Source: Candidatus Eiseniibacteriota bacterium
GTDB lineage: Bacteria > Eisenbacteria > RBG-16-71-46
Assembly: GCA_963717935.1 (NCBI GenBank)
Contig: CAVQXP010000004.1
Coordinates: 1,728,001-1,792,000 of the forward strand
Direction: 5' to 3'
DNA length: 64,000 nt
This document shows, one piece after another, positions 1 to 64,000 of this stretch (positions are counted from its first letter, which is position 1; each line of letters starts with the position of its first letter). Position numbers and translations under genes: made by a program. The notes beneath the pieces are model-generated. The model did no database searches. It was not told the DNA's origin and saw only the letters and a program-made list of their open reading frames with translations.

Positions 1-1026
1 GCTCTCGAGGCGGAAACGCTGCCGACAGGTCAAGCGGTGGAGCGCCTCCTCGAGCGGTGCGGGCGGCAGGTTCGCTCCGTATGCCACCAGCGACGCGAGG
101 TCGCGGCGGAGATCGCGCCAGGCGGCTGTATGGCGCAACGCCGCGTGCTCGCGCATGGGCAGCACGCCGGCGTCGACCAGCGTCTCGCGCAGCGAGGCCG
201 CGTCGGGCGGCAGGTCCATGAGCGGCAGGCGTGCCGCACGCGCCAGGATGCGCTGCCAGGTCGCGCGCGACAGCGGCTCGTCGGCCTGCCACGCGGGCTC
301 GATCAGGCCGGCGCGCTCTGCCCAGTCGAGATAGGGCCCCGCCCAACTCGTGTCGGCGCGATGGGCCGGCAGCCGCTGGTCGACGAAGGGGAGGGGGTCC
401 ACGGTGGCCTCGTTTTCCCAGCGCACCGCCGGGTCGCTGGTCTGATGCACCTCGAAATGCAGGTGCTCGGCGGTGGCGTGTCCGCTGCGCCCGACCTTGC
501 CCAGCGGCGCGCCGGCCCAGATGCGCTGGCCCTCACGCACGAGGGGCGAGCCGCTGCGCAGGTGCGAGTACACGCTGTAGGCGATGTCGCCGTCGAGCAG
601 GCGGTGGGCCAGCACGACGTGGCTGCCGAAGCCGCTGCCGTCCGGGCGATCGCGGACGACGACCACCAGGCCGTTTGCCGCCGCGTGGACCACGTCGCCG
701 CCCCGGCCGTTGCCCAGGTCGGCTCCATAATGGACATTGCCGGAGATGGTGAAGCCACGCAGCAGGCGCCACTCCGGCTCGCCGGCCGGGGATGGCCGGG
801 TGAAGTCGCACGCGGCCCCCAGCGGCCAGGTCCACGCGCCCGCCCACGGCCAGCGCGCGGCGGTGGAGTCATCGAGCGGCAGCAGCCCGCCGAGCAGGAG
901 CGGCGGCTCCTGGGTGGCCAGAGCAGGGAGGAGCCGCTCCCTGGCGGCCAGCACGGGGACGGCCAGCAGTATGGCCAGCGCCGCGAGGACGGGACCGGCG
1001 CGCCAGGGCTTCTGGGGCCGCCGCAA
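1..1026 (-). CDS. M23-family metallopeptidase with N-terminal membrane anchor and SLH-like C-terminal segment; 3' end outside window
   Basis: Manual translation (absent from ORF track because it runs off the edge): HYGADLGN (HxxxD), GFGSHVVLAH, YSHL, GKVGRSGHATAEHLHFEV (HxH). Start uncertain (TTG at 1026). Confidence 0.85.
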   Translation of the reverse strand, partial: MRRPQKPWRAGPVLAALAILLAVPVLAARERLLPALATQEPPLLLGGLLPLDDSTAARWPWAGAWTWPLGAACDFTRPSPAGEPEWRLLRGFTISGNVHYGADLGNGRGGDVVHAAANGLVVVVRDRPDGSGFGSHVVLAHRLLDGDIAYSVYSHLRSGSPLVREGQRIWAGAPLGKVGRSGHATAEHLHFEVHQTSDPAVRWENEATVDPLPFVDQRLPAHRADTSWAGPYLDWAERAGLIEPAWQADEPLSRATWQRILARAARLPLMDLPPDAASLRETLVDAGVLPMREHAALRHTAAWRDLRRDLASLVAYGANLPPAPLEEALHRLTCRQRFRLES

Positions 1027-1031
1027 GACGA

Positions 1032-3878
1032 TCAGCGGAGGACCACGAGGCGCTGCGCCGCGCCGGGGGCTCCGCGGGGGCGCACGAAATACACGCCGGC
1101 CAGCCAGGGGCGCGTCAGGGCGGATCCCAGGCGGCCGTGGAGTTGCGCTCCCTGGGGCTGGAGGTCCACCACGGCCACGCGCCGCCCCGCCAGATCGTAG
1201 ACATCGAGCGCTCCGCACACCGTCTCGCCGGCCGCGGACCCTGGCGCGGCGCCCCAGCGGAACTCGACATCGCGGCCCGCACGCACGGGATTGGGCCGGA
1301 TGGAGAGCCGCGAAGGCGGGGCCACCGCGACAGGTTGCGGGGCCGCGAGCACTCCGGGCGAGTCGGTGACCCGGCAACGCTCCATGAAGCGGGGCACCCC
1401 CCCGGGGAAGCTCCGGTAGAGCACGATGGGGTTCCCCGGCCAGGAGGCGAGCACGGCGGGCAGCACTGCGGCGCCGTCCACCACCTCCGTGACATTGGTG
1501 CTGTTCGCGTCCCAGCCCATGCTGGGGTGGCGCCGCCGGTAGCGGATCTGCGTGACTCCGCTCACCGAGCGCTCGAACACGACGTGAAGGCCGCCCGCGG
1601 GGTCGAGCATGAGCCGTGCCCTGGCGAGCGTGCTGTTGCTGGTCTCGAGTACCGTGTCCTCGGGCGCGAAGCCCCCGTAGGTCCAGCGACGCTGATAGTG
1701 CAACTCGCTCCCGGTCGAGCCGCTCTCGATCCACAGGCTGTGCAGGGTGCCGTTCGGCTCGGCCATCGTCGAGAGCCAGGTCTGGGGCAGCACGCTCGGG
1801 GGTGTCAGCGTCATGGGGAGAGCGGGGATGGAGTCGGGCCCGCAGCGCGAGAACTGGAGGAGGGGCGGCCAGAACGCGTTGTCCGTCCAGGTCACGATGG
1901 CCCCGCCCATCGGCATGGCCGTGACGAGCGGGTTCGCGGGCGATGCGTCTGCACCCGAGACGGTGAACGGCTGCCCGTAGGGTGACAGGTAGGGGAACCG
2001 CATGTACTTGATCTCCGGCAGGCCCTGACCGATCACGACCCAGGCGACGTAGACGCCGCCCTTGCTGTCAGCCCCGATGGACGGTGCCCGGTGCTCGCCC
2101 GCGAGCGTGCTGAGGACCTGCTCCGGCGTCCACACCCCGCCGACGCGGGCGCGGTAGAAGAGGCGGGGCGCGCCCTGCCGCGTGTCGCTCCAGACGAGCG
2201 CGAGATCGTCGGCGCCCAGCAGGGTCAGGGCGGGCTCGAAGGCGTTGCCCGAGGACTGCGAGACCACGACGCCGGCGTCCCACGTGCCCGCGTGCCGCGA
2301 GCGCAGCACGACCTGGAGGTGGTCGAAGCGCAATTCGCTCGCGACCGAGTAGCCTGTCCCGTCGGCCGTCAGCGCAGCCGTGCGGGCCGGCGTCTGCGCC
2401 TCGACCGGCGAATAGGCGCCGACCGTGCGGTCGGCGGCCGGCTCCCAGCCGATGGCGCGGACTTGCGCGAGGAAGCTCATGCCCTCCGCCACGGGGGCGA
2501 TGTCGAAGAGCCCCACGCCCATCGGGGCGCCCAGGAAGGTGAGGGTGTTCGGCGGCGGCGTGCCGTCGAAGAGCGATGCACGGCCGCTGGTGCCCGGGTA
2601 CGCGTCACCCGCATCCCCGCGATTGATCCCCTGGGTGAGGTCGAAGGCGCCGTTCGCCTCGACGACGACGAGCCCCGGGATCAAGCCCGAGTTGACCGTG
2701 TTGGACTCGATGCCCTGGCCGATCACCGCCTCGTCCACGTGATAGACGATGAGTCCGTCCGCGGGCAGGTTGCGGTCGAAGCCCTCGCGCCGGCGGGCCT
2801 CGACGAGGAAGTGCTCTGGATTGGCCTCGCCCTGGAACGAGAGTTCGAGGATCTGGGTTCCGCTGCCGAGCGGGGAGAGCACCACCGGGGTGTCCTCCGT
2901 GGGCCGCAGCGTCTGCGTCCAACCCAGGAAGAGCGCGGGCCACGCCCCCAGGTGGGTCGGGTACTGGGGCGAGTGGCCATCGCCTCCGTAGACTCCGGTG
3001 CCCATCAGCGACCAGTTGCCGGGGCCCGCGTTGATCGTCCCTCCGTCACGGGTGTCGTAGAGATCCGGCAGGCCGAGGGCGTGCCCGAACTCGTGGCAGT
3101 AGACGCCGATCTCCGAGATCTGCCCGGGGGCGAAATAGGAGAGCTCCGGCAGGGTGGAGAAACGGTCGATGCGCATGTGCTGCGTGAGCGAGCCCGGCAC
3201 GAGCTCGCCGGTCTCGTAGGCGGTGGTGCCGGTCCAGTAGCCGGCGAGCCGGGAGGTGATGGACCACAGGTCGTTCTTGAAGCGGTCCGGTGCCGCCTCG
3301 CCCGGGAGGCCGGCATGCACCACCCAGAGCATGTCCACGAAGCCGTCGCGATCGAGATCGAACTCCGACCACTTCACCTGCGAGGCGCAGGCAACCAGGG
3401 CGTCGAGGACCAGGCCGGCGGAGTTGTGAGGTGTGGCCGTGCGCGACAGCCCGAAGCTGTTGTATCCGTAGTAGAGCTTGTCGTTCGGTAGTTGCACCGT
3501 CGCCACCACGCGCCCCAACACGCTCAGCCTGTCACCCGAGGTCCAGCGATAGTAGTCGTGGAGCGAGCCCGTGGTCGTGGCCTGAGTCGTGTCGAACAGG
3601 GCAAGGTCGAAGTCGGCGCTGCCGTAGGCAAGCGGCGCGTCCGTGTAGGAAACGAGGATGACGGGGATCCGAAAGATCGGCTGGGTGGCGCTCACGCCGA
3701 GCCCGGTGGGGCGGGCGGGAAGCTCGAAGAGCCCGTCGCGGAACGCGGAGGACACCTCTGCGGGTGGGGGGCCCGAAACCGGGGGCATGGTCGCCCCGGC
3801 AGGCGCGGCCAACATGGCCAGCGCGACGACGGCCCAACGGATGAGGAGCATCGCAAATCGGGACACGGGCACCTGCAC
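1032..3878 (-). CDS. Secreted M6-family (immune inhibitor A-like) metalloprotease with repeat domain and C-terminal Ig-like sorting-type domain
   Basis: Signal peptide; DLDRDGFVD, HAG, CHEFGHALGLPDLYD zinc motif, GNWSLMGTG; C-terminus IRPNP...DVYDLAGRRV...AGVYFVR...LVVLR. Confidence 0.88.
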   Translation of the reverse strand: MQVPVSRFAMLLIRWAVVALAMLAAPAGATMPPVSGPPPAEVSSAFRDGLFELPARPTGLGVSATQPIFRIPVILVSYTDAPLAYGSADFDLALFDTTQATTTGSLHDYYRWTSGDRLSVLGRVVATVQLPNDKLYYGYNSFGLSRTATPHNSAGLVLDALVACASQVKWSEFDLDRDGFVDMLWVVHAGLPGEAAPDRFKNDLWSITSRLAGYWTGTTAYETGELVPGSLTQHMRIDRFSTLPELSYFAPGQISEIGVYCHEFGHALGLPDLYDTRDGGTINAGPGNWSLMGTGVYGGDGHSPQYPTHLGAWPALFLGWTQTLRPTEDTPVVLSPLGSGTQILELSFQGEANPEHFLVEARRREGFDRNLPADGLIVYHVDEAVIGQGIESNTVNSGLIPGLVVVEANGAFDLTQGINRGDAGDAYPGTSGRASLFDGTPPPNTLTFLGAPMGVGLFDIAPVAEGMSFLAQVRAIGWEPAADRTVGAYSPVEAQTPARTAALTADGTGYSVASELRFDHLQVVLRSRHAGTWDAGVVVSQSSGNAFEPALTLLGADDLALVWSDTRQGAPRLFYRARVGGVWTPEQVLSTLAGEHRAPSIGADSKGGVYVAWVVIGQGLPEIKYMRFPYLSPYGQPFTVSGADASPANPLVTAMPMGGAIVTWTDNAFWPPLLQFSRCGPDSIPALPMTLTPPSVLPQTWLSTMAEPNGTLHSLWIESGSTGSELHYQRRWTYGGFAPEDTVLETSNSTLARARLMLDPAGGLHVVFERSVSGVTQIRYRRRHPSMGWDANSTNVTEVVDGAAVLPAVLASWPGNPIVLYRSFPGGVPRFMERCRVTDSPGVLAAPQPVAVAPPSRLSIRPNPVRAGRDVEFRWGAAPGSAAGETVCGALDVYDLAGRRVAVVDLQPQGAQLHGRLGSALTRPWLAGVYFVRPRGAPGAAQRLVVLR

Positions 3879-4118
3879 GAACCGGTTGTCTCAGGTTGAG
3901 TGAACGGCCCCGGTCACGACGTCATCAGTATCATCGGCGCAGTCGCCGCCGCGGGTCAAGAGGCCTCTGCCGAGCGACTCTTCCGGGAGAACGACCGCGG
4001 CAGGAGCACCGCCGGAAGCGGCCCCGGAGCATCCCGATGCGGCGCCCCCACGGAGCGTCCCGACGGTGGAAGGCCCGCGAGGGCTATGCTAGCGTGCCGC
4101 CTCGTGCGGCGGCTCCTC

Positions 4119-5378
4119 ATGGGACACCGGCTTTGCGGCACCTTTGCCCTCGGGCTGGCCCTGTCGGCGGCCTGCCCCCTGGCCGCGTGCGGGGCCCGTG
4201 ACCTGCCCCCGCTGCGCGCTGGCTCGCCGCCGTTGTTCACGGCCGACGTGGCGATCTCCCTCGACGGGGAGGGCCGGCCGGCGCTCGCCGTTTCGGTGAG
4301 CGTGCCCTACCCGGAGTTGCAGTGGGTCCTGATCCCCGGAGGCTATGGCGCGGGCGCCGAGATCATGGTCTCCCTGGAGCCGGAGAAGAAGGGCGGGCGC
4401 GTGTTCGGAGACGTGTGGGAGCGGCGGCCCGGCGTGCCGGCGTTCGAGCAGACTCTGCCGGCTTCCTCGGTGGTGTCGGACTCGCGGACCTTTCCGGTTC
4501 CGGCCGGCCGCTACCGCGCGCGGATCTCGGTGCGGGACCTGTATGCCGGTCTCTCTTCATCGGCCTCGGAGGAGATCGACGTGCCCGACTATTCGCACGT
4601 TCCCGTCGGGCTCTCCGACCTGGACCTGGGCACGGCGGACTCGGCCGGGCGCTTCACGCCGGTCCCGGCGCGCACCTTCGGCCTCGAAGTGGGCCGACTG
4701 GCGGCCCGGGTCGCTCTCTTCGACCGGCGGCCGGGGCCCTGGCCCCGGTCCTACGCCCTCCGATACCGTATCCTCGACGACCAGGGCCTGGAGGTCCGGG
4801 TCGGTCAGCGGGAGGTGATGTTGGCCCGCTCGGCCGAACCGGTGCTCGTACGTCCCGCGGAGAGCGACCTCTTCCTGGGCCGCTACGTCTTCGAGGTCGG
4901 CCTGGGTGAGGGCCGGTCGCGCTGGCGGGCAGACCGGTCCTTCGAAGTGGAGGAGAGTGGGCCCCCCCGGGGCAAGGAGTTCATCCGCATGCTCGAAGTG
5001 CTCTCGTACATCGCCGAGCCGGGGGAGGTCGGGCGCATGCGTTCGCTGCAGCCCGAGGCGCAGGCGCAGGGCTGGGAGGAGTTCTGGCGCCGGCGTGATC
5101 CGGCGCCCGGTACGGGGCGCAACGAGGCCCTGATCGAGTTCTTCCGCCGCGTGCGCTACACCGGGACCCACTTCCAGGGCTTCGGCCCGGGCTGGCGCTC
5201 GGACATGGGCCGGATCTACGTCAAGTACGGGCCGCCCGAGCAGATCGAGACCCGCTCCGCCGTGACCGGAACGGCGGCGCTCGAGGTCTGGACCTACGGC
5301 CGTCCCTTCCGCCGCTTCGTCTTCGAGGATCGTGACGGGTTCGGCCGCTTCGTCCTCGTGAGGCCCCCCTTCGAATGA
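4119..5378 (+). CDS. GWxTD domain-containing exported protein
   Basis: FWRRRDP...NEALIEFFRRV...GWRSDMGRIYVKYGPPEQI...EVWTY; hydrophobic N-terminus from ATG 4119 (track start 3900 probably too long). Confidence 0.85.
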   Translation: MGHRLCGTFALGLALSAACPLAACGARDLPPLRAGSPPLFTADVAISLDGEGRPALAVSVSVPYPELQWVLIPGGYGAGAEIMVSLEPEKKGGRVFGDVWERRPGVPAFEQTLPASSVVSDSRTFPVPAGRYRARISVRDLYAGLSSSASEEIDVPDYSHVPVGLSDLDLGTADSAGRFTPVPARTFGLEVGRLAARVALFDRRPGPWPRSYALRYRILDDQGLEVRVGQREVMLARSAEPVLVRPAESDLFLGRYVFEVGLGEGRSRWRADRSFEVEESGPPRGKEFIRMLEVLSYIAEPGEVGRMRSLQPEAQAQGWEEFWRRRDPAPGTGRNEALIEFFRRVRYTGTHFQGFGPGWRSDMGRIYVKYGPPEQIETRSAVTGTAALEVWTYGRPFRRFVFEDRDGFGRFVLVRPPFE

Positions 5379-6178
5379 CCCGGCTCACTCATGCGGTCGT
5401 TTCGCTGGCGGCGCTGGACGTGCGGCGCCGGCCCGAGCACGGGGCGGAGCTCGGCAGTCAGCTCCTGCTGGGCGAGGTCGTACGAATCCTCGGCGGGCGT
5501 CCCGGCGGGCAGTGGTGGCGGGTCGAGAGCCTTGCGGATGGTTACCGCGGCTGGGTCCGGGGCTGGGGACTCGTCCGCGCGCCGGCCGCCCGCGCCCGTT
5601 CGTGGCAGGCGAAGGCGGCCGCCCGCGTGGCCGTCGCGGTGGTCGAGGCGCGGACCGGGCCCGGCCGGGGCGCGCTGGTGAGCCCGCTGTTCCTGAACGC
5701 CCGGGTCATCGCCGGTCGGCGCCGTGGCGCCCATCGCCGCGTCGAACTGCCCGACGGGCGCAGGGGCTGGGTGCCGGTCGCGTCCCTGGCCTGCCGGGGC
5801 GAGAAGCCCGCGCTCCTGGAGAGGGTCCTCAGCCTGCTCGGGGTCCCGTATCACTGGGGCGGACGGACGGCGCTCGGGTTCGATTGCTCCGGTTTCACCC
5901 AGCAGGTACTCGCCGAGCAGGGCGTGAGCCTGCCGCGCGATGCCGTGCGCCAGTTCCGGGCCTCGAGGCGGCTCTCGAGCGGAGAGCAACCCGAGCCGGG
6001 CGACCTCGTCTTCTTCGCAGCTCCGGGGCACCCCCCGGGGCATGTCGGGATCGGGTTGGGCGGGGGGTACTACGCCCACTGTCGAGGGATGGTCAGAATC
6101 AGCTCGCTGGAGTCGTCTAATAAGTTGTACGACAAGGAGATAGCGCCTCAGTGCGTGGGGTGGACGAGGCCCGGGTAG
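5375..6178 (+). CDS. NlpC/P60 (C40) peptidoglycan peptidase with SH3-like domains
   Basis: SQLLLGE, DGYRGWV, LPDGRRGWV, LGVPYHWGG, FDCSGF, LPRDA, GDLVFF, GHVGI; ATGA overlap with upstream gene. Confidence 0.92.
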   Translation: MTRLTHAVVSLAALDVRRRPEHGAELGSQLLLGEVVRILGGRPGGQWWRVESLADGYRGWVRGWGLVRAPAARARSWQAKAAARVAVAVVEARTGPGRGALVSPLFLNARVIAGRRRGAHRRVELPDGRRGWVPVASLACRGEKPALLERVLSLLGVPYHWGGRTALGFDCSGFTQQVLAEQGVSLPRDAVRQFRASRRLSSGEQPEPGDLVFFAAPGHPPGHVGIGLGGGYYAHCRGMVRISSLESSNKLYDKEIAPQCVGWTRPG

Positions 6179-6222
6179 GTCCGGGGTGACCTCCGGCGGA
6201 GCCTGGCGGCGGGAGATTCGAC

Positions 6223-6252
6223 TTGACAGGCTTTCGTGGCTTTCCCTACTTT
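6223..6252 (+). promoter_or_regulatory. Sigma70-type promoter for the major OMP gene
   Basis: TTGACA (6223-6228), 18 nt spacer, TACTTT (6247-6252). Confidence 0.65.
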
Positions 6253-6489
6253 CCCCGCGGGCGTGTGCCAGGGGCCTAGGGTGAGAACCCAAGGTCTTGG
6301 CTACTTCTTGGTGAGCTCCACCCGCACGGAGGCGGTGGAGCCTTTGCCTTGCTAGAACAATCGATGAAGAACTCATGAAAGGAGGTGGGGCTCCGAACTA
6401 GACCGCGTGGCAGTGCCCCGGCCATCCAGACCGGTGGTGATTCTGTTTCGTGGATTTCGTGGCTCTCTCGTAGCAAGGAGGCTGTTCCT

Positions 6490-7842
6490 ATGAGTTCTCG
6501 AATGATGAAGTGGTTGCTCCTGGCGTCGGTCCTCTTGATCGCGTTCCCGGTCGTGGCGGGTGCCTCGACCTCCCGCCTGGCGGGGATGGGGACCCAGGGT
6601 GACTACATCAAGGATTACGCGAACATCTTCGGGTATCCGTCGTGCGTGCCCAACGTGGGCAACCTGGTCTACGGCGAGTTCGGCGTGGTCACGGACTACG
6701 ACGAGAACTGGAGTGAGTACTTCATGACCGAGGACCGCGCCGTGGGCGCCGTGCTCGGGAACCTGTTCGATGGCCGGTTCGGCACGTTCGGCATCCACAT
6801 GCGTGAGTATGCCCCGGCGCTGGGCACCGGCTTCCAGCCGTACGTCTCGTATGACGGCTACATCGACGAGTACATCCTCGGGACCGGCTTCGAGACCTTC
6901 GCGCCGTACCTCGACCCCAACGTCCCCGGGAGCACCGGCTACACGCCGTACTGGAACGAATACGGCACCGAGGCCTTCGACCTGATGTGGGGCAAGAAGT
7001 TCAACGCCATGTCGCTGGGGCTGCGGCTGAACCGCTCGGCGTACAAGTACACGCAGACCTCGGGCGGCACTGAATCCACCTATGAGGGCTACGAGCCCTA
7101 CGACCGGAACGTCCTTGGTTTCGGCGCGGGCCTCGGCTACGAGCACAGCCCCACGCTGCAGAGCGAGGTGGGGCTCCTGTACCAGAGCCGCACGTTCAAG
7201 TGGGAGAACACCGACGGCGACGTGTACGAGAACGACGGCGGTGGTGCGTACCTGGTGTCGGCCCGCATGATGTGGCAGTGGCAGCCGAACGTGCTGGTGG
7301 TGCCGGTCGTGCGCCTCTACTCGTTCGACAACTCCTGGCAGGAGACGTACGTGGACCCGGCCGTCGAGGACATCACGTACGAGGCGACGCAGTCGGGCTG
7401 GCAGGCCGGCGTTGCGGGCAACTGGACTCTCAACCAGAAGGATCTGTTCGTGGCGGGCGTGACGTTCGCCTCGAACGTCTGGGACTACAAGACCAGCGAC
7501 TACAAGTACACCGAGAGCCTGATGCCGACGCTGTTTGCCTCGCTCGAGACCAAGGTCAACTCGTGGCTCACGCTGCGCTTCGGTGGCCGCAAGGGCGTGT
7601 TCTACTCGATCAAGTACGAGGACACGGACCCCGCGCTCACGGATCCGGTCGAGAACAAGGAGAGCTCGTCTCCGTTCCAGTTCTTCACCGGCGCCGGCGT
7701 GAAGCTCGGGACGCTGCAGTTCGACGCGACCCTGGCGCAGGACTTCTTCCACAACCCGGCGACCTACGTCACCGGCAGTCCCAACGGCCAGAACTACTAC
7801 TCGTCGTTGTTCCCGAAGGTCACTGCGACCTACACGTTCTGA
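6490..7842 (+). CDS. Outer-membrane beta-barrel protein, probably abundant, with FadL/PorV-like N-terminal motif
   Basis: AAGGAG RBS before ATG 6490; signal peptide; SRLAGMG...DYANIFGYP; alternating beta-strand pattern; C-terminal KVTATYTF beta-signal. Confidence 0.8.
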   Translation: MSSRMMKWLLLASVLLIAFPVVAGASTSRLAGMGTQGDYIKDYANIFGYPSCVPNVGNLVYGEFGVVTDYDENWSEYFMTEDRAVGAVLGNLFDGRFGTFGIHMREYAPALGTGFQPYVSYDGYIDEYILGTGFETFAPYLDPNVPGSTGYTPYWNEYGTEAFDLMWGKKFNAMSLGLRLNRSAYKYTQTSGGTESTYEGYEPYDRNVLGFGAGLGYEHSPTLQSEVGLLYQSRTFKWENTDGDVYENDGGGAYLVSARMMWQWQPNVLVVPVVRLYSFDNSWQETYVDPAVEDITYEATQSGWQAGVAGNWTLNQKDLFVAGVTFASNVWDYKTSDYKYTESLMPTLFASLETKVNSWLTLRFGGRKGVFYSIKYEDTDPALTDPVENKESSSPFQFFTGAGVKLGTLQFDATLAQDFFHNPATYVTGSPNGQNYYSSLFPKVTATYTF

Positions 7843-7864
7843 TCCCGGCCGTAGAAACGAATAC

Positions 7865-7899
7865 GAGGGGGACGCCTCCGGGCGCCCCCCTCGGTCTTT
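7865..7899 (+). terminator. Intrinsic terminator-like hairpin after OMP gene
   Basis: GAGGGGGACGCC-TCCG-GGCGCCCCCCTC followed by GGTCTTT. Confidence 0.6.
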
Positions 7900-7916
7900 C
7901 GGGTCCCCCTGCCGCC

Positions 7917-7973
7917 CCGGGACCCGGTGTCGCCCGGGCCCCCGCCGCCGGGACCCGGTGTCGCCCGGGCCCC
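7917..7973. repeat. Tandem direct repeat, two copies, 31-nt period
   Basis: CCGGGACCCGGTGTCGCCCGGGCCCC at 7917 and 7948. Confidence 0.8.
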
Positions 7974-8135
7974 TGCCGCCGGCCCGGCCGGCCCGGTTCC
8001 GCCCCCGCTGCCGCTGGCCGCCCCTCTCGAAGTTCTTGCGTTGACATGGCCCGCGTAAGCTTCCCCTTCAGGTAGACAGCCGCTGCTAGACTCTCCCGGG
8101 TCATGAGGTCGGCCCCGTTTTCGGACAGATCTGAA

Positions 8136-8993
8136 CTAGACTGCCGCCCCTCCTGAGGCACGTTCCTGACCCTGTTCGGCGAACTCGCTGGGGGTCAGGT
8201 TCCCGAGCGAGCCATGCGGCCGGCGGTGATTGTAGTCGAGCCGCCAGGCCTCGATTCGGTGCCGCACATCCTCCATCGAAACGAACTCGTTCACGTTCAG
8301 GCATTCGTCCCGCAGCCGCCCGTTGAAGGACTCGATCAGCGCGTTCTCGATTGGCTTACCGGGGCGGATGAAATCCAACTCGATCCCGCGCTGCCAGGCC
8401 CATTGGTCCAGCGCCTTGGAGGTGAACTCGGTGCCGTGATCGACGGTGATCGCCTTGGGCAAGGGACGCCTCCAGGACGCCCGATCCAGCGCTTCCGCGA
8501 CCGCCTTCCCAGTCAGCGAAGAACCCGCCTCCAGCAACACACTCTCACGACTCCATTGATCGATCACCGTCAGCACCCGAAATGGCCGCCCGTCGGCCAG
8601 TTGGTCGTGCACGAAATCCATGCTCCAGTGGACGTTCGCTGCCGTCGGACGAGGCACCGGGCCCCGGTGCAGGCTCATCTGCTTCCGCCGCCGCACCCGC
8701 ATCCGCACCTGCAGCCCTTCGAGGCAGTACAGCCGGTGAATCCGCTTCCGGTTGACCTGCCAGCCCTCCCGACGCAGCAGCGTGTGGATCCGCTCGTAAC
8801 CGAACCGCGGGCGGGCCTGGGCAATCTCCCGGATCCGCAGCCTGAGCCCCGACTGGTCCTGCGCCTGCGACTTGTAGTACCAACTCGCCCGCTGGATCAG
8901 CGCCAGCCGACACGACCGCCGGACGTTCACCTGGAACCGCTCGTGGATCCAGTGCGCCAGCGCCTTGCGTCGCGTCGGCTTCAGGCCTTTTTT
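8136..8993 (-). CDS. IS3 transposase OrfB (DDE integrase core), expressed by -1 frameshift from OrfA
   Basis: RFGYERI, WSMDFVHDQL, TVDHGTEFTS, PGKPIENALIESFNGRLRDECLN, YNHRRPHGSLG; no stop from frameshift site to 8136. Confidence 0.93.
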   Translation of the reverse strand, partial: KKGLKPTRRKALAHWIHERFQVNVRRSCRLALIQRASWYYKSQAQDQSGLRLRIREIAQARPRFGYERIHTLLRREGWQVNRKRIHRLYCLEGLQVRMRVRRRKQMSLHRGPVPRPTAANVHWSMDFVHDQLADGRPFRVLTVIDQWSRESVLLEAGSSLTGKAVAEALDRASWRRPLPKAITVDHGTEFTSKALDQWAWQRGIELDFIRPGKPIENALIESFNGRLRDECLNVNEFVSMEDVRHRIEAWRLDYNHRRPHGSLGNLTPSEFAEQGQERASGGAAV

Positions 8994-9247
8994 CGGAGCG
9001 CCTCCTGCAGGATGTGCTTGTCCAGTGTCAGATCCGCCACCACCCGCTTCAGCCGGCCGTTCTCCTCCTCGAGCTGGCGCACCTTGCGCAGCTCACCGAC
9101 CCCCAGGCCTGCGAACTTCTTCTTCCAGACATAGAACGTGGCCTCCGCGATGCCCAGCTGCCGGCAGACGTCCCCCACCGGGGTGCCCGCTTCAGCCTGG
9201 CGCAGCGCGTAGGCCACCTGCTCTTCCGTGTACCGCGACCGCTTCAT
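8981..9247 (-). CDS. IS3 transposase OrfA (HTH)
   Basis: MKRSRYTEEQVAYAL...VCRQLGIAEATFYVWKKKF...LEEENGRLKRVVADL; ends in CGA AAA AAG GCC TGA. Confidence 0.93.
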   Translation of the reverse strand: MKRSRYTEEQVAYALRQAEAGTPVGDVCRQLGIAEATFYVWKKKFAGLGVGELRKVRQLEEENGRLKRVVADLTLDKHILQEALRKKA

Positions 9248-9318
9248 CGCTCCCCCTCCGGGTAGGCCTCCGGAGGGCAGCATGCTCTACTTCTGACCTG
9301 CCGCGAAATCCTGGGACG

Positions 9319-9350
9319 ACGGCCCGTGGGGGGGTGCTCCCACGGGCCGT
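9319..9350 (-). terminator. Hairpin after the lipoprotein operon, abutting the IS end
   Basis: ACGGCCCGTGGG-N8-CCCACGGGCCGT, perfect 12-bp stem. Confidence 0.6.
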
Positions 9351-9381
9351 TCCTTCCGGGGGCGCCGCGTGTGCCCCGGGT

Positions 9382-10128
9382 TCAGCGGGCGTAGAGCGCG
9401 TTGAGCTCTCCCCAGGTCATCTGGAAGGGCAGGGTGGTCGTGGCCGCCGCCGCTGTCTGGGCGCCGGGTAGCGCCACCTGCAGGATCCCCGGGCCGGCCG
9501 GCCGGAGGGCCATGGCGCTGGATCCCTGCAAGGTCTCGTCGTACCACTGTTCGATGTACCAGCGGGCCGAATCGGGCTGGAAGCCCAGTTCCTGGGGGAT
9601 CAGGGCGGAGTCCCCGCGCACCACGAAGAAGCGGGCGTTGCCCACGATGCGGTACTCCGCGCCGACCTCGGTCTTGATGGTGAGGTCTACGCTGGTGACG
9701 ATCTCGTTGTGCCAGCGCGGGTCCTTGCCCGGCCGGCTGTCGGGCAACGCGCGGAGCGTGGGGTCCAGGTTCAGGAAGATGCTGCTGGCGGGCGGCGCCG
9801 AGCCGCCGCCTACGAACAGGTTGCGCGCGATGTTCAGCTCCATCTCGCGGTTCACCGGCTCGTCGCGGAACAGGTTCCCCGCCGAGTCGCCGAGCGCGAA
9901 GATGAAACGGAAGTCATCCGTGAAGATCTCCTTGTAGACGGTGATGTCGCGGTTCCTCCAGCACCATTCGAACAGGCGGATCACGTTCTGCGGGGAGTTG
10001 GGCGTGGGGGGCGGGATGTAGATGCCGGTGGTGGGCGCGATGCGCGGGTCGAACGGGTTGAAGCAGCCGCCCAGGCCCAGCAGCAGCAGCGCGACCGGCC
10101 ACACGCGTACGATGCGGCGAAGCGTCAT
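9382..10128 (-). CDS. Lipoprotein of unknown function (possibly NTF2/SnoaL-like)
   Basis: GGAGG then MTLRRIVRVWPVALLLLGLGG-C lipobox; FNPFDP; PQNVIRLFEWCWRNRDITVYKEIFTDDFRFIF. Confidence 0.75.
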   Translation of the reverse strand: MTLRRIVRVWPVALLLLGLGGCFNPFDPRIAPTTGIYIPPPTPNSPQNVIRLFEWCWRNRDITVYKEIFTDDFRFIFALGDSAGNLFRDEPVNREMELNIARNLFVGGGSAPPASSIFLNLDPTLRALPDSRPGKDPRWHNEIVTSVDLTIKTEVGAEYRIVGNARFFVVRGDSALIPQELGFQPDSARWYIEQWYDETLQGSSAMALRPAGPGILQVALPGAQTAAAATTTLPFQMTWGELNALYAR

Positions 10129-10132
10129 GGTC

Positions 10133-10816
10133 TCATCCTCCCCCCACCGTTCCGGCGTTGAGCCGGCGGCTGCCGAAGGTCTGCTGATCGGGATCGGCGG
10201 GTTGCGCCCCCACGGCGGGGTCCACGCGATCCTGCCAGCGGTACAGAACCCAGCGGGCGGCCGAGATCCTCGCGAAGTACAGGTCCGCGTAGCCCACCGC
10301 GATGAGCAGCGTGTCGACAGGGGACTGCCGCAGGGCGCGGACCTCGTAGCGCCGGGAGAGGAGCGCGCTGTTTCCATCGGTGGAATAGGAATCGTGGGGG
10401 TGGACCTCGTCAGGCAGCCAGTCCATCTTGTACGGATCCCCGTAGGAGCGGATGAAGGCGGGCAGGAACTGGGCCTCGTAACCAAGGTCCCAGTCTGCGG
10501 GCAGGATGCTGGGGTCGTAGGCATTCCACACCGCCGGGTCGAAGAAGGCGTGGAAGCCGACGCCGTCCATCAGGGTGTCCGCCAGGGCCCCGAGGTAGGC
10601 GTCCTGGCCCGCGTTGTCCTTGAGCTCGACCCCGAGCTGCATGTAGCGCAGGCAGCTCTCGGGCGTGGCGTAACTGGGGAGCAGGGTGGAGCCCGCGCTG
10701 CCGGCTTCGGGGGTGGCGGGCTTGAAGAGGTCGCAGCCCGCGACGAGCACGGCCAGCAGGCCGAGCGCGAGCCCCGCGCGAAGCGGACGGGAAACGCGAC
10801 GGGTCACAGTTCCCAT
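10133..10816 (-). CDS. Lipoprotein of unknown function
   Basis: Basic N-region and LALGLLAVLVAG-C lipobox; DLFKPATPE; ends WVLYRWQD...TFGSRR. Confidence 0.75.
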   Translation of the reverse strand: MGTVTRRVSRPLRAGLALGLLAVLVAGCDLFKPATPEAGSAGSTLLPSYATPESCLRYMQLGVELKDNAGQDAYLGALADTLMDGVGFHAFFDPAVWNAYDPSILPADWDLGYEAQFLPAFIRSYGDPYKMDWLPDEVHPHDSYSTDGNSALLSRRYEVRALRQSPVDTLLIAVGYADLYFARISAARWVLYRWQDRVDPAVGAQPADPDQQTFGSRRLNAGTVGGG

Positions 10817-12948
10817 GAGAGCTGCAGGCTGCCGTTCCAGAAGTCACTCTCCGTGCGCGGCGGTGACAGGGGGGCCACCCCATTAGTGTAGCTGATGACG
10901 CGATCGGCGCGATAGGTTCGCAGGACGTCGCCGGTGAGGCGTCCCTTGGGCCCTAGGGGCAGGTTCAGGCTGGCGCCACCCGAGAAGTTGAACTGCCGGC
11001 TGACGCGCGTCGGGACCAGGGAGCCGGCCTGAGAGGCGTCGCGCTCACCCGCGATGTAGTCCGGTTGCATGAACAGCGAGAAGGCGGGGTTCGGCGCGTA
11101 CGCCAGGCGGGCGGAAAGCGTGTAGTCGTCGTTCACCTCGGAACGGCTCAGGTAGTAGAGCCCGTCCACGAACTGCGTGTAGGTCCCGCTGGGCCGGTGT
11201 TTGGCGTTGTGGCGGAGGTCGATCGTGAAGCGCGGCGAGAGCACGGCATTCAGGGACGTGGCCGTGCTGTAGTTCAGCGAAAGCCGGTCGCTGGTGGGCA
11301 GGAAATTGTAGTGCATGTAGTCGGCGCTGATCGCGTTGTTCTGGCTGGCCGTCAGCCCCGGCAGCATGCGGAAGCTCCAGCGCCACTCGGCCCGGTAGGC
11401 GGTGGCCTCCGTGTTGGACGCCGTGCTGCCGGTCCGGAGATTCACCAGCACGTTCCGGGTCACGTCCAGGACGACTCCGCTGTTGAAACGCGTCGAGCTG
11501 TTGTACTGGCTCTCGATCCGGTAGTTCTGCCGGTACTGGTCTCGGGGCACGGGCGGGTTCGGATAATTGCCGATGACGAAATAGCGGTAGGAGTAGAGGC
11601 TCACGGCGCCGGTGGCCCGCAGCAGGATCTTCCGGGTGAGATTGCGCGTGAGCGTGGCGTCGATCGTCGCCACCTTGAGGGACTCGCCGTAGCCTCCCGT
11701 GGCCGCGCGGGTCGGATATTCCGAGCGGGTGTTCGCCAGCGAGAAGCGGCTTTCCAGGTTCCAGCCGGCCAGCAGGAAGCGGCCGTCGAGGATGAAGCTG
11801 AGATCCTGCCGGCTGGACGTGGAATTGAGGGTGCCGCCCTGCGCCTGGTCCTGGGAGCCGTAGCGCCCGGTCACGTTCAGGTAGCGGTCGTTGTTCTGAC
11901 GCACGCGCAGGGTGGCGTCGACGTTGCTGTTGAACGTGCGCACCTGCCGGGCCGTGCCCGAGTCCGTGGGGGTCTCGACCCGGATGCGGCGGATGGTGTA
12001 GTTCAGGTTGAGTCCCACCGGCTTCCCGGGCAGGAGCCCGAGGGTGCCGCGCAGGTTGTTGCTCAGGTCGCTCGTGCGCGTGGTGCTCAGGGCTTTGGGG
12101 GTGCGGGTGCGTGACAGGTTGCCGTTCACCTGGCCGGAGAGGTCGTGGGTGACGTAGCGGCTCAGAAATCGCAGGCTTCCGTTCAGGTCCGCCGACGCGC
12201 CCCGCTTGACCTGCTGGAAGTTGGAGAGGTCCAGCAGGCCGGAGAAGAAATTCACCTCCGAGCGCAGCGCGGCTCGCGGCTGCTGGCGCGTGCGGACCGA
12301 GAGTTGGAACTCGTTCTTGCTCTCGCCCTCGTTGCTGATGGACCCGGGGTCGTGGCTGTTGAAGCGGTCGAGGTTGGCCCGCGCGCCGAGCGAGAAGCGC
12401 GGGGAGAACCGCCAGCCGCCCTCGGTCCCCGACGAGCGGGTCTGCCGTAGGCTCGTTTGCGTGCCCGCGGTGTAGCGGTCCATCTGGACGTTGGTCGTGT
12501 TCTGCAGGAAGAGGGAGCCCAGCACGAGCTTGTAGTCCCCACTGTTGCTCCAGGAACTCGAGGTCTGCTGGATGGAGTAGCCGCTGTTGTAGCGGAACGT
12601 GGTGAGCCGGTGGACCGTGCTCGCCAGCGGGTTGAAACGCTCCCGCTCGAGGTACACCCCCACACTGTCCACCGGCATGCGCAGGCTGTCCGCGAGCCAG
12701 ACCAGGCGCTCCAGCGGCCAGCGGTATCGGATCGAGAGCGCCCGCAGCGTGTCGGGTGTGAGGCTCAGGCTGTCGGCCACCGGGAACAGGCGGTCGAAGC
12801 GCAGGCCCAGGGTGTCCCTCAGGAGGGTCGTGTCCGCGAACGCGTAGCGGGAGGACGCCGCCTGCTGGGCATGCCCCGGGATGGCAGCCAGGATCAGCTC
12901 CAGCGCGGCAGGCAGGAGGAGGAGGGCGAGGCGCCGGGACCGCATCAT
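10804..12948 (-). CDS. Large outer-membrane beta-barrel protein of unknown function
   Basis: Signal peptide (RRLALLLLPAALELILAAIPGHA); over 600 aa of S/T/N/R/aromatic alternating strands; C-terminus FWNGSLQLSWEL. Confidence 0.75.
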   Translation of the reverse strand: MMRSRRLALLLLPAALELILAAIPGHAQQAASSRYAFADTTLLRDTLGLRFDRLFPVADSLSLTPDTLRALSIRYRWPLERLVWLADSLRMPVDSVGVYLERERFNPLASTVHRLTTFRYNSGYSIQQTSSSWSNSGDYKLVLGSLFLQNTTNVQMDRYTAGTQTSLRQTRSSGTEGGWRFSPRFSLGARANLDRFNSHDPGSISNEGESKNEFQLSVRTRQQPRAALRSEVNFFSGLLDLSNFQQVKRGASADLNGSLRFLSRYVTHDLSGQVNGNLSRTRTPKALSTTRTSDLSNNLRGTLGLLPGKPVGLNLNYTIRRIRVETPTDSGTARQVRTFNSNVDATLRVRQNNDRYLNVTGRYGSQDQAQGGTLNSTSSRQDLSFILDGRFLLAGWNLESRFSLANTRSEYPTRAATGGYGESLKVATIDATLTRNLTRKILLRATGAVSLYSYRYFVIGNYPNPPVPRDQYRQNYRIESQYNSSTRFNSGVVLDVTRNVLVNLRTGSTASNTEATAYRAEWRWSFRMLPGLTASQNNAISADYMHYNFLPTSDRLSLNYSTATSLNAVLSPRFTIDLRHNAKHRPSGTYTQFVDGLYYLSRSEVNDDYTLSARLAYAPNPAFSLFMQPDYIAGERDASQAGSLVPTRVSRQFNFSGGASLNLPLGPKGRLTGDVLRTYRADRVISYTNGVAPLSPPRTESDFWNGSLQLSWEL

Positions 12949-12982
12949 GGAAGCGAGAGGATGAGTTTCATCACGGCGTTCG

Positions 12983-13012
12983 ACAGTAGCATCCACTTGG
13001 AAAGGGGGTCAA
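12983..13012 (-). promoter_or_regulatory. Sigma70-type promoter for barrel/lipoprotein operon
   Basis: Minus strand TTGACC, 18 nt, (TGC)TACTGT. Confidence 0.55.
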
Positions 13013-13336
13013 CGCAGCACGCTGTCTCGTGTTGCTACCCCGCGACGGCCTCATCCCGCGGGAGAAAAGCGGATGCGAGGGGCGGTGGTGGAGGCGGTTT
13101 CCCTCGCCTGGGCGGACCCTGCCGGCCCGCCGGGCGTGGGTGTGGCGCGGCCCGTGTGGACGGGCCCGAAACCTCCGGACTCTCCGCTTGCGGCAGGCCC
13201 GCACGGGTGCTAGCGTGCAGCGGCGCATCGTCATGGAAGACAGGGCCTGCCCGCCCGTGGGCCCCGCGGCTTCTCCGACAGCGCCAGTCCCAGATGTGAC
13301 CCCCCGGCTCGACGAGCCGACACCGGAGAGGCAGGG

Positions 13337-14374
13337 ATGTTCCTCAGCAATCTGATGGGCTTCTTCTCCACCGATGCGGCCATGGACCTGGGGACCGCGA
13401 ACACCCTGGTCTTCGTCAAGGGCCGCGGCATCGTGCTCAATGAACCTTCGGTCGTGGCCGTAGAGAAGGCTACCGGCAAGGTCCTGGCGGTGGGCAGCGA
13501 GGCCAAGCTGATGCTCGGCCGCACGCCGGACGAGATCAGCGCCGTGAGGCCCCTCAAGGACGGCGTCATCGCCGACTTCGAGATCACCGAGGACCTGCTG
13601 CGCGAATTCATCCAGCGCGTCCAGAAGCACAAGTTCCTCTACCGCCCGCGCATCATCATCTGCGTGCCCTCGGGCATCACCGAGGTGGAGAAGCGCGCGG
13701 TCATCGACTCGGCCGAGCGCGCCGGCGCGCGCCAGGTGCTGCTGGTGCCCGAGCCCATCGCTGCCGCCATCGGCGTGGGGCTCCCGGTGGACACCCCGAC
13801 CGGCAACATGGTGGTGGACATCGGCGGTGGCACGACCGAGATCGCCGTCATCGCGCTGAACGGCATCGTCACGAAGACGTCGATCCGCGTGGGCGGCGAC
13901 GAGATGGACGATGCCATCGTGAACTACGCCAAGAAGGCGTACAACATGCTCATCGGCGAGCAGACAGCGGAGCGCATCAAGATCGAGATCGGCTCGGCTT
14001 TCCCGCTCACCGAGGAGATGGACATGGAGATCAAGGGGCGCGACCTGGTGCGCGGCATCCCGCGCACGCTGCGGGTTTCCAGCGTCGAGGTCCGCGAGGC
14101 CCTCGAGGAACCGGTCACCGCCATCGTCAACGCCCTGCGGGAGTGCCTCGAGCGCACCCCCCCCGAGCTGGCTGCGGACATCGTGGACCGGGGCATCTAC
14201 CTCAGCGGAGGAGGGGCGCTGCTGCGCGGTCTCGACCTGCTCATGCGCGAGGTCACCAACCTCAACATCCGGGTGGCCCAGGATCCCCTCACCTGCGTGG
14301 TGCTCGGGGCGGGGAAGATCCTCGAGCAGCTCGAGGACTTCGAGAAGGTGATCCTGCGCGGCCACAAGGACTGA
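13337..14374 (+). CDS. mreB: Rod shape-determining actin-like protein MreB
   Basis: DLGTANT, NEPSVVA, RPLKDGVIADF, VPSGITEVEKRA, DIGGGTTE, SGGGALLRGLD. Confidence 0.98.
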   Translation: MFLSNLMGFFSTDAAMDLGTANTLVFVKGRGIVLNEPSVVAVEKATGKVLAVGSEAKLMLGRTPDEISAVRPLKDGVIADFEITEDLLREFIQRVQKHKFLYRPRIIICVPSGITEVEKRAVIDSAERAGARQVLLVPEPIAAAIGVGLPVDTPTGNMVVDIGGGTTEIAVIALNGIVTKTSIRVGGDEMDDAIVNYAKKAYNMLIGEQTAERIKIEIGSAFPLTEEMDMEIKGRDLVRGIPRTLRVSSVEVREALEEPVTAIVNALRECLERTPPELAADIVDRGIYLSGGGALLRGLDLLMREVTNLNIRVAQDPLTCVVLGAGKILEQLEDFEKVILRGHKD

Positions 14375-14498
14375 AGGGCGGTCGGACGATGCCCGGGACC
14401 GAGGCGGGGTGGCCGCGACGGGCGGGGTGTGGCCCCAGCCGCTCGGCAGCGAGGAGTGGTCGCTCCAACGCCGCAGACGGGCCCGCGCCGGTCGCCTG

Positions 14499-15314
14499 AT
14501 GGGAGGCTTCCTCCCGCCTGCCGAGCGCCGCAGCGGGGTCCTGCTCGGACTCTACGCGGCGATTGCTCTGCTGCTCCTGCTCACCGGTGACCGCATCCCG
14601 CAGGCCGGACTGCGCGGCGCTGGCGCCTGGCTGTTCGCCCCGTTCGATCGGCTGGTGCTGGTCGTCGACCGGCTGGGCGCCGCCTGGCGCGAGAACGAGC
14701 GCCTGCACGAGCGCATCACCCGTCTGGAGCTCGAGGCCGCCCGGCTGCGCCGTGCGGGCGTGGAGAACCTGCGGTTGCGCGACAGCCTGGGCCTGCCGGC
14801 CTATCGGGCGTTGATGCTGCGGCCGGTCGAGGTGCTCGCGCTGGCGGGCGAACCGGTCTCAGCCTCGGCCACGCTGAGCGCGGGCGCCTCGCGGGGCGTG
14901 AACGTGGGCGACGCGGTGGTGACGAGCGACGGGCTGGTGGGCCGGATCGGGGAGGTCTATGCCGGGCTCTCCCGCGTCATCCTGCTCACCGACCCGAACT
15001 CCGCCGTGGCCTGCGAGGTGGAGAGCACGGGGGTCCAGGGCGTGCTGCGCTTCTTCGCCTTCCCGCGACCGCAGTTGCTGCTGACCGGGGTGCCGATGGC
15101 GGACACCGTGCGCGTGGGGCAGCTCGTGCTCACCTCCGGGCTCTCGGTGCGCTATCCACGCGGGTTGCCGGTGGGCCGCATCGAGCGACTCGCTCGCGAC
15201 GTGAGCGGCCTCACGCACGAGATCGAGATCGCGCCGGCAGCGCGCCTGTCGCGGCTGCGCCACGCCTACGTGGTGCCCGGACCCGCCCGCCGGGGCGCGG
15301 AGGCGAGGCGATGA
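14499..15314 (+). CDS. mreC: Rod shape-determining protein MreC
   Basis: TM, coiled coil (ENERL/ENLRL), GLVGRI, SRVILLTD, TSGL..RYPRGLPVG; follows mreB. Confidence 0.93.
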   Translation: MGGFLPPAERRSGVLLGLYAAIALLLLLTGDRIPQAGLRGAGAWLFAPFDRLVLVVDRLGAAWRENERLHERITRLELEAARLRRAGVENLRLRDSLGLPAYRALMLRPVEVLALAGEPVSASATLSAGASRGVNVGDAVVTSDGLVGRIGEVYAGLSRVILLTDPNSAVACEVESTGVQGVLRFFAFPRPQLLLTGVPMADTVRVGQLVLTSGLSVRYPRGLPVGRIERLARDVSGLTHEIEIAPAARLSRLRHAYVVPGPARRGAEARR

Positions 15315-15825
15315 GGGTGTTCGTCGGTCTGCTGCTGCTCGCGGGCGCGGCGCTGCTCATCCGCTCGACCGCGCTCTCGGTGCTCGCGGCGCGCGGCGTC
15401 ATCGTGGACGTGCTGGCTTTCGTCACCGTGGTGTGGGCCCTGCGCTGGGGCGAGAGTCACGGACTCGACCTTCGGTTTCGTGCTGGGACTGGCGGCCGAC
15501 CTGGATGCGAGCGCACTGGCTGGGGCGGCACGCGCTGGCGCTGGCGCTGGTGGGCTACGGGATCGGCCGGCTCTCGCGCGCACTGGTGCGCGACAACCCG
15601 GCGACGCAGTTCATGCTCATCTTCGTCGCCACGCTGGTCCACCAGGCCTGGGTTCTTGCCTTCGAACTGGGCGGGATCGCGGGCTGGCGGTTCCTGCTCG
15701 GGCATGTGGTGGTCTCCGGCCTGGTCACCGCACCGCTCGGCGTGCTCGTGCTTGCTCTCGTCAGCCTCGGGAGCGGAAGGTCGTTGTTCAGCCGTGCTGC
15801 CATCGAAACCACACCGCGAACGTAG
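15311..15825 (+). CDS. mreD: MreD (two apparent frameshifts near 15460 and 15510)
   Basis: Hydrophobic pieces in three frames (IVDVLAFVTVVWAL / GFVLGLAADLD / WLGRHALALALVGY); synteny. Confidence 0.8.
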
Positions 15826-17670
15826 GCACGAGCGACATCGCCTGCTCGTCGCCCTGACGCTGACGGGCTTCGGCCTGACGGTGCTGGGCCTGGTGCGCCT
15901 GCAGATCGTGGATGGGGCGAAATACGCCGGGCTGGCGAAGGAGAACCGGGTGCGGCCGGAGGTGCTGCGGGCGCCCCGCGGCACGATCTACGACCGTCAT
16001 GGCGAATTGCTCGCCGACAGCGCCCCGAGCTTCGACATCGTCTTCCAGCCCTTCCCGGCCGAGAGCACGCAGCGCGTGCGGGAGACGATGAGCCCGGCGT
16101 GGCTCGTGCGCGTCGGTGCCCTGGTCGAGCTCGACTCGGCCGAGGTCCGGCGCCGCGTGGACTTCGCCAACCTCACGGGCCAGAGCGCGCTGCTCCGGCG
16201 CGACGCTCCATTCGCCATGCTGCGCGGGGGTGGAGGAGACGCGCAGCGAGCTGCCGGGCATCGAGGTCCAGGTGGAGCCCCTGCGGCACTACCCCTACGG
16301 CACGCTCGCCGCGCATCTGCTGGGCTACGCGGGGGAGATCGGCGGCGCCGAGCTGGACACGCTCAAGGCTGCGGACTACCGGCCGGGTGACCTCATCGGC
16401 CGCACGGGGGTCGAGCGCAGCTACGAGGACTTCCTGCGCGGGCAGGACGGCGTGGAGTACGTCGTCGTGAACGCCCGCGGACGGCGGGTCTCCACGCTCA
16501 AGGAGTCCGGCGCGCGGGCGCCGGTGCCGGGGCAGGACCTGGTGCTCACGCTCGACCTCAAGGTGCAGCGCGCCCTCGAGGAGGTGATGGCCGATGTCCC
16601 GCGCGGCGCGGCGGTGGTGCTCGACCCGCGCGACGGCGGCATCCTCGCGATGGTGAGCCGGCCGACCTTCGATCCCAACGAGTTCTCGCACGGCCTGAGC
16701 CACGCGCGCTGGAAGGAGCTGAGCGAGGGCGGGGCCAACCCGCTGCTGCACCGGGCCATCCAGGGCGTCTATCCGCCCGGGTCCACGTTCAAGATCATCA
16801 CGATGAGCGCGGCTCTCGCCCGCGGCGTGGCCCGGGCCGCCACGCGTCTCGCGCCCTGCGCCGGCGGCATGAACTACGGCGGGCGGCGGTTCGCCTGCTG
16901 GGAGCACCGAGGCCACGGCTCCCTCGACCTGATCGAAGCGCTCCAGCACTCCTGCGACGTCTATTTCTACCAGCTGGGACTCAGGCTGGGGCTCGCTGGG
17001 CTCGAGGAGACGGCGAAGGCCCTGGGGCTCGGGGCGCGCACCGGCGTGGACCTGCCCCAGGAGGCACGGGGCCTCATCCCGAGCGCGGCCTACTACGACA
17101 GGCGCTGGGGGGCGGGGCGCTGGCGCTCGGGGCTGCTGCTGAACCTCGCGATCGGGCAGGGCGAGTTGCTGCTGACCCCGCTGCAACTCGCCCTGTTCAC
17201 CGCCGAGGCCGCGAACGACGGCCGGCCGTTGCGCCCGCACGTGGTCGAGCGCGTGGGGCGCGCACGGGCATTCCGGCCGGCCCGGCCCGTGCAGCCGGGG
17301 CTCCCGGCCGACTCCGCGATCTGGCGGCCGGTGCACGAGGCGATGGAGCGCGTGGTGGCCGCGGGCACGGGCAGCGCGGCGCGGGTGCCGGGTGTGCGCG
17401 TGGCGGGCAAGACCGGCACGGCGCAGAACCCGCACGGCCAGGACCACGCGCTCTTCGTCTGCTACGCTCCGATGGACTCGCCGCGCGTGGCGGTGGCCAT
17501 CGTCATCGAGAACGCCGGGCACGGTGGCAGCGTCTGTGCACCCCGGGCAGGGGCGCATGTTGCGGCGGCTGTTCCTGCCCGACTCGCTGCAGCGGCCGGT
17601 GGTGCGGTCTGCACCGCGTGATCCGGTCCAGCCGGCCGCGCTCGACACGGGGGTGGTGAATGGCGATTAG
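15794..17670 (+). CDS. mrdA: Penicillin-binding protein 2 (frameshifts near 16225 and 17550)
   Basis: RLQIV, APRGTIYDRHG, RHYPYG, YPPGSTFK (SxxK), SCD, AGKTGTAQNPHG. Confidence 0.93.
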
Positions 17671-18886
17671 GTCGAGGCTGAGGCTGCCCCCGCTCGACAT
17701 GCCGCTGCTGCTGGCGGCCCTGGCGCTCGTCTGCCTGGGACTGCTCACGGTCTACAGCGCCACCTCCATCCCGGGTGCTCACCAGGGTCTGTGGACGCGG
17801 CAACTGGCCTGGGCCGGCATCGCCGTCGTCGTGGCCTGGATCGTGGCCAGCATCCACTACCGGGCCTACGACGCGCTGGCCTGGCCGCTCTACGTCCTCT
17901 CGGTGCTGCTGCTCGTGCTCGTGCTGGTGAAGGGCTCGAGCGCCATGGGGGCGAAGCGCTGGCTCGACCTGGGGCCTCTGCACTTCCAGCCCTCGGAGCT
18001 GGCCAAGGTGGCGACGGTGATCCTCCTGGCCCGGCGCTTCGACCAGGAGAAGCTCGACCTGCGCCGTTTCACGCACTGGTTCTCCGCGCTGCTGATCGTC
18101 CTGGTCCCCTTCGCGCTCGTGGCGAAGGAGCCCGACCTCGGGACCTCGCTCACCTTCCCCGTGATCCTGATCACCATGTACTTCTGGGCCGGCATGCCGG
18201 TGGGCCAGCTCCTGCTCGGGCTCTCACCGGTGCTCAACGCGGCGCTGTTCTTCCTCACCGGCGGGTTGTGGTGGTCGGCCGGGCTGGTGGCCGTCCTGCT
18301 CGGCGCCGTGCGCCCGAGGCTGGCGACGCTGATCATGGTGCTGCTGCTCAACGTCGCCGTGGGCTATGCCCTGCCCCACGTCTGGAACCACATGCACGAC
18401 TACCAGAAGCGGCGCATCGTGACCTTCCTGAATCCGGGCGAGGACCCGTACCGCGCCGGCTACCAGATCATCCAGTCGCGCATCGCCATCGGCTCGGGCG
18501 GGTTCAAGGGCACGGGCTACCTCAAGGGCACGCAGAAGGGCCTGGCGTTCCTGCCCATGCGCCACACCGACTTCATCTTCTCGGTGGTGGGCGAGGAGTG
18601 GGGATTGCTGGGGACCGTGACCGTGGTGCTACTGTACGCGTTGCTCGTGCTGCGGGGCTTCCGGCTGGCGCTGGTGGCCCGCAGCGGTTTCGCGAGCCTG
18701 CTCGCCGTGGGCGTGGTGAGCGCGCTCTTCTATCACATCATGGTGAACATCCTGATGACCATCGGCTGGGCGCCCGTGACCGGGCTGCCCCTGCCGTTCA
18801 TCTCCTACGGAGGCACCGCGCTGGTGGCGAACGGCATCCAGATCGGGCTGCTCCAGAACGTGGCCATCCGCCGCTTGGAGTTGTGA
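17660..18886 (+). CDS. rodA: SEDS glycosyltransferase RodA
   Basis: GAKRWL, FQPSELAK, EPDLGT, GYQIIQSRIAIGSGG, HTDFIFSV, PVTGLPLPFISYGG. Confidence 0.96.
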   Translation: MAIRSRLRLPPLDMPLLLAALALVCLGLLTVYSATSIPGAHQGLWTRQLAWAGIAVVVAWIVASIHYRAYDALAWPLYVLSVLLLVLVLVKGSSAMGAKRWLDLGPLHFQPSELAKVATVILLARRFDQEKLDLRRFTHWFSALLIVLVPFALVAKEPDLGTSLTFPVILITMYFWAGMPVGQLLLGLSPVLNAALFFLTGGLWWSAGLVAVLLGAVRPRLATLIMVLLLNVAVGYALPHVWNHMHDYQKRRIVTFLNPGEDPYRAGYQIIQSRIAIGSGGFKGTGYLKGTQKGLAFLPMRHTDFIFSVVGEEWGLLGTVTVVLLYALLVLRGFRLALVARSGFASLLAVGVVSALFYHIMVNILMTIGWAPVTGLPLPFISYGGTALVANGIQIGLLQNVAIRRLEL

Positions 18887-18887
18887 C

Positions 18888-19700
18888 GTGCATCCCGAGA
18901 TCCTGCACTGGGGAGTGCTGCGCATCACGTCGTACGGCCTGATGCTGGCCATCGCGTTCCTGGCCGGCACCTGGCTCGCGTTGCGCGAGTCGCGCCGGCT
19001 GGGGCTGGATGAGGACCGGATCGTGATGCGTGATCCTCGTCGCCCTGGTGGCCGGGGTGGTGGGTGCGCGGGCCCTCTACGTGGTCGAGCACCTGCGGGA
19101 TTTCCGCGGCAGCTACCTGAGCGTGCTCGCGCTGTGGCAGGGCGGGCTCACGCTCTACGGCGGCATCGTGGCGGGCACCGTGGCGGGGCTGTTCGTGGCG
19201 CGCCGCACGCGGGCTGCCCATGTGGGTGACGGCCGATGCGCTGGCGCCGTCCCTGGCGCTCGGCACGGTGTTCGGGCGCGTGGGCTGCTTCCTGAACGGC
19301 TGCTGCTACGGGCATCCCACGCGGCTGCCCTGGGGCGTGGTCTTCCCGGCGGACTCCTTCGCGGGTCTCGAGCTTCGGCCCGGTGCCCGTGCATCCCGCG
19401 CAGCTCTACTTCGCCGCGGCGGGTCTGGTCCTGTTCCTGGTGGTCTGGGTGGTGCGCCGCCGGGTGCGGGTGCCGGGGGTGCTCTTCTGGAGCCTGATCG
19501 CGCTGCTGGCTCTGGTGCGCATCCCGCTCGACCTGACCCGGGTCTACGAGGCCGGGGCCATCGTCGTGGAACTCGGGCTCGTGCGCGTCAGCGAGAGCCA
19601 GGTCACGAGCGCGGCGCTCCTGCTCTTCGCCCTGCTCATGATCGCGCGGCTGAGGCGCGAGTCGCGCCCGGCCGCGGCCCCCGTCGCGCCGCGTCCGTGA
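18888..19700 (+). CDS. lgt: Prolipoprotein diacylglyceryl transferase (about three frameshifts)
   Basis: SYGLMLA, GARALYV, WQGGLTLYGG, FGRVGCFLNGCCYG, LPWGVVFP, VHPAQLY, spread across frames. Confidence 0.88.
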
Positions 19701-20520
19701 GCGCGCCGGTGAGGCTGGCGGTGCTCGGCGATCCGCTGGCCTTCACGCTCTCGCCGGTGCTCCACCGCGCGGGGCTTGGGGCCCTCGGCCTGCCGGGCGG
19801 GTCGGAGGCGCTGCGCGTGCCGCGATCGCGCCTGGGCGCGGACGCTCGCCCGGCTCTGCGGCCGGCGGCTACCGCGGAGTGAACCTGACCCATCCGCTCA
19901 AGCGGGCGGCGCTCGCGCACCTGACCGAGACCTCGGACGCGGCGCGGCGTGCCGGCTCGGTGAACACCGTGCAGCTTCGGCGCCGGGCGTCACGCGGGGC
20001 GACACCACGGACGGGGCGGGGTTCGTGGCGCTGCTGGAGGATCTCGGGGCCGGGGTCGCGGGGGCGAGCGTGGTCCTGCTCGGCGCCGGGGGCGCCGCGC
20101 GCAGCCTGGGTCTGGCGCTGCTCGAGGCCGGGGCGGCGTCGCGTGACCGCGTGGGCGCGCCGGCCCGGCGAGGCGTCGGCGGCGTGGGGGGCGATCGCGG
20201 CGTGCGCGCGTGACGTGGGCTGGGACTCCGAAGAGGGCCGCGCCGCGCTGGCGGGCGCGAATCTGGTCGTGAACGCCACGCCGCTGACGGGGTCCGAGGA
20301 GCCGTGCGCGATCGGCCGCATCCCGCGCGGCGCGCGGGTCGTGGACCTGGTGTACGGGCCCGAGGTGACCCCGTGGGTGCGCGCAGCGCGCGCGGCCGGG
20401 CTCGAGGCGGTGGACGGGCTCGGGCTGCTCGTCTTCCAGGCGCGGTGCTCGCTGGCGCTGTGGACGGGGCGTGAGGTGCCGCTCGCGCCGCTCGCCGCCG
20501 CGGTGGGATGGCCGCGGTGA
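19697..20520 (+). CDS. aroE: Shikimate dehydrogenase (about three frameshifts)
   Basis: VLGDPLAFTLSPVLH, NLTHPLK, GSVNTV, GDTTDGAGF, LLGAGGAARS, VVNATP, DLVY, DGLGLLVFQA. Confidence 0.88.
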
Positions 20521-21221
20521 GGCCGCAGGCGCTGCTGCGCGCGGCCGTGTCCGGGGCGCGGGACCTCGAGGCCTTCGCCCTGCCGCAGCGCTGCCCGGGC
20601 TGCGGGCAGCCGGCGGCGCCGGAGCGGCTGCTGTGCGGGGCCTGCTTCGAGCGCGTCCCGGCGCTCTCGTTCGCGTTGTGCGCGCGCTGCCTGGCGCGGG
20701 GGCGGGAGCCCGTCGGCTGCGGCCGCCACCCGCAGGCGCAGGTCTGGCCCGCCCTGGTCTACGACGAGCGCGCGGCGCTTCTGGTGCACGCGCTCAAGTA
20801 CGGTGGGCGCCCGGGGCTCGCGGACGCCCTCGCGGAGCGGCTCGCCCGCGCCCTGCCCGCCGCGCTCGCGGCGGACCTGGTGACCGCGGTGCCGCTGCAC
20901 GCGGCGCGCCGGCGCGAGCGGGGCTACAATCAGGCCTGGCGGCTGGCCGCGGGGCTCGCGAGCCGGCTGGGCGTGCCGGCGCTCGAGGACGTGCTCGTGC
21001 GCGTGCGCCACACGCCGGCGCAGGCGCGGCTCGATCCCGAACGCCGCCGCCGCAATCTGGCGGGTGCGTTCCGGGTGAGGGAGCCGCAGCGCTATCGGGA
21101 CCGGAGGGTGCTCATCGTGGACGACGTACTCACCACCGGCGCCACGCTCGAGGCCTGCCTCGGGACGCTGGCGGCGGTCGGGGCACGGCCGGTCGGCGCC
21201 GTGCTGGCCTGGGCCCAGTAG
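20517..21221 (+). CDS. comF: ComF family protein (zinc ribbon plus phosphoribosyltransferase)
   Basis: CPGC/CGAC/CARC, LKY, VPLH..RRRERGYNQA, NLAGAF, LIVDDVLTTGATL. Confidence 0.92.
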   Translation: MRPQALLRAAVSGARDLEAFALPQRCPGCGQPAAPERLLCGACFERVPALSFALCARCLARGREPVGCGRHPQAQVWPALVYDERAALLVHALKYGGRPGLADALAERLARALPAALAADLVTAVPLHAARRRERGYNQAWRLAAGLASRLGVPALEDVLVRVRHTPAQARLDPERRRRNLAGAFRVREPQRYRDRRVLIVDDVLTTGATLEACLGTLAAVGARPVGAVLAWAQ

Positions 21222-21879
21222 ATGTCCCACCTGCACATCCCCGACGGGGTGCTGCCCGTCCTGCTGTGGGCCCCGGGGCTGGGCCTGGCGCTGCTGTTGC
21301 TCGTGCTCGGCGCGCGCGCGCTGCGCGGAGCGTCGCCCCAGCGGCTGGCGTATCAGGGCGCGCTGGGCGCGCTGGTGCTGGCCGCGATGGCGGTGGAGGT
21401 GCCGCTCGGGCCGCTCGAGTACCACCTCACCCTGGTGGGCCCGGTGGGGGTGCTGCTCGGTCCGGCGGCGATCTTCCAGGTGGTGTTCGTGGCCAACGCG
21501 ATCCTGGCGCTGGTGGGTCACGGTGGACTCACGGTCGTGGGGCTCAACGCGCTGGTGCTCGGAGCGGGCGGGATCGCTGGCGCGCCCGGTCTACGTGGTG
21601 TTCGCGCGGCGCTGGAGACCGCCGGTCGCGCTGGCAGCGGCCACGGCAGTGACCCAGACCGTCTCGGGCGCGCTCTGGCTGGCGGTCATGACGGCTGCGT
21701 TGCACGTGCAGGCGGTCGGGCCGCACCGCGTGAAGCTGGTCGCGGGCGTGGTGTTCCCGTTGTACGTGGCGGGCATCGTGATCGAATCGGTGGTGGCCTT
21801 CGGGGTCGCGCGCTTCATCATCCGCGTGCGCCCGGACCTGCTCCCCGGCGGCGCGGCGCCCGCGGAGGAGCGGAAGTGA
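21222..21879 (+). CDS. cbiM: ECF transporter S component, CbiM/NikM family (frameshift near 21570)
   Basis: MSHLHIPDG, YHLTL, GHGGLTVVGLN; C-terminal helices continue in frame of ORF 21523..21879. Confidence 0.85.
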
Positions 21880-22595
21880 TCAACACGCTGGCGCAGATCG
21901 ACTACCTGGCGAGCGCGGGGCGGACGCCCTGGCACCGGGCCAGCGCCCTCTCGAAGCTGCTGCTCGCTGCGGGGCTCGTGCTGCTGGCGGTCTTCGCGCC
22001 TTCGCTCTGGCTCCTCGCAGGCCTCTATGCCGTGGCCTGGGCGCTGGCGCTCACGGCCCGGCTGCCCTGGCGCCTCACGCTCGTCGCCTCCGGCTACCCG
22101 GTCGCCTTCACGCTGCTCTTCCTGCTGGCGCGCTGGGACGGCACCCCGGGCACGCCGCTGCGGCTGCTGCTACGCCCCCTCACGGCGAGCCTCGCCGCGG
22201 TGTGGCTGGTGGGCACCACGCCCTATCCGGATCTCTTCACCCCGCTCTCGCGCCTGCTGCCGCGCAGCGTGGGCGACGGACTCTTCCTCACCTACCGCGC
22301 GCTCTTCGAATTGATGCGCCGCACCAGCGACCTGTGGCGCGCGCTGCGCCTGCGCGGGGGCACGAGCGGCCCCGCGCGGCGGCGGCTCACGCTGGCCGGC
22401 GAAGGCTTTGCCACCATGGTGCTGTACGGCTTCGAGCGCAGCGAGCGGCTCTATGCCACCATGCGCCTGCGCGGGCACAGCGGTCGCATCTGCGGCTGCC
22501 ATCACTTCGCCGAGGGGTCCCGGGCGGACCTGCTCGTCGCCGCCGCGGGACTGATCGTGATTGCCGGAGCGGTGCTGCTGTGGAGGATGCCGTGA
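21876..22595 (+). CDS. cbiQ: ECF transporter T component, CbiQ family
   Basis: GTGA overlap; WHRASALSKL, GTTP, LTYR, LRLRG, ERSERLYATMRLRG. Confidence 0.88.
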   Translation: MINTLAQIDYLASAGRTPWHRASALSKLLLAAGLVLLAVFAPSLWLLAGLYAVAWALALTARLPWRLTLVASGYPVAFTLLFLLARWDGTPGTPLRLLLRPLTASLAAVWLVGTTPYPDLFTPLSRLLPRSVGDGLFLTYRALFELMRRTSDLWRALRLRGGTSGPARRRLTLAGEGFATMVLYGFERSERLYATMRLRGHSGRICGCHHFAEGSRADLLVAAAGLIVIAGAVLLWRMP

Positions 22596-23549
22596 ACGAG
22601 CCGATCGTGCGCGTCTCGTGCGTGCGCCACACGTATCCCGACCGCAGCGAGGTCCACCTGTGCGGGCTCGACTTCGTCGTGGCCGCGGGCGAGCGCGTGG
22701 TGGTGGTGGGCCCGAACGGCTGCGGCAAGACCACGCTGCTCTTCCATATCCTGGGGCTGCTCGAGCCGCAGGAGGGCGAGGTCGTCGTCTTCGGCGTGGA
22801 CCCGGCGCGGCACTTCAACCGCATCCGCGAGCGGATCGGCGTGCTCATGCAGAACGTGGACGAGCAGATCATCGCGCCCACGGTCTGGGACGACGTCTCC
22901 TTCTCGCCGCGTTCCTACGGCTACGCCGGGCCCGAGGTCGAACGCATGGTGAGCGCGGCGCTGGACAAGGTCGGCATCGCTCATCTGCGCCACAAGGTCT
23001 GCCATCACCTCTCGGGTGGCGAGAAGCGGAAGGTCGCCCTGGCGGGCGCGCTGGTGCTGGAGCCCGAGTTGCTGGTGCTGGACGAGCCGTTCGAGGGGCT
23101 CGATCCCGCCTCCCGCAGCGACCTCGTCGAACTGCTGAACCGCCTGCACCGCGAGCAGGGTGTCTCGCTCGTGATGGCCACGCACGACATCAACGCCGTG
23201 CCGGTGATGGCCGACCGGGTCTACGTGCTGGTGGGGGGCGGTGAGATCGTGGCGCAGGGGCCGCCGCACGAGATCTTCCAGGATCCGGGGCTCCTGCGCC
23301 GCAGCAACGTCGAGCCGCCCGTGCTGGCCGAACTGTTCCAGCGGCTCGAGGAGCGGGGCGTGGCGCTCGGGCGTCCCGTGACCGTGGAGGAGGCGGCGCG
23401 CGCGATCCTCGCCTGGACCGCGAAGCACCCGCCGTGCAGGGACGCCGGCGACCTCGGGCCGCTGTTCGCCGCCGGGTGGCGGGGCGGAGAAGCCCGTCCG
23501 CGGCGCGGCCGATCCCGGCCCGGGCGCCGGAGGTCCGGAGAAGGCGTGA
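22592..23549 (+). CDS. cbiO: ECF transporter ATPase CbiO (3' end uncertain; likely frameshift after about 23430)
   Basis: GPNGCGKT, QNVDEQI, LSGGEKRKVALAG, LDEP, ATHD; likely true stop TGA 23547-23549 overlapping rarA start. Confidence 0.88.
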
Positions 23550-24939
23550 CCGGCGACCTCTTCGGCCCCGTCGGGCCGCCGGGACCCCTTCCCAGGCAGC
23601 CGTCGGTGCCCGGTGAGCCGGCCGCCGACCGCACGCCGCTGGCCGACCGCATGCGGCCGCGCTCCTTCGACTGAGCTGGTCGGCCAGCCGCAGCTCTTCA
23701 CGCCCGGCTCGCCGCTCTCGCTGATGCGGGACGGCCGCCACCTCGCCTCGGTCATCCTCTGGGGCCCGCCGGGCACGGGCAAGACCACCCTCGCGCGCCT
23801 GATCGCGACCACCGCGGGCGTTCCCTTCGTGGCCTTCAGCGCCGTGCTCTCGGGCGTGAAGGAGGTCCGCGAGACCATGGAGCGGGCGACGCTCGAGCGG
23901 AAGCGCTCGGGCCGGCCCACGCTGCTCTTCGTGGACGAGATCCACCGCTTCAACAAGGCGCAGCAGGACGCCTTCCTCTCGTACGTCGAGAAGGGCGACA
24001 TCGTGCTGATCGGCGCCACCACCGAGAACCCCTCGTTCGAGGTGAACGCCGCGCTGCTGTCGCGCATGCGCGTCGTCGTGCTGCAAGGAGCTCGGGGTGG
24101 CGGACCTCATCGGTCCTGCTCGAGCGCGCGCTGGGCGACCGCTGACCGCGGGCTCCGAGGCGGGCACGCGGCCGAGCCGGGCGTCGCTGGAGCTCATCGC
24201 CGCGAGCGCCGATGGCGACGCCCGCCGCGCGCTCAACACGCTGGAGCTGGCCGCGGCCTCGGTGGGCGCCGTGCCACCGGGCGAGCCCGCGCTCATCAGC
24301 GTGGAAGTGGTGAAGCAGGCCCTGGCGCGCCGCCACCTGCGCTACGACCGCGCGGGCGAGGAGCACTTCAACCTGATCTCGGCGCTCCACAAGTCGCTGC
24401 GCGACTCGGACCCGCACGCCGGGCTCTACTGGCTGGCGCGCATGCTGGCGGCGGGCGAGGAGCCGCTCTACGTGGCGCGCCGGCTGGTGCGTTTCGCCAG
24501 CGAGGACGTGGGCAATGCCGACCCGCAGGCGCTCCCGCTGGCGGTCGCGGCCTTCCAGGCCTACCACCAGCTCGGCACGCCCGAGGGCGAACTGGCGCTG
24601 GCGCAGTGCGCCGTGTACCTCGCGACCGCGCCCAAGAGCAATGCCGTCTACGTGGGTCTCCGCAAGGCCATGGCCGAGGTGGAGAGGAGCGGCAGCCTGC
24701 CGCCGCCGCTGGTCATCCGCAACGCCCCCACGAGGCTCATGAAGGAGCTCGGGTACGGCAAGGACTACCGCTACGCGCACGACGAGCAGGGCGGCATCGC
24801 GGACCAGCAGCACCTGCCCGACGAACTCGCGGGGAGGCGCTTCTACGAGCCCACCGGGTCCGGCCAGGAGGCCGCGATCGCGGCGCGGATGAAGGAGTGG
24901 GAGCGTCTGCTGGAGGGCAAGCGGCGTCCGGGAGCCTGA
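23546..24939 (+). CDS. rarA: Replication-associated recombination protein A (frameshifts near 23670 and 24085-24160)
   Basis: [71 protein letters not shown]. Confidence 0.93.
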
Positions 24940-25053
24940 GCGAGCCCGGCCGGACCCCGGGGCCGCGTCCCACACGCGGGATTCAGCCTGCGCCGCCCGG
25001 GCCGGGGCCGCATCTACCCGGATTGGTAGGTGCCATCCAGGCCCGGGCGGTGC

Positions 25054-25082
25054 TTGACTCGATCACATCTCGAACCTAATCT
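25054..25082 (+). promoter_or_regulatory. Sigma70-type promoter upstream of mrp-iscS
   Basis: TTGACT, 17 nt, TAATCT. Confidence 0.65.
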
Positions 25083-25208
25083 AACCCGTTCTTGTCCAGC
25101 CGACTAGCGGGCTGGAGGGCCCGGAGCCGCGCCGGGCGCCGGGTCCGCCTGCCCCGGATGCCGGCGTTCTGCTCACCGGCCGCGCCTGCTTGGAGAGCCA
25201 CCCACCAC

Positions 25209-26268
25209 ATGTCGATCACCCGCTCTGAAGACGTCCTGACCGCCCTGCGCACCGTGCAGGACCCGGATCTGCGCCGTGACCTCGTGACCCTGGGCATGAT
25301 CGAGGACCTCGTGGTCGAGGACGGCGAGGTCGCCCTCACCCTGGTGCTCACCACCGCGGCCTGCCCGCTGCGCGGTCAGATCGAGGGCGACGTGCGCCGG
25401 GCCGTCATGGCCGTGCGCGGGGTGCGGAATCTCAAGCTGACGACCACCTCGCGCATGCGCAAGCCCAAGGATCCGACCGCCGACCGACGGGCGCTGCCCG
25501 GGGTCGCGCACGTCATCGCCGTGGGATCGGGCAAGGGTGGCGTCGGGAAGTCCACGGTGGCCGCCAATCTCGCCATCGCGCTGGCCCTGACGCGGGGCGA
25601 AGGTGGGCCTGCTGGACGGCGACATCTACGGGCCCAACCTGCCGCGCATGCTGGGCGTGCACGACCAGCCCGAGCAGCGCGAAGGCAAGATCATCCCGCT
25701 CGATGCCTTCGGCATCCGCTTCATGTCCATCGGGCTGCTCGTGCCGCAGGGCGAGGCCGTGGTGTGGCGTGGTCCGATGCTGCACGGAGCGCTCAAGAGC
25801 TTCCTGCACGACGTGGACTGGAGCGGCCTCGACTACCTGCTCGTGGACCTGCCGCCCGGGACCGGCGACGTGCAGCTCTCGCTCACCCAGTTGACGTTCG
25901 TGGACGGGGCGGTGGTCGTGACCACGCCGTCGGCCGTGGCCCTCGACGACGCGGTCAAGGCGGTGGACGCCTTCCAGAAGCTCCAGGTGCCGGTGCTGGG
26001 CCTGATCGAGAACATGAGCTACTTCGTCTGCCCGGACTGCAAGGCGCGCCACGCGATCTTCGACACGGGCCGCACCGAGGCGCGGGCGCTGGCACTGGGA
26101 GTGCCGTATCTGGGCGCGGTCCCGCTGCACGGCGCGGTGCGCAGCGGCGGTGACGAGGGCCGCCCGGTGGTGGCCGACGACCCCGGCAGCGAGTACGCGC
26201 GCGCGCTGCGGGAGATCGCAGGCCGGCTGGCGCAGCGCGTCTCGATCCAGACGCACGGCGCGGAGTGA
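25209..26268 (+). CDS. mrp: Mrp/NBP35 (ApbC) Fe-S carrier ATPase (frameshift near 25590)
   Basis: DPDLRRDLV, ACPL, GSGKGGVGKST, DIYGP, WRGPM, DLPPGTGD, ENMSYFVCPDC. Confidence 0.93.
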
Positions 26269-27458
26269 CGGCCATGCGCGAGGTCTACGCCGATCACGCT
26301 GCCACCACCCGGGCGGTCCCCGAGGCGCTCGCCGCGATGGCGCCGTTCCTGGGCGCCGCCTTTGGCAACGCGTCCTCGGCGCACCGCCGGGGCGAGGCGG
26401 CGCGCGAGGCGGTCGAACGGGCCCGCGCCAGCGTGGCGGCGCTGATCGGCGCGCTCCCCGAGGAGATCGTCTTCACGGCGACCGGTTCCGAGGCCAACAA
26501 CCTGGCCCTCAAGGGCGTGCTGCTCGCCCTCGATCACGGGCGCGCGCGCGGACGGCGCCGGCTGGTGGTCTCGGCCATCGAGCACCCGTCGGTGCTCGAG
26601 ACCGCGCGCCACCTGGAGTCGCGGGGCTTCCCGCTCACGGTGCTGCCGGTCGGGGCGGACGGGATCGTGGACCCGGAGTGCGTGGAGCAGGCACTCGGCG
26701 ACGACGTGGCGCTGGTCTCGGTGATGGGGGTGAACAACGAGGTCGGCACGATCCAGCCGGTGCACGAGATCGCGGCGCTGGCCCACGCGGCCGGGGCGCT
26801 CTTCCACTGCGACGCGGTGCAGGCCGTGGGCCGGATCCCGATCGCGGTGGGCGAGCTGGGCGCGGACCTGCTGAGCCTCGCCGGGCACAAGCTGGGCGGG
26901 CCGCCCGGGGCGGCGGCGCTCTACGCGCGGCGACGGCTGCGGCTCGTGCCGCTCGTGCATGGCGGGCACCAGGAGCGCTCGCGGCGCGCCGGCACGGAGG
27001 ATCTCGCGGCGCTGGCGGGCCTGGGCGCGGCGGCTGGCCGGGCGCAACGGCGCCTGGCGGCGGACGAGCCCGCGCGGCTCGGGGCGTTGGGCGAGCGTCT
27101 GCGCGCGGGGCTCCTCGCGGCGTGCCCGGAGACGCGCCTGAACGGGGACGCCGCGCAGCGCGTGCCGGTCATCTTGAACGTGTGTTTTCGCGGCGTGGAC
27201 GGGGAGTCGTTGCTGCACGAGCTGGACCGCGAGGGGATCTCGGTCTCGACCGGCTCGGCCTGCAGCGCGGCCAGCCCCGGACCGTCGCACGTGCTCACGG
27301 CCATGGGACTCCCGCCGGCGGACGCACACGCGAGCGTGCGCTTCTCGCTGGGCGAGGGGAACGACGAGGCCGACATCGACTGGATCCTGGAGGCCACGCC
27401 GGCCGCGGTCGCGCGCCTGCGCGCGATGGACGCTCCGGGCGTGCGCCGCAGCGCCTAG
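26265..27458 (+). CDS. iscS: Cysteine desulfurase, IscS/NifS type
   Basis: [49 protein letters not shown]. Confidence 0.92.
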
Positions 27459-27477
27459 ACGGGGGAGGAGACGGACC

Positions 27478-28398
27478 ATGGACCAGAACGAGCAGTTCCG
27501 CCTGAAGGTGGGCCTGGCCGAGATGCTCAAGGGCGGCGTGATCATGGACGTCATGACCGCCGACCAGGCACGCATCGCCGAGGAATCCGGCGCCTGCGCC
27601 GTGATGGCGCTCGAGCGCATCCCCGCGATCATCCGGCGCGAGGGCGGCGTGGCGCGCATGTCGGACCCCCGGCTCATCCGGGAGATCGAGGCCGCGGTCT
27701 CGATCCCGGTGATGGCCAAGTGCCGCATCGGCCACCTGGCCGAGGCGCAGATCCTGGAGGCGCTGGGCGTGGACTTCATCGACGAGAGCGAGGTCCTGAC
27801 CCCGGCCGACGAGGAGAACCACATCGCCAAGCACGCCTTCAAGGTGCCGTTCGTCTGCGGCTGCCGCGACCTGGGCGAGGCCCTGCGCCGCATCGGCGAG
27901 GGCGCGGCCATGATCCGCACCAAAGGCGAGGCCGGCACCGGCGACATCGTCGAGGCGGTGCGCCACATGCGGGCGGTGCAGCAGGAGATGCGGCGCATCC
28001 AGGGCCTGCGCGACGAAGAGCTGATGGCGGCAGCCAAGCAGCTGGGCGCGCCCTACGAGATCGTCCTGCAGGTGAGGGCGCTCGGGAAGCTGCCGGTCCC
28101 GAACTTCGCCGCCGGCGGGGTAGCCACACCCGCGGATGCCTCGCTCATGATGCAGCTCGGCGCCGAGTCGGTGTTCGTGGGCTCGGGGATCTTCGAGGTG
28201 GGGGATCCCGATCCCGAGAAGAAGGGGGAGCGGCGCCGCGATCAACTGCGCATGGCCCGGGCCATCGTGCAGGCGGTCGCGAACTACGACAAGCCGGAGA
28301 TCCTCGCACAGCTCTCGGAGGGACTCCCGAAGGCCATGAAGGGCATCTCCGTCGCGGCGATCCCGGCCGGCGAGCAGCTCGCGAAGCGGGGCTGGTGA
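27478..28398 (+). CDS. pdxS: PLP synthase lyase subunit
   Basis: [62 protein letters not shown]. Confidence 0.97.
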
Positions 28399-28402
28399 CG
28401 GA

Positions 28403-29038
28403 GTGGGGCGCCCCCGGGTCGGAGTGCTGAGCCTGCAGGGCGACTTCGAGCGGCATGGCGCGGCGCTCGCGGCGCTCGGGGCGGAGCCGGTGCGCATCTC
28501 GCGGCCGGAGCACCTCCAGGACCTCGAAGCGTTGATCGTGCCGGGGGGCGAGTCCACCACCATGCTGCGGCTGCTGGAGGCGACGGGGCTGCGCGCGCCG
28601 CTCGAGGCCTTCGTGAAGCACCGGCCGGTGCTGGGGACCTGCGCGGGCCTGGTGCTGCTGGCGAAGGAAGCCGGTGCGCTGCCCGCTCCGACGCTCGGCC
28701 TGCTCGACGTTTCGGTCGAGCGCAACGCCTACGGACGGCAGATCGACTCCTTCAGTTGCCCGCTCGAGGTCGCGGCGCTGGGCGGGCCGTTCGACGCGGT
28801 CTTCATCCGTGCGCCGCGCATCCGCCGTGTCGGCGCGGGCGTCGAGGTGGTGGCGCGCGCGGCCGACGGCGAGCCGGTCGCGGTGCGCGAGGGACGCGTG
28901 GCGGGGCTGGCGTTCCACCCGGAGCTGACGCCGGACAGGCGGTTCCACCGCTGGTTCCTGGGCGAGGTGGCGGGGCTCGCGCTGCCGGCGGAACCGGCGA
29001 GCGCGCCCGCGGCGCGGCAGAGCGGAGGCCGGCCGTGA
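28403..29038 (+). CDS. pdxT: PLP synthase glutaminase subunit
   Basis: GVLSLQGDF, PGGESTT, GTCAG, RNAYGRQ, FIRAP, FHPE. Confidence 0.96.
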   Translation: MGRPRVGVLSLQGDFERHGAALAALGAEPVRISRPEHLQDLEALIVPGGESTTMLRLLEATGLRAPLEAFVKHRPVLGTCAGLVLLAKEAGALPAPTLGLLDVSVERNAYGRQIDSFSCPLEVAALGGPFDAVFIRAPRIRRVGAGVEVVARAADGEPVAVREGRVAGLAFHPELTPDRRFHRWFLGEVAGLALPAEPASAPAARQSGGRP

Positions 29039-30054
29039 CGGAGACGCGCCCGGACCGCCAGGCGTTCCACGAATTCGTCGCGAAGCACTCCCGCCTGCTG
29101 CTCACGACCCACGTGAACCCGGACGGAGACGGGCTGGGGAGCGAGGTCGCGGTGGCCCTGTGGCTGCGCGCGCTCGGCAAGCAGGTGCGCGTGCTCAACG
29201 ATTCGCCGGTGCCCGCCGCGTACGTCTTCCTCACACGCCACGTGCCGGTCGAGACGTTCGAACCGGAGGCGGCCGAGCGAGCCTTCGACGAGGCCGACGC
29301 GCTGGTCGTGCTGGATGTCAGCAACCGCCAGCGCATCGGGCGGCTGGCGCCGTTGCTGGACCGGCACCTGGTGCCGATCGCGGTGGTGGACCACCACGTC
29401 ACGCACGCCCAGGGCTTCGGGCAGGTGAACGTGATCGAGCCCGAGGCCTCGGCCACCGGCGAGATCGTCTACGACCTGATCCGCGAGTCGGGCCGCGACA
29501 TCGACCCGGATCTGGCCGAGGCGCTGTACGTGGCCCTGATGACGGACACCGGCTCGTTCCGCTTCTCGAACACCGACAGCCATGCGCACCGCATGGCCGC
29601 GGACCTGCTCACGCACGGCCTCGATCCCCAGCGCATCCACGCGCAGGTGCACGCGCATGCCTCGGCCGCCCGGCTGCGCTTCTTCGGCGAGGTGCTCGCG
29701 GCCCTCGAGTTGCTGGAGGGCGGCCGGATCGTCGTGCTCGACGCTTCGCCGGAGCAGTTCCAGAAGCACGGGCTCGTGGGGGCCGACACCGAGGGCCTCG
29801 TGGACATGCCGCGGAACATCGCGGAGGTCGAGGCCGTGGTGCTCTTCTCCGAGGTGGAACCCGGCAAGGTCAAGGTGAGCATGCGCTCGACCGGCCGCAT
29901 CGTCGTCGACCAGATCGCCTCCCGTCTGGGCGGTGGCGGGCACCCGCACGCGGCCGGCGTGGCGCTGCGGGGCACGCGCGCCGCGGCCCGCGAGCGCATC
30001 CTGCCCGAGCTGCACCGGTTGGTCGCGGCGCTCCCGCCGGGGCCGCGACCGTGA
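29035..30054 (+). CDS. nrnA: DHH-family phosphoesterase (NrnA-like)
   Basis: THVNPDGDGLGS, VLD, VDHH, TDTGSF, SMRS, GGGGHPHAAG. Confidence 0.9.
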   Translation: MTETRPDRQAFHEFVAKHSRLLLTTHVNPDGDGLGSEVAVALWLRALGKQVRVLNDSPVPAAYVFLTRHVPVETFEPEAAERAFDEADALVVLDVSNRQRIGRLAPLLDRHLVPIAVVDHHVTHAQGFGQVNVIEPEASATGEIVYDLIRESGRDIDPDLAEALYVALMTDTGSFRFSNTDSHAHRMAADLLTHGLDPQRIHAQVHAHASAARLRFFGEVLAALELLEGGRIVVLDASPEQFQKHGLVGADTEGLVDMPRNIAEVEAVVLFSEVEPGKVKVSMRSTGRIVVDQIASRLGGGGHPHAAGVALRGTRAAARERILPELHRLVAALPPGPRP

Positions 30055-30716
30055 GTGGGGCAGCCGTGGCGGTGGACGCGCTCGCGGTCGCGGCCCTGGG
30101 ACTCGAGCATCTCTACACGGGCCGGCGGGGGCTCCCCGCGCTGAGCTTCGAGTTGCGGGCGCCGGGCGTGGTCGCCGTCAGCGGGCCGAACGGTTCGGGC
30201 AAGAGCACGCTGCTGCGCCTGCTGGCGGGGCTGCTGCCGCCGACCGCGGGCCGCTCGCTCGTGACCCTCGCGGGGCGCGAGGTGCCGCCGCCGGAGCGGC
30301 GCACGGTGCTGGGGTTCGCCTCGCCCGAACTGGCGTTCTACGAGGAGCTCTCCTGCGTCGAGAACCTGGCCTTCGCCGCCGAGGCCCGCGGTGCGCGCGA
30401 CCGCGCGACGCTGGCCTCGGCGGCGCTGGAGCGCGTGGGCCTGGGTGCGCGCGCGCGCGACCGGGTGGCCGCACTGTCCTCGGGGATGACACAGCGCCTG
30501 CGGCTCGCCTTCGCCCTGCTCCTGCGGCCGCCGCTGCTGCTGCTGGACGAGCCGGGCAGCCACCTCGACGAGGAGGGCCGCACACTGGTCGAGCGCATCG
30601 TGGACGAGGAGGCCCGCACCGGGCTCGTCGTCATCGCCACCAACGAATCACGGGAGTGGGGACTTGCCGCCCAACGGATCGAACTCCGCGGCCGCGGTCT
30701 GGGCCATCCTGCGTAA
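30051..30716 (+). CDS. ccmA: Heme exporter ATPase CcmA
   Basis: GPNGSGKST, ENL, LSSGMTQRL, LLLDEP; directly upstream of ccmB. Confidence 0.88.
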   Translation: MSGAAVAVDALAVAALGLEHLYTGRRGLPALSFELRAPGVVAVSGPNGSGKSTLLRLLAGLLPPTAGRSLVTLAGREVPPPERRTVLGFASPELAFYEELSCVENLAFAAEARGARDRATLASAALERVGLGARARDRVAALSSGMTQRLRLAFALLLRPPLLLLDEPGSHLDEEGRTLVERIVDEEARTGLVVIATNESREWGLAAQRIELRGRGLGHPA

Positions 30717-31338
30717 GGAGTGCCGCAGCGAGTGGCGCACGCGCTACGGGCTGAATGCGGCGCTGCTCTTCGCGGTGGCCACGCTCACCGGCGTCTCGTT
30801 CGCCGTGGGGCGGCTGCCCGACCGCACCGACCTGCTGGCCGCGCTGCTCTGGGTGGTGCTGCTGTTCGCGGCGCTGGCCTCGCTGGCGCACGCCTTCGTG
30901 CGCGAGGTGGAGGGGCACACGCTCACGCTCCTGCGCCTGGTGGCCTCGCCGACCGCCATCGCGCTGGGCAAGCTGCTCTTCAATCTGCTCTTCCTCGTCG
31001 TGCTCGAGGCCGTGACCGTGCCGTTGTTCCTGGTCCTCATGGGCGGGCCGCCGGTGCGCTGGGGGCCGTTCCTGCTGATCCTCGGGCTCGGGAGCCTGGC
31101 GCTGGCCGCCACCACCACGCTGGTGGGGGCGGTGGTGTCGCAGGCCCGCGGGCGCGGGGCGCTCTTCGCCGCGGTCTCGCTGCCGCTGTTGATGGTCGTG
31201 CTGGCCGCGGGCGTGAGCGGGCTGCGGGCGCAGTGGGACGGCGATCCCGTCACCACCGAAGCGCGGCTCCTGGCCGCCTACGCCGCCGTCGTGCTGGGGG
31301 CGAGCGTGCTGCTCTACGATCACCTGTGGGAGGATTGA
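30664..31338 (+). CDS. ccmB: Heme exporter permease CcmB
   Basis: ILRKECRSEWR, LLWV, FVREVEGHTLTLL, LGKLLFN; six TM segments. Confidence 0.9.
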   Translation: MPPNGSNSAAAVWAILRKECRSEWRTRYGLNAALLFAVATLTGVSFAVGRLPDRTDLLAALLWVVLLFAALASLAHAFVREVEGHTLTLLRLVASPTAIALGKLLFNLLFLVVLEAVTVPLFLVLMGGPPVRWGPFLLILGLGSLALAATTTLVGAVVSQARGRGALFAAVSLPLLMVVLAAGVSGLRAQWDGDPVTTEARLLAAYAAVVLGASVLLYDHLWED

Positions 31339-31339
31339 C

Positions 31340-32005
31340 GTGATCCTGAGGCTGCTGCTGTTCCTGTGGATCGCGGCCGCGATGCTGGGCGGGTTCCTGT
31401 GGGCGCCGCTGGTCGCCGCGCTGGGGGACAGCACGCGGGTGCTCTACTTCCACATCCCCAGCGCCTGGATCACCGTGCTCGCGCTCGGTTGGTCCATGCT
31501 GCACAGCGTCCGGTACCTGCGCACCCGCCGCCTGGGCCATGACGACCAGGCGGCCGCCGCGGCCGGGCTGGGCGTGCTGTTCTGCATCGTGGCGGCCGTG
31601 AGCGGCTCGCTGTGGGCCAAGGCCCAGTGGGGCTCCTACTGGAACTGGGACCCGCGCGAGACCACGATCTTCTTCCTGCTGCTCATCTATGGGGCGTATC
31701 TCGCGCTGCGCAGCGCCATCGAAGGGGAGGAGAAGCGGGCCCGGCTGGCCGCAGTCTACTCGGTCATCGCATTCGTCACCGTGCCCTTCCTCATCTTCGT
31801 GGTGCCGCGCCTGTACGCCACGCTCCATCCGTCGCCCATCCTGCCGCAGCAGGGCGAGGGGCGTGCGATGGACCCGAGGATCCGGATCTGCTTCTTCGCC
31901 ATGCTGGCGGGCTTCACAGTCCTGTTCTTCTGGATCCTTTCGCTCAAGGTGCGCCTCGTACGATTCGAGCGGCGCGCCCAGTCGGAGTCCGCGGCGCGGT
32001 CCTGA
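31340..32005 (+). CDS. ccmC: Heme exporter protein CcmC
   Basis: YFHIPSAW, GSLWAKAQWGSYWNWDPRET (WWD domain), TLHP. Confidence 0.93.
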   Translation: MILRLLLFLWIAAAMLGGFLWAPLVAALGDSTRVLYFHIPSAWITVLALGWSMLHSVRYLRTRRLGHDDQAAAAAGLGVLFCIVAAVSGSLWAKAQWGSYWNWDPRETTIFFLLLIYGAYLALRSAIEGEEKRARLAAVYSVIAFVTVPFLIFVVPRLYATLHPSPILPQQGEGRAMDPRIRICFFAMLAGFTVLFFWILSLKVRLVRFERRAQSESAARS

Positions 32006-32083
32006 GCCCCGCGGCGAAGGTGGACGGGGGCGCGAGCCCCCGAGCAGACCCTCAGCGGGGCCCGGCCCCGGGGAGTGTGAACC

Positions 32084-32191
32084 GTGAACGGCAACCTGGT
32101 GGTACTCGGCGTGGCGCTGCTGGTGTGGGGACTGCTGTTCCTCTACCTGCTCCGGCTGGAGCGCCGCATCCGCGACCTGGAGAAGCGATGA
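32084..32191 (+). CDS. ccmD: CcmD-like small membrane protein (35 aa)
   Basis: Manual translation VNGNLVVLGVALLVWGLLFLYLLRLERRIRDLEKR; one TM plus charged tail; between ccmC and ccmE with ATGA overlap. Confidence 0.8.
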   Translation: MNGNLVVLGVALLVWGLLFLYLLRLERRIRDLEKR

Positions 32192-32577
32192 ACGTGAAGA
32201 TCATCCTGGCCCTGGCGCTGGTGGCGGTCGGCGTTGCCGTCGGGGTGACGAGCTTCAAGAAGTCGGTGACGCCCTACCTCAGTTTCGCCGAGGCCCGACG
32301 GAGCGCCGGGCTCGTGCAGGTGAACGGCGAGATCGCCGACAGGAACTACGTCCTCAAGCCGCTGGAGCAGTACCTGGAGTTCAACCTGCGGGACCAGAAG
32401 GGCGAGGTGATGCCGGTCGTCTACCGTGGCGTCATCCCCGGCAACTTCGACCAGGCCACCATGGTGGTGGCCATCGGGCGCTACCGGGCGGGCCGTTTCC
32501 AGGCGGAGCAGCTGTTGCTGAAGTGTCCCTCCAAGTACCAGGCCGAAGCTGACAGGCAGAAAGCGGCCCGAACTTGA
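32188..32577 (+). CDS. ccmE: Heme chaperone CcmE, CxxxY variant
   Basis: N-terminal TM, VQVNG, VVYRGVIPGNF, VVAIG, LLLKCPSKY. Confidence 0.92.
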   Translation: MNVKIILALALVAVGVAVGVTSFKKSVTPYLSFAEARRSAGLVQVNGEIADRNYVLKPLEQYLEFNLRDQKGEVMPVVYRGVIPGNFDQATMVVAIGRYRAGRFQAEQLLLKCPSKYQAEADRQKAART

Positions 32578-34793
32578 ATCCTGGACAGATCCTCGCCTGG
32601 CTCGCCTTCCTGGCTTCGCTCACGGCCGGACTCGCGTGGCTCGCCGCCGTGGCGGGAGGCCGGCCGGCCGCCGGGCGCGTCGCCCGCGTGACCTTCCGCA
32701 TCCAGTGGCTCGCGCTGGTCGCCGCCGCCGCGTTCCTCTGGCTCATCCTGTTCCGCCACGACTTCCGCTACCAGTACGTGGCCTCCTACTCCTCGATCGC
32801 GATGCCGGCGCATTTCGTGTTCGCCGCCTTCTGGGGGGGGCAGGAGGGGACGTTCCTGCTCTGGGCGCTGCTCACGGCGACGCTGGGCCTCGTCCTGATG
32901 CGGCTGCGGCACCCGCTGACCGAGGCGGCGATGGCCTTCCTGAACCTGCCGCTCGTCATGCTGGGGCTGGTGAGCGTGATGCGCGGGCCGTTCCTGAGGT
33001 TCCCGCCGGGGCGGGCGCCCCTGGACGGACAGGGGCTGAACCCGCTGCTCCAGGACCCGTGGATGACCATCCATCCGCCGGTGCTGTTCATCGGCATCGC
33101 GTCGCTCGCCGTGCCCTTCGCCATCGCCATGGCCGCGATGGTGAAGCGCGACTGGGACGGCTGGGTGAAGCTGGCCCTGCCGTGGGTGGTGTTCTCGACG
33201 GCGGTGCTGGCCACGGGCTTCATCATGGGCGGGGTGTGGGCGTACCGCGTGCTGGGTTGGGGCGGTTACTGGGGCTGGGACCCGGTCGAGAACGGCTCGC
33301 TCATCCCCTGGCTCGCGAACCTGGCGCTGCTGCACGGGCTGCTGGTGCAGCGCGTGACCGGCAGCCTGCGCCGGACGAACCTGTTCCTCGCCGTGACCGC
33401 CTTCGTCCTGGTCCTCTACGCCTCGTTCCTGACCCGCAGCGGCGTGCTGGCCGATTTCTCCGTGCACTCCTTCGCCAACCTCGGGCTCACCAGCTTCCTG
33501 CTCACCTTCCTGTTCGTGATCATCATCGCAGGCTACGGGTTGCTCGCCTTCCGCCTGCGCGGGATCCCGAGATCGCTGCAGCAGGTCGGCGGCTTCTCCC
33601 GCGAGTCCATGATGTGGCTCGGGCAGCTGGTGTTGCTGCTCATGTGCCTGCTGATCGCGGTCGGGATGAGCGCTCCGCTCCTCACCGGCCTGTTCGGGCC
33701 GCCCGCGAACGTGCAGACCTCGTACTACAACCTGGTGAACGCCCCGCTCGCGATCATCATGGGCCTGCTGCTGGGGCTCGGTCCGCTCATGCGCTGGCGC
33801 CGCCAGGATTCGCGGGCGCTCCTGCGCGCGGCGCTGCCGGCGCTGGTGCTGGCGGTGGCGTTCACCCTGGTCATCGTGGTGCGCGGGGTGCGGGAGGCCA
33901 TGCCCGCGGGCGTCATCTTCGCCGCGGCCTTCGCGCTGGCGGCCAACGCCGTGGTCGCGGTGCGCGGCTTCCGCGTCGGCTGGCGGCACGGGGCCGCGGC
34001 CCTCGGGCACCTGGGGGTGGCGATGCTGCTGATCGGCGTCGTGGCCTCGAGCGGCTACGGCGTCGCCGCGCAGGCGCAGCTGCCGCAGGGCGAGGAGCGC
34101 CAGGCGCTGGGCTACTCGCTCACGTACCAGGGGTTCGTGAAGGAACCCGACGGCAAGGGCCACGTCCGGATCGCCGTGAGCTCGCGGGAGGGCCGCTTCG
34201 AGGCCACGCCGGCGCTCTACTGGAGTGAGTTCAACCAGGGTTACATGAAGAAGCCGCACGTCGAGCGCTACCTGACGCACGACGTCTACATCTCGCCGCT
34301 CGAGATGGTGGACGAAGAGGACGCCGAGGGGGGCGCTGCCGGCGACGCCGTGTGGCTGGCGCCCGGCGAGACCCGGGAGGTGGGTTCGGCGAGCTACACC
34401 TTCGAGGGCTTCGACCCGCAGATGGGGCAGGTCGTGCGCCTCGCTGCGCGGCTGCGGGTCGAGCTGAACGGCCGCACGGTGCCTGCGCGGCCCGTGCTGG
34501 AGATCAACACCGCGACCGGCTCGCGCAACAGCATCCCGGCCTATCTGCCGGGCGGCTCCGCGGTCGAGATCGCGGACGCCGAGCCGGGCAGCGGGCGAGT
34601 GGCCCTGGTGCTGCCCGGGGCGGCGCAGCCCGGCAGGAGCAGCGTGCTGGCGGTGGAGGTGAGCACGAAACCGTTCATCAACCTCGTCTGGCTGGGCGCG
34701 CTCCTGATGCTCGGGAGCACGTTCCTGATCACGTTCCGCCGCGCGCGGGAGTTCGGGGATGTCAGTTCGGCAGGGGGGGCGAAGACGGCGTAG
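32574..34793 (+). CDS. ccmF: Cytochrome c heme lyase CcmF
   Basis: FWGGQEGTFLLW, GLNPLLQDPWMTIHPP, GWGGYWGWDPVEN, FLTRSG..SVHSF, KPFINLVWLG. Confidence 0.95.
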   Translation: MNPGQILAWLAFLASLTAGLAWLAAVAGGRPAAGRVARVTFRIQWLALVAAAAFLWLILFRHDFRYQYVASYSSIAMPAHFVFAAFWGGQEGTFLLWALLTATLGLVLMRLRHPLTEAAMAFLNLPLVMLGLVSVMRGPFLRFPPGRAPLDGQGLNPLLQDPWMTIHPPVLFIGIASLAVPFAIAMAAMVKRDWDGWVKLALPWVVFSTAVLATGFIMGGVWAYRVLGWGGYWGWDPVENGSLIPWLANLALLHGLLVQRVTGSLRRTNLFLAVTAFVLVLYASFLTRSGVLADFSVHSFANLGLTSFLLTFLFVIIIAGYGLLAFRLRGIPRSLQQVGGFSRESMMWLGQLVLLLMCLLIAVGMSAPLLTGLFGPPANVQTSYYNLVNAPLAIIMGLLLGLGPLMRWRRQDSRALLRAALPALVLAVAFTLVIVVRGVREAMPAGVIFAAAFALAANAVVAVRGFRVGWRHGAAALGHLGVAMLLIGVVASSGYGVAAQAQLPQGEERQALGYSLTYQGFVKEPDGKGHVRIAVSSREGRFEATPALYWSEFNQGYMKKPHVERYLTHDVYISPLEMVDEEDAEGGAAGDAVWLAPGETREVGSASYTFEGFDPQMGQVVRLAARLRVELNGRTVPARPVLEINTATGSRNSIPAYLPGGSAVEIADAEPGSGRVALVLPGAAQPGRSSVLAVEVSTKPFINLVWLGALLMLGSTFLITFRRAREFGDVSSAGGAKTA

Positions 34794-34826
34794 GCGGGCG
34801 GGGTGGATGGTGCAGGCGAAGGGTGG

Positions 34827-34863
34827 GGGCCCGGGCTCGATGCAGAGCCCGGGCCCTTTTCTT
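34827..34863 (+). terminator. Intrinsic terminator closing the ccm operon
   Basis: GGGCCCGGGCTC-N6-GAGCCCGGGCCC then TTTTCTT. Confidence 0.8.
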
Positions 34864-34865
34864 CC

Positions 34866-34894
34866 TTGGCAACTGCACGGATGTGCAGTATCTT
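34866..34894 (+). promoter_or_regulatory. Sigma70-type promoter with palindromic operator (candidate LexA box) in the spacer
   Basis: TTGGCA (34866-71), 17 nt, TATCTT (34889-94); ACTGCAC-GGAT-GTGCAGT at 34872-34889. Confidence 0.75.
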
Positions 34895-34901
34895 CAGCCC
34901 G

Positions 34902-35171
34902 GTGTCCAGACCCGCGAGGTTCGAATCGCTCAGCGACCCCGTGGACGTGCTCACGGTGTTCGTGGCCGGCAAGGTGAAGCCCCTGCGCTTCCGTTGGCAG
35001 GGCCGGGTCATCCGCGTGCGCAAGGTGAGTGGAGAGTGGACCCGCCGCGAAGGCCAGGCCCTGCTGCGTTATTACGCGGTGGAGGGTGCTGCGGCCGGGA
35101 CCTACGAGCTCTGCTTCGACGCCCGGGGCCCGGGTTGGATCCTCTCGCGGGCCTGGCCCGCAGGGGCATGA
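34902..35171 (+). CDS. Small conserved-looking protein (DUF6504-like), 89 aa
   Basis: PVDVLTVF..GKVKPLRFRWQGR.I.V.KV..EW...YYAV...TYELCFD...WIL; GTG 7 nt after -10; ATGA coupling to the next gene. Confidence 0.7.
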   Translation: MSRPARFESLSDPVDVLTVFVAGKVKPLRFRWQGRVIRVRKVSGEWTRREGQALLRYYAVEGAAAGTYELCFDARGPGWILSRAWPAGA

Positions 35172-35211
35172 AAAAGGAGGGAGGGCTGCCGCGGCTCCGT
35201 GGCGGCCCCGG

Positions 35212-36441
35212 ATGGCCATGTGGATCCTGCTCGCGGACATGGACGCCTTCTTCGCCTCGGTCGAGCAACTCGACCGTCCCCACCTGAGGGGCCGGCCCGT
35301 CGTCGTCTGCGGCGACCCGGGACGGCGTGGCGTGGTGACCGCGGCCTCGTACGAGGCGCGGCCCTCGGGTGTGCGGGCCGGGATGAGCCTGGCCGAGGCG
35401 CGCCGTCTCTGCCCGGGGGCCGAGTACGTCGAGGGCCATCCGGAGCGCTACGTCGCGCTCTCGCTCCAACTGCTCGACCTGTATCTCTCGTTCACGCCGG
35501 ACGTGGAGCCCTTCAGCGTGGACGAGGCGTTCCTCGGCCTCGATCCGAAGGAGGCGACGCTCGATCAGGCCGAGGCCGTGGCGCGGCGCGTGCAGCATGC
35601 GGTGGACGAGCGTTTCCGGCTCGGGGTCTCGGTCGGCGTGGGCCCGAACAAGCTGGTGGCCAAGATGGCGGCGGGGCTCGGAAAGCCGCGCGGCCTCACG
35701 GCTCTGGACGAGGAAGGCTTCCGCCGGGCCTTCTGGCCGCTCGAAGTGCAGGAGTTGTGGGGCGTGGGACCGAAGCTCGCCGGGCGCATGCGGTCGCTCG
35801 GGATCATGACCGTCGGCGATCTCGCCCGCGCCCCCGTCCCGTCCCTCAAGGCTGCCTTCGGTGTGGTGGGCCCGTCGCTGCGCGAGGCCGCCTGGGGAAG
35901 GGACGACACGCCGCTGGTGCCCTACCATCAAGGCGCGGACCCGAAGTCCATGGGGCACGAGGTCACCCTGTCGGCGGACTCGGCCGATCCCGCCTTCCTC
36001 GAGGGGACGCTGCTCCGGCTCGCGGACCAGGTGGCCCGACGGCTCCGCGGCGGGGGTTTCGTCGGCCGGACCGTGACCCTGAGGCTGCGCGACGAGCGCT
36101 TCGTGACGGTGACCCGGCAGCGCGCGCTGGAAGGCTACACCGACGACCATCGGCTCATCTTCGAGACCGCGCGCGCCCTGTGGCGTGCCCACTGGCAGGG
36201 CGGGCCTCTGAGGCTGTTGGGCGTGAGCGTCTCGGCGCTCGAGCGGGGGAGGGAGCACCCGCAGGCCGAGCTGTTCGAGGAGGACCGGCGGGAGGATCGC
36301 CTGACGAAGACGCTCGACCGCCTGCGCGACCGCATGGGCGAGGCCGCGCTCGTCCCCGCCGGCTCGCTCACGCATCGGCGCGCCCTCGGCCACGTGCCCT
36401 TCGGTGCGCGTCCCGGCCGCGGCAGGGAGGAGGCGGGATGA
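35212..36441 (+). CDS. dinB: DNA polymerase IV (Y-family)
   Basis: DMDAFFASVEQ, RGVVTAASYEAR, SVDEAF, GVGPNKLVAKMA, LWGVG, KSMGHEVT, LRLLGV. True start may be ATG 35168 with an indel. Confidence 0.95.
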   Translation: MAMWILLADMDAFFASVEQLDRPHLRGRPVVVCGDPGRRGVVTAASYEARPSGVRAGMSLAEARRLCPGAEYVEGHPERYVALSLQLLDLYLSFTPDVEPFSVDEAFLGLDPKEATLDQAEAVARRVQHAVDERFRLGVSVGVGPNKLVAKMAAGLGKPRGLTALDEEGFRRAFWPLEVQELWGVGPKLAGRMRSLGIMTVGDLARAPVPSLKAAFGVVGPSLREAAWGRDDTPLVPYHQGADPKSMGHEVTLSADSADPAFLEGTLLRLADQVARRLRGGGFVGRTVTLRLRDERFVTVTRQRALEGYTDDHRLIFETARALWRAHWQGGPLRLLGVSVSALERGREHPQAELFEEDRREDRLTKTLDRLRDRMGEAALVPAGSLTHRRALGHVPFGARPGRGREEAG

Positions 36442-37352
36442 GCACCGGCGATCTGTTCGCGGGCTTCCCCGAGAAGGAAGCGCCCCGTCCCGCAGACCCC
36501 GGCCGGCGCATCCTCATCGGGACCTCGGGCTATTCCTTCGCGGACTGGGTGGGGCCCTTCTACCCGCCGGGCACGCGGCCGGGCGACTTCCTGCCATTCT
36601 ACGCGCGGCACTTCGACACGGTCGAGGTCAACTCCACGTACTACCGCGTCCCGTCTCCCGGGGCGATCGAGCGGATGGAGCGGAAGACCCCGCCCGGCTT
36701 CCGCTTCATGGTCAAGGTGAACCAGGCCATGACCCACGAGCGCTCGCTGGAGGCGGGCCTGGTGCGCGATTTCCGCGCCGCGCTCGGGCCGCTCAAGGCC
36801 GCAGGCAAGTACGAAGGCCTGCTGGCGCAGTTTCCCTGGGGCTTCCGCCGCACCACGGAGAACGAGTCCCACCTCGCCGCCCTGCGGGAGTCGCTCGCGG
36901 ACGAGCCGCTGTTCGTCGAGTTCCGCCACGCCTCGTGGGCCGCGCCGGACCTCGCCGGCTGGCTGCGGGATCGGCGCCTCGGCTTCTGTGCGGTGGACGA
37001 GCCGCGGCTCGAGAGCCTGATGCCCCCGGTGGCCATGGTGACCGGGGACGACGCCTACGTGCGCTTCCATGGCCGCAACGCGAAGAACTGGTGGGGAAGC
37101 CGGCCCTCCGCCGCGGTGGGCGCCGTTCCCCGGGGGACGGGAGTGGTGACCGGGGACCGTTACGACTACGAGTACAGGGCGGACGAGCTGAAGGAGTGGG
37201 CTCAGAAGGTGCGCGAACTCGCCGGGCAGGCGCGTCGGACCTATCTCTTCTTCAACAACTGCCACGCGGGGCAGGCGGCGCGCAGCGCGAAGCTCATGCA
37301 GGAGCTGCTGAGGCAGCAGGATCCGCCGGCTCGATCAGGCAGCACCTCCTGA
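36438..37352 (+). CDS. DUF72 (YecE/YunF) family protein
   Basis: IGTSGYSFADWVGPFYP, VEVNSTYY, F.FMVK, LAQFP, EFRHASW, YVRFHGRN, YDYEY, FFNN. Confidence 0.93.
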   Translation: MSTGDLFAGFPEKEAPRPADPGRRILIGTSGYSFADWVGPFYPPGTRPGDFLPFYARHFDTVEVNSTYYRVPSPGAIERMERKTPPGFRFMVKVNQAMTHERSLEAGLVRDFRAALGPLKAAGKYEGLLAQFPWGFRRTTENESHLAALRESLADEPLFVEFRHASWAAPDLAGWLRDRRLGFCAVDEPRLESLMPPVAMVTGDDAYVRFHGRNAKNWWGSRPSAAVGAVPRGTGVVTGDRYDYEYRADELKEWAQKVRELAGQARRTYLFFNNCHAGQAARSAKLMQELLRQQDPPARSGSTS

Positions 37353-37362
37353 CGAGGCCCCC

Positions 37363-37406
37363 GATCGAAACGGCCATCCCCGCGAGCGGGGATGGCCGTT
37401 TCGATC
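37363..37406. terminator. Long perfect inverted repeat between convergent genes
   Basis: GATCGAAACGGCCATCCCCGC / GCGGGGATGGCCGTTTCGATC. Confidence 0.75.
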
Positions 37407-37421
37407 AGGCTCTTGCCGGAG

Positions 37422-38138
37422 CTAGCGGTAGATCGACTTGAGCGTGCCCCAGGTCGAGGGGTGGGCCGGCGTGGCGCAGTCGGCGTTGATCTTCACGATG
37501 ATGTCGTTGACGTGACCCCAGGTGCCGAACTGGTGGAGGTCATCCGCCGGCGAGCAGTCGGGGGCGAGGAACGCCGGATACGAGGCCGGCTTGGTGAGGT
37601 AGGGCGTCTCGCCGGTCCCGAAGCCGTTCGCCATGGCGAGGTCCAGGGTGCAACCGATCTCGAACACGCCGGTCGTCGTGCCCGTGAAGCTGGACGCGAT
37701 GGGGATGAAGTCGATGAGCTGCACCTGGCTGACGATGGAGGTGACGTTGAGCGTGCCCGAGCCCGAGCCCCAGGCCACCGCCGGATCCGAGTAGAGCTCG
37801 AACGTCCCGCCCAGGAAGGTCTGGTGATAGGTGATGAGGCCGGTCCCGGTGACCGAGTCGTAGAGCGAATAGTCGGGCGGCACCGATGTCATCTCGACAC
37901 CGCACTTGATCTCCCACTGCGTGCCCAGCACGTATTCGTCCCAGGACTGCCCATGGAAGACCTTCGGGTTCCCGGAGTTGGGGAGCGGGCGCGACGTGGA
38001 CGCGCGTCCGATCTGCACGCCGGGGATCATCCCGGGGCGCGACGTGGACGTGTAGATGCCCGGCACCGGATCTGCGAACGCGGCGAGTGACGCCAGCAGG
38101 AAGAGGACGACGAGCGAGATGGAGGAGCAGCAGCGCAT
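37422..38138 (-). CDS. Secreted protein of unknown function with C-terminal STWGTLKSIYR
   Basis: GAGG RBS; signal peptide ending AAFA; T/S/G-rich beta-type body with several Cys; short C-terminal tail. Confidence 0.75.
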   Translation of the reverse strand: MRCCSSISLVVLFLLASLAAFADPVPGIYTSTSRPGMIPGVQIGRASTSRPLPNSGNPKVFHGQSWDEYVLGTQWEIKCGVEMTSVPPDYSLYDSVTGTGLITYHQTFLGGTFELYSDPAVAWGSGSGTLNVTSIVSQVQLIDFIPIASSFTGTTTGVFEIGCTLDLAMANGFGTGETPYLTKPASYPAFLAPDCSPADDLHQFGTWGHVNDIIVKINADCATPAHPSTWGTLKSIYR

Positions 38139-38392
38139 AGGGTGGCCTCGCGGAAAGAGTCGGTCCAGGGCCGAGGGGCCCGCAAGTCGTTCCGGATGCG
38201 GCCGACGACTGCGGTGACTCTAGCACAGCGGGAAGTGACCTGAGCAGTGGAATACGCTCGGAGCGCGGCTCCGTCGGTACGGAGGGAGCGCCAACCCTAT
38301 GCAATGTGACGTGGTGTCTCGCGGAGGAGACGCCGGAACCTGCCGCGTGGCAGATGGGGGCTGGCGAATCCCGGGTCTGCCGGGCGCGCTGG

Positions 38393-39436
38393 CTAGCTGT
38401 CCACCTCCCCGCGCTGCTCCCTGGCGAGCGCCGGGTGCCGTCCCTGGATGAACTCCTCACACTCGCGCACATCGCGGATGCTGCCGAGGAAGAGCGGCGT
38501 GCGCTCGTGCAGCGAGGCGGGCGCGATGTCCATGATGCGGCGCATGCCGTCGCTGGCTGCGCCCCCCGCCTGCTCCGCGACGAAGGCGAGCGGGGCCGCC
38601 TCGTAGAGCACGCGCAGCTTGCCCTTCGGGCTCTTCCGGCTCGCGGGGTAGAGGAAGATGCCGCCGTAGAGCAGGTTCCGGTGGAAGTCCGCGACCAGCG
38701 AACCGATGTAGCGCCCGCTGTATGGATGTCGGTTCGCGGCATCATCGGCCTTGAGCCAGTCCACGTAGCGCCGCACCTCATCGGACCAGAAGGCGTAGTT
38801 GCCCTCGTTGGTGCTGTAGATGTGGCCGCGCGCCGGCGTGCGGATGTCCGGCTCGGAGAGCAGGAACTCGCCGATGCTGGGCTCGTAGGTGAAACCATGC
38901 ACGCCGTTGCCCGTCGTGTAGACCAGCATCGTGCTCGAGCCGTACATCACGTAGCCCGCGGCCAGTTGCCGCTGCCCGGGCTGCAGGCAGTCCTGCAACG
39001 TGCCGTTCCCCTCGCGGGTGATCCGCGGCAGGATGGAGAAGATGGTCCCGATGTTGACGTTGGCGCCGATGTTCGAGGAGCCGTCGAGCGGGTCGAAGTT
39101 GACCACGTAGCTGCCCGGCCGCTGTCCCGGCAGCACGGGCACGATCCCCTCGTCCTCCTCCGACGCGAGCACGGCGAGCTGGCCGGTCGATCCCAGCAGG
39201 CGGTGCAGGGTCTCGTGGGCGTAGCGGTCGAGCCGCTGCACGCGCTCACCGTGCACGTTCTCCTCGCCGGTCTCGCCGACGATGTCCACGAGCCCCGCGC
39301 GGACGACCAACCGGTTGATCATCTTCGCAGCGAGGGCGATCTCCATCAGGAGGTCGGTGAACTCACCCGAGGCCTCCGGGTGCTGGTCCTCCTGCTGGAG
39401 GATGAACTGCGACAGGGGCAGCGCGGTCTTCAGCAC
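38393..39436 (-). CDS. fbp: Class 1 fructose-1,6-bisphosphatase
   Basis: NVHGE, ASEE, FDPLDGSSNI, AAGYVMYGSST, YSTNEGN, RYIGSLVADFHRNLLYGGIF, GKLRVLYE. Confidence 0.96.
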   Translation of the reverse strand: MLKTALPLSQFILQQEDQHPEASGEFTDLLMEIALAAKMINRLVVRAGLVDIVGETGEENVHGERVQRLDRYAHETLHRLLGSTGQLAVLASEEDEGIVPVLPGQRPGSYVVNFDPLDGSSNIGANVNIGTIFSILPRITREGNGTLQDCLQPGQRQLAAGYVMYGSSTMLVYTTGNGVHGFTYEPSIGEFLLSEPDIRTPARGHIYSTNEGNYAFWSDEVRRYVDWLKADDAANRHPYSGRYIGSLVADFHRNLLYGGIFLYPASRKSPKGKLRVLYEAAPLAFVAEQAGGAASDGMRRIMDIAPASLHERTPLFLGSIRDVRECEEFIQGRHPALAREQRGEVDS

Positions 39437-39444
39437 CCTCACTC

Positions 39445-40836
39445 CTAGTCGGCGAGGCCCGTGACGTCCTCGTGGCCGCGCACGTCGCCGGCCGCGCCGA
39501 TCACCGGATAGGAGCCCGGCACGAACGGGGCGTATTTCGCCGCCACTGCCGCCGTGCCCGGGACCTGCAGTTTCTGCAACAGGAAGCGGAACTTGTCCTC
39601 GAGCGTCCGGCCGATCGTCGCGCGCACCGGCGCCGGCAGGTTCCAGAGTTCGCGCTTGAACAGGCCATTGGCCTTCTTGCGCGTCTTGTAGAAGAACTGC
39701 TCGTCGGTGTCGCCCGCCTTGCGCTCGTCGGCCGCCACCACGCGCAGGCGCTCGTAGATCGCGCGCTTCAGGTCGCCGGGGAAGTCCGGGTGGTCGTAGA
39801 TCATGTTCTGGAACTCGGTCGCGAGGTGGATCTCCGCCGCGCCCAGCTTCGGGAAGCGGTCGAAGAGTTCGGCGGGCAGGGTCGAGGCACCGTGCTGCAC
39901 GGCCCCGGCCATCCCGTAACGCTCGATCGCGAGCTTCGAGAGCGCCTCGATCACGCCGAAGTCCACCTTCACCTGGGCCACGGTCCCGTCCGGCAGCGGC
40001 ACGCCGCCGTGCGATGTCCCGGTCTGGATCGAGATCTTGCTGATGCCCTGCGTGCCGTGGGCAAGACGCTCGAGTGCCTCGCGGTAGACCTTCATGAATG
40101 CATCCAACTCCTCGGGCGTCGAATTGTGGCCGCCCACCTCGCCGATCTCGCCGCCGATCGAGATGGTCACGCCCTTCGGCTGGAGACCGCGGATGAAGGC
40201 GGTGAGCCCGGCGCACAGGCTGCCGTTCAGCTCCTGCTGGGCCTCGAGGTCGGTCTTCGAGAGGTCCACCAGCGTCGAGGTGTCGATGTCGATGTTGTAG
40301 AAGCCCGCGGCGACGGCCTCGCGGCTGAGGTCGCGCACCGCCTGCAGCTCGGCGTCGGGGTCTGCGGCGTATTTCTTCGCGTTGACCTGGAAGTGGTCGC
40401 CCTGGATGAAGATCGGGCCCTTGCAGCCCTCCCGCAGGGCCGCGGCAAGCATCACGACGGTGTACTCGGCGGGGCGCTGGTCGGTGTAGCTGCACTCGGA
40501 GCGGGCGATCTCGCAGATCACGGCGCCGGCGTCCAGCGCCTTGCGCGCGCGCATCAGCGCGCGCGCGGAGTCGTAGGCCATGCCGCGGATGTTGATGGCG
40601 GGCACGGTGAAGTCCGGGGGCAGCTCGCGGCGGCCGCGTGCGGCGTAGAGGGCCTGGATCGACGCCGGGTAGACGCCGGCCGCGCGCGCCTGTTCCAGCA
40701 CCGCCGCGCGGGCGTGGTCGCGCAACTCGCCAGTGCCGAACACGCCGGTCCAGACCAGTCGGTCGAGGGCGTCGCCGTTGCCCGTCGCGAGGGCGGCGGT
40801 GGCGTGGCGGATCTCTTCGAGGCTCTTGAGTTCCAT
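39445..40836 (-). CDS. fba: Class II fructose-bisphosphate aldolase (long form)
   Basis: VPAINIRG, QGDH, DIDTS, GGEIGEVGG, QTGTSHG, VQHGAS, EIHLATE; cotranscribed with fbp. Confidence 0.88.
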   Translation of the reverse strand: MELKSLEEIRHATAALATGNGDALDRLVWTGVFGTGELRDHARAAVLEQARAAGVYPASIQALYAARGRRELPPDFTVPAINIRGMAYDSARALMRARKALDAGAVICEIARSECSYTDQRPAEYTVVMLAAALREGCKGPIFIQGDHFQVNAKKYAADPDAELQAVRDLSREAVAAGFYNIDIDTSTLVDLSKTDLEAQQELNGSLCAGLTAFIRGLQPKGVTISIGGEIGEVGGHNSTPEELDAFMKVYREALERLAHGTQGISKISIQTGTSHGGVPLPDGTVAQVKVDFGVIEALSKLAIERYGMAGAVQHGASTLPAELFDRFPKLGAAEIHLATEFQNMIYDHPDFPGDLKRAIYERLRVVAADERKAGDTDEQFFYKTRKKANGLFKRELWNLPAPVRATIGRTLEDKFRFLLQKLQVPGTAAVAAKYAPFVPGSYPVIGAAGDVRGHEDVTGLAD

Positions 40837-41045
40837 AGGGCGCTGGTCTCCTGTGGGCGCACGGCGGCGATGGCAGAGGAATGCCGGCCGCGGCGCCGAA
40901 AGGGTCCGGGGCTGCGGAAAGTCGGCCGCAGTATACCCTGATGCGCCGACGGGCTGCCATACGGCACGCGAGACGACGGCGGGAGCGGAGACGGCCGAAG
41001 GGCGAGCCTGTAGGCGCAGGGCGAGCGGCGGGATGGCGCGCGCGG

Positions 41046-41074
41046 TTGACACCGCCAGGGCGAGCCGTTTCAAT
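41046..41074 (+). promoter_or_regulatory. Possible sigma70 promoter for xdhC operon
   Basis: TTGACA, 17 nt, TTCAAT. Confidence 0.45.
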
Positions 41075-41112
41075 CGCTGCGGTCCTTCCCGTCCGACTGC
41101 CGAGGAGCGCGC

Positions 41113-42063
41113 TTGAGCATCCCTGCCGAAGATCCGCAGCAGCCCCTGCCCGCGCCCCCGGTGGGCGTCGACAGCGAGGTCGGCCCCGGGGACGACGAGG
41201 GCGTGGTGTGGGCGACGCTGGCCCGCTGGCGCGCGGAGCGCCGGCGCTTCGCGCTGCTCACGGTGGTGGAGACGCGGGGTTCGGCGCCGCGCAAGAGCGG
41301 CGCCCACCTGCTGCTCGCGGAGGATGGCGAGAGCGTCGGCACGCTGGGCGGTGGCGCGATCGAGCACGAAGCGCTGGAGCAGGCGCGCGCGGTGCTGGTG
41401 CAGGGCGGATCGGTGCTCTTCCGGCGCCACCTCGCGCAGGATCTCGGCATGTGCTGCGGAGGCGAGATGGACATCTTCATCGAGGCGGTGGAGCCGAAGC
41501 CCCGGCTCTTCGTCTTCGGGGCGGGCTACATCGGCAAGTCGCTCGTGGCGATGGCCACGGCCTGCGGCTTCGACGTCACGGTGGTGGATGGCCGGAGCGA
41601 GTGGGCGGAACCCGCGCGCTTCCCGGGGGCGGCGGTGCGCTGTCAGGATCCCGAGGACGTGGCGCGCACGCTGGACCTCGCGCCTGGCGACTACGCCTGC
41701 GTGGTGTCCCACGACCACGCGCTCGATCAGCGCCTGGTGCAGATCCTGATCCGCCGCCCGCTGCGCTTCCTGGGGATGATCGGGAGCCGGGCGAAGCAGC
41801 GGAAGTTCGTGCAGCGCCTGCGCGGCCACGGCTACGGTGACGAGGAGATCGCCCGGCTGCACACGCCGCTGGGGCTGGCGATCGGGGCGGCCACGCCCGA
41901 GGAGATCGCGGTGAGCGTGCTCGCGCAGCTCATCGCGGTGCGGCGCGGAGTCCCGATCGAGCCCGGCTGGGAGTCGCCGTCGGGCGCGTATCAGGCGGGA
42001 GAGGAAGTGGACCCGGCCGCGGTCGAAGCCGACCCGGCCACGAAGGAGGGCGAAGGCTCATGA
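41113..42063 (+). CDS. xdhC: XdhC/CoxI family molybdoenzyme accessory protein
   Basis: GSAPRKSGA, GTLGGGAIE, LGMCCGG, FGAGYIG, HDHALD, GMIGS, PLGLAIGAATPEEIAVS. Confidence 0.92.
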   Translation: MSIPAEDPQQPLPAPPVGVDSEVGPGDDEGVVWATLARWRAERRRFALLTVVETRGSAPRKSGAHLLLAEDGESVGTLGGGAIEHEALEQARAVLVQGGSVLFRRHLAQDLGMCCGGEMDIFIEAVEPKPRLFVFGAGYIGKSLVAMATACGFDVTVVDGRSEWAEPARFPGAAVRCQDPEDVARTLDLAPGDYACVVSHDHALDQRLVQILIRRPLRFLGMIGSRAKQRKFVQRLRGHGYGDEEIARLHTPLGLAIGAATPEEIAVSVLAQLIAVRRGVPIEPGWESPSGAYQAGEEVDPAAVEADPATKEGEGS

Positions 42064-42746
42064 TGGTCGGCGTGCTGTTGGCGGCCGGCGCCTCGACGCG
42101 GATGGGGCGGCCGAAGGCGCTCGCGAAGGCGGGGCGGGAGAGCTACGTCGCCCACGGCGTGCGCAACCTGTGGTGCGCGTGCGACACCGTGGTCGTGGTC
42201 CTGGGGGCCGACGCGAAGCGGATCCGCAAGCGCGTCGAGGACGAGTTCGTGCGCCTGGTCGAGACCGGCTGTTTCGACCGGGAGCTGCACGCGGCGCACC
42301 GCCACAAGGCGCAGAAGCTCGAAGTGCGCTTCGTGGTGAACCGCGCCTGGAAGAGGGGCATGTACTCCTCGGCCCGGGTGGGGCTCGCGGCGGCCCTGAA
42401 ATACGATCCGGCGGGGCTGTTCGTGCTGCCCGTGGACCATCCCTCGGTCCGCCCCGGCACGGTGCTGGACCTGGCCACGGTCATGGCCCAGGCCATCCGC
42501 GCCGCGGACAGCCCGGCCCGCCGGCGGGTGGTCCGGCGCCCGGGCTTCTCCTACGCGCTGGTGCCGCGCCTCCGCGGCCGCCGCGGCCACCCCATCGTGC
42601 TGACCGGCGCGCTCGCGCGGGCCATCGTGAAGGACAAGGGGGCCGAGCACCTGAGCGACGCCGTGCGGCGCAGCGCCCGCCTGGTGGGCTACCTCGACGT
42701 GCGCGACGCCGGGATCACGCGCAACGTGAACCGCCCGGGGGACTGA
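42060..42746 (+). CDS. MocA/MobA-like nucleotidyltransferase
   Basis: LLAAGASTRMGRPKAL, N..W..GMYSS, LPVDHP, GHPIV, NVNRP. Confidence 0.85.
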   Translation: MMVGVLLAAGASTRMGRPKALAKAGRESYVAHGVRNLWCACDTVVVVLGADAKRIRKRVEDEFVRLVETGCFDRELHAAHRHKAQKLEVRFVVNRAWKRGMYSSARVGLAAALKYDPAGLFVLPVDHPSVRPGTVLDLATVMAQAIRAADSPARRRVVRRPGFSYALVPRLRGRRGHPIVLTGALARAIVKDKGAEHLSDAVRRSARLVGYLDVRDAGITRNVNRPGD

Positions 42747-42765
42747 GCGTGCCGACGGAGGGACG

Positions 42766-43317
42766 ATGAGCGGCCGCCCGCTGGTCGCGGTCTTCGGCAG
42801 CAGCACCATCCGCGAGCCGGGCCCGGAGTACCGCGAGGCCGAGGAACTCGGGCGCCGGCTCGCCGAGGCCGGGGCCGATGTCATCACCGGCGGCTATGGC
42901 GGGGCCATGGCCGCCTGCTCGCGTGGCGCCCGCGAGGCCGGGGCGCACGTGGTGGGCGTGACGGTCGAGACCTTCGAGAGCCGGGGCCCGGTGAATCGCT
43001 GGGTCCAGGAGCGCGTGCACACGAGCGACCTGTTCGAGCGGCTGCGCCACATCATCGGCCGGGCGGACGCGTTCATCGCCGTCTCGGGGAGCGTGGGCAC
43101 GATCGCGGAGATCCTGCTGACCTGGAACCTGCTCATGGCGCAGGCGCGCCCGCCGGCGCCGCTCGTGCTGCTGGGCGCGCCGTGGAAGGGCTGGCTCGAG
43201 GCTCATCGCGAGCCAGGCCTCGTGCTGCCGGGATTGTTCGCCTACGTGCAGCTCGCGGACACGCCCGAACAGGCCGTGCGGCTCGCGCTCGACGGGGCCG
43301 GTCCAGGCGCCACCTGA
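42766..43317 (+). CDS. LOG family nucleotide phosphoribohydrolase-like protein
   Basis: VAVFGSS, TGGYGGAMAA..RGA, FERL, GSVGTIAE. Confidence 0.85.
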   Translation: MSGRPLVAVFGSSTIREPGPEYREAEELGRRLAEAGADVITGGYGGAMAACSRGAREAGAHVVGVTVETFESRGPVNRWVQERVHTSDLFERLRHIIGRADAFIAVSGSVGTIAEILLTWNLLMAQARPPAPLVLLGAPWKGWLEAHREPGLVLPGLFAYVQLADTPEQAVRLALDGAGPGAT

Positions 43318-43416
43318 ACCCGGCGCCCGCTCGCGGCCCGGCCTGGAGCGCCGGGGCCGCGCTCTGCTAGAGTGCCGGCCTCAATTCCCCACGACCACGC
43401 AGGAGGAGGTCCAGCC

Positions 43417-44214
43417 ATGGACGCGACCGGCGCTGCCCGGCCCCTCAGGATCATCCGCGAGCCGAAGGTGTTCCTGGTGGGCCGCCAGGTTGCGGATCCC
43501 GGGGCCATCGAGCGCTTCCTCGCGGAACACGAGCTGACCTGGAGCACCGACACGGAGGTTGGCGCCGAGGTGCTGGCCGAGATGGCCGGCCGCCTCTGCT
43601 ACCTGTCCTACGGCAAGGGCCGCAAGACGAACCGCGAGTTCCTCGACCACCTCATCGAGGTGGGGCACGGCTCGGTGCTGGAGCACGCCGTGTGGAGCTT
43701 CGTCATCACCGGCGTGTCGCGCTCGTTCACGCACGAGCTGGTGCGGCACCGCGCGGGCTGGGCCTACTCACAGCTCTCGCAGCGCTACGTGAACGAATCG
43801 GAATCGCCCTACGTCGAGCCCGACGTCATCGCGGACGACCCGGCCCTGCACGCCATCTGGACCGGGGCGGTGAACGGAGCGCGCGAGGCCTACGACCGGC
43901 TGGTGGCCGGTCTGGAGCGGCACTACGCCAGCGAGCTCGACAGCACGCTGCGCCGCAAGCTGGCCCGTCAGGCCGCGCGCTCGGTGCTCCCGAACGCCAC
44001 CGAGACCCGGATCTTCGTCACCGCCAATGCCCGGGCGCTGCGGCACTTCATCGAGATGCGCGGTTCGGAGGCGGCCGACGTCGAGATCCGCAAGGTGGCG
44101 CTGCAGGTGCTGGACCTCATGCGGCAGGAGTCCCCCGCGCTCTTCTCGGACTACGAGCGGGTGCCGCTGCCGAACGGGGGACAGGCGGTGCGGACGCCTC
44201 ACCCCAAGGTCTAG
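43417..44214 (+). CDS. thyX: FAD-dependent thymidylate synthase
   Basis: GRLCY, GHGSVLEH, SRSFTHELVRHR...SQLSQRYV, ARSVLPNATET, NARALRHF; AGGAGG RBS. Confidence 0.96.
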   Translation: MDATGAARPLRIIREPKVFLVGRQVADPGAIERFLAEHELTWSTDTEVGAEVLAEMAGRLCYLSYGKGRKTNREFLDHLIEVGHGSVLEHAVWSFVITGVSRSFTHELVRHRAGWAYSQLSQRYVNESESPYVEPDVIADDPALHAIWTGAVNGAREAYDRLVAGLERHYASELDSTLRRKLARQAARSVLPNATETRIFVTANARALRHFIEMRGSEAADVEIRKVALQVLDLMRQESPALFSDYERVPLPNGGQAVRTPHPKV

Positions 44215-44390
44215 CCGGGCGTGCCCCCCGGCCGCCCCTGGCGCGTGACGCCGGGGCCCGCCAGGAGTAGACTGAGTGGCCAGAAGCACGTCCCGTGCGC
44301 AGGACGCGCCGGGAGGGCCCGCGCGTCGCGTTCAACATCGTGGCGCCCCGGCCGATGACGCATGGGGGTTCCGCCACGGAGGGTGTGACC

Positions 44391-45527
44391 ATGTGGAAGA
44401 CCTCGTCCGGCAGCACCGGGCGGCTGCTCCAGCTTTGCGCCGGCTACTTCGGCCTCTACGTGCTCAACGGGATGTTCGCCAAGATCTTCACCGGCGGCCA
44501 TCCGTACCGCATGCCGGAGATGGCCTACCTCTTCAACAACACGCTCGGCGGCAGCATGATCGCCCTGACCGTGGTCTTCGTCATGGGCTGGATCAGGCTC
44601 CAGTCCAACCGCCTGGTGAAGTGGGGACCGTTCACCGTCCCCTCCGAGGTCGCCTACATCATCCCCTCGGGCATCTGCACGGCGGTGGTCATCCCCACCA
44701 CCACCCTCATGTACACCCTGCCCATCTCCGTGATGGTGGCCATGGTGATCATGCGCGGCAGCATCATCGTGATCAGCCGGCTGATCGATGCGGTCCAGAT
44801 CAAACAGGGCATCCTCAAGAAACACGTCTACGGCGAGGAGAACTGGGCGGTGGTGTTCGCCCTGCTCGCGGTCGCCACGAACGTGGTCCTGCTCCCGGTC
44901 GTCTCCTACCTCGAGGGCCGCGGCATCGGAGCTGCCCACTGGCTGGGGCTCACGCCCGGTGCGCTCCGGGGCAGCTTCGACTTCATCCATTCACCCCAGG
45001 CGATGACGATCATGGGCCTCTACATCACGGCCTACACGATCCGCATCTACATCATGAACTACTTCAAGAACACCCGGGCGAAGGGCGTGCCGCTCGACAA
45101 CAAGGGCTTCTTCGCCGTCGAGCAGATCGCCGCGAGCCTGGCGATGGCGGCGATCCTCGCGTTCTTCTACTTCGGCTCGCCCGCCTTCGGCTGGACGGCG
45201 AAGCCGATCGAGGAGTTCCGCGGGGCGGTCACGCACCCGAGCCTGGGCGCGTTCCTCACGGGCCTGCCGTACGGCGTGCTCGCGTTCTTCTCGGTCTTCA
45301 TCTTCATGTTCAAGGGCCGCACCGCGACCTTCGCCGGGCTCGTGAACCGGCTCACCTCGCTGCTGGCGGGGACCGCGGCGACCCTGCTCATGTTCTTCGT
45401 CTTCAAGGCGAAGTTCCCGGCGCTGCAGGACTGGGTCTCGGTGGGCTTCATCCTGGTCGCGGTCTACTTCCTGGGCCGCGCCGAGAAGCGGCGGATGGGC
45501 GAGCTGGCGAGGGAAGCGGCAGTCTGA
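44391..45527 (+). CDS. Polytopic membrane protein (about 10 TM), possibly DMT-superfamily transporter
   Basis: GGAGGG RBS; strong GC3 codon bias; repeated hydrophobic segments in two halves. Confidence 0.7.
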   Translation: MWKTSSGSTGRLLQLCAGYFGLYVLNGMFAKIFTGGHPYRMPEMAYLFNNTLGGSMIALTVVFVMGWIRLQSNRLVKWGPFTVPSEVAYIIPSGICTAVVIPTTTLMYTLPISVMVAMVIMRGSIIVISRLIDAVQIKQGILKKHVYGEENWAVVFALLAVATNVVLLPVVSYLEGRGIGAAHWLGLTPGALRGSFDFIHSPQAMTIMGLYITAYTIRIYIMNYFKNTRAKGVPLDNKGFFAVEQIAASLAMAAILAFFYFGSPAFGWTAKPIEEFRGAVTHPSLGAFLTGLPYGVLAFFSVFIFMFKGRTATFAGLVNRLTSLLAGTAATLLMFFVFKAKFPALQDWVSVGFILVAVYFLGRAEKRRMGELAREAAV

Positions 45528-45549
45528 CGGCGCCAGCCGGGGCCGGACG

Positions 45550-45589
45550 GCAGGGGGGGCGGGACCGCCGCGGGTCCCGCCCCCCCTGC
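45550..45589. terminator. 17-bp perfect inverted repeat between convergent genes
   Basis: GCAGGGGGGGCGGGACC-N6-GGTCCCGCCCCCCCTGC. Confidence 0.7.
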
Positions 45590-45609
45590 GCGTCGCGCCT
45601 CCGGCGGTC

Positions 45610-46922
45610 CTAGTGCGCGGCCGCGTGCGGACGCGGGCGGGCATTCCAGAGGAACAGCATGAGGACCGCGCCGACCCCGGCGAAGCCGATCATGCTGGGG
45701 CCCCACGATCCCCAGCCGAAGTGCTCGAGCATCCAGCCCATCCCGAAGCCCACGAACGAGCCGCCCACGTACTGCATGCCGTCGAAGAGGCCCGCGGCCG
45801 TGGCGGCGGCGCGCTTGCCGCCGAAGTCCATCGAGGCCGTGCCGGAGAGCATCGAGTGCACCATCGAGATGGCCATGGAGTTGACGATGAACGCCGCGAT
45901 GACCGCCTCCATGCTGGGAGCGCGCCAGACCACCGCGAGGCTCGCGATCTGCAGCGCGTAGCCGATGAACGCGACCGGTGGCCGCCGGTGGCCGAAGACC
46001 CTGTCCGAGGCGTAGCCGGCGATGAACGCGCCGGCGATGCCCGCCCCGACGATGATGAGAGCGTTGCGCTGGAAGATGGGGCTGTCGAGCTCGAGATGCT
46101 GGACCTCCTGCATGTAGCGCGGGAACCACTGCTCGAAGCCCTGGCGCACCAGCCCGGTGCAGAACTCGGCCACGGCGATGGTGATGGCGACCGGGTTCGT
46201 GAAGACCCGGCGCACGACGTAGCCCAGCGTGATCTTCTCGGTGTCGCCGCTGGTCGCGTCCTGCGGGTCGAACTCGCCCAGGCCGGCCTCCTTGGGCGAG
46301 TCCTGGACGACCAGGAACGTGAAGACCGACATGAGCGCGACGATGCCCGCGGGGATGAAGAAGCGCCACTGCCAGGGCAGGGCGATGACGAAGGGCGTGG
46401 CGAGCAGCAGGAAGACGAGGAAGCGCCCACTCTGGATCATCGAGCCGAAGATGGCCGAGAAGACCCCACGCTCGGTCACGTGGAACCAGCCCGAGTTCAC
46501 CTTGATCAGTGACAGGGCGCTGTAGGACTGGAAGTACATGTTCAGCGTCCAGGTCGTGGCCAGGTAGCCGAGCAGCAGCGGCCCCGTGCCGAGGACGCCC
46601 AGGTAGGCGCCGAGGCCGAACATGACGTTGAACAGGAAGGCGCCGAGCGAGCCGATGAGCATCGCCTTGCGTCCGCCCAGCCGGTCGGCGATCGGACCGT
46701 TGAAGAGCGCCGCGATGCCGTACAGCAGCGTCGCCGAGCTGATGATGGCGCCGACCTGGGCCTTGTCCCAGCCGTAGGTGTCGGAGAGCGCCTTGTTGGC
46801 GAGCGGGAAGTTGTACCTCGCCATGTACATGGCGGCGTAGGTGAGCCCGAGCACGAACCAGTTCTGGGTGCGGCGGACTCGGAACGCGGGGTGTGGACGG
46901 GGCGCACGTACACGACGGCCAT
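45610..46922 (-). CDS. MFS transporter, GlpT/organophosphate antiporter-like (one frameshift near 46890)
   Basis: YAAMYMARYNF, GPIADRLG, NMYFQS, WFHVTERG, QWFPRY, ASDRVFGHRRPP, AAATAAGLFDGMQYVG. Confidence 0.88.
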
Positions 46923-47157
46923 CGGGAGTCTCTCCGAGCGGAAGTGAGAGGCTGAGCGGTCGTCCGTGACGCGCTGTGCGTTTGCGGAGGACTTTTAGTG
47001 GGAACGGCCCCCGGGGTCAAGTGCCGAAGCGCCCCGCGGCGCGACGATCCGTGCCGAAACGCCCGCGCAGCCGGACGGAGACGCCGGCGCTTGCGCGCGG
47101 GGCCCGGACGCCCCATCTTTGCCATGTGCTCCACCCGGACTAGGGAAGGAGATCGCG

Positions 47158-47694
47158 ATGAGGTCCCTGCAAGAGGCGATCGGCCGCGAACTGACCTGGA
47201 AGCCGCGCAGCCTGCTGTCGCACACTCACGATCTGGTGGACCCGCAGTCCGGTGACGCCGAGCCCTGGGCGACGCTGGCCTGGCGCGCGGGGCTCCTGAT
47301 GCAGGCCCCGGCGGAGGCGCAGTCGGGTGATGGCAGCTGGCACTTCCGCCGCCGGGGGTTCTTCCGCGAGAACGTGCTCGTGTTCGCGCCGGACGGCGCC
47401 ACTCCGGTGGCCACGCTGAAGCGCTCCTGGCGACACGGCACACTACGCCTCGAGGACGGCAGGGAGTTCACGTGGAGACGGGAGGCCTTCTGGCGTCTGT
47501 CCTGGCGGTTCGAGGACGCCAATGGCAATGCCGTGGTGCGCCTCCGCTGGCGGTTCTCACTGCCGCGCAGCACGGCGCGGGTGGAGTTCGAGTCCTCCGC
47601 CGCTCCGGTTGGCGACCTGGCTCTTCTGGCCTGCCTGGGCTGGTACCTGGTGCTCCTGTCCCACCGGCGGGCGGTCGCCCATGGCGCCAGTTGA
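47158..47694 (+). CDS. Hypothetical protein (possibly Tubby-C/LURP-one-like fold)
   Basis: AAGGAG RBS; aromatic-rich beta strands then one C-terminal hydrophobic helix (DLALLACLGWYLVLL). Confidence 0.65.
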   Translation: MRSLQEAIGRELTWKPRSLLSHTHDLVDPQSGDAEPWATLAWRAGLLMQAPAEAQSGDGSWHFRRRGFFRENVLVFAPDGATPVATLKRSWRHGTLRLEDGREFTWRREAFWRLSWRFEDANGNAVVRLRWRFSLPRSTARVEFESSAAPVGDLALLACLGWYLVLLSHRRAVAHGAS

Positions 47695-47864
47695 TCGGGC
47701 CGAGGGAGGACGGGCCCTCGACATGAGCGGAACTGCACCCTCCACGGCCAACAAGAAGCCTTGATGGGCCTTCCTGTGGCGTCCAGATATGGAACGCTCT
47801 GTTGTGCTGCAATGGATTGCAGTCTTGGAACCTAGTTTGCGAGGTCCCGCCCTTCATCGAGAGG

Positions 47865-47894
47865 TTGACTGTGGCCGATTGCGGCCACTAGGTT
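47865..47894 (+). promoter_or_regulatory. Sigma70-type promoter with palindromic spacer upstream of tandem OMP genes
   Basis: TTGACT, GTGGCCG-ATTG-CGGCCAC (18 nt), TAGGTT. Confidence 0.55.
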
Positions 47895-48237
47895 CCGCGG
47901 CGGAAGCGACGGTCAAGGAGAGGCTGTCGAGGACTGCAGGCGGCCCGGGCTGTCGGGGCCGCGCATCGAGACCAGGGAGGTCATGCGTGTCTCGTAACCA
48001 TCCCCGCGGAACGCTCCCTTTCCAGCATCGAGGCCCTGGCCGTGTCCGGGGCGCTCGGGCCCGGGGTGAAACTCCCCTGGTGTAGTCCAGACGGTCGGAA
48101 TGGGCCGACCGGCCGTCCGCGGCAGAGGCCCTGATCACGACGGAAGCCAGTTGGTCGTTTCTCGAAATGGCGGCGGATCATCGGCGCGGTAGCCGGCCCG
48201 ACTGCCCAGTCAGACCCTAGAAGCGGAGGAAACAGAG

Positions 48238-48843
48238 ATGCGGAAGCTCGGAATCGTGATGGCTGCGCTGGCGTGCCTGTCGTTCATGGCTTTCCCGGTG
48301 TCAGCCGCGCAGGGCGACATGTCCTTCGGCCTGACCGGCGGCATGGCGATGCCAATGGGCGACTTCAGTGACATCTTCAAGCCTGGCTTCTGCGGCGGTG
48401 TCTATGGGGACTACATGATTGCCGAGCAGTTCGCGATCGGCGTCGACGGGATGTACAACCAGCACAGCGCCAAGGATGAGTGGAATGACCTGCTGAGCTT
48501 CCTTGCGGGCCAGACCGTCGAGGCGACCTGGACGACGTTCCAGTTCGGCGGCCACGTCAAGTGGATGCCTCCGATGAAGGACTCGCCGGCGATCCCGTAT
48601 GTCCAGGCTGGCGCGGGCATGTACAACCTGAAGGCCAAGGTCGAGGCTGGTGGCGACAGCGCGGATGACTCCGAGAGCAAGTTCGGCTTCAACGGTGGCC
48701 TCGGTGTCGATTTCAAGGTGAACCCGCAGTTCACCATCGGCGTGGGCGGCGCGTTCCACCACGTCCTCACCGAAGGCGATGCCCTCCAGTACTTCAACGT
48801 GGGCGTGAACGTCGGCTTCTTGACCACCGGCACCACCAAGTAG
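48238..48843 (+). CDS. Small outer-membrane beta-barrel protein (8-strand OmpA-TM-like)
   Basis: GGAGG RBS; signal peptide; PYVQAGAGMY, KFGFNGGLGVDF, YFNVGVNVGF. Confidence 0.88.
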   Translation: MRKLGIVMAALACLSFMAFPVSAAQGDMSFGLTGGMAMPMGDFSDIFKPGFCGGVYGDYMIAEQFAIGVDGMYNQHSAKDEWNDLLSFLAGQTVEATWTTFQFGGHVKWMPPMKDSPAIPYVQAGAGMYNLKAKVEAGGDSADDSESKFGFNGGLGVDFKVNPQFTIGVGGAFHHVLTEGDALQYFNVGVNVGFLTTGTTK

Positions 48844-49059
48844 CGCGCTCGCCCTTCGAGGCGGCAGACGGCCGGCCCGGGTCATCCGATCCAGGCCGGC
48901 CGTGATGGATGAGAGATCGTTGAGGTTGACCGGACCCGGTGGCCAGGTTTCATGCGGACGCGCCGGATCGATGGACAGTGCTTCTCATGGGACGAGGGTG
49001 GCCGGACTTGCGTGGTCGGTTGCGCCATCCCGTCAGACCCCGACAAGCAGGAGCCCCCG

Positions 49060-49665
49060 GTGAAGAAGAGACTCGCAGTCCCCGTTCTGTTGCTCGTGCT
49101 GTTCGCGCTGCTTCCCGCCGCCCCGGCCGCCGCAATCAACTGGGGCATCGGTGCCGATCTGGGCTACAACCTGTTCATGCCGGACTACGATGATGTCGAG
49201 AACATCACCGTCATCGGCCTGCCGCTCTGCCCGGGGGCGGGTGAGACGGCCACCATCCCGGTCATCGGCGGGCTACGCGTGAGCTTTACGGGCGAGAAGC
49301 CGACGCACGAGATCTGGCTCGGCACGTCAATCAACCGCTTCGGGGTCGAGGACTACTCGATCATGTCCATGCAGCTGAGCGGAAACTACCAGTTCAACTT
49401 CGCGACCCAGGGTGGCCTGGATCCGTACGTCACGGCCGGCGTGGGCCTGTACCGCGTGGGCTACAGCGCCGACGACGACAGCGAGAGCGCCATGTCCACC
49501 TACTTCGGTGGTGGCGTGGGCGTTGCCTACAAGATGGGCACGGGCCGGCTGCGGGCCGAGGCGCGCTACGATGTGGTCAGTGAAGGCGAGGTCGACAACG
49601 ACCCCGTCATCCCGAAGGGCGGGAACCTCGGGCTGAAGCTCGGCTTCGATCTCTGGAACAAGTAG
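49060..49665 (+). CDS. Small outer-membrane beta-barrel protein (8-strand OmpA-TM-like)
   Basis: AGGAG RBS; signal peptide; PYVTAGVGLY, FGGGVGVAY, LRAEARYD, LGLKLGFDLW. Confidence 0.88.
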   Translation: MKKRLAVPVLLLVLFALLPAAPAAAINWGIGADLGYNLFMPDYDDVENITVIGLPLCPGAGETATIPVIGGLRVSFTGEKPTHEIWLGTSINRFGVEDYSIMSMQLSGNYQFNFATQGGLDPYVTAGVGLYRVGYSADDDSESAMSTYFGGGVGVAYKMGTGRLRAEARYDVVSEGEVDNDPVIPKGGNLGLKLGFDLWNK

Positions 49666-49684
49666 GCAATCGCCGTACGAACAG

Positions 49685-49720
49685 GACTGCCCGGCCGCCT
49701 CACGGTGGCCGGGCAGTCTT
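49685..49720. terminator. Hairpin between convergent OMP and acyl-CoA dehydrogenase genes
   Basis: GACTGCCCGGCCGCC-TCAC-GGTGGCCGGGCAGTC then TT. Confidence 0.7.
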
Positions 49721-49749
49721 CGTCTGCGCGGGGGGCCTTCGGACGAAGT

Positions 49750-50938
49750 CTACCGGTAGGCCGCGATCCCCGTGATGTGCTCGCCCGAGCACCAGCGTGT
49801 GGATGTTGTGCGTGCCCTCGTAGGTCTTCACCGACTCGAGGTTGCACATGTGCCGGATGACCGGGTACTCGGCGGTGATGCCGTTCGCACCGAGCAGGTC
49901 GCGCGCCTCCCGCGCGATGTCGAGCGCGATCTCGCAGTTGTTGCGCTTGGCCAGCGAGATCTGGGCCGGCGTGACCTTCCCCTGGTCCTTGAGCCGTCCG
50001 AGCTGCAGGCACAGCAGCTGCGCCTTGGTGATCTCGGTGAGCATCACGGCGAGCTTCTCCTGCACCAGCTGGAACGAGCCGATCGGTTTGCCGAACATGA
50101 CGCGCGTCTTCGCGTACTCGGTCGCCTCGTGGAAGCAGGCCATGGCGGCGCCCACCACGCCCCAGGCGATGCCGTAACGGGCCTGCGAGAGGCAGGCCAG
50201 CGGTGACTTGAGGCCGCGGGCGCCCGGCAGGCGGTTCTCCTCGGGCACGAACACGTCCTCGAGGATCAGCTCGCTCGTGACCGAGGCGCGCAGCGAGTGC
50301 TTGTGCTTCTGCTCCGGCGCCGAGAAGCCCTTCGTGCCCTTCTCGACCAGGAAGCCATGGACCTCGTCGCGGTCCGTCTCCGGGTTCCGCAGCTTCGCCC
50401 AGACGATGGCCAGGTCGGCGACGGTGCCGCTGGTGATCCACATCTTGGCGCCGTTGAGCCGGTAGCCGCCGTCCGCGCGGACCGCCCGCGTGATCATGCC
50501 GCCGGGATCCGAGCCGTGGTCGGGCTCCGTGAGCCCGAAGCAGCCGATGACCTCGCCCCGGGCCATGCGCGGCAGCCAGCGGCGGCGCTGCTCGTCGGAG
50601 CCGAAGGCGAAGATCGGGTACATGCACAGCGCGCCCTGGACCGAGACGAACGAGCGCAGGCCGGAGTCGCCGCGCTCCAGTTCCTGCATCGCCAGGCCGT
50701 ACGCCGTGTACGAGACGCCCGCGCCGCCGTGCTCCTCCGGCAGCGTCGCGCCGAACAGGCCCATCGCGGCCAGTTCGGGGACGACCTCCATGGGGAAGTA
50801 CGCCTCTTCGTAGGCCTGCTCGACGATGGGCAGGTAACGGTCCTCGACCCAGCCGCGCACGTGGTCGCGGATCTGCCGTTCGTCCTCGGTGAGCAGCGGG
50901 TCGATCTCGTAGAAGTCCACGCCATTGAAGCGGGCCAT
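49750..50938 (-). CDS. gcdH: Acyl-CoA dehydrogenase, glutaryl-CoA dehydrogenase-like (frameshift near 49785)
   Basis: ELERGDSGLRSFVSVQ, GCFGLTEPDHGSDP, NGAKMWIT, SLRASVT, ARYGIAWG, NLESVKTYEGT; corrected end LGEHITGIAAYR. Confidence 0.88.
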
Positions 50939-51200
50939 GGGGTCACTCCTCTGGACGCGCGGCACCGTGTGGATGGGAGGCCAGAATATAGGGGAGCCCT
51001 CCGGCCCCCACAATCCGCCGGCGCCCGGCCGCCGCCGTGCGCCCGGCGCGGCCGCTCGGCACGCGGCCTCCGGCGCGCCGCCGCGAGCCGCGCGCCGCCT
51101 GCGCCGGATCGCTGGCCGGGCCCGTCCCATTGCGGCCGCGCCCGCCGCTCGCTACGCTGCCCGGCATGCCGCACGTCCCGCCCGCCCAGGAGAGCCCGCC

Positions 51201-52925
51201 ATGCCCCGTCTCCGCTGCCTGCCCCGCGCGCTCGTCGCGCTCGTCCTCCTCGTGAGCCTCGTCCATCCGGCCGGTGACGCCGCCGCCGAGCGCGGCGCGG
51301 CCAGCCGCTCGGTCGTCCACGCGCCGCCACGGCATGGTCTGCGCGGCCCAGCCGCTGGCGGTCCAGGCCGGGCGTGGAGGTGCTGCAGGCCGGCGGCAGC
51401 GCGGTGGACGCGGCCATCGCCGTCAACGCCTGCCTCGCGCTGATGGAGCCGACCTCGTGCGGGCTCGGGCGGCGATCTGTTCGCGATCGTCTGGGACCCG
51501 AAGGCCGGGCGGCTCGCGGGGCTCAACGCCTCGGGCCGCGCGCCGCTCGCGCTCACCATCGAGCAGGTGCCGCCCGAGCCGGACGGCACCATCCCGCTCT
51601 TCTCGCCCTACGCCTGGACCGTGCCCGGGCTGCGCGGACGGCTGGTTCGAGCTGCACGCGAAGTACGGCAAGCTGCCGATGCGCCGGGTGCTCGAGCGCG
51701 CGCCATCCACTACGCCGAGGAGGGCTTCCCGCTCTCGCCGGTCATCGCCTCCGACTGGGCGCGCGGGGCGGCGCGCTTCAAGGACAAGCCGGGCTTCGCC
51801 GAGGTGTTCATGCCCGGCGGCACGGGCGCCGCGCGAGGGCGAGACCTTCCGAACCCGGCGCTCGCGCGCGACCCTGCGCCTGCTGGCGCGAGAAGGGGCG
51901 CGACGCCTACTACCGCGGCCCGATCGCCGCGGCGCTGGTGCGCTACTCGCAGGCGCACGGCGGCTTCTTCGCGCCCGAGGACTTCGCGCGCCACCGCTCG
52001 ACCTGGGACGAGCCCATCTCGACCGACTACCGCGGCTGGACGGTCTGGGAGCTGCCGCCCAACGGCCAGGGGCTGGCGGCGCTGCAGCTGCTGAACCTGC
52101 TCGAGAACTTCGATCTCAAGGCGATGGGGCGCGAGTCGGCGGACTTCTGGCACGTCATGACCGAGGCGAAGAAGCTGGTCTTCGCCGACCGGGCCCGCTA
52201 CTACGCCGACCCGGCCTTCGCGAAGCGTGCCGGTCGCGGCGCTGCTCTCGAAGGAGTACGCGAAGCGGCGCGCGGCCCTCGTGGACATCGGGCGCGCCGC
52301 GCTCACCGACAGCGCGGGCGACCCGGTGGCGCTCAGCCGCCGGGAGACCACCTACCTGTGCACCGCGGACGAGAGCGGCATGATGGTCTCGCTCATCCAG
52401 AGCAACTACACCGGCTTCGGCTCGGGCTACGTGGTGCCCGAACTGGGCTTCGGCCTGCAGGACCGCGGCGGCTGCTTCTCGCTGCACCGGGGCCACCCCA
52501 ACGCGCTCGAGCCGGGCAAGCGGCCGTTCCAGACCATCATCCCGGCCTTCGTGACCCGGGACGGCAAGCCGCTGATGGCCTTCGGCCTGATGGGCGGCGA
52601 CATGCAGCCGCAGGGCCACGCGCAGGTCATCGTGAACCTCCTGGACTTCGGCATGAATCTGCAGGAGGCCGGTGACGCCATCCGCTTCCACCACACCGGC
52701 TCGAGCGAGCCGACCGGCACGGTGATGACCGACGGCGGCGTGCTGCACATCGAGGACGGCCTGCCGCAGGGCGTGCTCGAGGAGCTGCAGCGCCGCGGCC
52801 ACGTGCTCGAGCCCGAGCCGGTCGGGGCCTACGGCGGCTACCAGGCGATCTGGCGGGACCCGGCGACGGGCCTCTACGCCGGCGCGACGGAGAAGCGAAA
52901 GGACGGGTGTGCGCAGGGCTACTGA
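51201..52925 (+). CDS. ggt: Gamma-glutamyltransferase with signal peptide (many frameshifts)
   Basis: [46 protein letters not shown] (nucleophile Thr), [32 protein letters not shown]. Confidence 0.9.
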
Positions 52926-55051
52926 GAAGCCACCCGCGGTCGAAGGACCGCGGCACCACGGTCTGAGTGCCGAGGACCTGGTCGCCTTCTACCGCACGAT
53001 GGTCACCTCGCGGCGGCTGGACGACGAGGAGATCCGCCTCAAGAAGCTCAACCTGACGTACTTCCAGATCTCGGGGGCGGGGCACGAGGCGGTGCTGGTC
53101 GCGGCGGGGGGCCTGCTGCGGCCCGGTCACGACTGGTTCTACCCCTACTACCGGGACCGCGCGCTCTGCCTCGCGCTCGGCATGACCCCGCGCGAGATGC
53201 TGCTCTCGGCGGTCGCCTCGGCCGAGGACCCCAATTCGGGCGGCCGGCAGATGCCCAGCCACTGGGGCCACAAGGGACTCAACATCGTCTCCCAGAGCAG
53301 TCCCACGGGCACGCAGTTCCTGCAGGCGGTGGGCGCCGCCGAGGCGCTGGTCAAGTACCGCGCCCTGGAGGACGAGCACCCGTCGCTGCGGGGCCGGGTG
53401 CGGGGCGACGAGGTGGTCTTCGTCAGCTCGGGGGAGGGGACGACCAGCCAGGGGGAGTTCTGGGAGGCCCTGAACTCGGCCTGCAACCTGCGGCTCCCGG
53501 TGCTGTTCCTCATCGAGGACAACGGCTACGCCATCTCGGTGCCGGCGGACGTGCAGACCGCGGGCGGCGACGTGGCACCGCTGGTGCGCGGCTTCCCGAA
53601 CCTCTACTGGGCCGGCGCGCTGGACGGCAGCGACCCGGTCGCCTCCTACGGCGTGCTGGCCGAGGCCATCCGCCACTGCCGCGAACGCAGGGGCCCGGCC
53701 TTCGTGCGGGCGCTCGTGACCCGTCCCTACTCGCACTCGATGTCGGACGACGAGAGCAAGTACAAGTCGGCGGCGGTGCGCGAAGCCGAGGCGCAGCGAG
53801 ACTGCCTTCCCCGCTTCGCGCGCTTCCTCCAGCAGGAGGGCATCCTCGACCCGGCGGGGCTCGAGCGCCTGCACGCCGAGGTGCAGGCCGGGATCGCGGC
53901 GGCGAGCGATGCGGCGCGCGCGAGCGCCCAGCCGGACCCGGAGACCGCGTCGCTCTACGTCTACTCGCCCGAGGTGGACCCGACCGCCGATCGGTTCGCT
54001 GGCCGAGCCGCGGCCGCTCCAGCCGGAGAGGGCCGAGACGCTGCTGCAGAGCATCAACTACTGCCTGCGCGACGAGATGCGGCGCGACCCGCGCATCCTG
54101 CTGTTCGGCGAGGACGTGGCGGACTCCTCGCACGAGGAGCTGCTCACGCAGATGAAGGGCAAGGGCGGCGTGTTCGGCGTCACCTGGGGCCTGCAGAAGC
54201 TGTTCGGCAAGGAACGCGTGTACAACTCGCCGCTCGCGGAGGCCAGCATCGTCGGGCGGGCCATCGGGCTCGCGACGCTGGGACTGCGGCCGGTGGTCGA
54301 GATCCAGTTCTTCGACTACATCTGGCCCGCCATGATGCAGCTGCGCGACGAGCTCTCCATGTTGCGCTGGCGCTCGAACAACGCCTTTGCGGCGCCGGTC
54401 ATCGTGCGCGCCGCCTATGGCGGTTACCTGCAGGGCGGCGCGCCCTACCACAGCCAGTGCGGCGAGAGCATCTTCGCCCACTGTCCCGGGCTGCGGGTCG
54501 TGATCCCGAGCGTGGCGAGCGATGCGGCCGGGCTGCTTCGCACGGCGCTTCGCAGCGAGGACCCGGTGCTGTTCCTCGAGCACAAGCACCTCTACCGGCA
54601 GCCCTACGCCAAGGAACCCTACCCCGGACCCGACTACACCGTGCCGTTCGGGCGCGCGCGCCTGGTGCGCCCGGGCTCGCACGTGACCATCGTGACCTGG
54701 GGCGCGGTGGTCCAGCGCACGGCGCTCGCTGCGCGGGAGGCGGCCGAACAGGGGATCGAGGCCGAGATCCTCGACCTGCGCACCATCCAGCCCTTCGACT
54801 TCGACGCGGTGGCGCGCTCGGTGGCGAGGACCGGGCGCCTGATCGTGGCGCACGAGGATACGCTCACCTGCGGCTTCGGCGCGGAGGTCGCCGCGCGCGT
54901 CGCGGGCGAATGCTTCGCGGACCTCGACGCCCCCGTGCGCCGCGTCGCGGCGCTGGACACGCCGGTGGGCTACGCGCCCAGGCTCGAGGACCGCATCCTG
55001 CCGCAGAAGGACGACGTGCTCCGGGCGATCCGGGAGATCGTGGCGTACTGA
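52909..55051 (+). CDS. 2-oxoacid dehydrogenase E1 alpha/beta fusion (frameshift near 54000)
   Basis: [23 protein letters not shown]...EDN (TPP motif), HSMSDD; beta half FGEDV, GGVF, NSPLAE, EIQFFDY, YHSQ, FLEHK, DLRT. Confidence 0.9.
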
Positions 55052-55070
55052 GCGGGACGCCCGCGGCCGG

Positions 55071-57499
55071 TCAGCGCCGCGGGGCCGCCGGCCGGAGCGT
55101 CAGCGCGCTCTCCTTCGCGGCTTCGATGCGCCCCCACGAGAGGTAGAGCGGCACGTCGCCGTGCTGCGCCCAGCGCCCGAGCAGGTCGCGCGCGTGCGGG
55201 CTGCGCGGGTCGCCGGAGTTGCCCGGTGGCAGCGCGACGAAGGAAGAGTCCGGGACCGCGAGGTCCACGACGTGCCGCAGCACGGGCCCGTGCGTCACCC
55301 ACCGGTTCCAGGGCAGGCGCGAGCCGCCCACGCTCGGCGTGCCGGCGTCGCCATCGACGGGAGCGGGCGGCGGCTCCCACCCGTCGACCTTCAGGTCGCG
55401 GCCCAGGTCGTGGCGGAAGCGCGCCTGGTGCGCGAGCCCGTAACGCCAGCGGGCGAGGTCCGGGCCCAGCAGCTTCTCGAGTTCCGCCAGCCCGAGGCGC
55501 AGCGCCGCCACCGCGGCCACGGCCGGGCGCTCGGGCCTGCCCGTCGCCGGGTCGTTCAGCGCCTCGGGCGCACGGCCCTGCAGCGCGCTCCAGGCCAGCC
55601 CGGGCAGCCCCTCGAGCTTCGAGCGTCGCAGGTAGGCGCCGTACCAGCCCCGCCACAGGGTGGGGGCGACGCGCGCGCGGCGCGCGGAGAAGTCCCAGCG
55701 GCGCAGCGTGTCGACCGCGGCGCGCATGCGCGCGTCCAGGGAGTCGGGCAGCGAGTCGGCGCAGGCGAGCAGCAGCGGCACGGTGCGGCGCGCGAGGCGC
55801 GAGACCACGTCGTTCTGCACGCTGCGCAGGTCGGCAGCGGTGACGCGCCGCGCCCCCTCGAGGCGCTCCGCGATGCGCAGCGAGCGGTCCTGCGGCCAGT
55901 CGTATCCGGAGGGGCAGAGCGGGGAGGCCGGGTCCAGCGGCGCGTTGTTGGCGTTCACCACGTAACCGTCGGACGGCACGTCCCAGGCGGGCATGTCTGC
56001 GGCCGGGATGACCCCGTGCCGATCCCAGCGGCCGTTGCCGGGCAGTGCGCCGCGCGGGGAATCAGCGCTGCGCCGGGGCACGCGCCCGACGGTCTGGTAG
56101 CGTACGTGGCCGTCGAGGTCCGCGGCCACCACGTTGAGCGTGGGCGTGGTGAGGCCGCGGAAGGCGGCGCACAACTCGGCGGCCGAGCCGGAGCGCTCGA
56201 GCCCCAGCAGTGCGCCGAGGTCCAGCGCGTCGGTCGCACCCGCCCAGTGCGCGCTGAGGGCCACATGGGCCTTGCGGTCGATGGCGATCACCGGGCCGTG
56301 GGGGGTGTAGCGGCGGACCTGGCCGACCAGCCCCACCGGGAGCGGCACGCCGAGGATGCGGTAGCGCAGGTCGTAGGGCTTCTCCGTCATCCGCTGCCAG
56401 CGGCCCCGCCAGCGCACCGACCTTCCGTCCGCGGAGAGGCTGTCGGCGAAGAGGTCGGTGACCGTGCCGTTGAGCGCGGTGACGCCCCAGGCGCAGCGCG
56501 CGTTGCGTCCGCTCACGATGGCTGGCAGTCCGGGCACGCACGCGCCGGCCGCGTCCACCACGCCCGGCACGGTGACGTGAACCAGGTGCATGGAGTTCGG
56601 GGCCACCAGTGGCAGGTGCAGGTCGTTGGCAAGCAGCGGGCGACCGCCCGCGCCGCGGCGTGGACCGACGGCGAAGACATTGCTCGCGCGCAGGTCGAGG
56701 TCGCGTTCCGGGCCGCAGCGCTCCGGGCCCAGCGCGCGGATTGCGGCGCCACCAGGCGCGGGGGAAGCGCTGCCCCCGCAGCACGGGGATCCGCCGTGCC
56801 GCCCGCGCCGGAGGCCTGCTCCAGCGTGACCGCCCGAGGGATGGTCGTGTAGTCCCAGCTCCTCTCGAACCGCACGCGGCGCTCGTAGCCCGCGACGCCC
56901 CGCTCGCCGATCTCGCGGCGCTCGTCGAACTGCGGGAAGGCCAGATCCAGCAGTGAGCCCATGGCGAGCAGCATCGCGGGTGCGTCGGCCGGAGCCCAGT
57001 CGTCGGGGCGCCACCGCAGGCGCTCGATCTCGACCGGCCAGGGGACCGTGCCGCGGCGACAGAGCGCGAGCCAGGCGTTCACGCCGGCGCTGTAGCGCTC
57101 GAGCGGCACGGCGGCCGCCGGATCGCGGCGCGCGCGGGCCCAGATGCGGTCGGCGAGCCCGTCCAGCTCGAAGAGCTGCGCGCCGCCGTCCGCCTGCAGC
57201 GTGCGGTTCCCGGACCACTGCCAGAGGCGGCCGCGCACGGCCTGACGCATGGCCAGCATCTGCCAGAGCCGGTCGCGAGCGCTCACGAACCCCCAGGCGA
57301 AGTAGAGGTCACGCTCGTTCGTGGCGCGGATGTGCGGTACGCCCCAGCGGTCGGTGAGGACGAGCACGGGCTGTTCGAGCCCGGGAAGCACAAGCGCTGA
57401 ATCGGCGGGCCTGGCGGGCGGGCCGGCCGCCGGCCGCGGCGCGGATGGCAGGAGCAGGAGGGAGGCGATCGCGCAGGCGAGCAACAGGCGGGTCAGCAT
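55071..57499 (-). CDS. Penicillin acylase family (S45, Ntn hydrolase); frameshift(s) near 56730-56800
   Basis: Signal peptide; [58 protein letters not shown]. Confidence 0.9.
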
Positions 57500-57574
57500 G
57501 CGGGGCAGATTGCCACGGCCGGCCCTGTGGCGTCGAGGGCGAACTGCTGTGCTAGGCTCGCGCTGGAGGCTGCC

Positions 57575-58501
57575 ATGGAGCCACGCTGCGCGATCGGTCT
57601 CGACCTGGGGGGCACGGACCTCAAGGCCGGCCTGGTGTCGAGCCGGGGAGAGTTGACCCACTTCCTGCGTCGGCCCGCGCGCGCCCGCGAGAGCGCGGAC
57701 GCCCCGCTCGAAGTGATCGCGCAGGCCGTGACCGACCTGCGCCGCGCCGCTGCAGGCCCGGTCGCCGGGATCGGACTCGGCTGCCCCGGCGTGATCGACG
57801 CGGAGAGCGGGGCCCTGGTGGGACGCACGCCGCACCTGCCCCACTGGGACTCGCTGCCGCTGCGCGCGCTGCTGCTGGAGCGCCTGGGCGCGAGCCTCGT
57901 GGTCGAGAACGACGCCAACCTGGCCGCCCTGGCGGAGCACCGGGTCGGTGCCGCACGGGGCGCACGGGTCTCGCTCACGGTCACGGTCGGCACGGGGATC
58001 GGCTGCGGCGTGATCGTGGACGGGCGCGTCCTGCGCGGGGCGCACGGGGGCGCGGGCGAACTCGGACATCTGCCCCTGGACGGGCGCTACCCGTGCGGCT
58101 GCGGGGTGCCCGGCTGCGTGGAGCCCGAATGCTCGGGCGGCGGGCTCGTGGCGCGGGCGACGGAGGCGGGGCTGGTGGTGCCGGACGCGGCGGCCGTCTT
58201 CGCCGCATCCGCCGCGGGTGATCCGCGCGCGAGCCGCCTGATCGAGCGCATGACCGACCGGCTCGGCGCCCTGATCGCGGCGGCCGTGCAACTGCTCGAC
58301 CCGGAGGTCGTCGTCATCGGGGGCGGGGTCTCCAACGCGGGCGAGACGCTCCTGGTGCCACTGCGCGCGGCCGTGATGCGCTACGCGCTGGAGTCGCACG
58401 GCCGCGGGGTGCGGATCGTGCGCGCGGCGCTGGGCGAGCGCGCGGGCGTGGTGGGCGCGGGGCTGGCGGCCCGGGAGGCCGCCGGGAACGGCGCCCCCTA
58501 G
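57575..58501 (+). CDS. ROK family sugar kinase (glucokinase-like)
   Basis: DLGGT, GLGCPG, ENDANLAALAE, GTGIGCG, AGELGH, CGCG..GCVE, IGGGV, AGVVGA. Confidence 0.92.
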   Translation: MEPRCAIGLDLGGTDLKAGLVSSRGELTHFLRRPARARESADAPLEVIAQAVTDLRRAAAGPVAGIGLGCPGVIDAESGALVGRTPHLPHWDSLPLRALLLERLGASLVVENDANLAALAEHRVGAARGARVSLTVTVGTGIGCGVIVDGRVLRGAHGGAGELGHLPLDGRYPCGCGVPGCVEPECSGGGLVARATEAGLVVPDAAAVFAASAAGDPRASRLIERMTDRLGALIAAAVQLLDPEVVVIGGGVSNAGETLLVPLRAAVMRYALESHGRGVRIVRAALGERAGVVGAGLAAREAAGNGAP

Positions 58502-59794
58502 GCCGGGGTCCCCGAGAGCGTGATGGGCGTCGCGGCGGTCACCCGCAGGCGCCGCAACGTGCCCGCGGAGGTGCCGTCGTTCGGCAGGAAGATGGCCTTG
58601 AACTGGGCGGTGCGGGCGTAGAGCTGGCCGGGGTCGCGGCGCGCCGGGCCCTCGACCAGCGCCTCGACCTCGCGCCCGACCCAGCCGTCGTTCAGGGCGC
58701 CCGAGATGGCGTGCTGCAGCTCGATCAGCAGCGCGAGCCGGCGGCTCTTCTCCTCCTCGGGCACGGTCTCCGCGGTGCCGAAGGCGCGCGTGTCGGGCCG
58801 CGCGGAGTACTTGAAGAGGAAGGCGCTGTCGAAGCGCGTCGAGCGCAGGTAATCCACGGTCCGCTGGAAGTCCTCGAGCGTCTCGCCCGGGAAACCGACG
58901 ATGATGTCCGTCGAGAGGGCGAGGGCGGGGACCGCGGCGCGCAGGCGCGCGACCACGTCCTGGTACTGCGCCAGCGTGTAGCCGCGGCCCATCGCCTCGA
59001 GGACGGGATCCGAGGCCGACTGGAGCGGCAGGTGGACGTGGGGGCAGAGCGGACCGCCTTCGGCCATGACCTCGATGAGCCGCGCGTCCAGGTGGGCGGG
59101 GTGGGGCGAGATGTAACGCAGGCGCAGCAGGCCCTCGGTCGCGCGCGCGGCCCGCAGCAGATCGGCGAAGTCGTGCTGGCCGTCGTGCCAGGAGTTCACC
59201 GTCTGCCCGAGCAGGACGACCTCGCGGGCGCCTTCCGCGACGGACCGGCGTACCTCGCGCAGCACGTCGGCGAGTGGCAGGCTGCGTTCGCGCCCGCGCG
59301 TGTAGGGCACGACGCAGTAGGTGCAGAACTTGTCGCAGCCGCGCTGCACCGTCACCCAGGCGCGCACCCCGGGCTCGCGGCGGGGCTCGAGGTCGCCGTA
59401 GGTCTCGTCGGGGTCGAGACGCACCGCCGCCACCGGTTCGCGCGCCGCGCGCTCGATCAGCCCGGGCAGGTCGCGATACGCGTCGGGCCCCACCACGAGG
59501 TCGAGCGAGCGTGCGTGATCGAGCAGGCGGCCCCGCAGGTGCTGGGCCATGCAGCCGGTGACCCCGACGAGCAGATCGGGGCGGCGGGCCTTGAACCGGG
59601 CCAGTTCCGTGATCCGCCCCAGGACGCGCTGCTCGGCGTGCGCCCGGACGGCGCAGGTGTTGAGGAGGAGCACATCGGCGTCCTCGGGCCGGGTGACGAT
59701 GCTCGAGCCCCGCGCGCGCGAGCACGCCGGCGATGAGTTCGCTGTCGGCCTCGTTCATCTGGCAGCCGTAGGTCTCGAGATAGACGCGCTTCAT
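58498..59794 (-). CDS. miaB: tRNA methylthiotransferase MiaB (frameshift near 59700)
   Basis: TYGCQMNEADSE, NTCAVR, GCMAQ, GCDKFCTYCVVPYTRG, LLGQTVN, HLPLQS, TDIIVGFPGET, TRAM-like end. Confidence 0.94.
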
Positions 59795-60021
59795 GAGGCC
59801 GGGGACGATAGCACGCGCGACTCCAGGGCGCGCAGCATCCGGGCCGGTGGACGTCCGCCGGCCCGGCCCTCGGTCTCCGTCGGCCCGGTCGCCGGGACGG
59901 GCCGCAGGGTGGTGCCGGGTACGGTCGTGCGCTGCGTGCAAAGGGGCTCGAGCCGCAAGTGGCGAAGGGACTTGACCCCGCCACAGGCGGCCTTCAGACT
60001 GCCCGGGCACGAGGAGGAGCC

Positions 60022-60414
60022 ATGCCCATCCGACCCAGGCGCACGCTCGACACGTTCCCGAACCCGAGCCCGGACCGGGACTACGTCATCCGGCACGAGT
60101 GCCCCGAGTACACGGCCCTGTGCCCCGTGACGGGGCAGCCGGACTTCGGCACCATCGTGATCGTCTACACGCCCGACCGGCTCTGCGTCGAGCTCAAGTC
60201 GCTCAAGCTCTACCTCTGGTCGTTCCACGACGAGGGCCACTACTTCGAGCAGGTGACGAACCTCATCCTCGACGACCTGGTGCGCGCGCTGCGTCCCCGG
60301 AAGCTCACCGTGATCGGGAAGTTCAACGTGCGCGGCGGCATCTGGAGCACCGTGGTGGCCCGCCACGAGGCGCCGCCCACTCGCCGCCGCAACGTTCGGC
60401 GCGCCAGGCCGTAG
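60022..60414 (+). CDS. queF: NADPH-dependent preQ0 reductase QueF (unimodular)
   Basis: [42 protein letters not shown]. Confidence 0.93.
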
Positions 60415-60465
60415 TACGGAGGTAGCCCCTCTCCGGTGGCCACGGCCGCCGGGCACTGGAGTCCG

Positions 60466-62786
60466 ATGAACGCGTTCCTGCTCCTGTCCACCCTGAATCT
60501 CTCGCTGGGCGGGCTGGTCTTCCTGCTCGGCTTCCTCATCCTGCGCGAGAACCCCGGCCAGCGGCTTAACCGGGTGGTCGCCCTCATGCTCTTCTTCGGC
60601 GGGCTGGGGGCGGTCTTCGCGGCGCTCTCCTTCATGGCCTCCCGCGGTGGCACCACGGCGGCCCCGGCCACGCTGCGTGACCTGTCCTACATGTGGGAGC
60701 TGTTCTTCCCCACGCTCTTCCTGTTCGCGAGCATCTTCCCGGAGGAGCGCGCCTTCGTGCGCCGCCCGCTGCTCCGGATCGGGCGCCTGTGGAGCGTGAG
60801 ATTCACGCCGCTCATCTTCGTCCCCCACGCCTTCCACTTCCTCTTCGTGCTGGTGGCGTCGTCCTGGCGCCCGGATGTCCAGGCCGCGAGCCTCGGGCCG
60901 CTCCACTACCTGGGCGCGCTGGCCACGCTGCTCGGGCTCGTCGTCAAGCTCTTCCTCTACGTCCACCGGGCGTTGTTCTCGCTCGTGAACCTGGGCTTCG
61001 GGTTGGCCACCATGGCCCTGCTCTTCGATTCCTACCGGCGCGCGCGCGTGCCCCGGCTGCGCCAGCAGATCGGGGTGGTCGCGCTGGGGCTCTCCGCGAG
61101 CCTCGTGCTCTACAGCGCCGCCAGCTCGATCCCCACGCTGCTCGGGTTGCAGCTCGCGCGAGGACCTGCGCGCGAGCCTGACCTTCGCGGCGCTGACGCT
61201 GGGCCCGGGCTCGATCGCCTACGCGGTCGTGCGGCACAAGTTCCTGGACGCGAAGCTGCTGGCGCGCCGCGGCATCCTCTACGCGCTGTCGTCCGCGGCG
61301 CTCGTCGGGCTCTACCTGGCGGTGGCCGCGCGCGCTCACCCGGGCGCTGAGCGCTGCGGCGGGGACCGATGTGCGCGTCGTCGAGTCGGTGTTGCTGATC
61401 GTGGCGCTGGCGCTCTCGCAGCCGACGGTGGCGTGGCTCGAGACCATGCTCGACCGGGCGTTCCTCAAGGACCCGGCGGACTACCGCAACGTGCTGCGCC
61501 GCCTGGCCGGCGAGCTGCAGACCACCATCGACCTCGACGCTCTGCTCGGGCGCACCATCACCACGCTCACCGAGGCGATGCTGCTGCGCACGGGGCACGT
61601 CGTGGTGTTCGGGCGCGGCGCGCCCATCGCCCGCAGCGGCGCCGGAGCGCCGCTGGAGGGGGTCGCGCTCGAGCGGATCGCGCGGCTGCTGGGGGGCGTG
61701 CCCGCGGGTGAGGGCAGCTTCCGCGTCGCGGATCCGGTCGAGGGCCTCGAGCCCGGCGGACCGCGCGTTTCCTCGCGTCGCTGGGGATCTCGCTGGTGGT
61801 GCCGCTCCACTGGCACGAGGACCTGGTGGGGGCGCTGCTCCTGGGCGAGAAGCACACCGGGCACCCCGCTGACCTCCGAGGACGCCGCGCTCCTCGCGAC
61901 CGCTGGCCGGGCAGGTCTCGGTCTCCCTGCAGAACGCGCTCCTGCTGCGGGACCGGGTGGCCGTGGCGCGCTTCGAGGAGGAACTCAACCTGGCGCGGCA
62001 GATCCAGCGCAACTCGCTGCTCTCGGAGTTCCCGGTGCTGCCGCGCTGCGAGGTGCACGCTCTCACCCTGCCCTCGAAGCACGTGGGCGGGGACCTCTAC
62101 GACGTGGTGCAGGCCGGGGACGGCTCGTGGTTCGTCGCCATCGCCGACGTGTCGGGCAAGGGCGTGCCGGCCGCGCTGCTCTCCTCGATGCTCCAGGCCT
62201 CGCTGCGCACCCAGGCAGCGAGCGTCACCTCGCCGGCGCGAGATCCTGCGCAGCATCAATCGCCTCATGTACCGGAGCACCGCGATCCAGCAGTTCGCCA
62301 CCTTCTTCCTGGCCCGGGTGGACGGGGAACGGCTGGAGTTGTGGTTCTCGAACGCAGGGCACAACTGGCCGGTGCTGCTACGCTCCGGCGACGAGCGGCG
62401 CTTCTTCGAGCGCGGCGGACTGATCCTCGGGATCCAGGAGGGGGCCGAGTTCGAGGAGGAGCGCGTGAGCCTTTCGCCCGGGCGACCTGGTGGTGCTCTA
62501 CACCGACGGCATCAGCGAGGCGGCCGATGCCACCGGGGAGCAGTTCGGTGAGGAACGCCTCTACGCGGCCCTGTCCGCGATGCCCCGCACGCTGTCTGCG
62601 CGCGAGGTGGCCGAGCGCCTGCTCGGCACGCTGCACGACTTCCTCGACGGGACCGAACCGCAGGACGACATCACCCTGCTCGTCCTGAAGCTGCTCGAGC
62701 CGGCGGCTCGGCAACCCGGCGCGGGCCGCGGCGACGAGGCGGCCTCCGAACCGGTCGGTCCCGGGCCGGGCTCCCGGGGAGGCTGA
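60466..62786 (+). CDS. Membrane-bound SpoIIE/RsbU-like PP2C phosphatase with multi-TM sensor and GAF-like domain (many frameshifts)
   Basis: N-terminal TM bundle; VPL...LVGALLLGEK; EEELNLARQIQ, VGGDLYD, IADVSGKGVPAAL, FATFF, NAGH, LYTDG, QDDITL. Confidence 0.88.
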
Positions 62787-63014
62787 GGGAGCGCCCTGCA
62801 AGGTGGCGCGCCCCGCCCGTGCCGGATGCCCGTGGCCTCCCGGGCACGCGTGGTTGGGCGGGCCCGCGCCGGGCGTCCATGACATCCGCGCGGCTTGGGG
62901 CTATCGTGCCTTCCACGCAGGGTCGTCCGCGCGGCCGCCGCGCACCCCGGACGGGGCTCCACGGAGCCGTGCGGGTGGGATCGCGGGACGGGACCCGGCG
63001 AGGGAGGACATTCG

Positions 63015-64000
63015 ATGGGATCTTGGCCGATGACGAGACTGCTCCCGGGCGCGCTGCTGCTCGCGTGCCTCACCGTGGCGCCGCCGGCGCGCGGCGAGTC
63101 CGTGCCGCCGGGGCTCGAGGACCAGGTGCGCGAGCTCAAAGCGGCGAACGAGGACCTCAATCACCGCCTCGACGAGCTGGCGAAGGCGGTGGACGACGTG
63201 GCCTTCTTCGCCCGGCTCGGTGACGCGGCGGAGGTGGACAAGTGGCGCATCACCGGGCCGCCGCCCGTGAACGTGAAGAACCCGAAGGCCGCGGGAGCGA
63301 CGAACCCGGTCAAGTTCTACACCTACACGTTCTTCCCGAAGAACCGGAAGGCGGGCGAGAAGCTGCCGCTCCTGCTGCTGCCGCACGGGGGCGTGCACGC
63401 GGACTTCACCACCTACTACACGCACATCCTGAAGGAGTTGCTCGCGCAGGGCTATGCCGTCGTCGCGCCCGAGTACCGCGGCTCGACCGGCTACGGGAAG
63501 GGCTTCTACCAGCAGATCGACTACGGCGGACGCGAGGTGGACGACTGCCACGCGGCCGTGCAGTGGGCGCTCGAGAACTTCGACTTCCTGGACCGCGGCC
63601 GCGTGGGCCTCATCGGCTGGAGCCACGGTGGCCTCATCGTGCTGTTCGAGGCCTTCCAGCACCCGCGGGACTACAAGTGCGTCTTCGCCGGAGTCCCGGT
63701 CTCGGACCTGGTCCAGCGCATGGGCTACATGGATGACGAATACCGCGGCCTGTTCAGCGCGCCGTACCACATCGGCAGGACCGCCGAGCAGGACCTCGAC
63801 GAATACAAGAGACGCTCACCCGCGTGGCACGTGGAGAAGCTCGAGATCCCGTTGCGCATCCACACCAACACCAACGACGAGGACGTGCGCTACGTCGAGG
63901 TCCAGCACCTGATCGAGGCGCTGAAGGCCGCGGGGAAGCCGTTCGAGTACAAGGTCTTCCAGGACGCGCCGGGCGGGCACAGCATGGACCGCCTCGACAC
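63015..64000 (+). CDS. S9-family peptidase / alpha-beta hydrolase with signal peptide; 3' end outside window
   Basis: Manual translation: GGAGG RBS; LLLPHGGVH, APEYRGSTGYG, IGWSHGG (nucleophile Ser), NDEDV, GGHS. Confidence 0.88.
   Translation, partial: MGSWPMTRLLPGALLLACLTVAPPARGESVPPGLEDQVRELKAANEDLNHRLDELAKAVDDVAFFARLGDAAEVDKWRITGPPPVNVKNPKAAGATNPVKFYTYTFFPKNRKAGEKLPLLLLPHGGVHADFTTYYTHILKELLAQGYAVVAPEYRGSTGYGKGFYQQIDYGGREVDDCHAAVQWALENFDFLDRGRVGLIGWSHGGLIVLFEAFQHPRDYKCVFAGVPVSDLVQRMGYMDDEYRGLFSAPYHIGRTAEQDLDEYKRRSPAWHVEKLEIPLRIHTNTNDEDVRYVEVQHLIEALKAAGKPFEYKVFQDAPGGHSMDRLD

What the first reader, a model, noticed from the sequence alone, without database searches (positions are those of the whole stretch)
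34866..37352. Putative SOS cassette: small unknown protein + DinB + DUF72 behind a TGCAC-N4-GTGCA operator
Seen: directly after the ccm terminator, a promoter (TTGGCA-17-TATCTT) whose spacer is filled by the perfect palindrome ACTGCAC-GGAT-GTGCAGT. Three tightly coupled genes follow, closed by a long hairpin. Established, from memory: the Fibrobacter succinogenes LexA box is TGCNC-N4-GTGCA, which this core matches; DinB is a translesion polymerase; DUF72 has no settled function. Inference: a damage-inducible three-gene module distinct from umuDC and imuABC, which would also reveal this lineage's LexA motif.
Basis: partly seen in the sequence, partly recalled or inferred. Interest (0 to 1): 0.8.

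Follow-up and report, generated by a model that had tools for sequence, protein, structure and literature searches.

The report
SOS polymerase operon with DUF72 partner
Three genes (a small partner protein of an already described family, a Y-family DNA polymerase and a DUF72 protein predicted to act on damaged DNA) sit behind a palindrome that also lies at the lexA and recA promoters and is likely the DNA-damage repressor site of the uncultured Eisenbacteria, so this is a known kind of likely damage-induced operon with a lineage-wide DUF72 add-on.

Summary
The palindrome ACTGCAC-N4-GTGCAGT fills the promoter spacer. It recurs at this genome's lexA and recA promoters, at lexA in 20 of 20 family genomes and at recA in 19 of 19, and it tracks one LexA recognition helix. 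It is very likely the LexA box of Ca. Eisenbacteria; I found no paper describing it, and the Fibrobacter match is recalled only. The small protein is not unknown: it is a stand-alone ImuB C-terminal domain (DUF6504; hhalign 89%). The polymerase keeps its catalytic acids, a clamp motif and a RecA-N-terminus-like tail. That is the PolY + ImuB-C (+RecA) module described in 2013, 2019 and 2026 and shown damage-inducible in Geobacter; the scan also noted such ImuB-C/DinB operons in other genomes. Not found in print: DUF72 directly follows this polymerase in 41 of 41 close loci and lies downstream in 19 of 20 loci from other families of the phylum, but in only 1 of 30 loci of another phylum. Its role is untested. 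Verdict: new variant of a known kind, moderate interest.

The parts
34825..34858 (+). Terminator-like hairpin closing the upstream ccm operon; likely insulates the cassette
   Evidence: searches (14 pairs plus T tail; z -4.1), ccmF by Pfam
34866..34894 (+). Sigma70-type promoter TTGGCA-17-TATCTT
   Evidence: 9 of 12 matches; 2 found, 0.1 expected; a TAnnnT hexamer follows the box in nearly all orthologous loci listed
34872..34889 (.). Operator ACTGCAC-GGAT-GTGCAGT, inferred LexA box, filling the spacer and touching the -10 hexamer
   Evidence: joint top site of the genome; same motif at lexA and recA; co-varies with the LexA recognition helix
34902..35171 (+). Stand-alone ImuB-C (DUF6504) protein, 89 aa from a GTG 7 nt after the -10 hexamer (start inferred; the upstream ATG at 34881 lies inside the operator)
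   Evidence: Pfam; hhalign to ImuB C-terminus 88.8%, E 2.5e-6; all-beta model pLDDT 89.9; start comparison
35218..36441 (+). Y-family DNA polymerase (PolY/DinB-like), 407 aa, catalytic D7, D102, E103 intact
   Evidence: Pfam, NCBIfam; the three acids invariant in 67 of 67 aligned sequences
36262..36276 (+). QAELF, beta-clamp-binding-type motif (motif class recalled)
   Evidence: Q 55, L 63, F 66 of 67 sequences
36286..36366 (+). RecA-NT-like motif in the C-terminal tail of the polymerase
   Evidence: hhalign to RecA residues 10-36, E 6.7e-4, probability 27%; nine control windows under 1%
36438..37352 (+). DUF72 protein (TM1631-like; TIM barrel by the literature), 304 aa, start overlaps the polymerase stop (ATGA)
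   Evidence: Pfam E 7.7e-63; 1vpq E 5e-47, STYY motif kept
37363..37406 (.). 20-bp perfect hairpin between DUF72 and the convergent gene 37422-38138; likely transcript end
   Evidence: single copy in the genome and not conserved in sequence in 8 relatives

Best explanation
This is a three-gene operon, likely repressed by LexA and switched on by DNA damage, that encodes a stand-alone ImuB-C protein, a Y-family polymerase with intact catalytic residues and a DUF72 protein predicted to act on damaged DNA. Shown from sequence: promoter, operator, gene content, intact active site, conservation. Inferred: a LexA dimer bound in the spacer blocks RNA polymerase; after damage, RecA filaments trigger LexA self-cleavage (the genome's LexA has the VAAG, GDSM and TVK motifs) and the operon, lexA and recA are derepressed together. 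The polymerase would load on the beta clamp through QAELF, dock RecA through its RecA-NT-like tail and use ImuB-C as small subunit, a Pol V-like PolY-ImuB-C-RecA mutasome without DnaE2. DUF72 is most likely a co-induced repair nuclease or lesion-binding protein acting at the same damage sites; that step is the weakest. Other families of the phylum hold one operon lexA-[Y1-transposase-like]-imuB-C-polY-DUF72; in the window's family it is split and each half has its own box.
For: Operator: the six best sites of the genome (score 19 or more) are this one, a second DUF6504 gene, upstream of mraZ, recA, lexA and the gene after lexA; 3 Mb of simulated DNA gave 1 site at 18 or more. A matrix trained only on polymerase-cassette sites scored 10-27 at lexA in 20 of 20 family genomes (background 99th percentile 7.1) and 10-23 at recA in 19 of 19 family loci with upstream DNA. 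An exact pattern occurs in 38 of 41 family genomes; the reversed pattern gave 3 hits. Further sites front a radical-SAM gene, a DEAD/HRQ1-type helicase, second imuB-C/polY genes and lexA, the second cassette running on to a second dnaE. 23 distinct LexA loci with an STNG recognition helix carry the box (2 of them as TGAAC-N4-GTTCA); 9 of 9 paralogues with an SPAT helix carry CGAAC-N4-GTT(C/T)G instead. Gene order: small gene in 42 of 45 and DUF72 in 41 of 41 close loci with enough flank; lexA directly upstream in 13 of 20 loci from other families. ImuB-C homology; active site and tail. Literature: PolY + ImuB-C operons are described, and the Geobacter lexA-imuB-C-polY operon is damage-induced and co-transcribed (PMC6511836); DUF72 is enriched near polB2 and related to UV-damage endonuclease (PMC11791011).
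Against: No binding, induction or activity data exist for this lineage. recA lacks the box in 23 of 23 loci of family f7, in 2 of 2 of f13 and in 2 of 4 loci from the same order. 7 of 20 polymerase loci from other families have no lexA, no small gene and no box nearby, 6 of them still with DUF72. 3 of 45 close loci lack the small gene, so it is dispensable in some genomes. The RecA-NT match is weak in absolute terms (27%). The DUF72 link is rare outside the phylum (1 of 30), and the genome's second DUF72 gene has no box. In this genome the helicase has no box and no radical-SAM homologue was found.
Confidence: 0.85

Rival explanations
1. DUF72 is a passenger: the SOS unit is imuB-C + polY, and DUF72 is co-transcribed only because it was caught behind the polymerase gene early in the phylum.
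For: polY next to DUF72 in only 1 of 30 loci of another phylum; DUF72 is common on its own (147 of 151 genomes, often 2-4 copies); the second copy here has no box.
Against: The link survives where lexA, imuB-C and the box are gone (6 of 7 such loci) and holds in 46 of 51 metagenome loci; the one outside case is lexA-DUF72-polY, another order that points to an independent link; an independent association with polB2 is published.
Confidence: 0.25
2. The palindrome is bound by another regulator, not LexA.
For: No binding test; the Fibrobacter consensus is recalled only; many genomes of the phylum have two LexA-like genes.
Against: Site at lexA in 20 of 20, strict co-variation with the LexA recognition helix, targets are typical SOS genes; the genome has one LexA over the Pfam cut-off.
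Confidence: 0.04
3. The polymerase works alone like E. coli DinB (Pol IV); ImuB-C acts separately, for example as a DNA-damage-binding protein as proposed in 2013.
For: Passes one Pol IV model cut-off (PRK02406, 263.8 vs 256 bits); 3 of 45 close loci lack the small gene; this genome keeps a boxed second ImuB-C gene with no polymerase beside it.
Against: Conserved RecA-NT-like tail that E. coli DinB lacks; published models support complexes for all 11 module types; in 7 of 7 relatives examined the second ImuB-C heads a polY-dnaE cassette.
Confidence: 0.2

Closest known systems
Active PolY + stand-alone ImuB-C (+RecA) module, GeoPolY-like; Geobacter sulfurreducens lexA-imuB-C-polY (PMC3765255, PMC6511836, PMC12926913)
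   Same: Small ImuB-C gene directly before an active Y polymerase with a RecA-NT-like tail; no dnaE2 beside it; LexA control; lexA in the same operon in sister families.
   Different: DUF72 as fixed third gene (word absent from the main text of all three papers); other LexA box (Geobacter GGTT-N10-AACC per PMC8565304); lexA split off in this family; phylum not named in PMC12926913.
ImuA-ImuB-DnaE2 mutasome
   Same: ImuB-C domain, Y-family fold, RecA-NT motif, SOS control.
   Different: ImuB-C is a separate gene, the Y polymerase keeps its catalytic acids, no imuA or dnaE2 in the operon, one dnaE in the genome.
E. coli Pol V (UmuD'2C-RecA) and B. subtilis YqjW-YqjX-RecA
   Same: Works like them by inference: polymerase + small subunit + RecA behind an SOS box.
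   Different: The small protein is not UmuD (no S24 hit) and not YolD by Pfam; UmuC model score 97.7 vs cut-off 431.
DUF72 / TM1631 (PDB 1vpq)
   Same: E 5e-47 over the whole length, two-tyrosine motif kept.
   Different: Endonuclease IV-like activity of TM1631 is a computational prediction only (PMC3828134); here the gene has a fixed polymerase neighbour and an upstream SOS box.
Fibrobacter succinogenes LexA box TGCNC-N4-GTGCA (recalled, from no call) and Gram-positive GAAC-N4-GTTC box (recalled)
   Same: Core TGC(A/C/T)C-N4-GTGCA fits the recalled consensus, including the loose fourth base; same N4 spacing as the GAAC box.
   Different: Extended here to (A/G)CTGC..GCAGT with the right arm merging into the -10 hexamer; recA sites use GTGTA; some sister families hold a second LexA with the GAAC-type box.

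Membership tests
LexA (SOS) operator | Palindromic site at the lexA promoter (autoregulation) | tested here: met
   G000 and 20 of 20 family genomes
LexA (SOS) operator | Site at recA and other damage-response genes | tested here: met
   19 of 19 family recA loci; radical SAM, helicase, second polY-dnaE cassette; absent at recA in family f7 (23 of 23)
LexA (SOS) operator | Cognate LexA with DNA-binding and S24 domains and cleavage motifs | tested here: met
LexA (SOS) operator | LexA binds the site; genes induced by damage | not testable with these tools
   needs gel shift and expression data
Fibrobacter-type LexA box | Consensus TGCNC-N4-GTGCA as published | tested here: inconclusive
   fits the recalled consensus; source paper not held, consensus not found
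ImuB-C superfamily (stand-alone) | Homology to the ImuB C-terminal domain | tested here: met
   hhalign 88.8%, E 2.5e-6; nine other ImuB windows at most 2.8%
ImuB-C superfamily (stand-alone) | All-beta domain with conserved C-terminal Trp and basic residues | tested here: met
   seven strands, pLDDT 89.9; W79 invariant in 110 sequences; conserved Arg
ImuB-C superfamily (stand-alone) | Same barrel fold as modelled ImuB-C | tested here: inconclusive
   no ImuB-C structure turned up to compare with
PolY-ImuB-C-RecA module | Active Y polymerase (catalytic acids) | tested here: met
   D7, D102, E103 in 67 of 67
PolY-ImuB-C-RecA module | RecA-NT-like motif after the little-finger domain | tested here: met
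   E 6.7e-4 against RecA 10-36, controls E 0.056 or worse; weak probability, 27%
PolY-ImuB-C-RecA module | Operon with stand-alone imuB-C, no dnaE2 in it | tested here: met
PolY-ImuB-C-RecA module | Physical PolY-ImuB-C-RecA complex | not tested
   no prediction or experiment on this trio here
ImuA-ImuB-DnaE2 | Inactive ImuB with fused ImuB-C, plus DnaE2 in the cassette | tested here: not met
   active site intact, domain separate, one dnaE in G000
UmuDC (Pol V) | UmuD S24 peptidase partner and UmuC-type polymerase | tested here: not met
DUF72 | Pfam PF01904 over the cut-off | tested here: met
   212.9 bits vs 25.3
DUF72 | Nuclease activity on damaged DNA (predicted in the literature) | not testable with these tools
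   needs an enzyme assay

The most novel reading that the evidence does not exclude
DUF72 is a lesion-processing nuclease dedicated to this polymerase: it nicks or trims at damaged or abasic sites and hands the 3' end to a PolY-ImuB-C-RecA complex, taking the place that the PHP barrel of DnaE2 has next to ImuB-C in the classical mutasome. The operon would be a cut-and-fill mutagenic repair unit and would give the widespread DUF72 family its function.
Probability: 0.2. Interest if true: 0.7.

Novelty: new variant of a known kind. Interest (0 to 1): 0.38.

Why it matters
It fixes the likely SOS box and regulon of an uncultured phylum from sequence alone, with a clean link between recognition helix and box that bears on how LexA motifs change. 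It also ties DUF72, a very common family without a tested function, to a translesion polymerase under a damage-response operator, and offers a compact three-protein set for testing the PolY-ImuB-C-RecA mutasome, which is so far only predicted. The core architecture itself is already in print.

Tried and rejected
Complex prediction of polymerase + ImuB-C + DUF72 with DUF72 scored: no verdict (score 0.00, mark 0.32), no evidence either way. Fold searches of the small protein: no Foldseek match at E 0.001, best Z 5.7; uninformative, though in line with PMC12926913 finding no solved relative of ImuB-C. Search for longer, fused homologues with the broad alignment: 1 hit of 201 aa, no ImuB (weak test). 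The same profile on pSymA gave one chance hit antisense in a transporter gene. Sequencing runs: no run held half of the words; one RNA library held short pieces from relatives, no evidence of expression. DUF72 search in the phylum of G154: 0 of 81 at E 1e-30, uninformative. A 96-aa reading of the small gene from ATG 34881 was rejected because that codon lies in the operator upstream of the -10 hexamer. A leaderless start is likely only for the closest relatives; most others start at an ATG 19-31 nt after the -10 hexamer. A REP-like repeat reading of the final hairpin was rejected (single copy). The site at C4:633669 lies inside a gene and was dropped as chance. The score 45 of 45 for boxes before the cassette is circular, as the matrix was trained on those sites, and is not used as a test. 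Papers not held.

Full report
Observation. The sequence shows a terminator-like hairpin (34825-34858) after ccmF, then TTGGCA-17-TATCTT with ACTGCAC-GGAT-GTGCAGT at 34872-34889. Three genes follow: 34902-35171 (DUF6504, just over the cut-off), 35218-36441 (Y-family polymerase) and 36438-37352 (DUF72), then a 20-bp hairpin. The 14-base core alone is unremarkable in the window. The nearest relatives of the polymerase lie mostly in records titled Ca. Eisenbacteria, so the lineage is inferred to be that phylum.

The operator. In the genome the perfect 18-mer occurs twice, here and before a second DUF6504 gene. A matrix built from 46 of 51 polymerase-cassette loci ranks six genome sites at 19 or more: these two, one about 160 nt before mraZ, and the promoters of recA, lexA and the gene after lexA; the next site scores 14.3, and 3 Mb of simulated DNA gave one site at 18 or more. 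I took 20 of the 58 family genomes with a lexA match, spread over genera: 20 of 20 have the box 59-96 nt before lexA, nearly always just behind TTGAC. For recA, 16 of 16 fetched family loci with upstream DNA (one more was too short) and 3 of 3 further family loci have it; 2 of 4 from the same order and 1 of 1 from f14 have it, while 23 of 23 from f7 and 2 of 2 from f13 do not. An exact pattern is found in 38 of 41 family genomes against 3 hits for the reversed pattern. I fetched 20 of the unassigned sites: among them are sites before a radical-SAM gene, a DEAD/HRQ1-type helicase, lexA and second imuB-C/polY genes, while a few could not be assigned. The second cassette runs on to a second dnaE in 7 of 7 relatives examined. 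Across 43 lexA-containing loci (3 of them duplicates), the box follows the recognition helix: 23 distinct STNG-type proteins have it (2 as TGAAC-N4-GTTCA), 9 of 9 SPAT-type paralogues have CGAAC-N4-GTT(C/T)G, and the 11 STRA-type proteins have neither. Kin are not independent, but this is the pattern expected of a LexA box. Binding is not shown. A search for Eisenbacteria + LexA returned 0 papers. The Fibrobacter consensus is recalled; PMC3091678 (two passages) confirms only that LexA was studied there, and searches gave no paper with the consensus.

The small protein. Homologues are 80-100 aa and widespread (601 representatives at E 0.001; 134 of 151 genomes of the phylum). A 110-sequence profile aligns with the last 115 residues of five alphaproteobacterial ImuB reading frames from imuABC plasmid loci (one is a 63-aa fragment) at 88.8%, E 2.5e-6, while nine other ImuB windows reach at most 2.8%. 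The model is all-beta. This is the stand-alone ImuB-C of PMC3765255 (passages), which says it is most often paired with dinB and often with lexA. The term DUF6504 gave 0 papers. The start is inferred to be GTG 34902.

The polymerase. D7, D102 and E103 are invariant in 67 sequences (the window's plus 66 of 68 loci given); QxxLF follows the little-finger domain; the next 27 residues align with RecA 10-36 (E 6.7e-4, probability 27%; controls under 1%). PMC6511836 (passages) describes this combination: an active PolY with RecA-NT motif coupled to stand-alone ImuB-C, with the Geobacter lexA-imuB-C-polY operon induced by damage and transcribed as one unit (the primary paper was seen only as a reference title). 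PMC12926913 (passages and sections 20 and 22) lists it among 11 module types with confident structural models. G000 has one dnaE and one Y polymerase (93% complete).

DUF72. It matches TM1631. PMC3828134 (passages) predicts an endonuclease IV-like DNA-binding role by computation, and PMC11791011 (one passage) finds it enriched near polB2 and related to UV-damage endonuclease. The word DUF72 does not occur in the main text of the three ImuB-C papers, and searches listed no paper on a polY-DUF72 operon. The supplement of PMC3765255 yielded only 1,510 characters of text and those of the two NAR papers were not read; they could list this neighbour. Among the 48 close loci, DUF72 follows in 41 of 41 with enough flank and the small gene precedes in 42 of 45. 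In 20 loci picked from other families, DUF72 lies downstream in 19 (adjacent in 18), lexA lies upstream in 13, the small gene was detected in 9, and 7 have no lexA, small gene or box. In metagenome loci found with DUF72, polY is upstream in 46 of 51 and imuB-C in 19 of 25 with enough flank. In another phylum only 1 of the 30 best DUF72 loci has a polY within 1.5 kb, as lexA-DUF72-polY. These sets come partly from the same genome collection and overlap.

Mechanism and verdict. Most likely (0.85) LexA represses the operon; damage activates RecA, LexA cleaves, and an active polymerase with clamp and RecA docking sites is made together with its ImuB-C partner and DUF72. Regulation is inferred from strong comparative evidence, the complex from published models, and the DUF72 role from fold, neighbourhood and one computational paper. 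It works like Pol V, is a member of the published PolY + ImuB-C class on all sequence criteria tested, and is neither umuDC nor imuABC. New, as far as my searches reach, are the phylum's LexA box and regulon and the fixed DUF72 gene. Earlier scan notes, read after my own tests, agree on DUF6504 = ImuB-C and on the mraZ and Y1-transposase sites; they are not counted as support.

Noticed in passing
G000:C4:653507-653965 (-), locus L001: IS200/Y1-transposase-like gene right after lexA with its own box; present after lexA in 20 of 20 family genomes, HUH motif mostly kept but the catalytic Tyr position is Arg or similar. In sister families f2 and f3 it lies between lexA and imuB-C/polY. Looks like a domesticated SOS gene; 0 papers; already noted by the scan (e1-9899943).
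   Followed up: partly
G000:C2:302358-302375, locus L240: Strong box about 160 nt before mraZ (division cluster), kept in 4 of 4 relatives where mraZ was found; already noted by the scan (e1-9957555).
   Followed up: partly
G000:C4:311863-312159, locus L007: Second ImuB-C gene behind a perfect box with no polymerase beside it; in 7 of 7 relatives examined it heads imuB-C-polY-dnaE, so this genome seems to have lost the rest of that cassette (93% complete).
   Followed up: yes
L364 (G004:C26:14000-16500): RecA interrupted after GVMFG by an intein-like insert (starts with Cys, ends His-Asn before Ser); at least 16 family genomes show RecA matches breaking at the same profile position. G000's RecA is uninterrupted.
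   Followed up: partly
L074-L076, L080, L082, L084, L085, L087, L088 and L199, L203: Families f8, f13 and f17 hold a LexA with a Gram-positive-type CGAAC-N4-GTTCG box; f13 and f17 also hold the STNG-type LexA, whose box in f13 is the intermediate TGAAC-N4-GTTCA. A natural series for LexA motif change.
   Followed up: partly
L011, L012, L023: Close relatives in which the box sits directly before polY and the small gene is missing.
   Followed up: no
window 37422-38138 (-): 238-aa protein with a signal-peptide-like start and no Pfam match, convergent with DUF72.
   Followed up: no
G000:C4:725194-727199: The DEAD/HRQ1-type helicase, boxed in some relatives, has no box here and matches in overlapping pieces, possibly a frameshift or internal repeat.
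   Followed up: no
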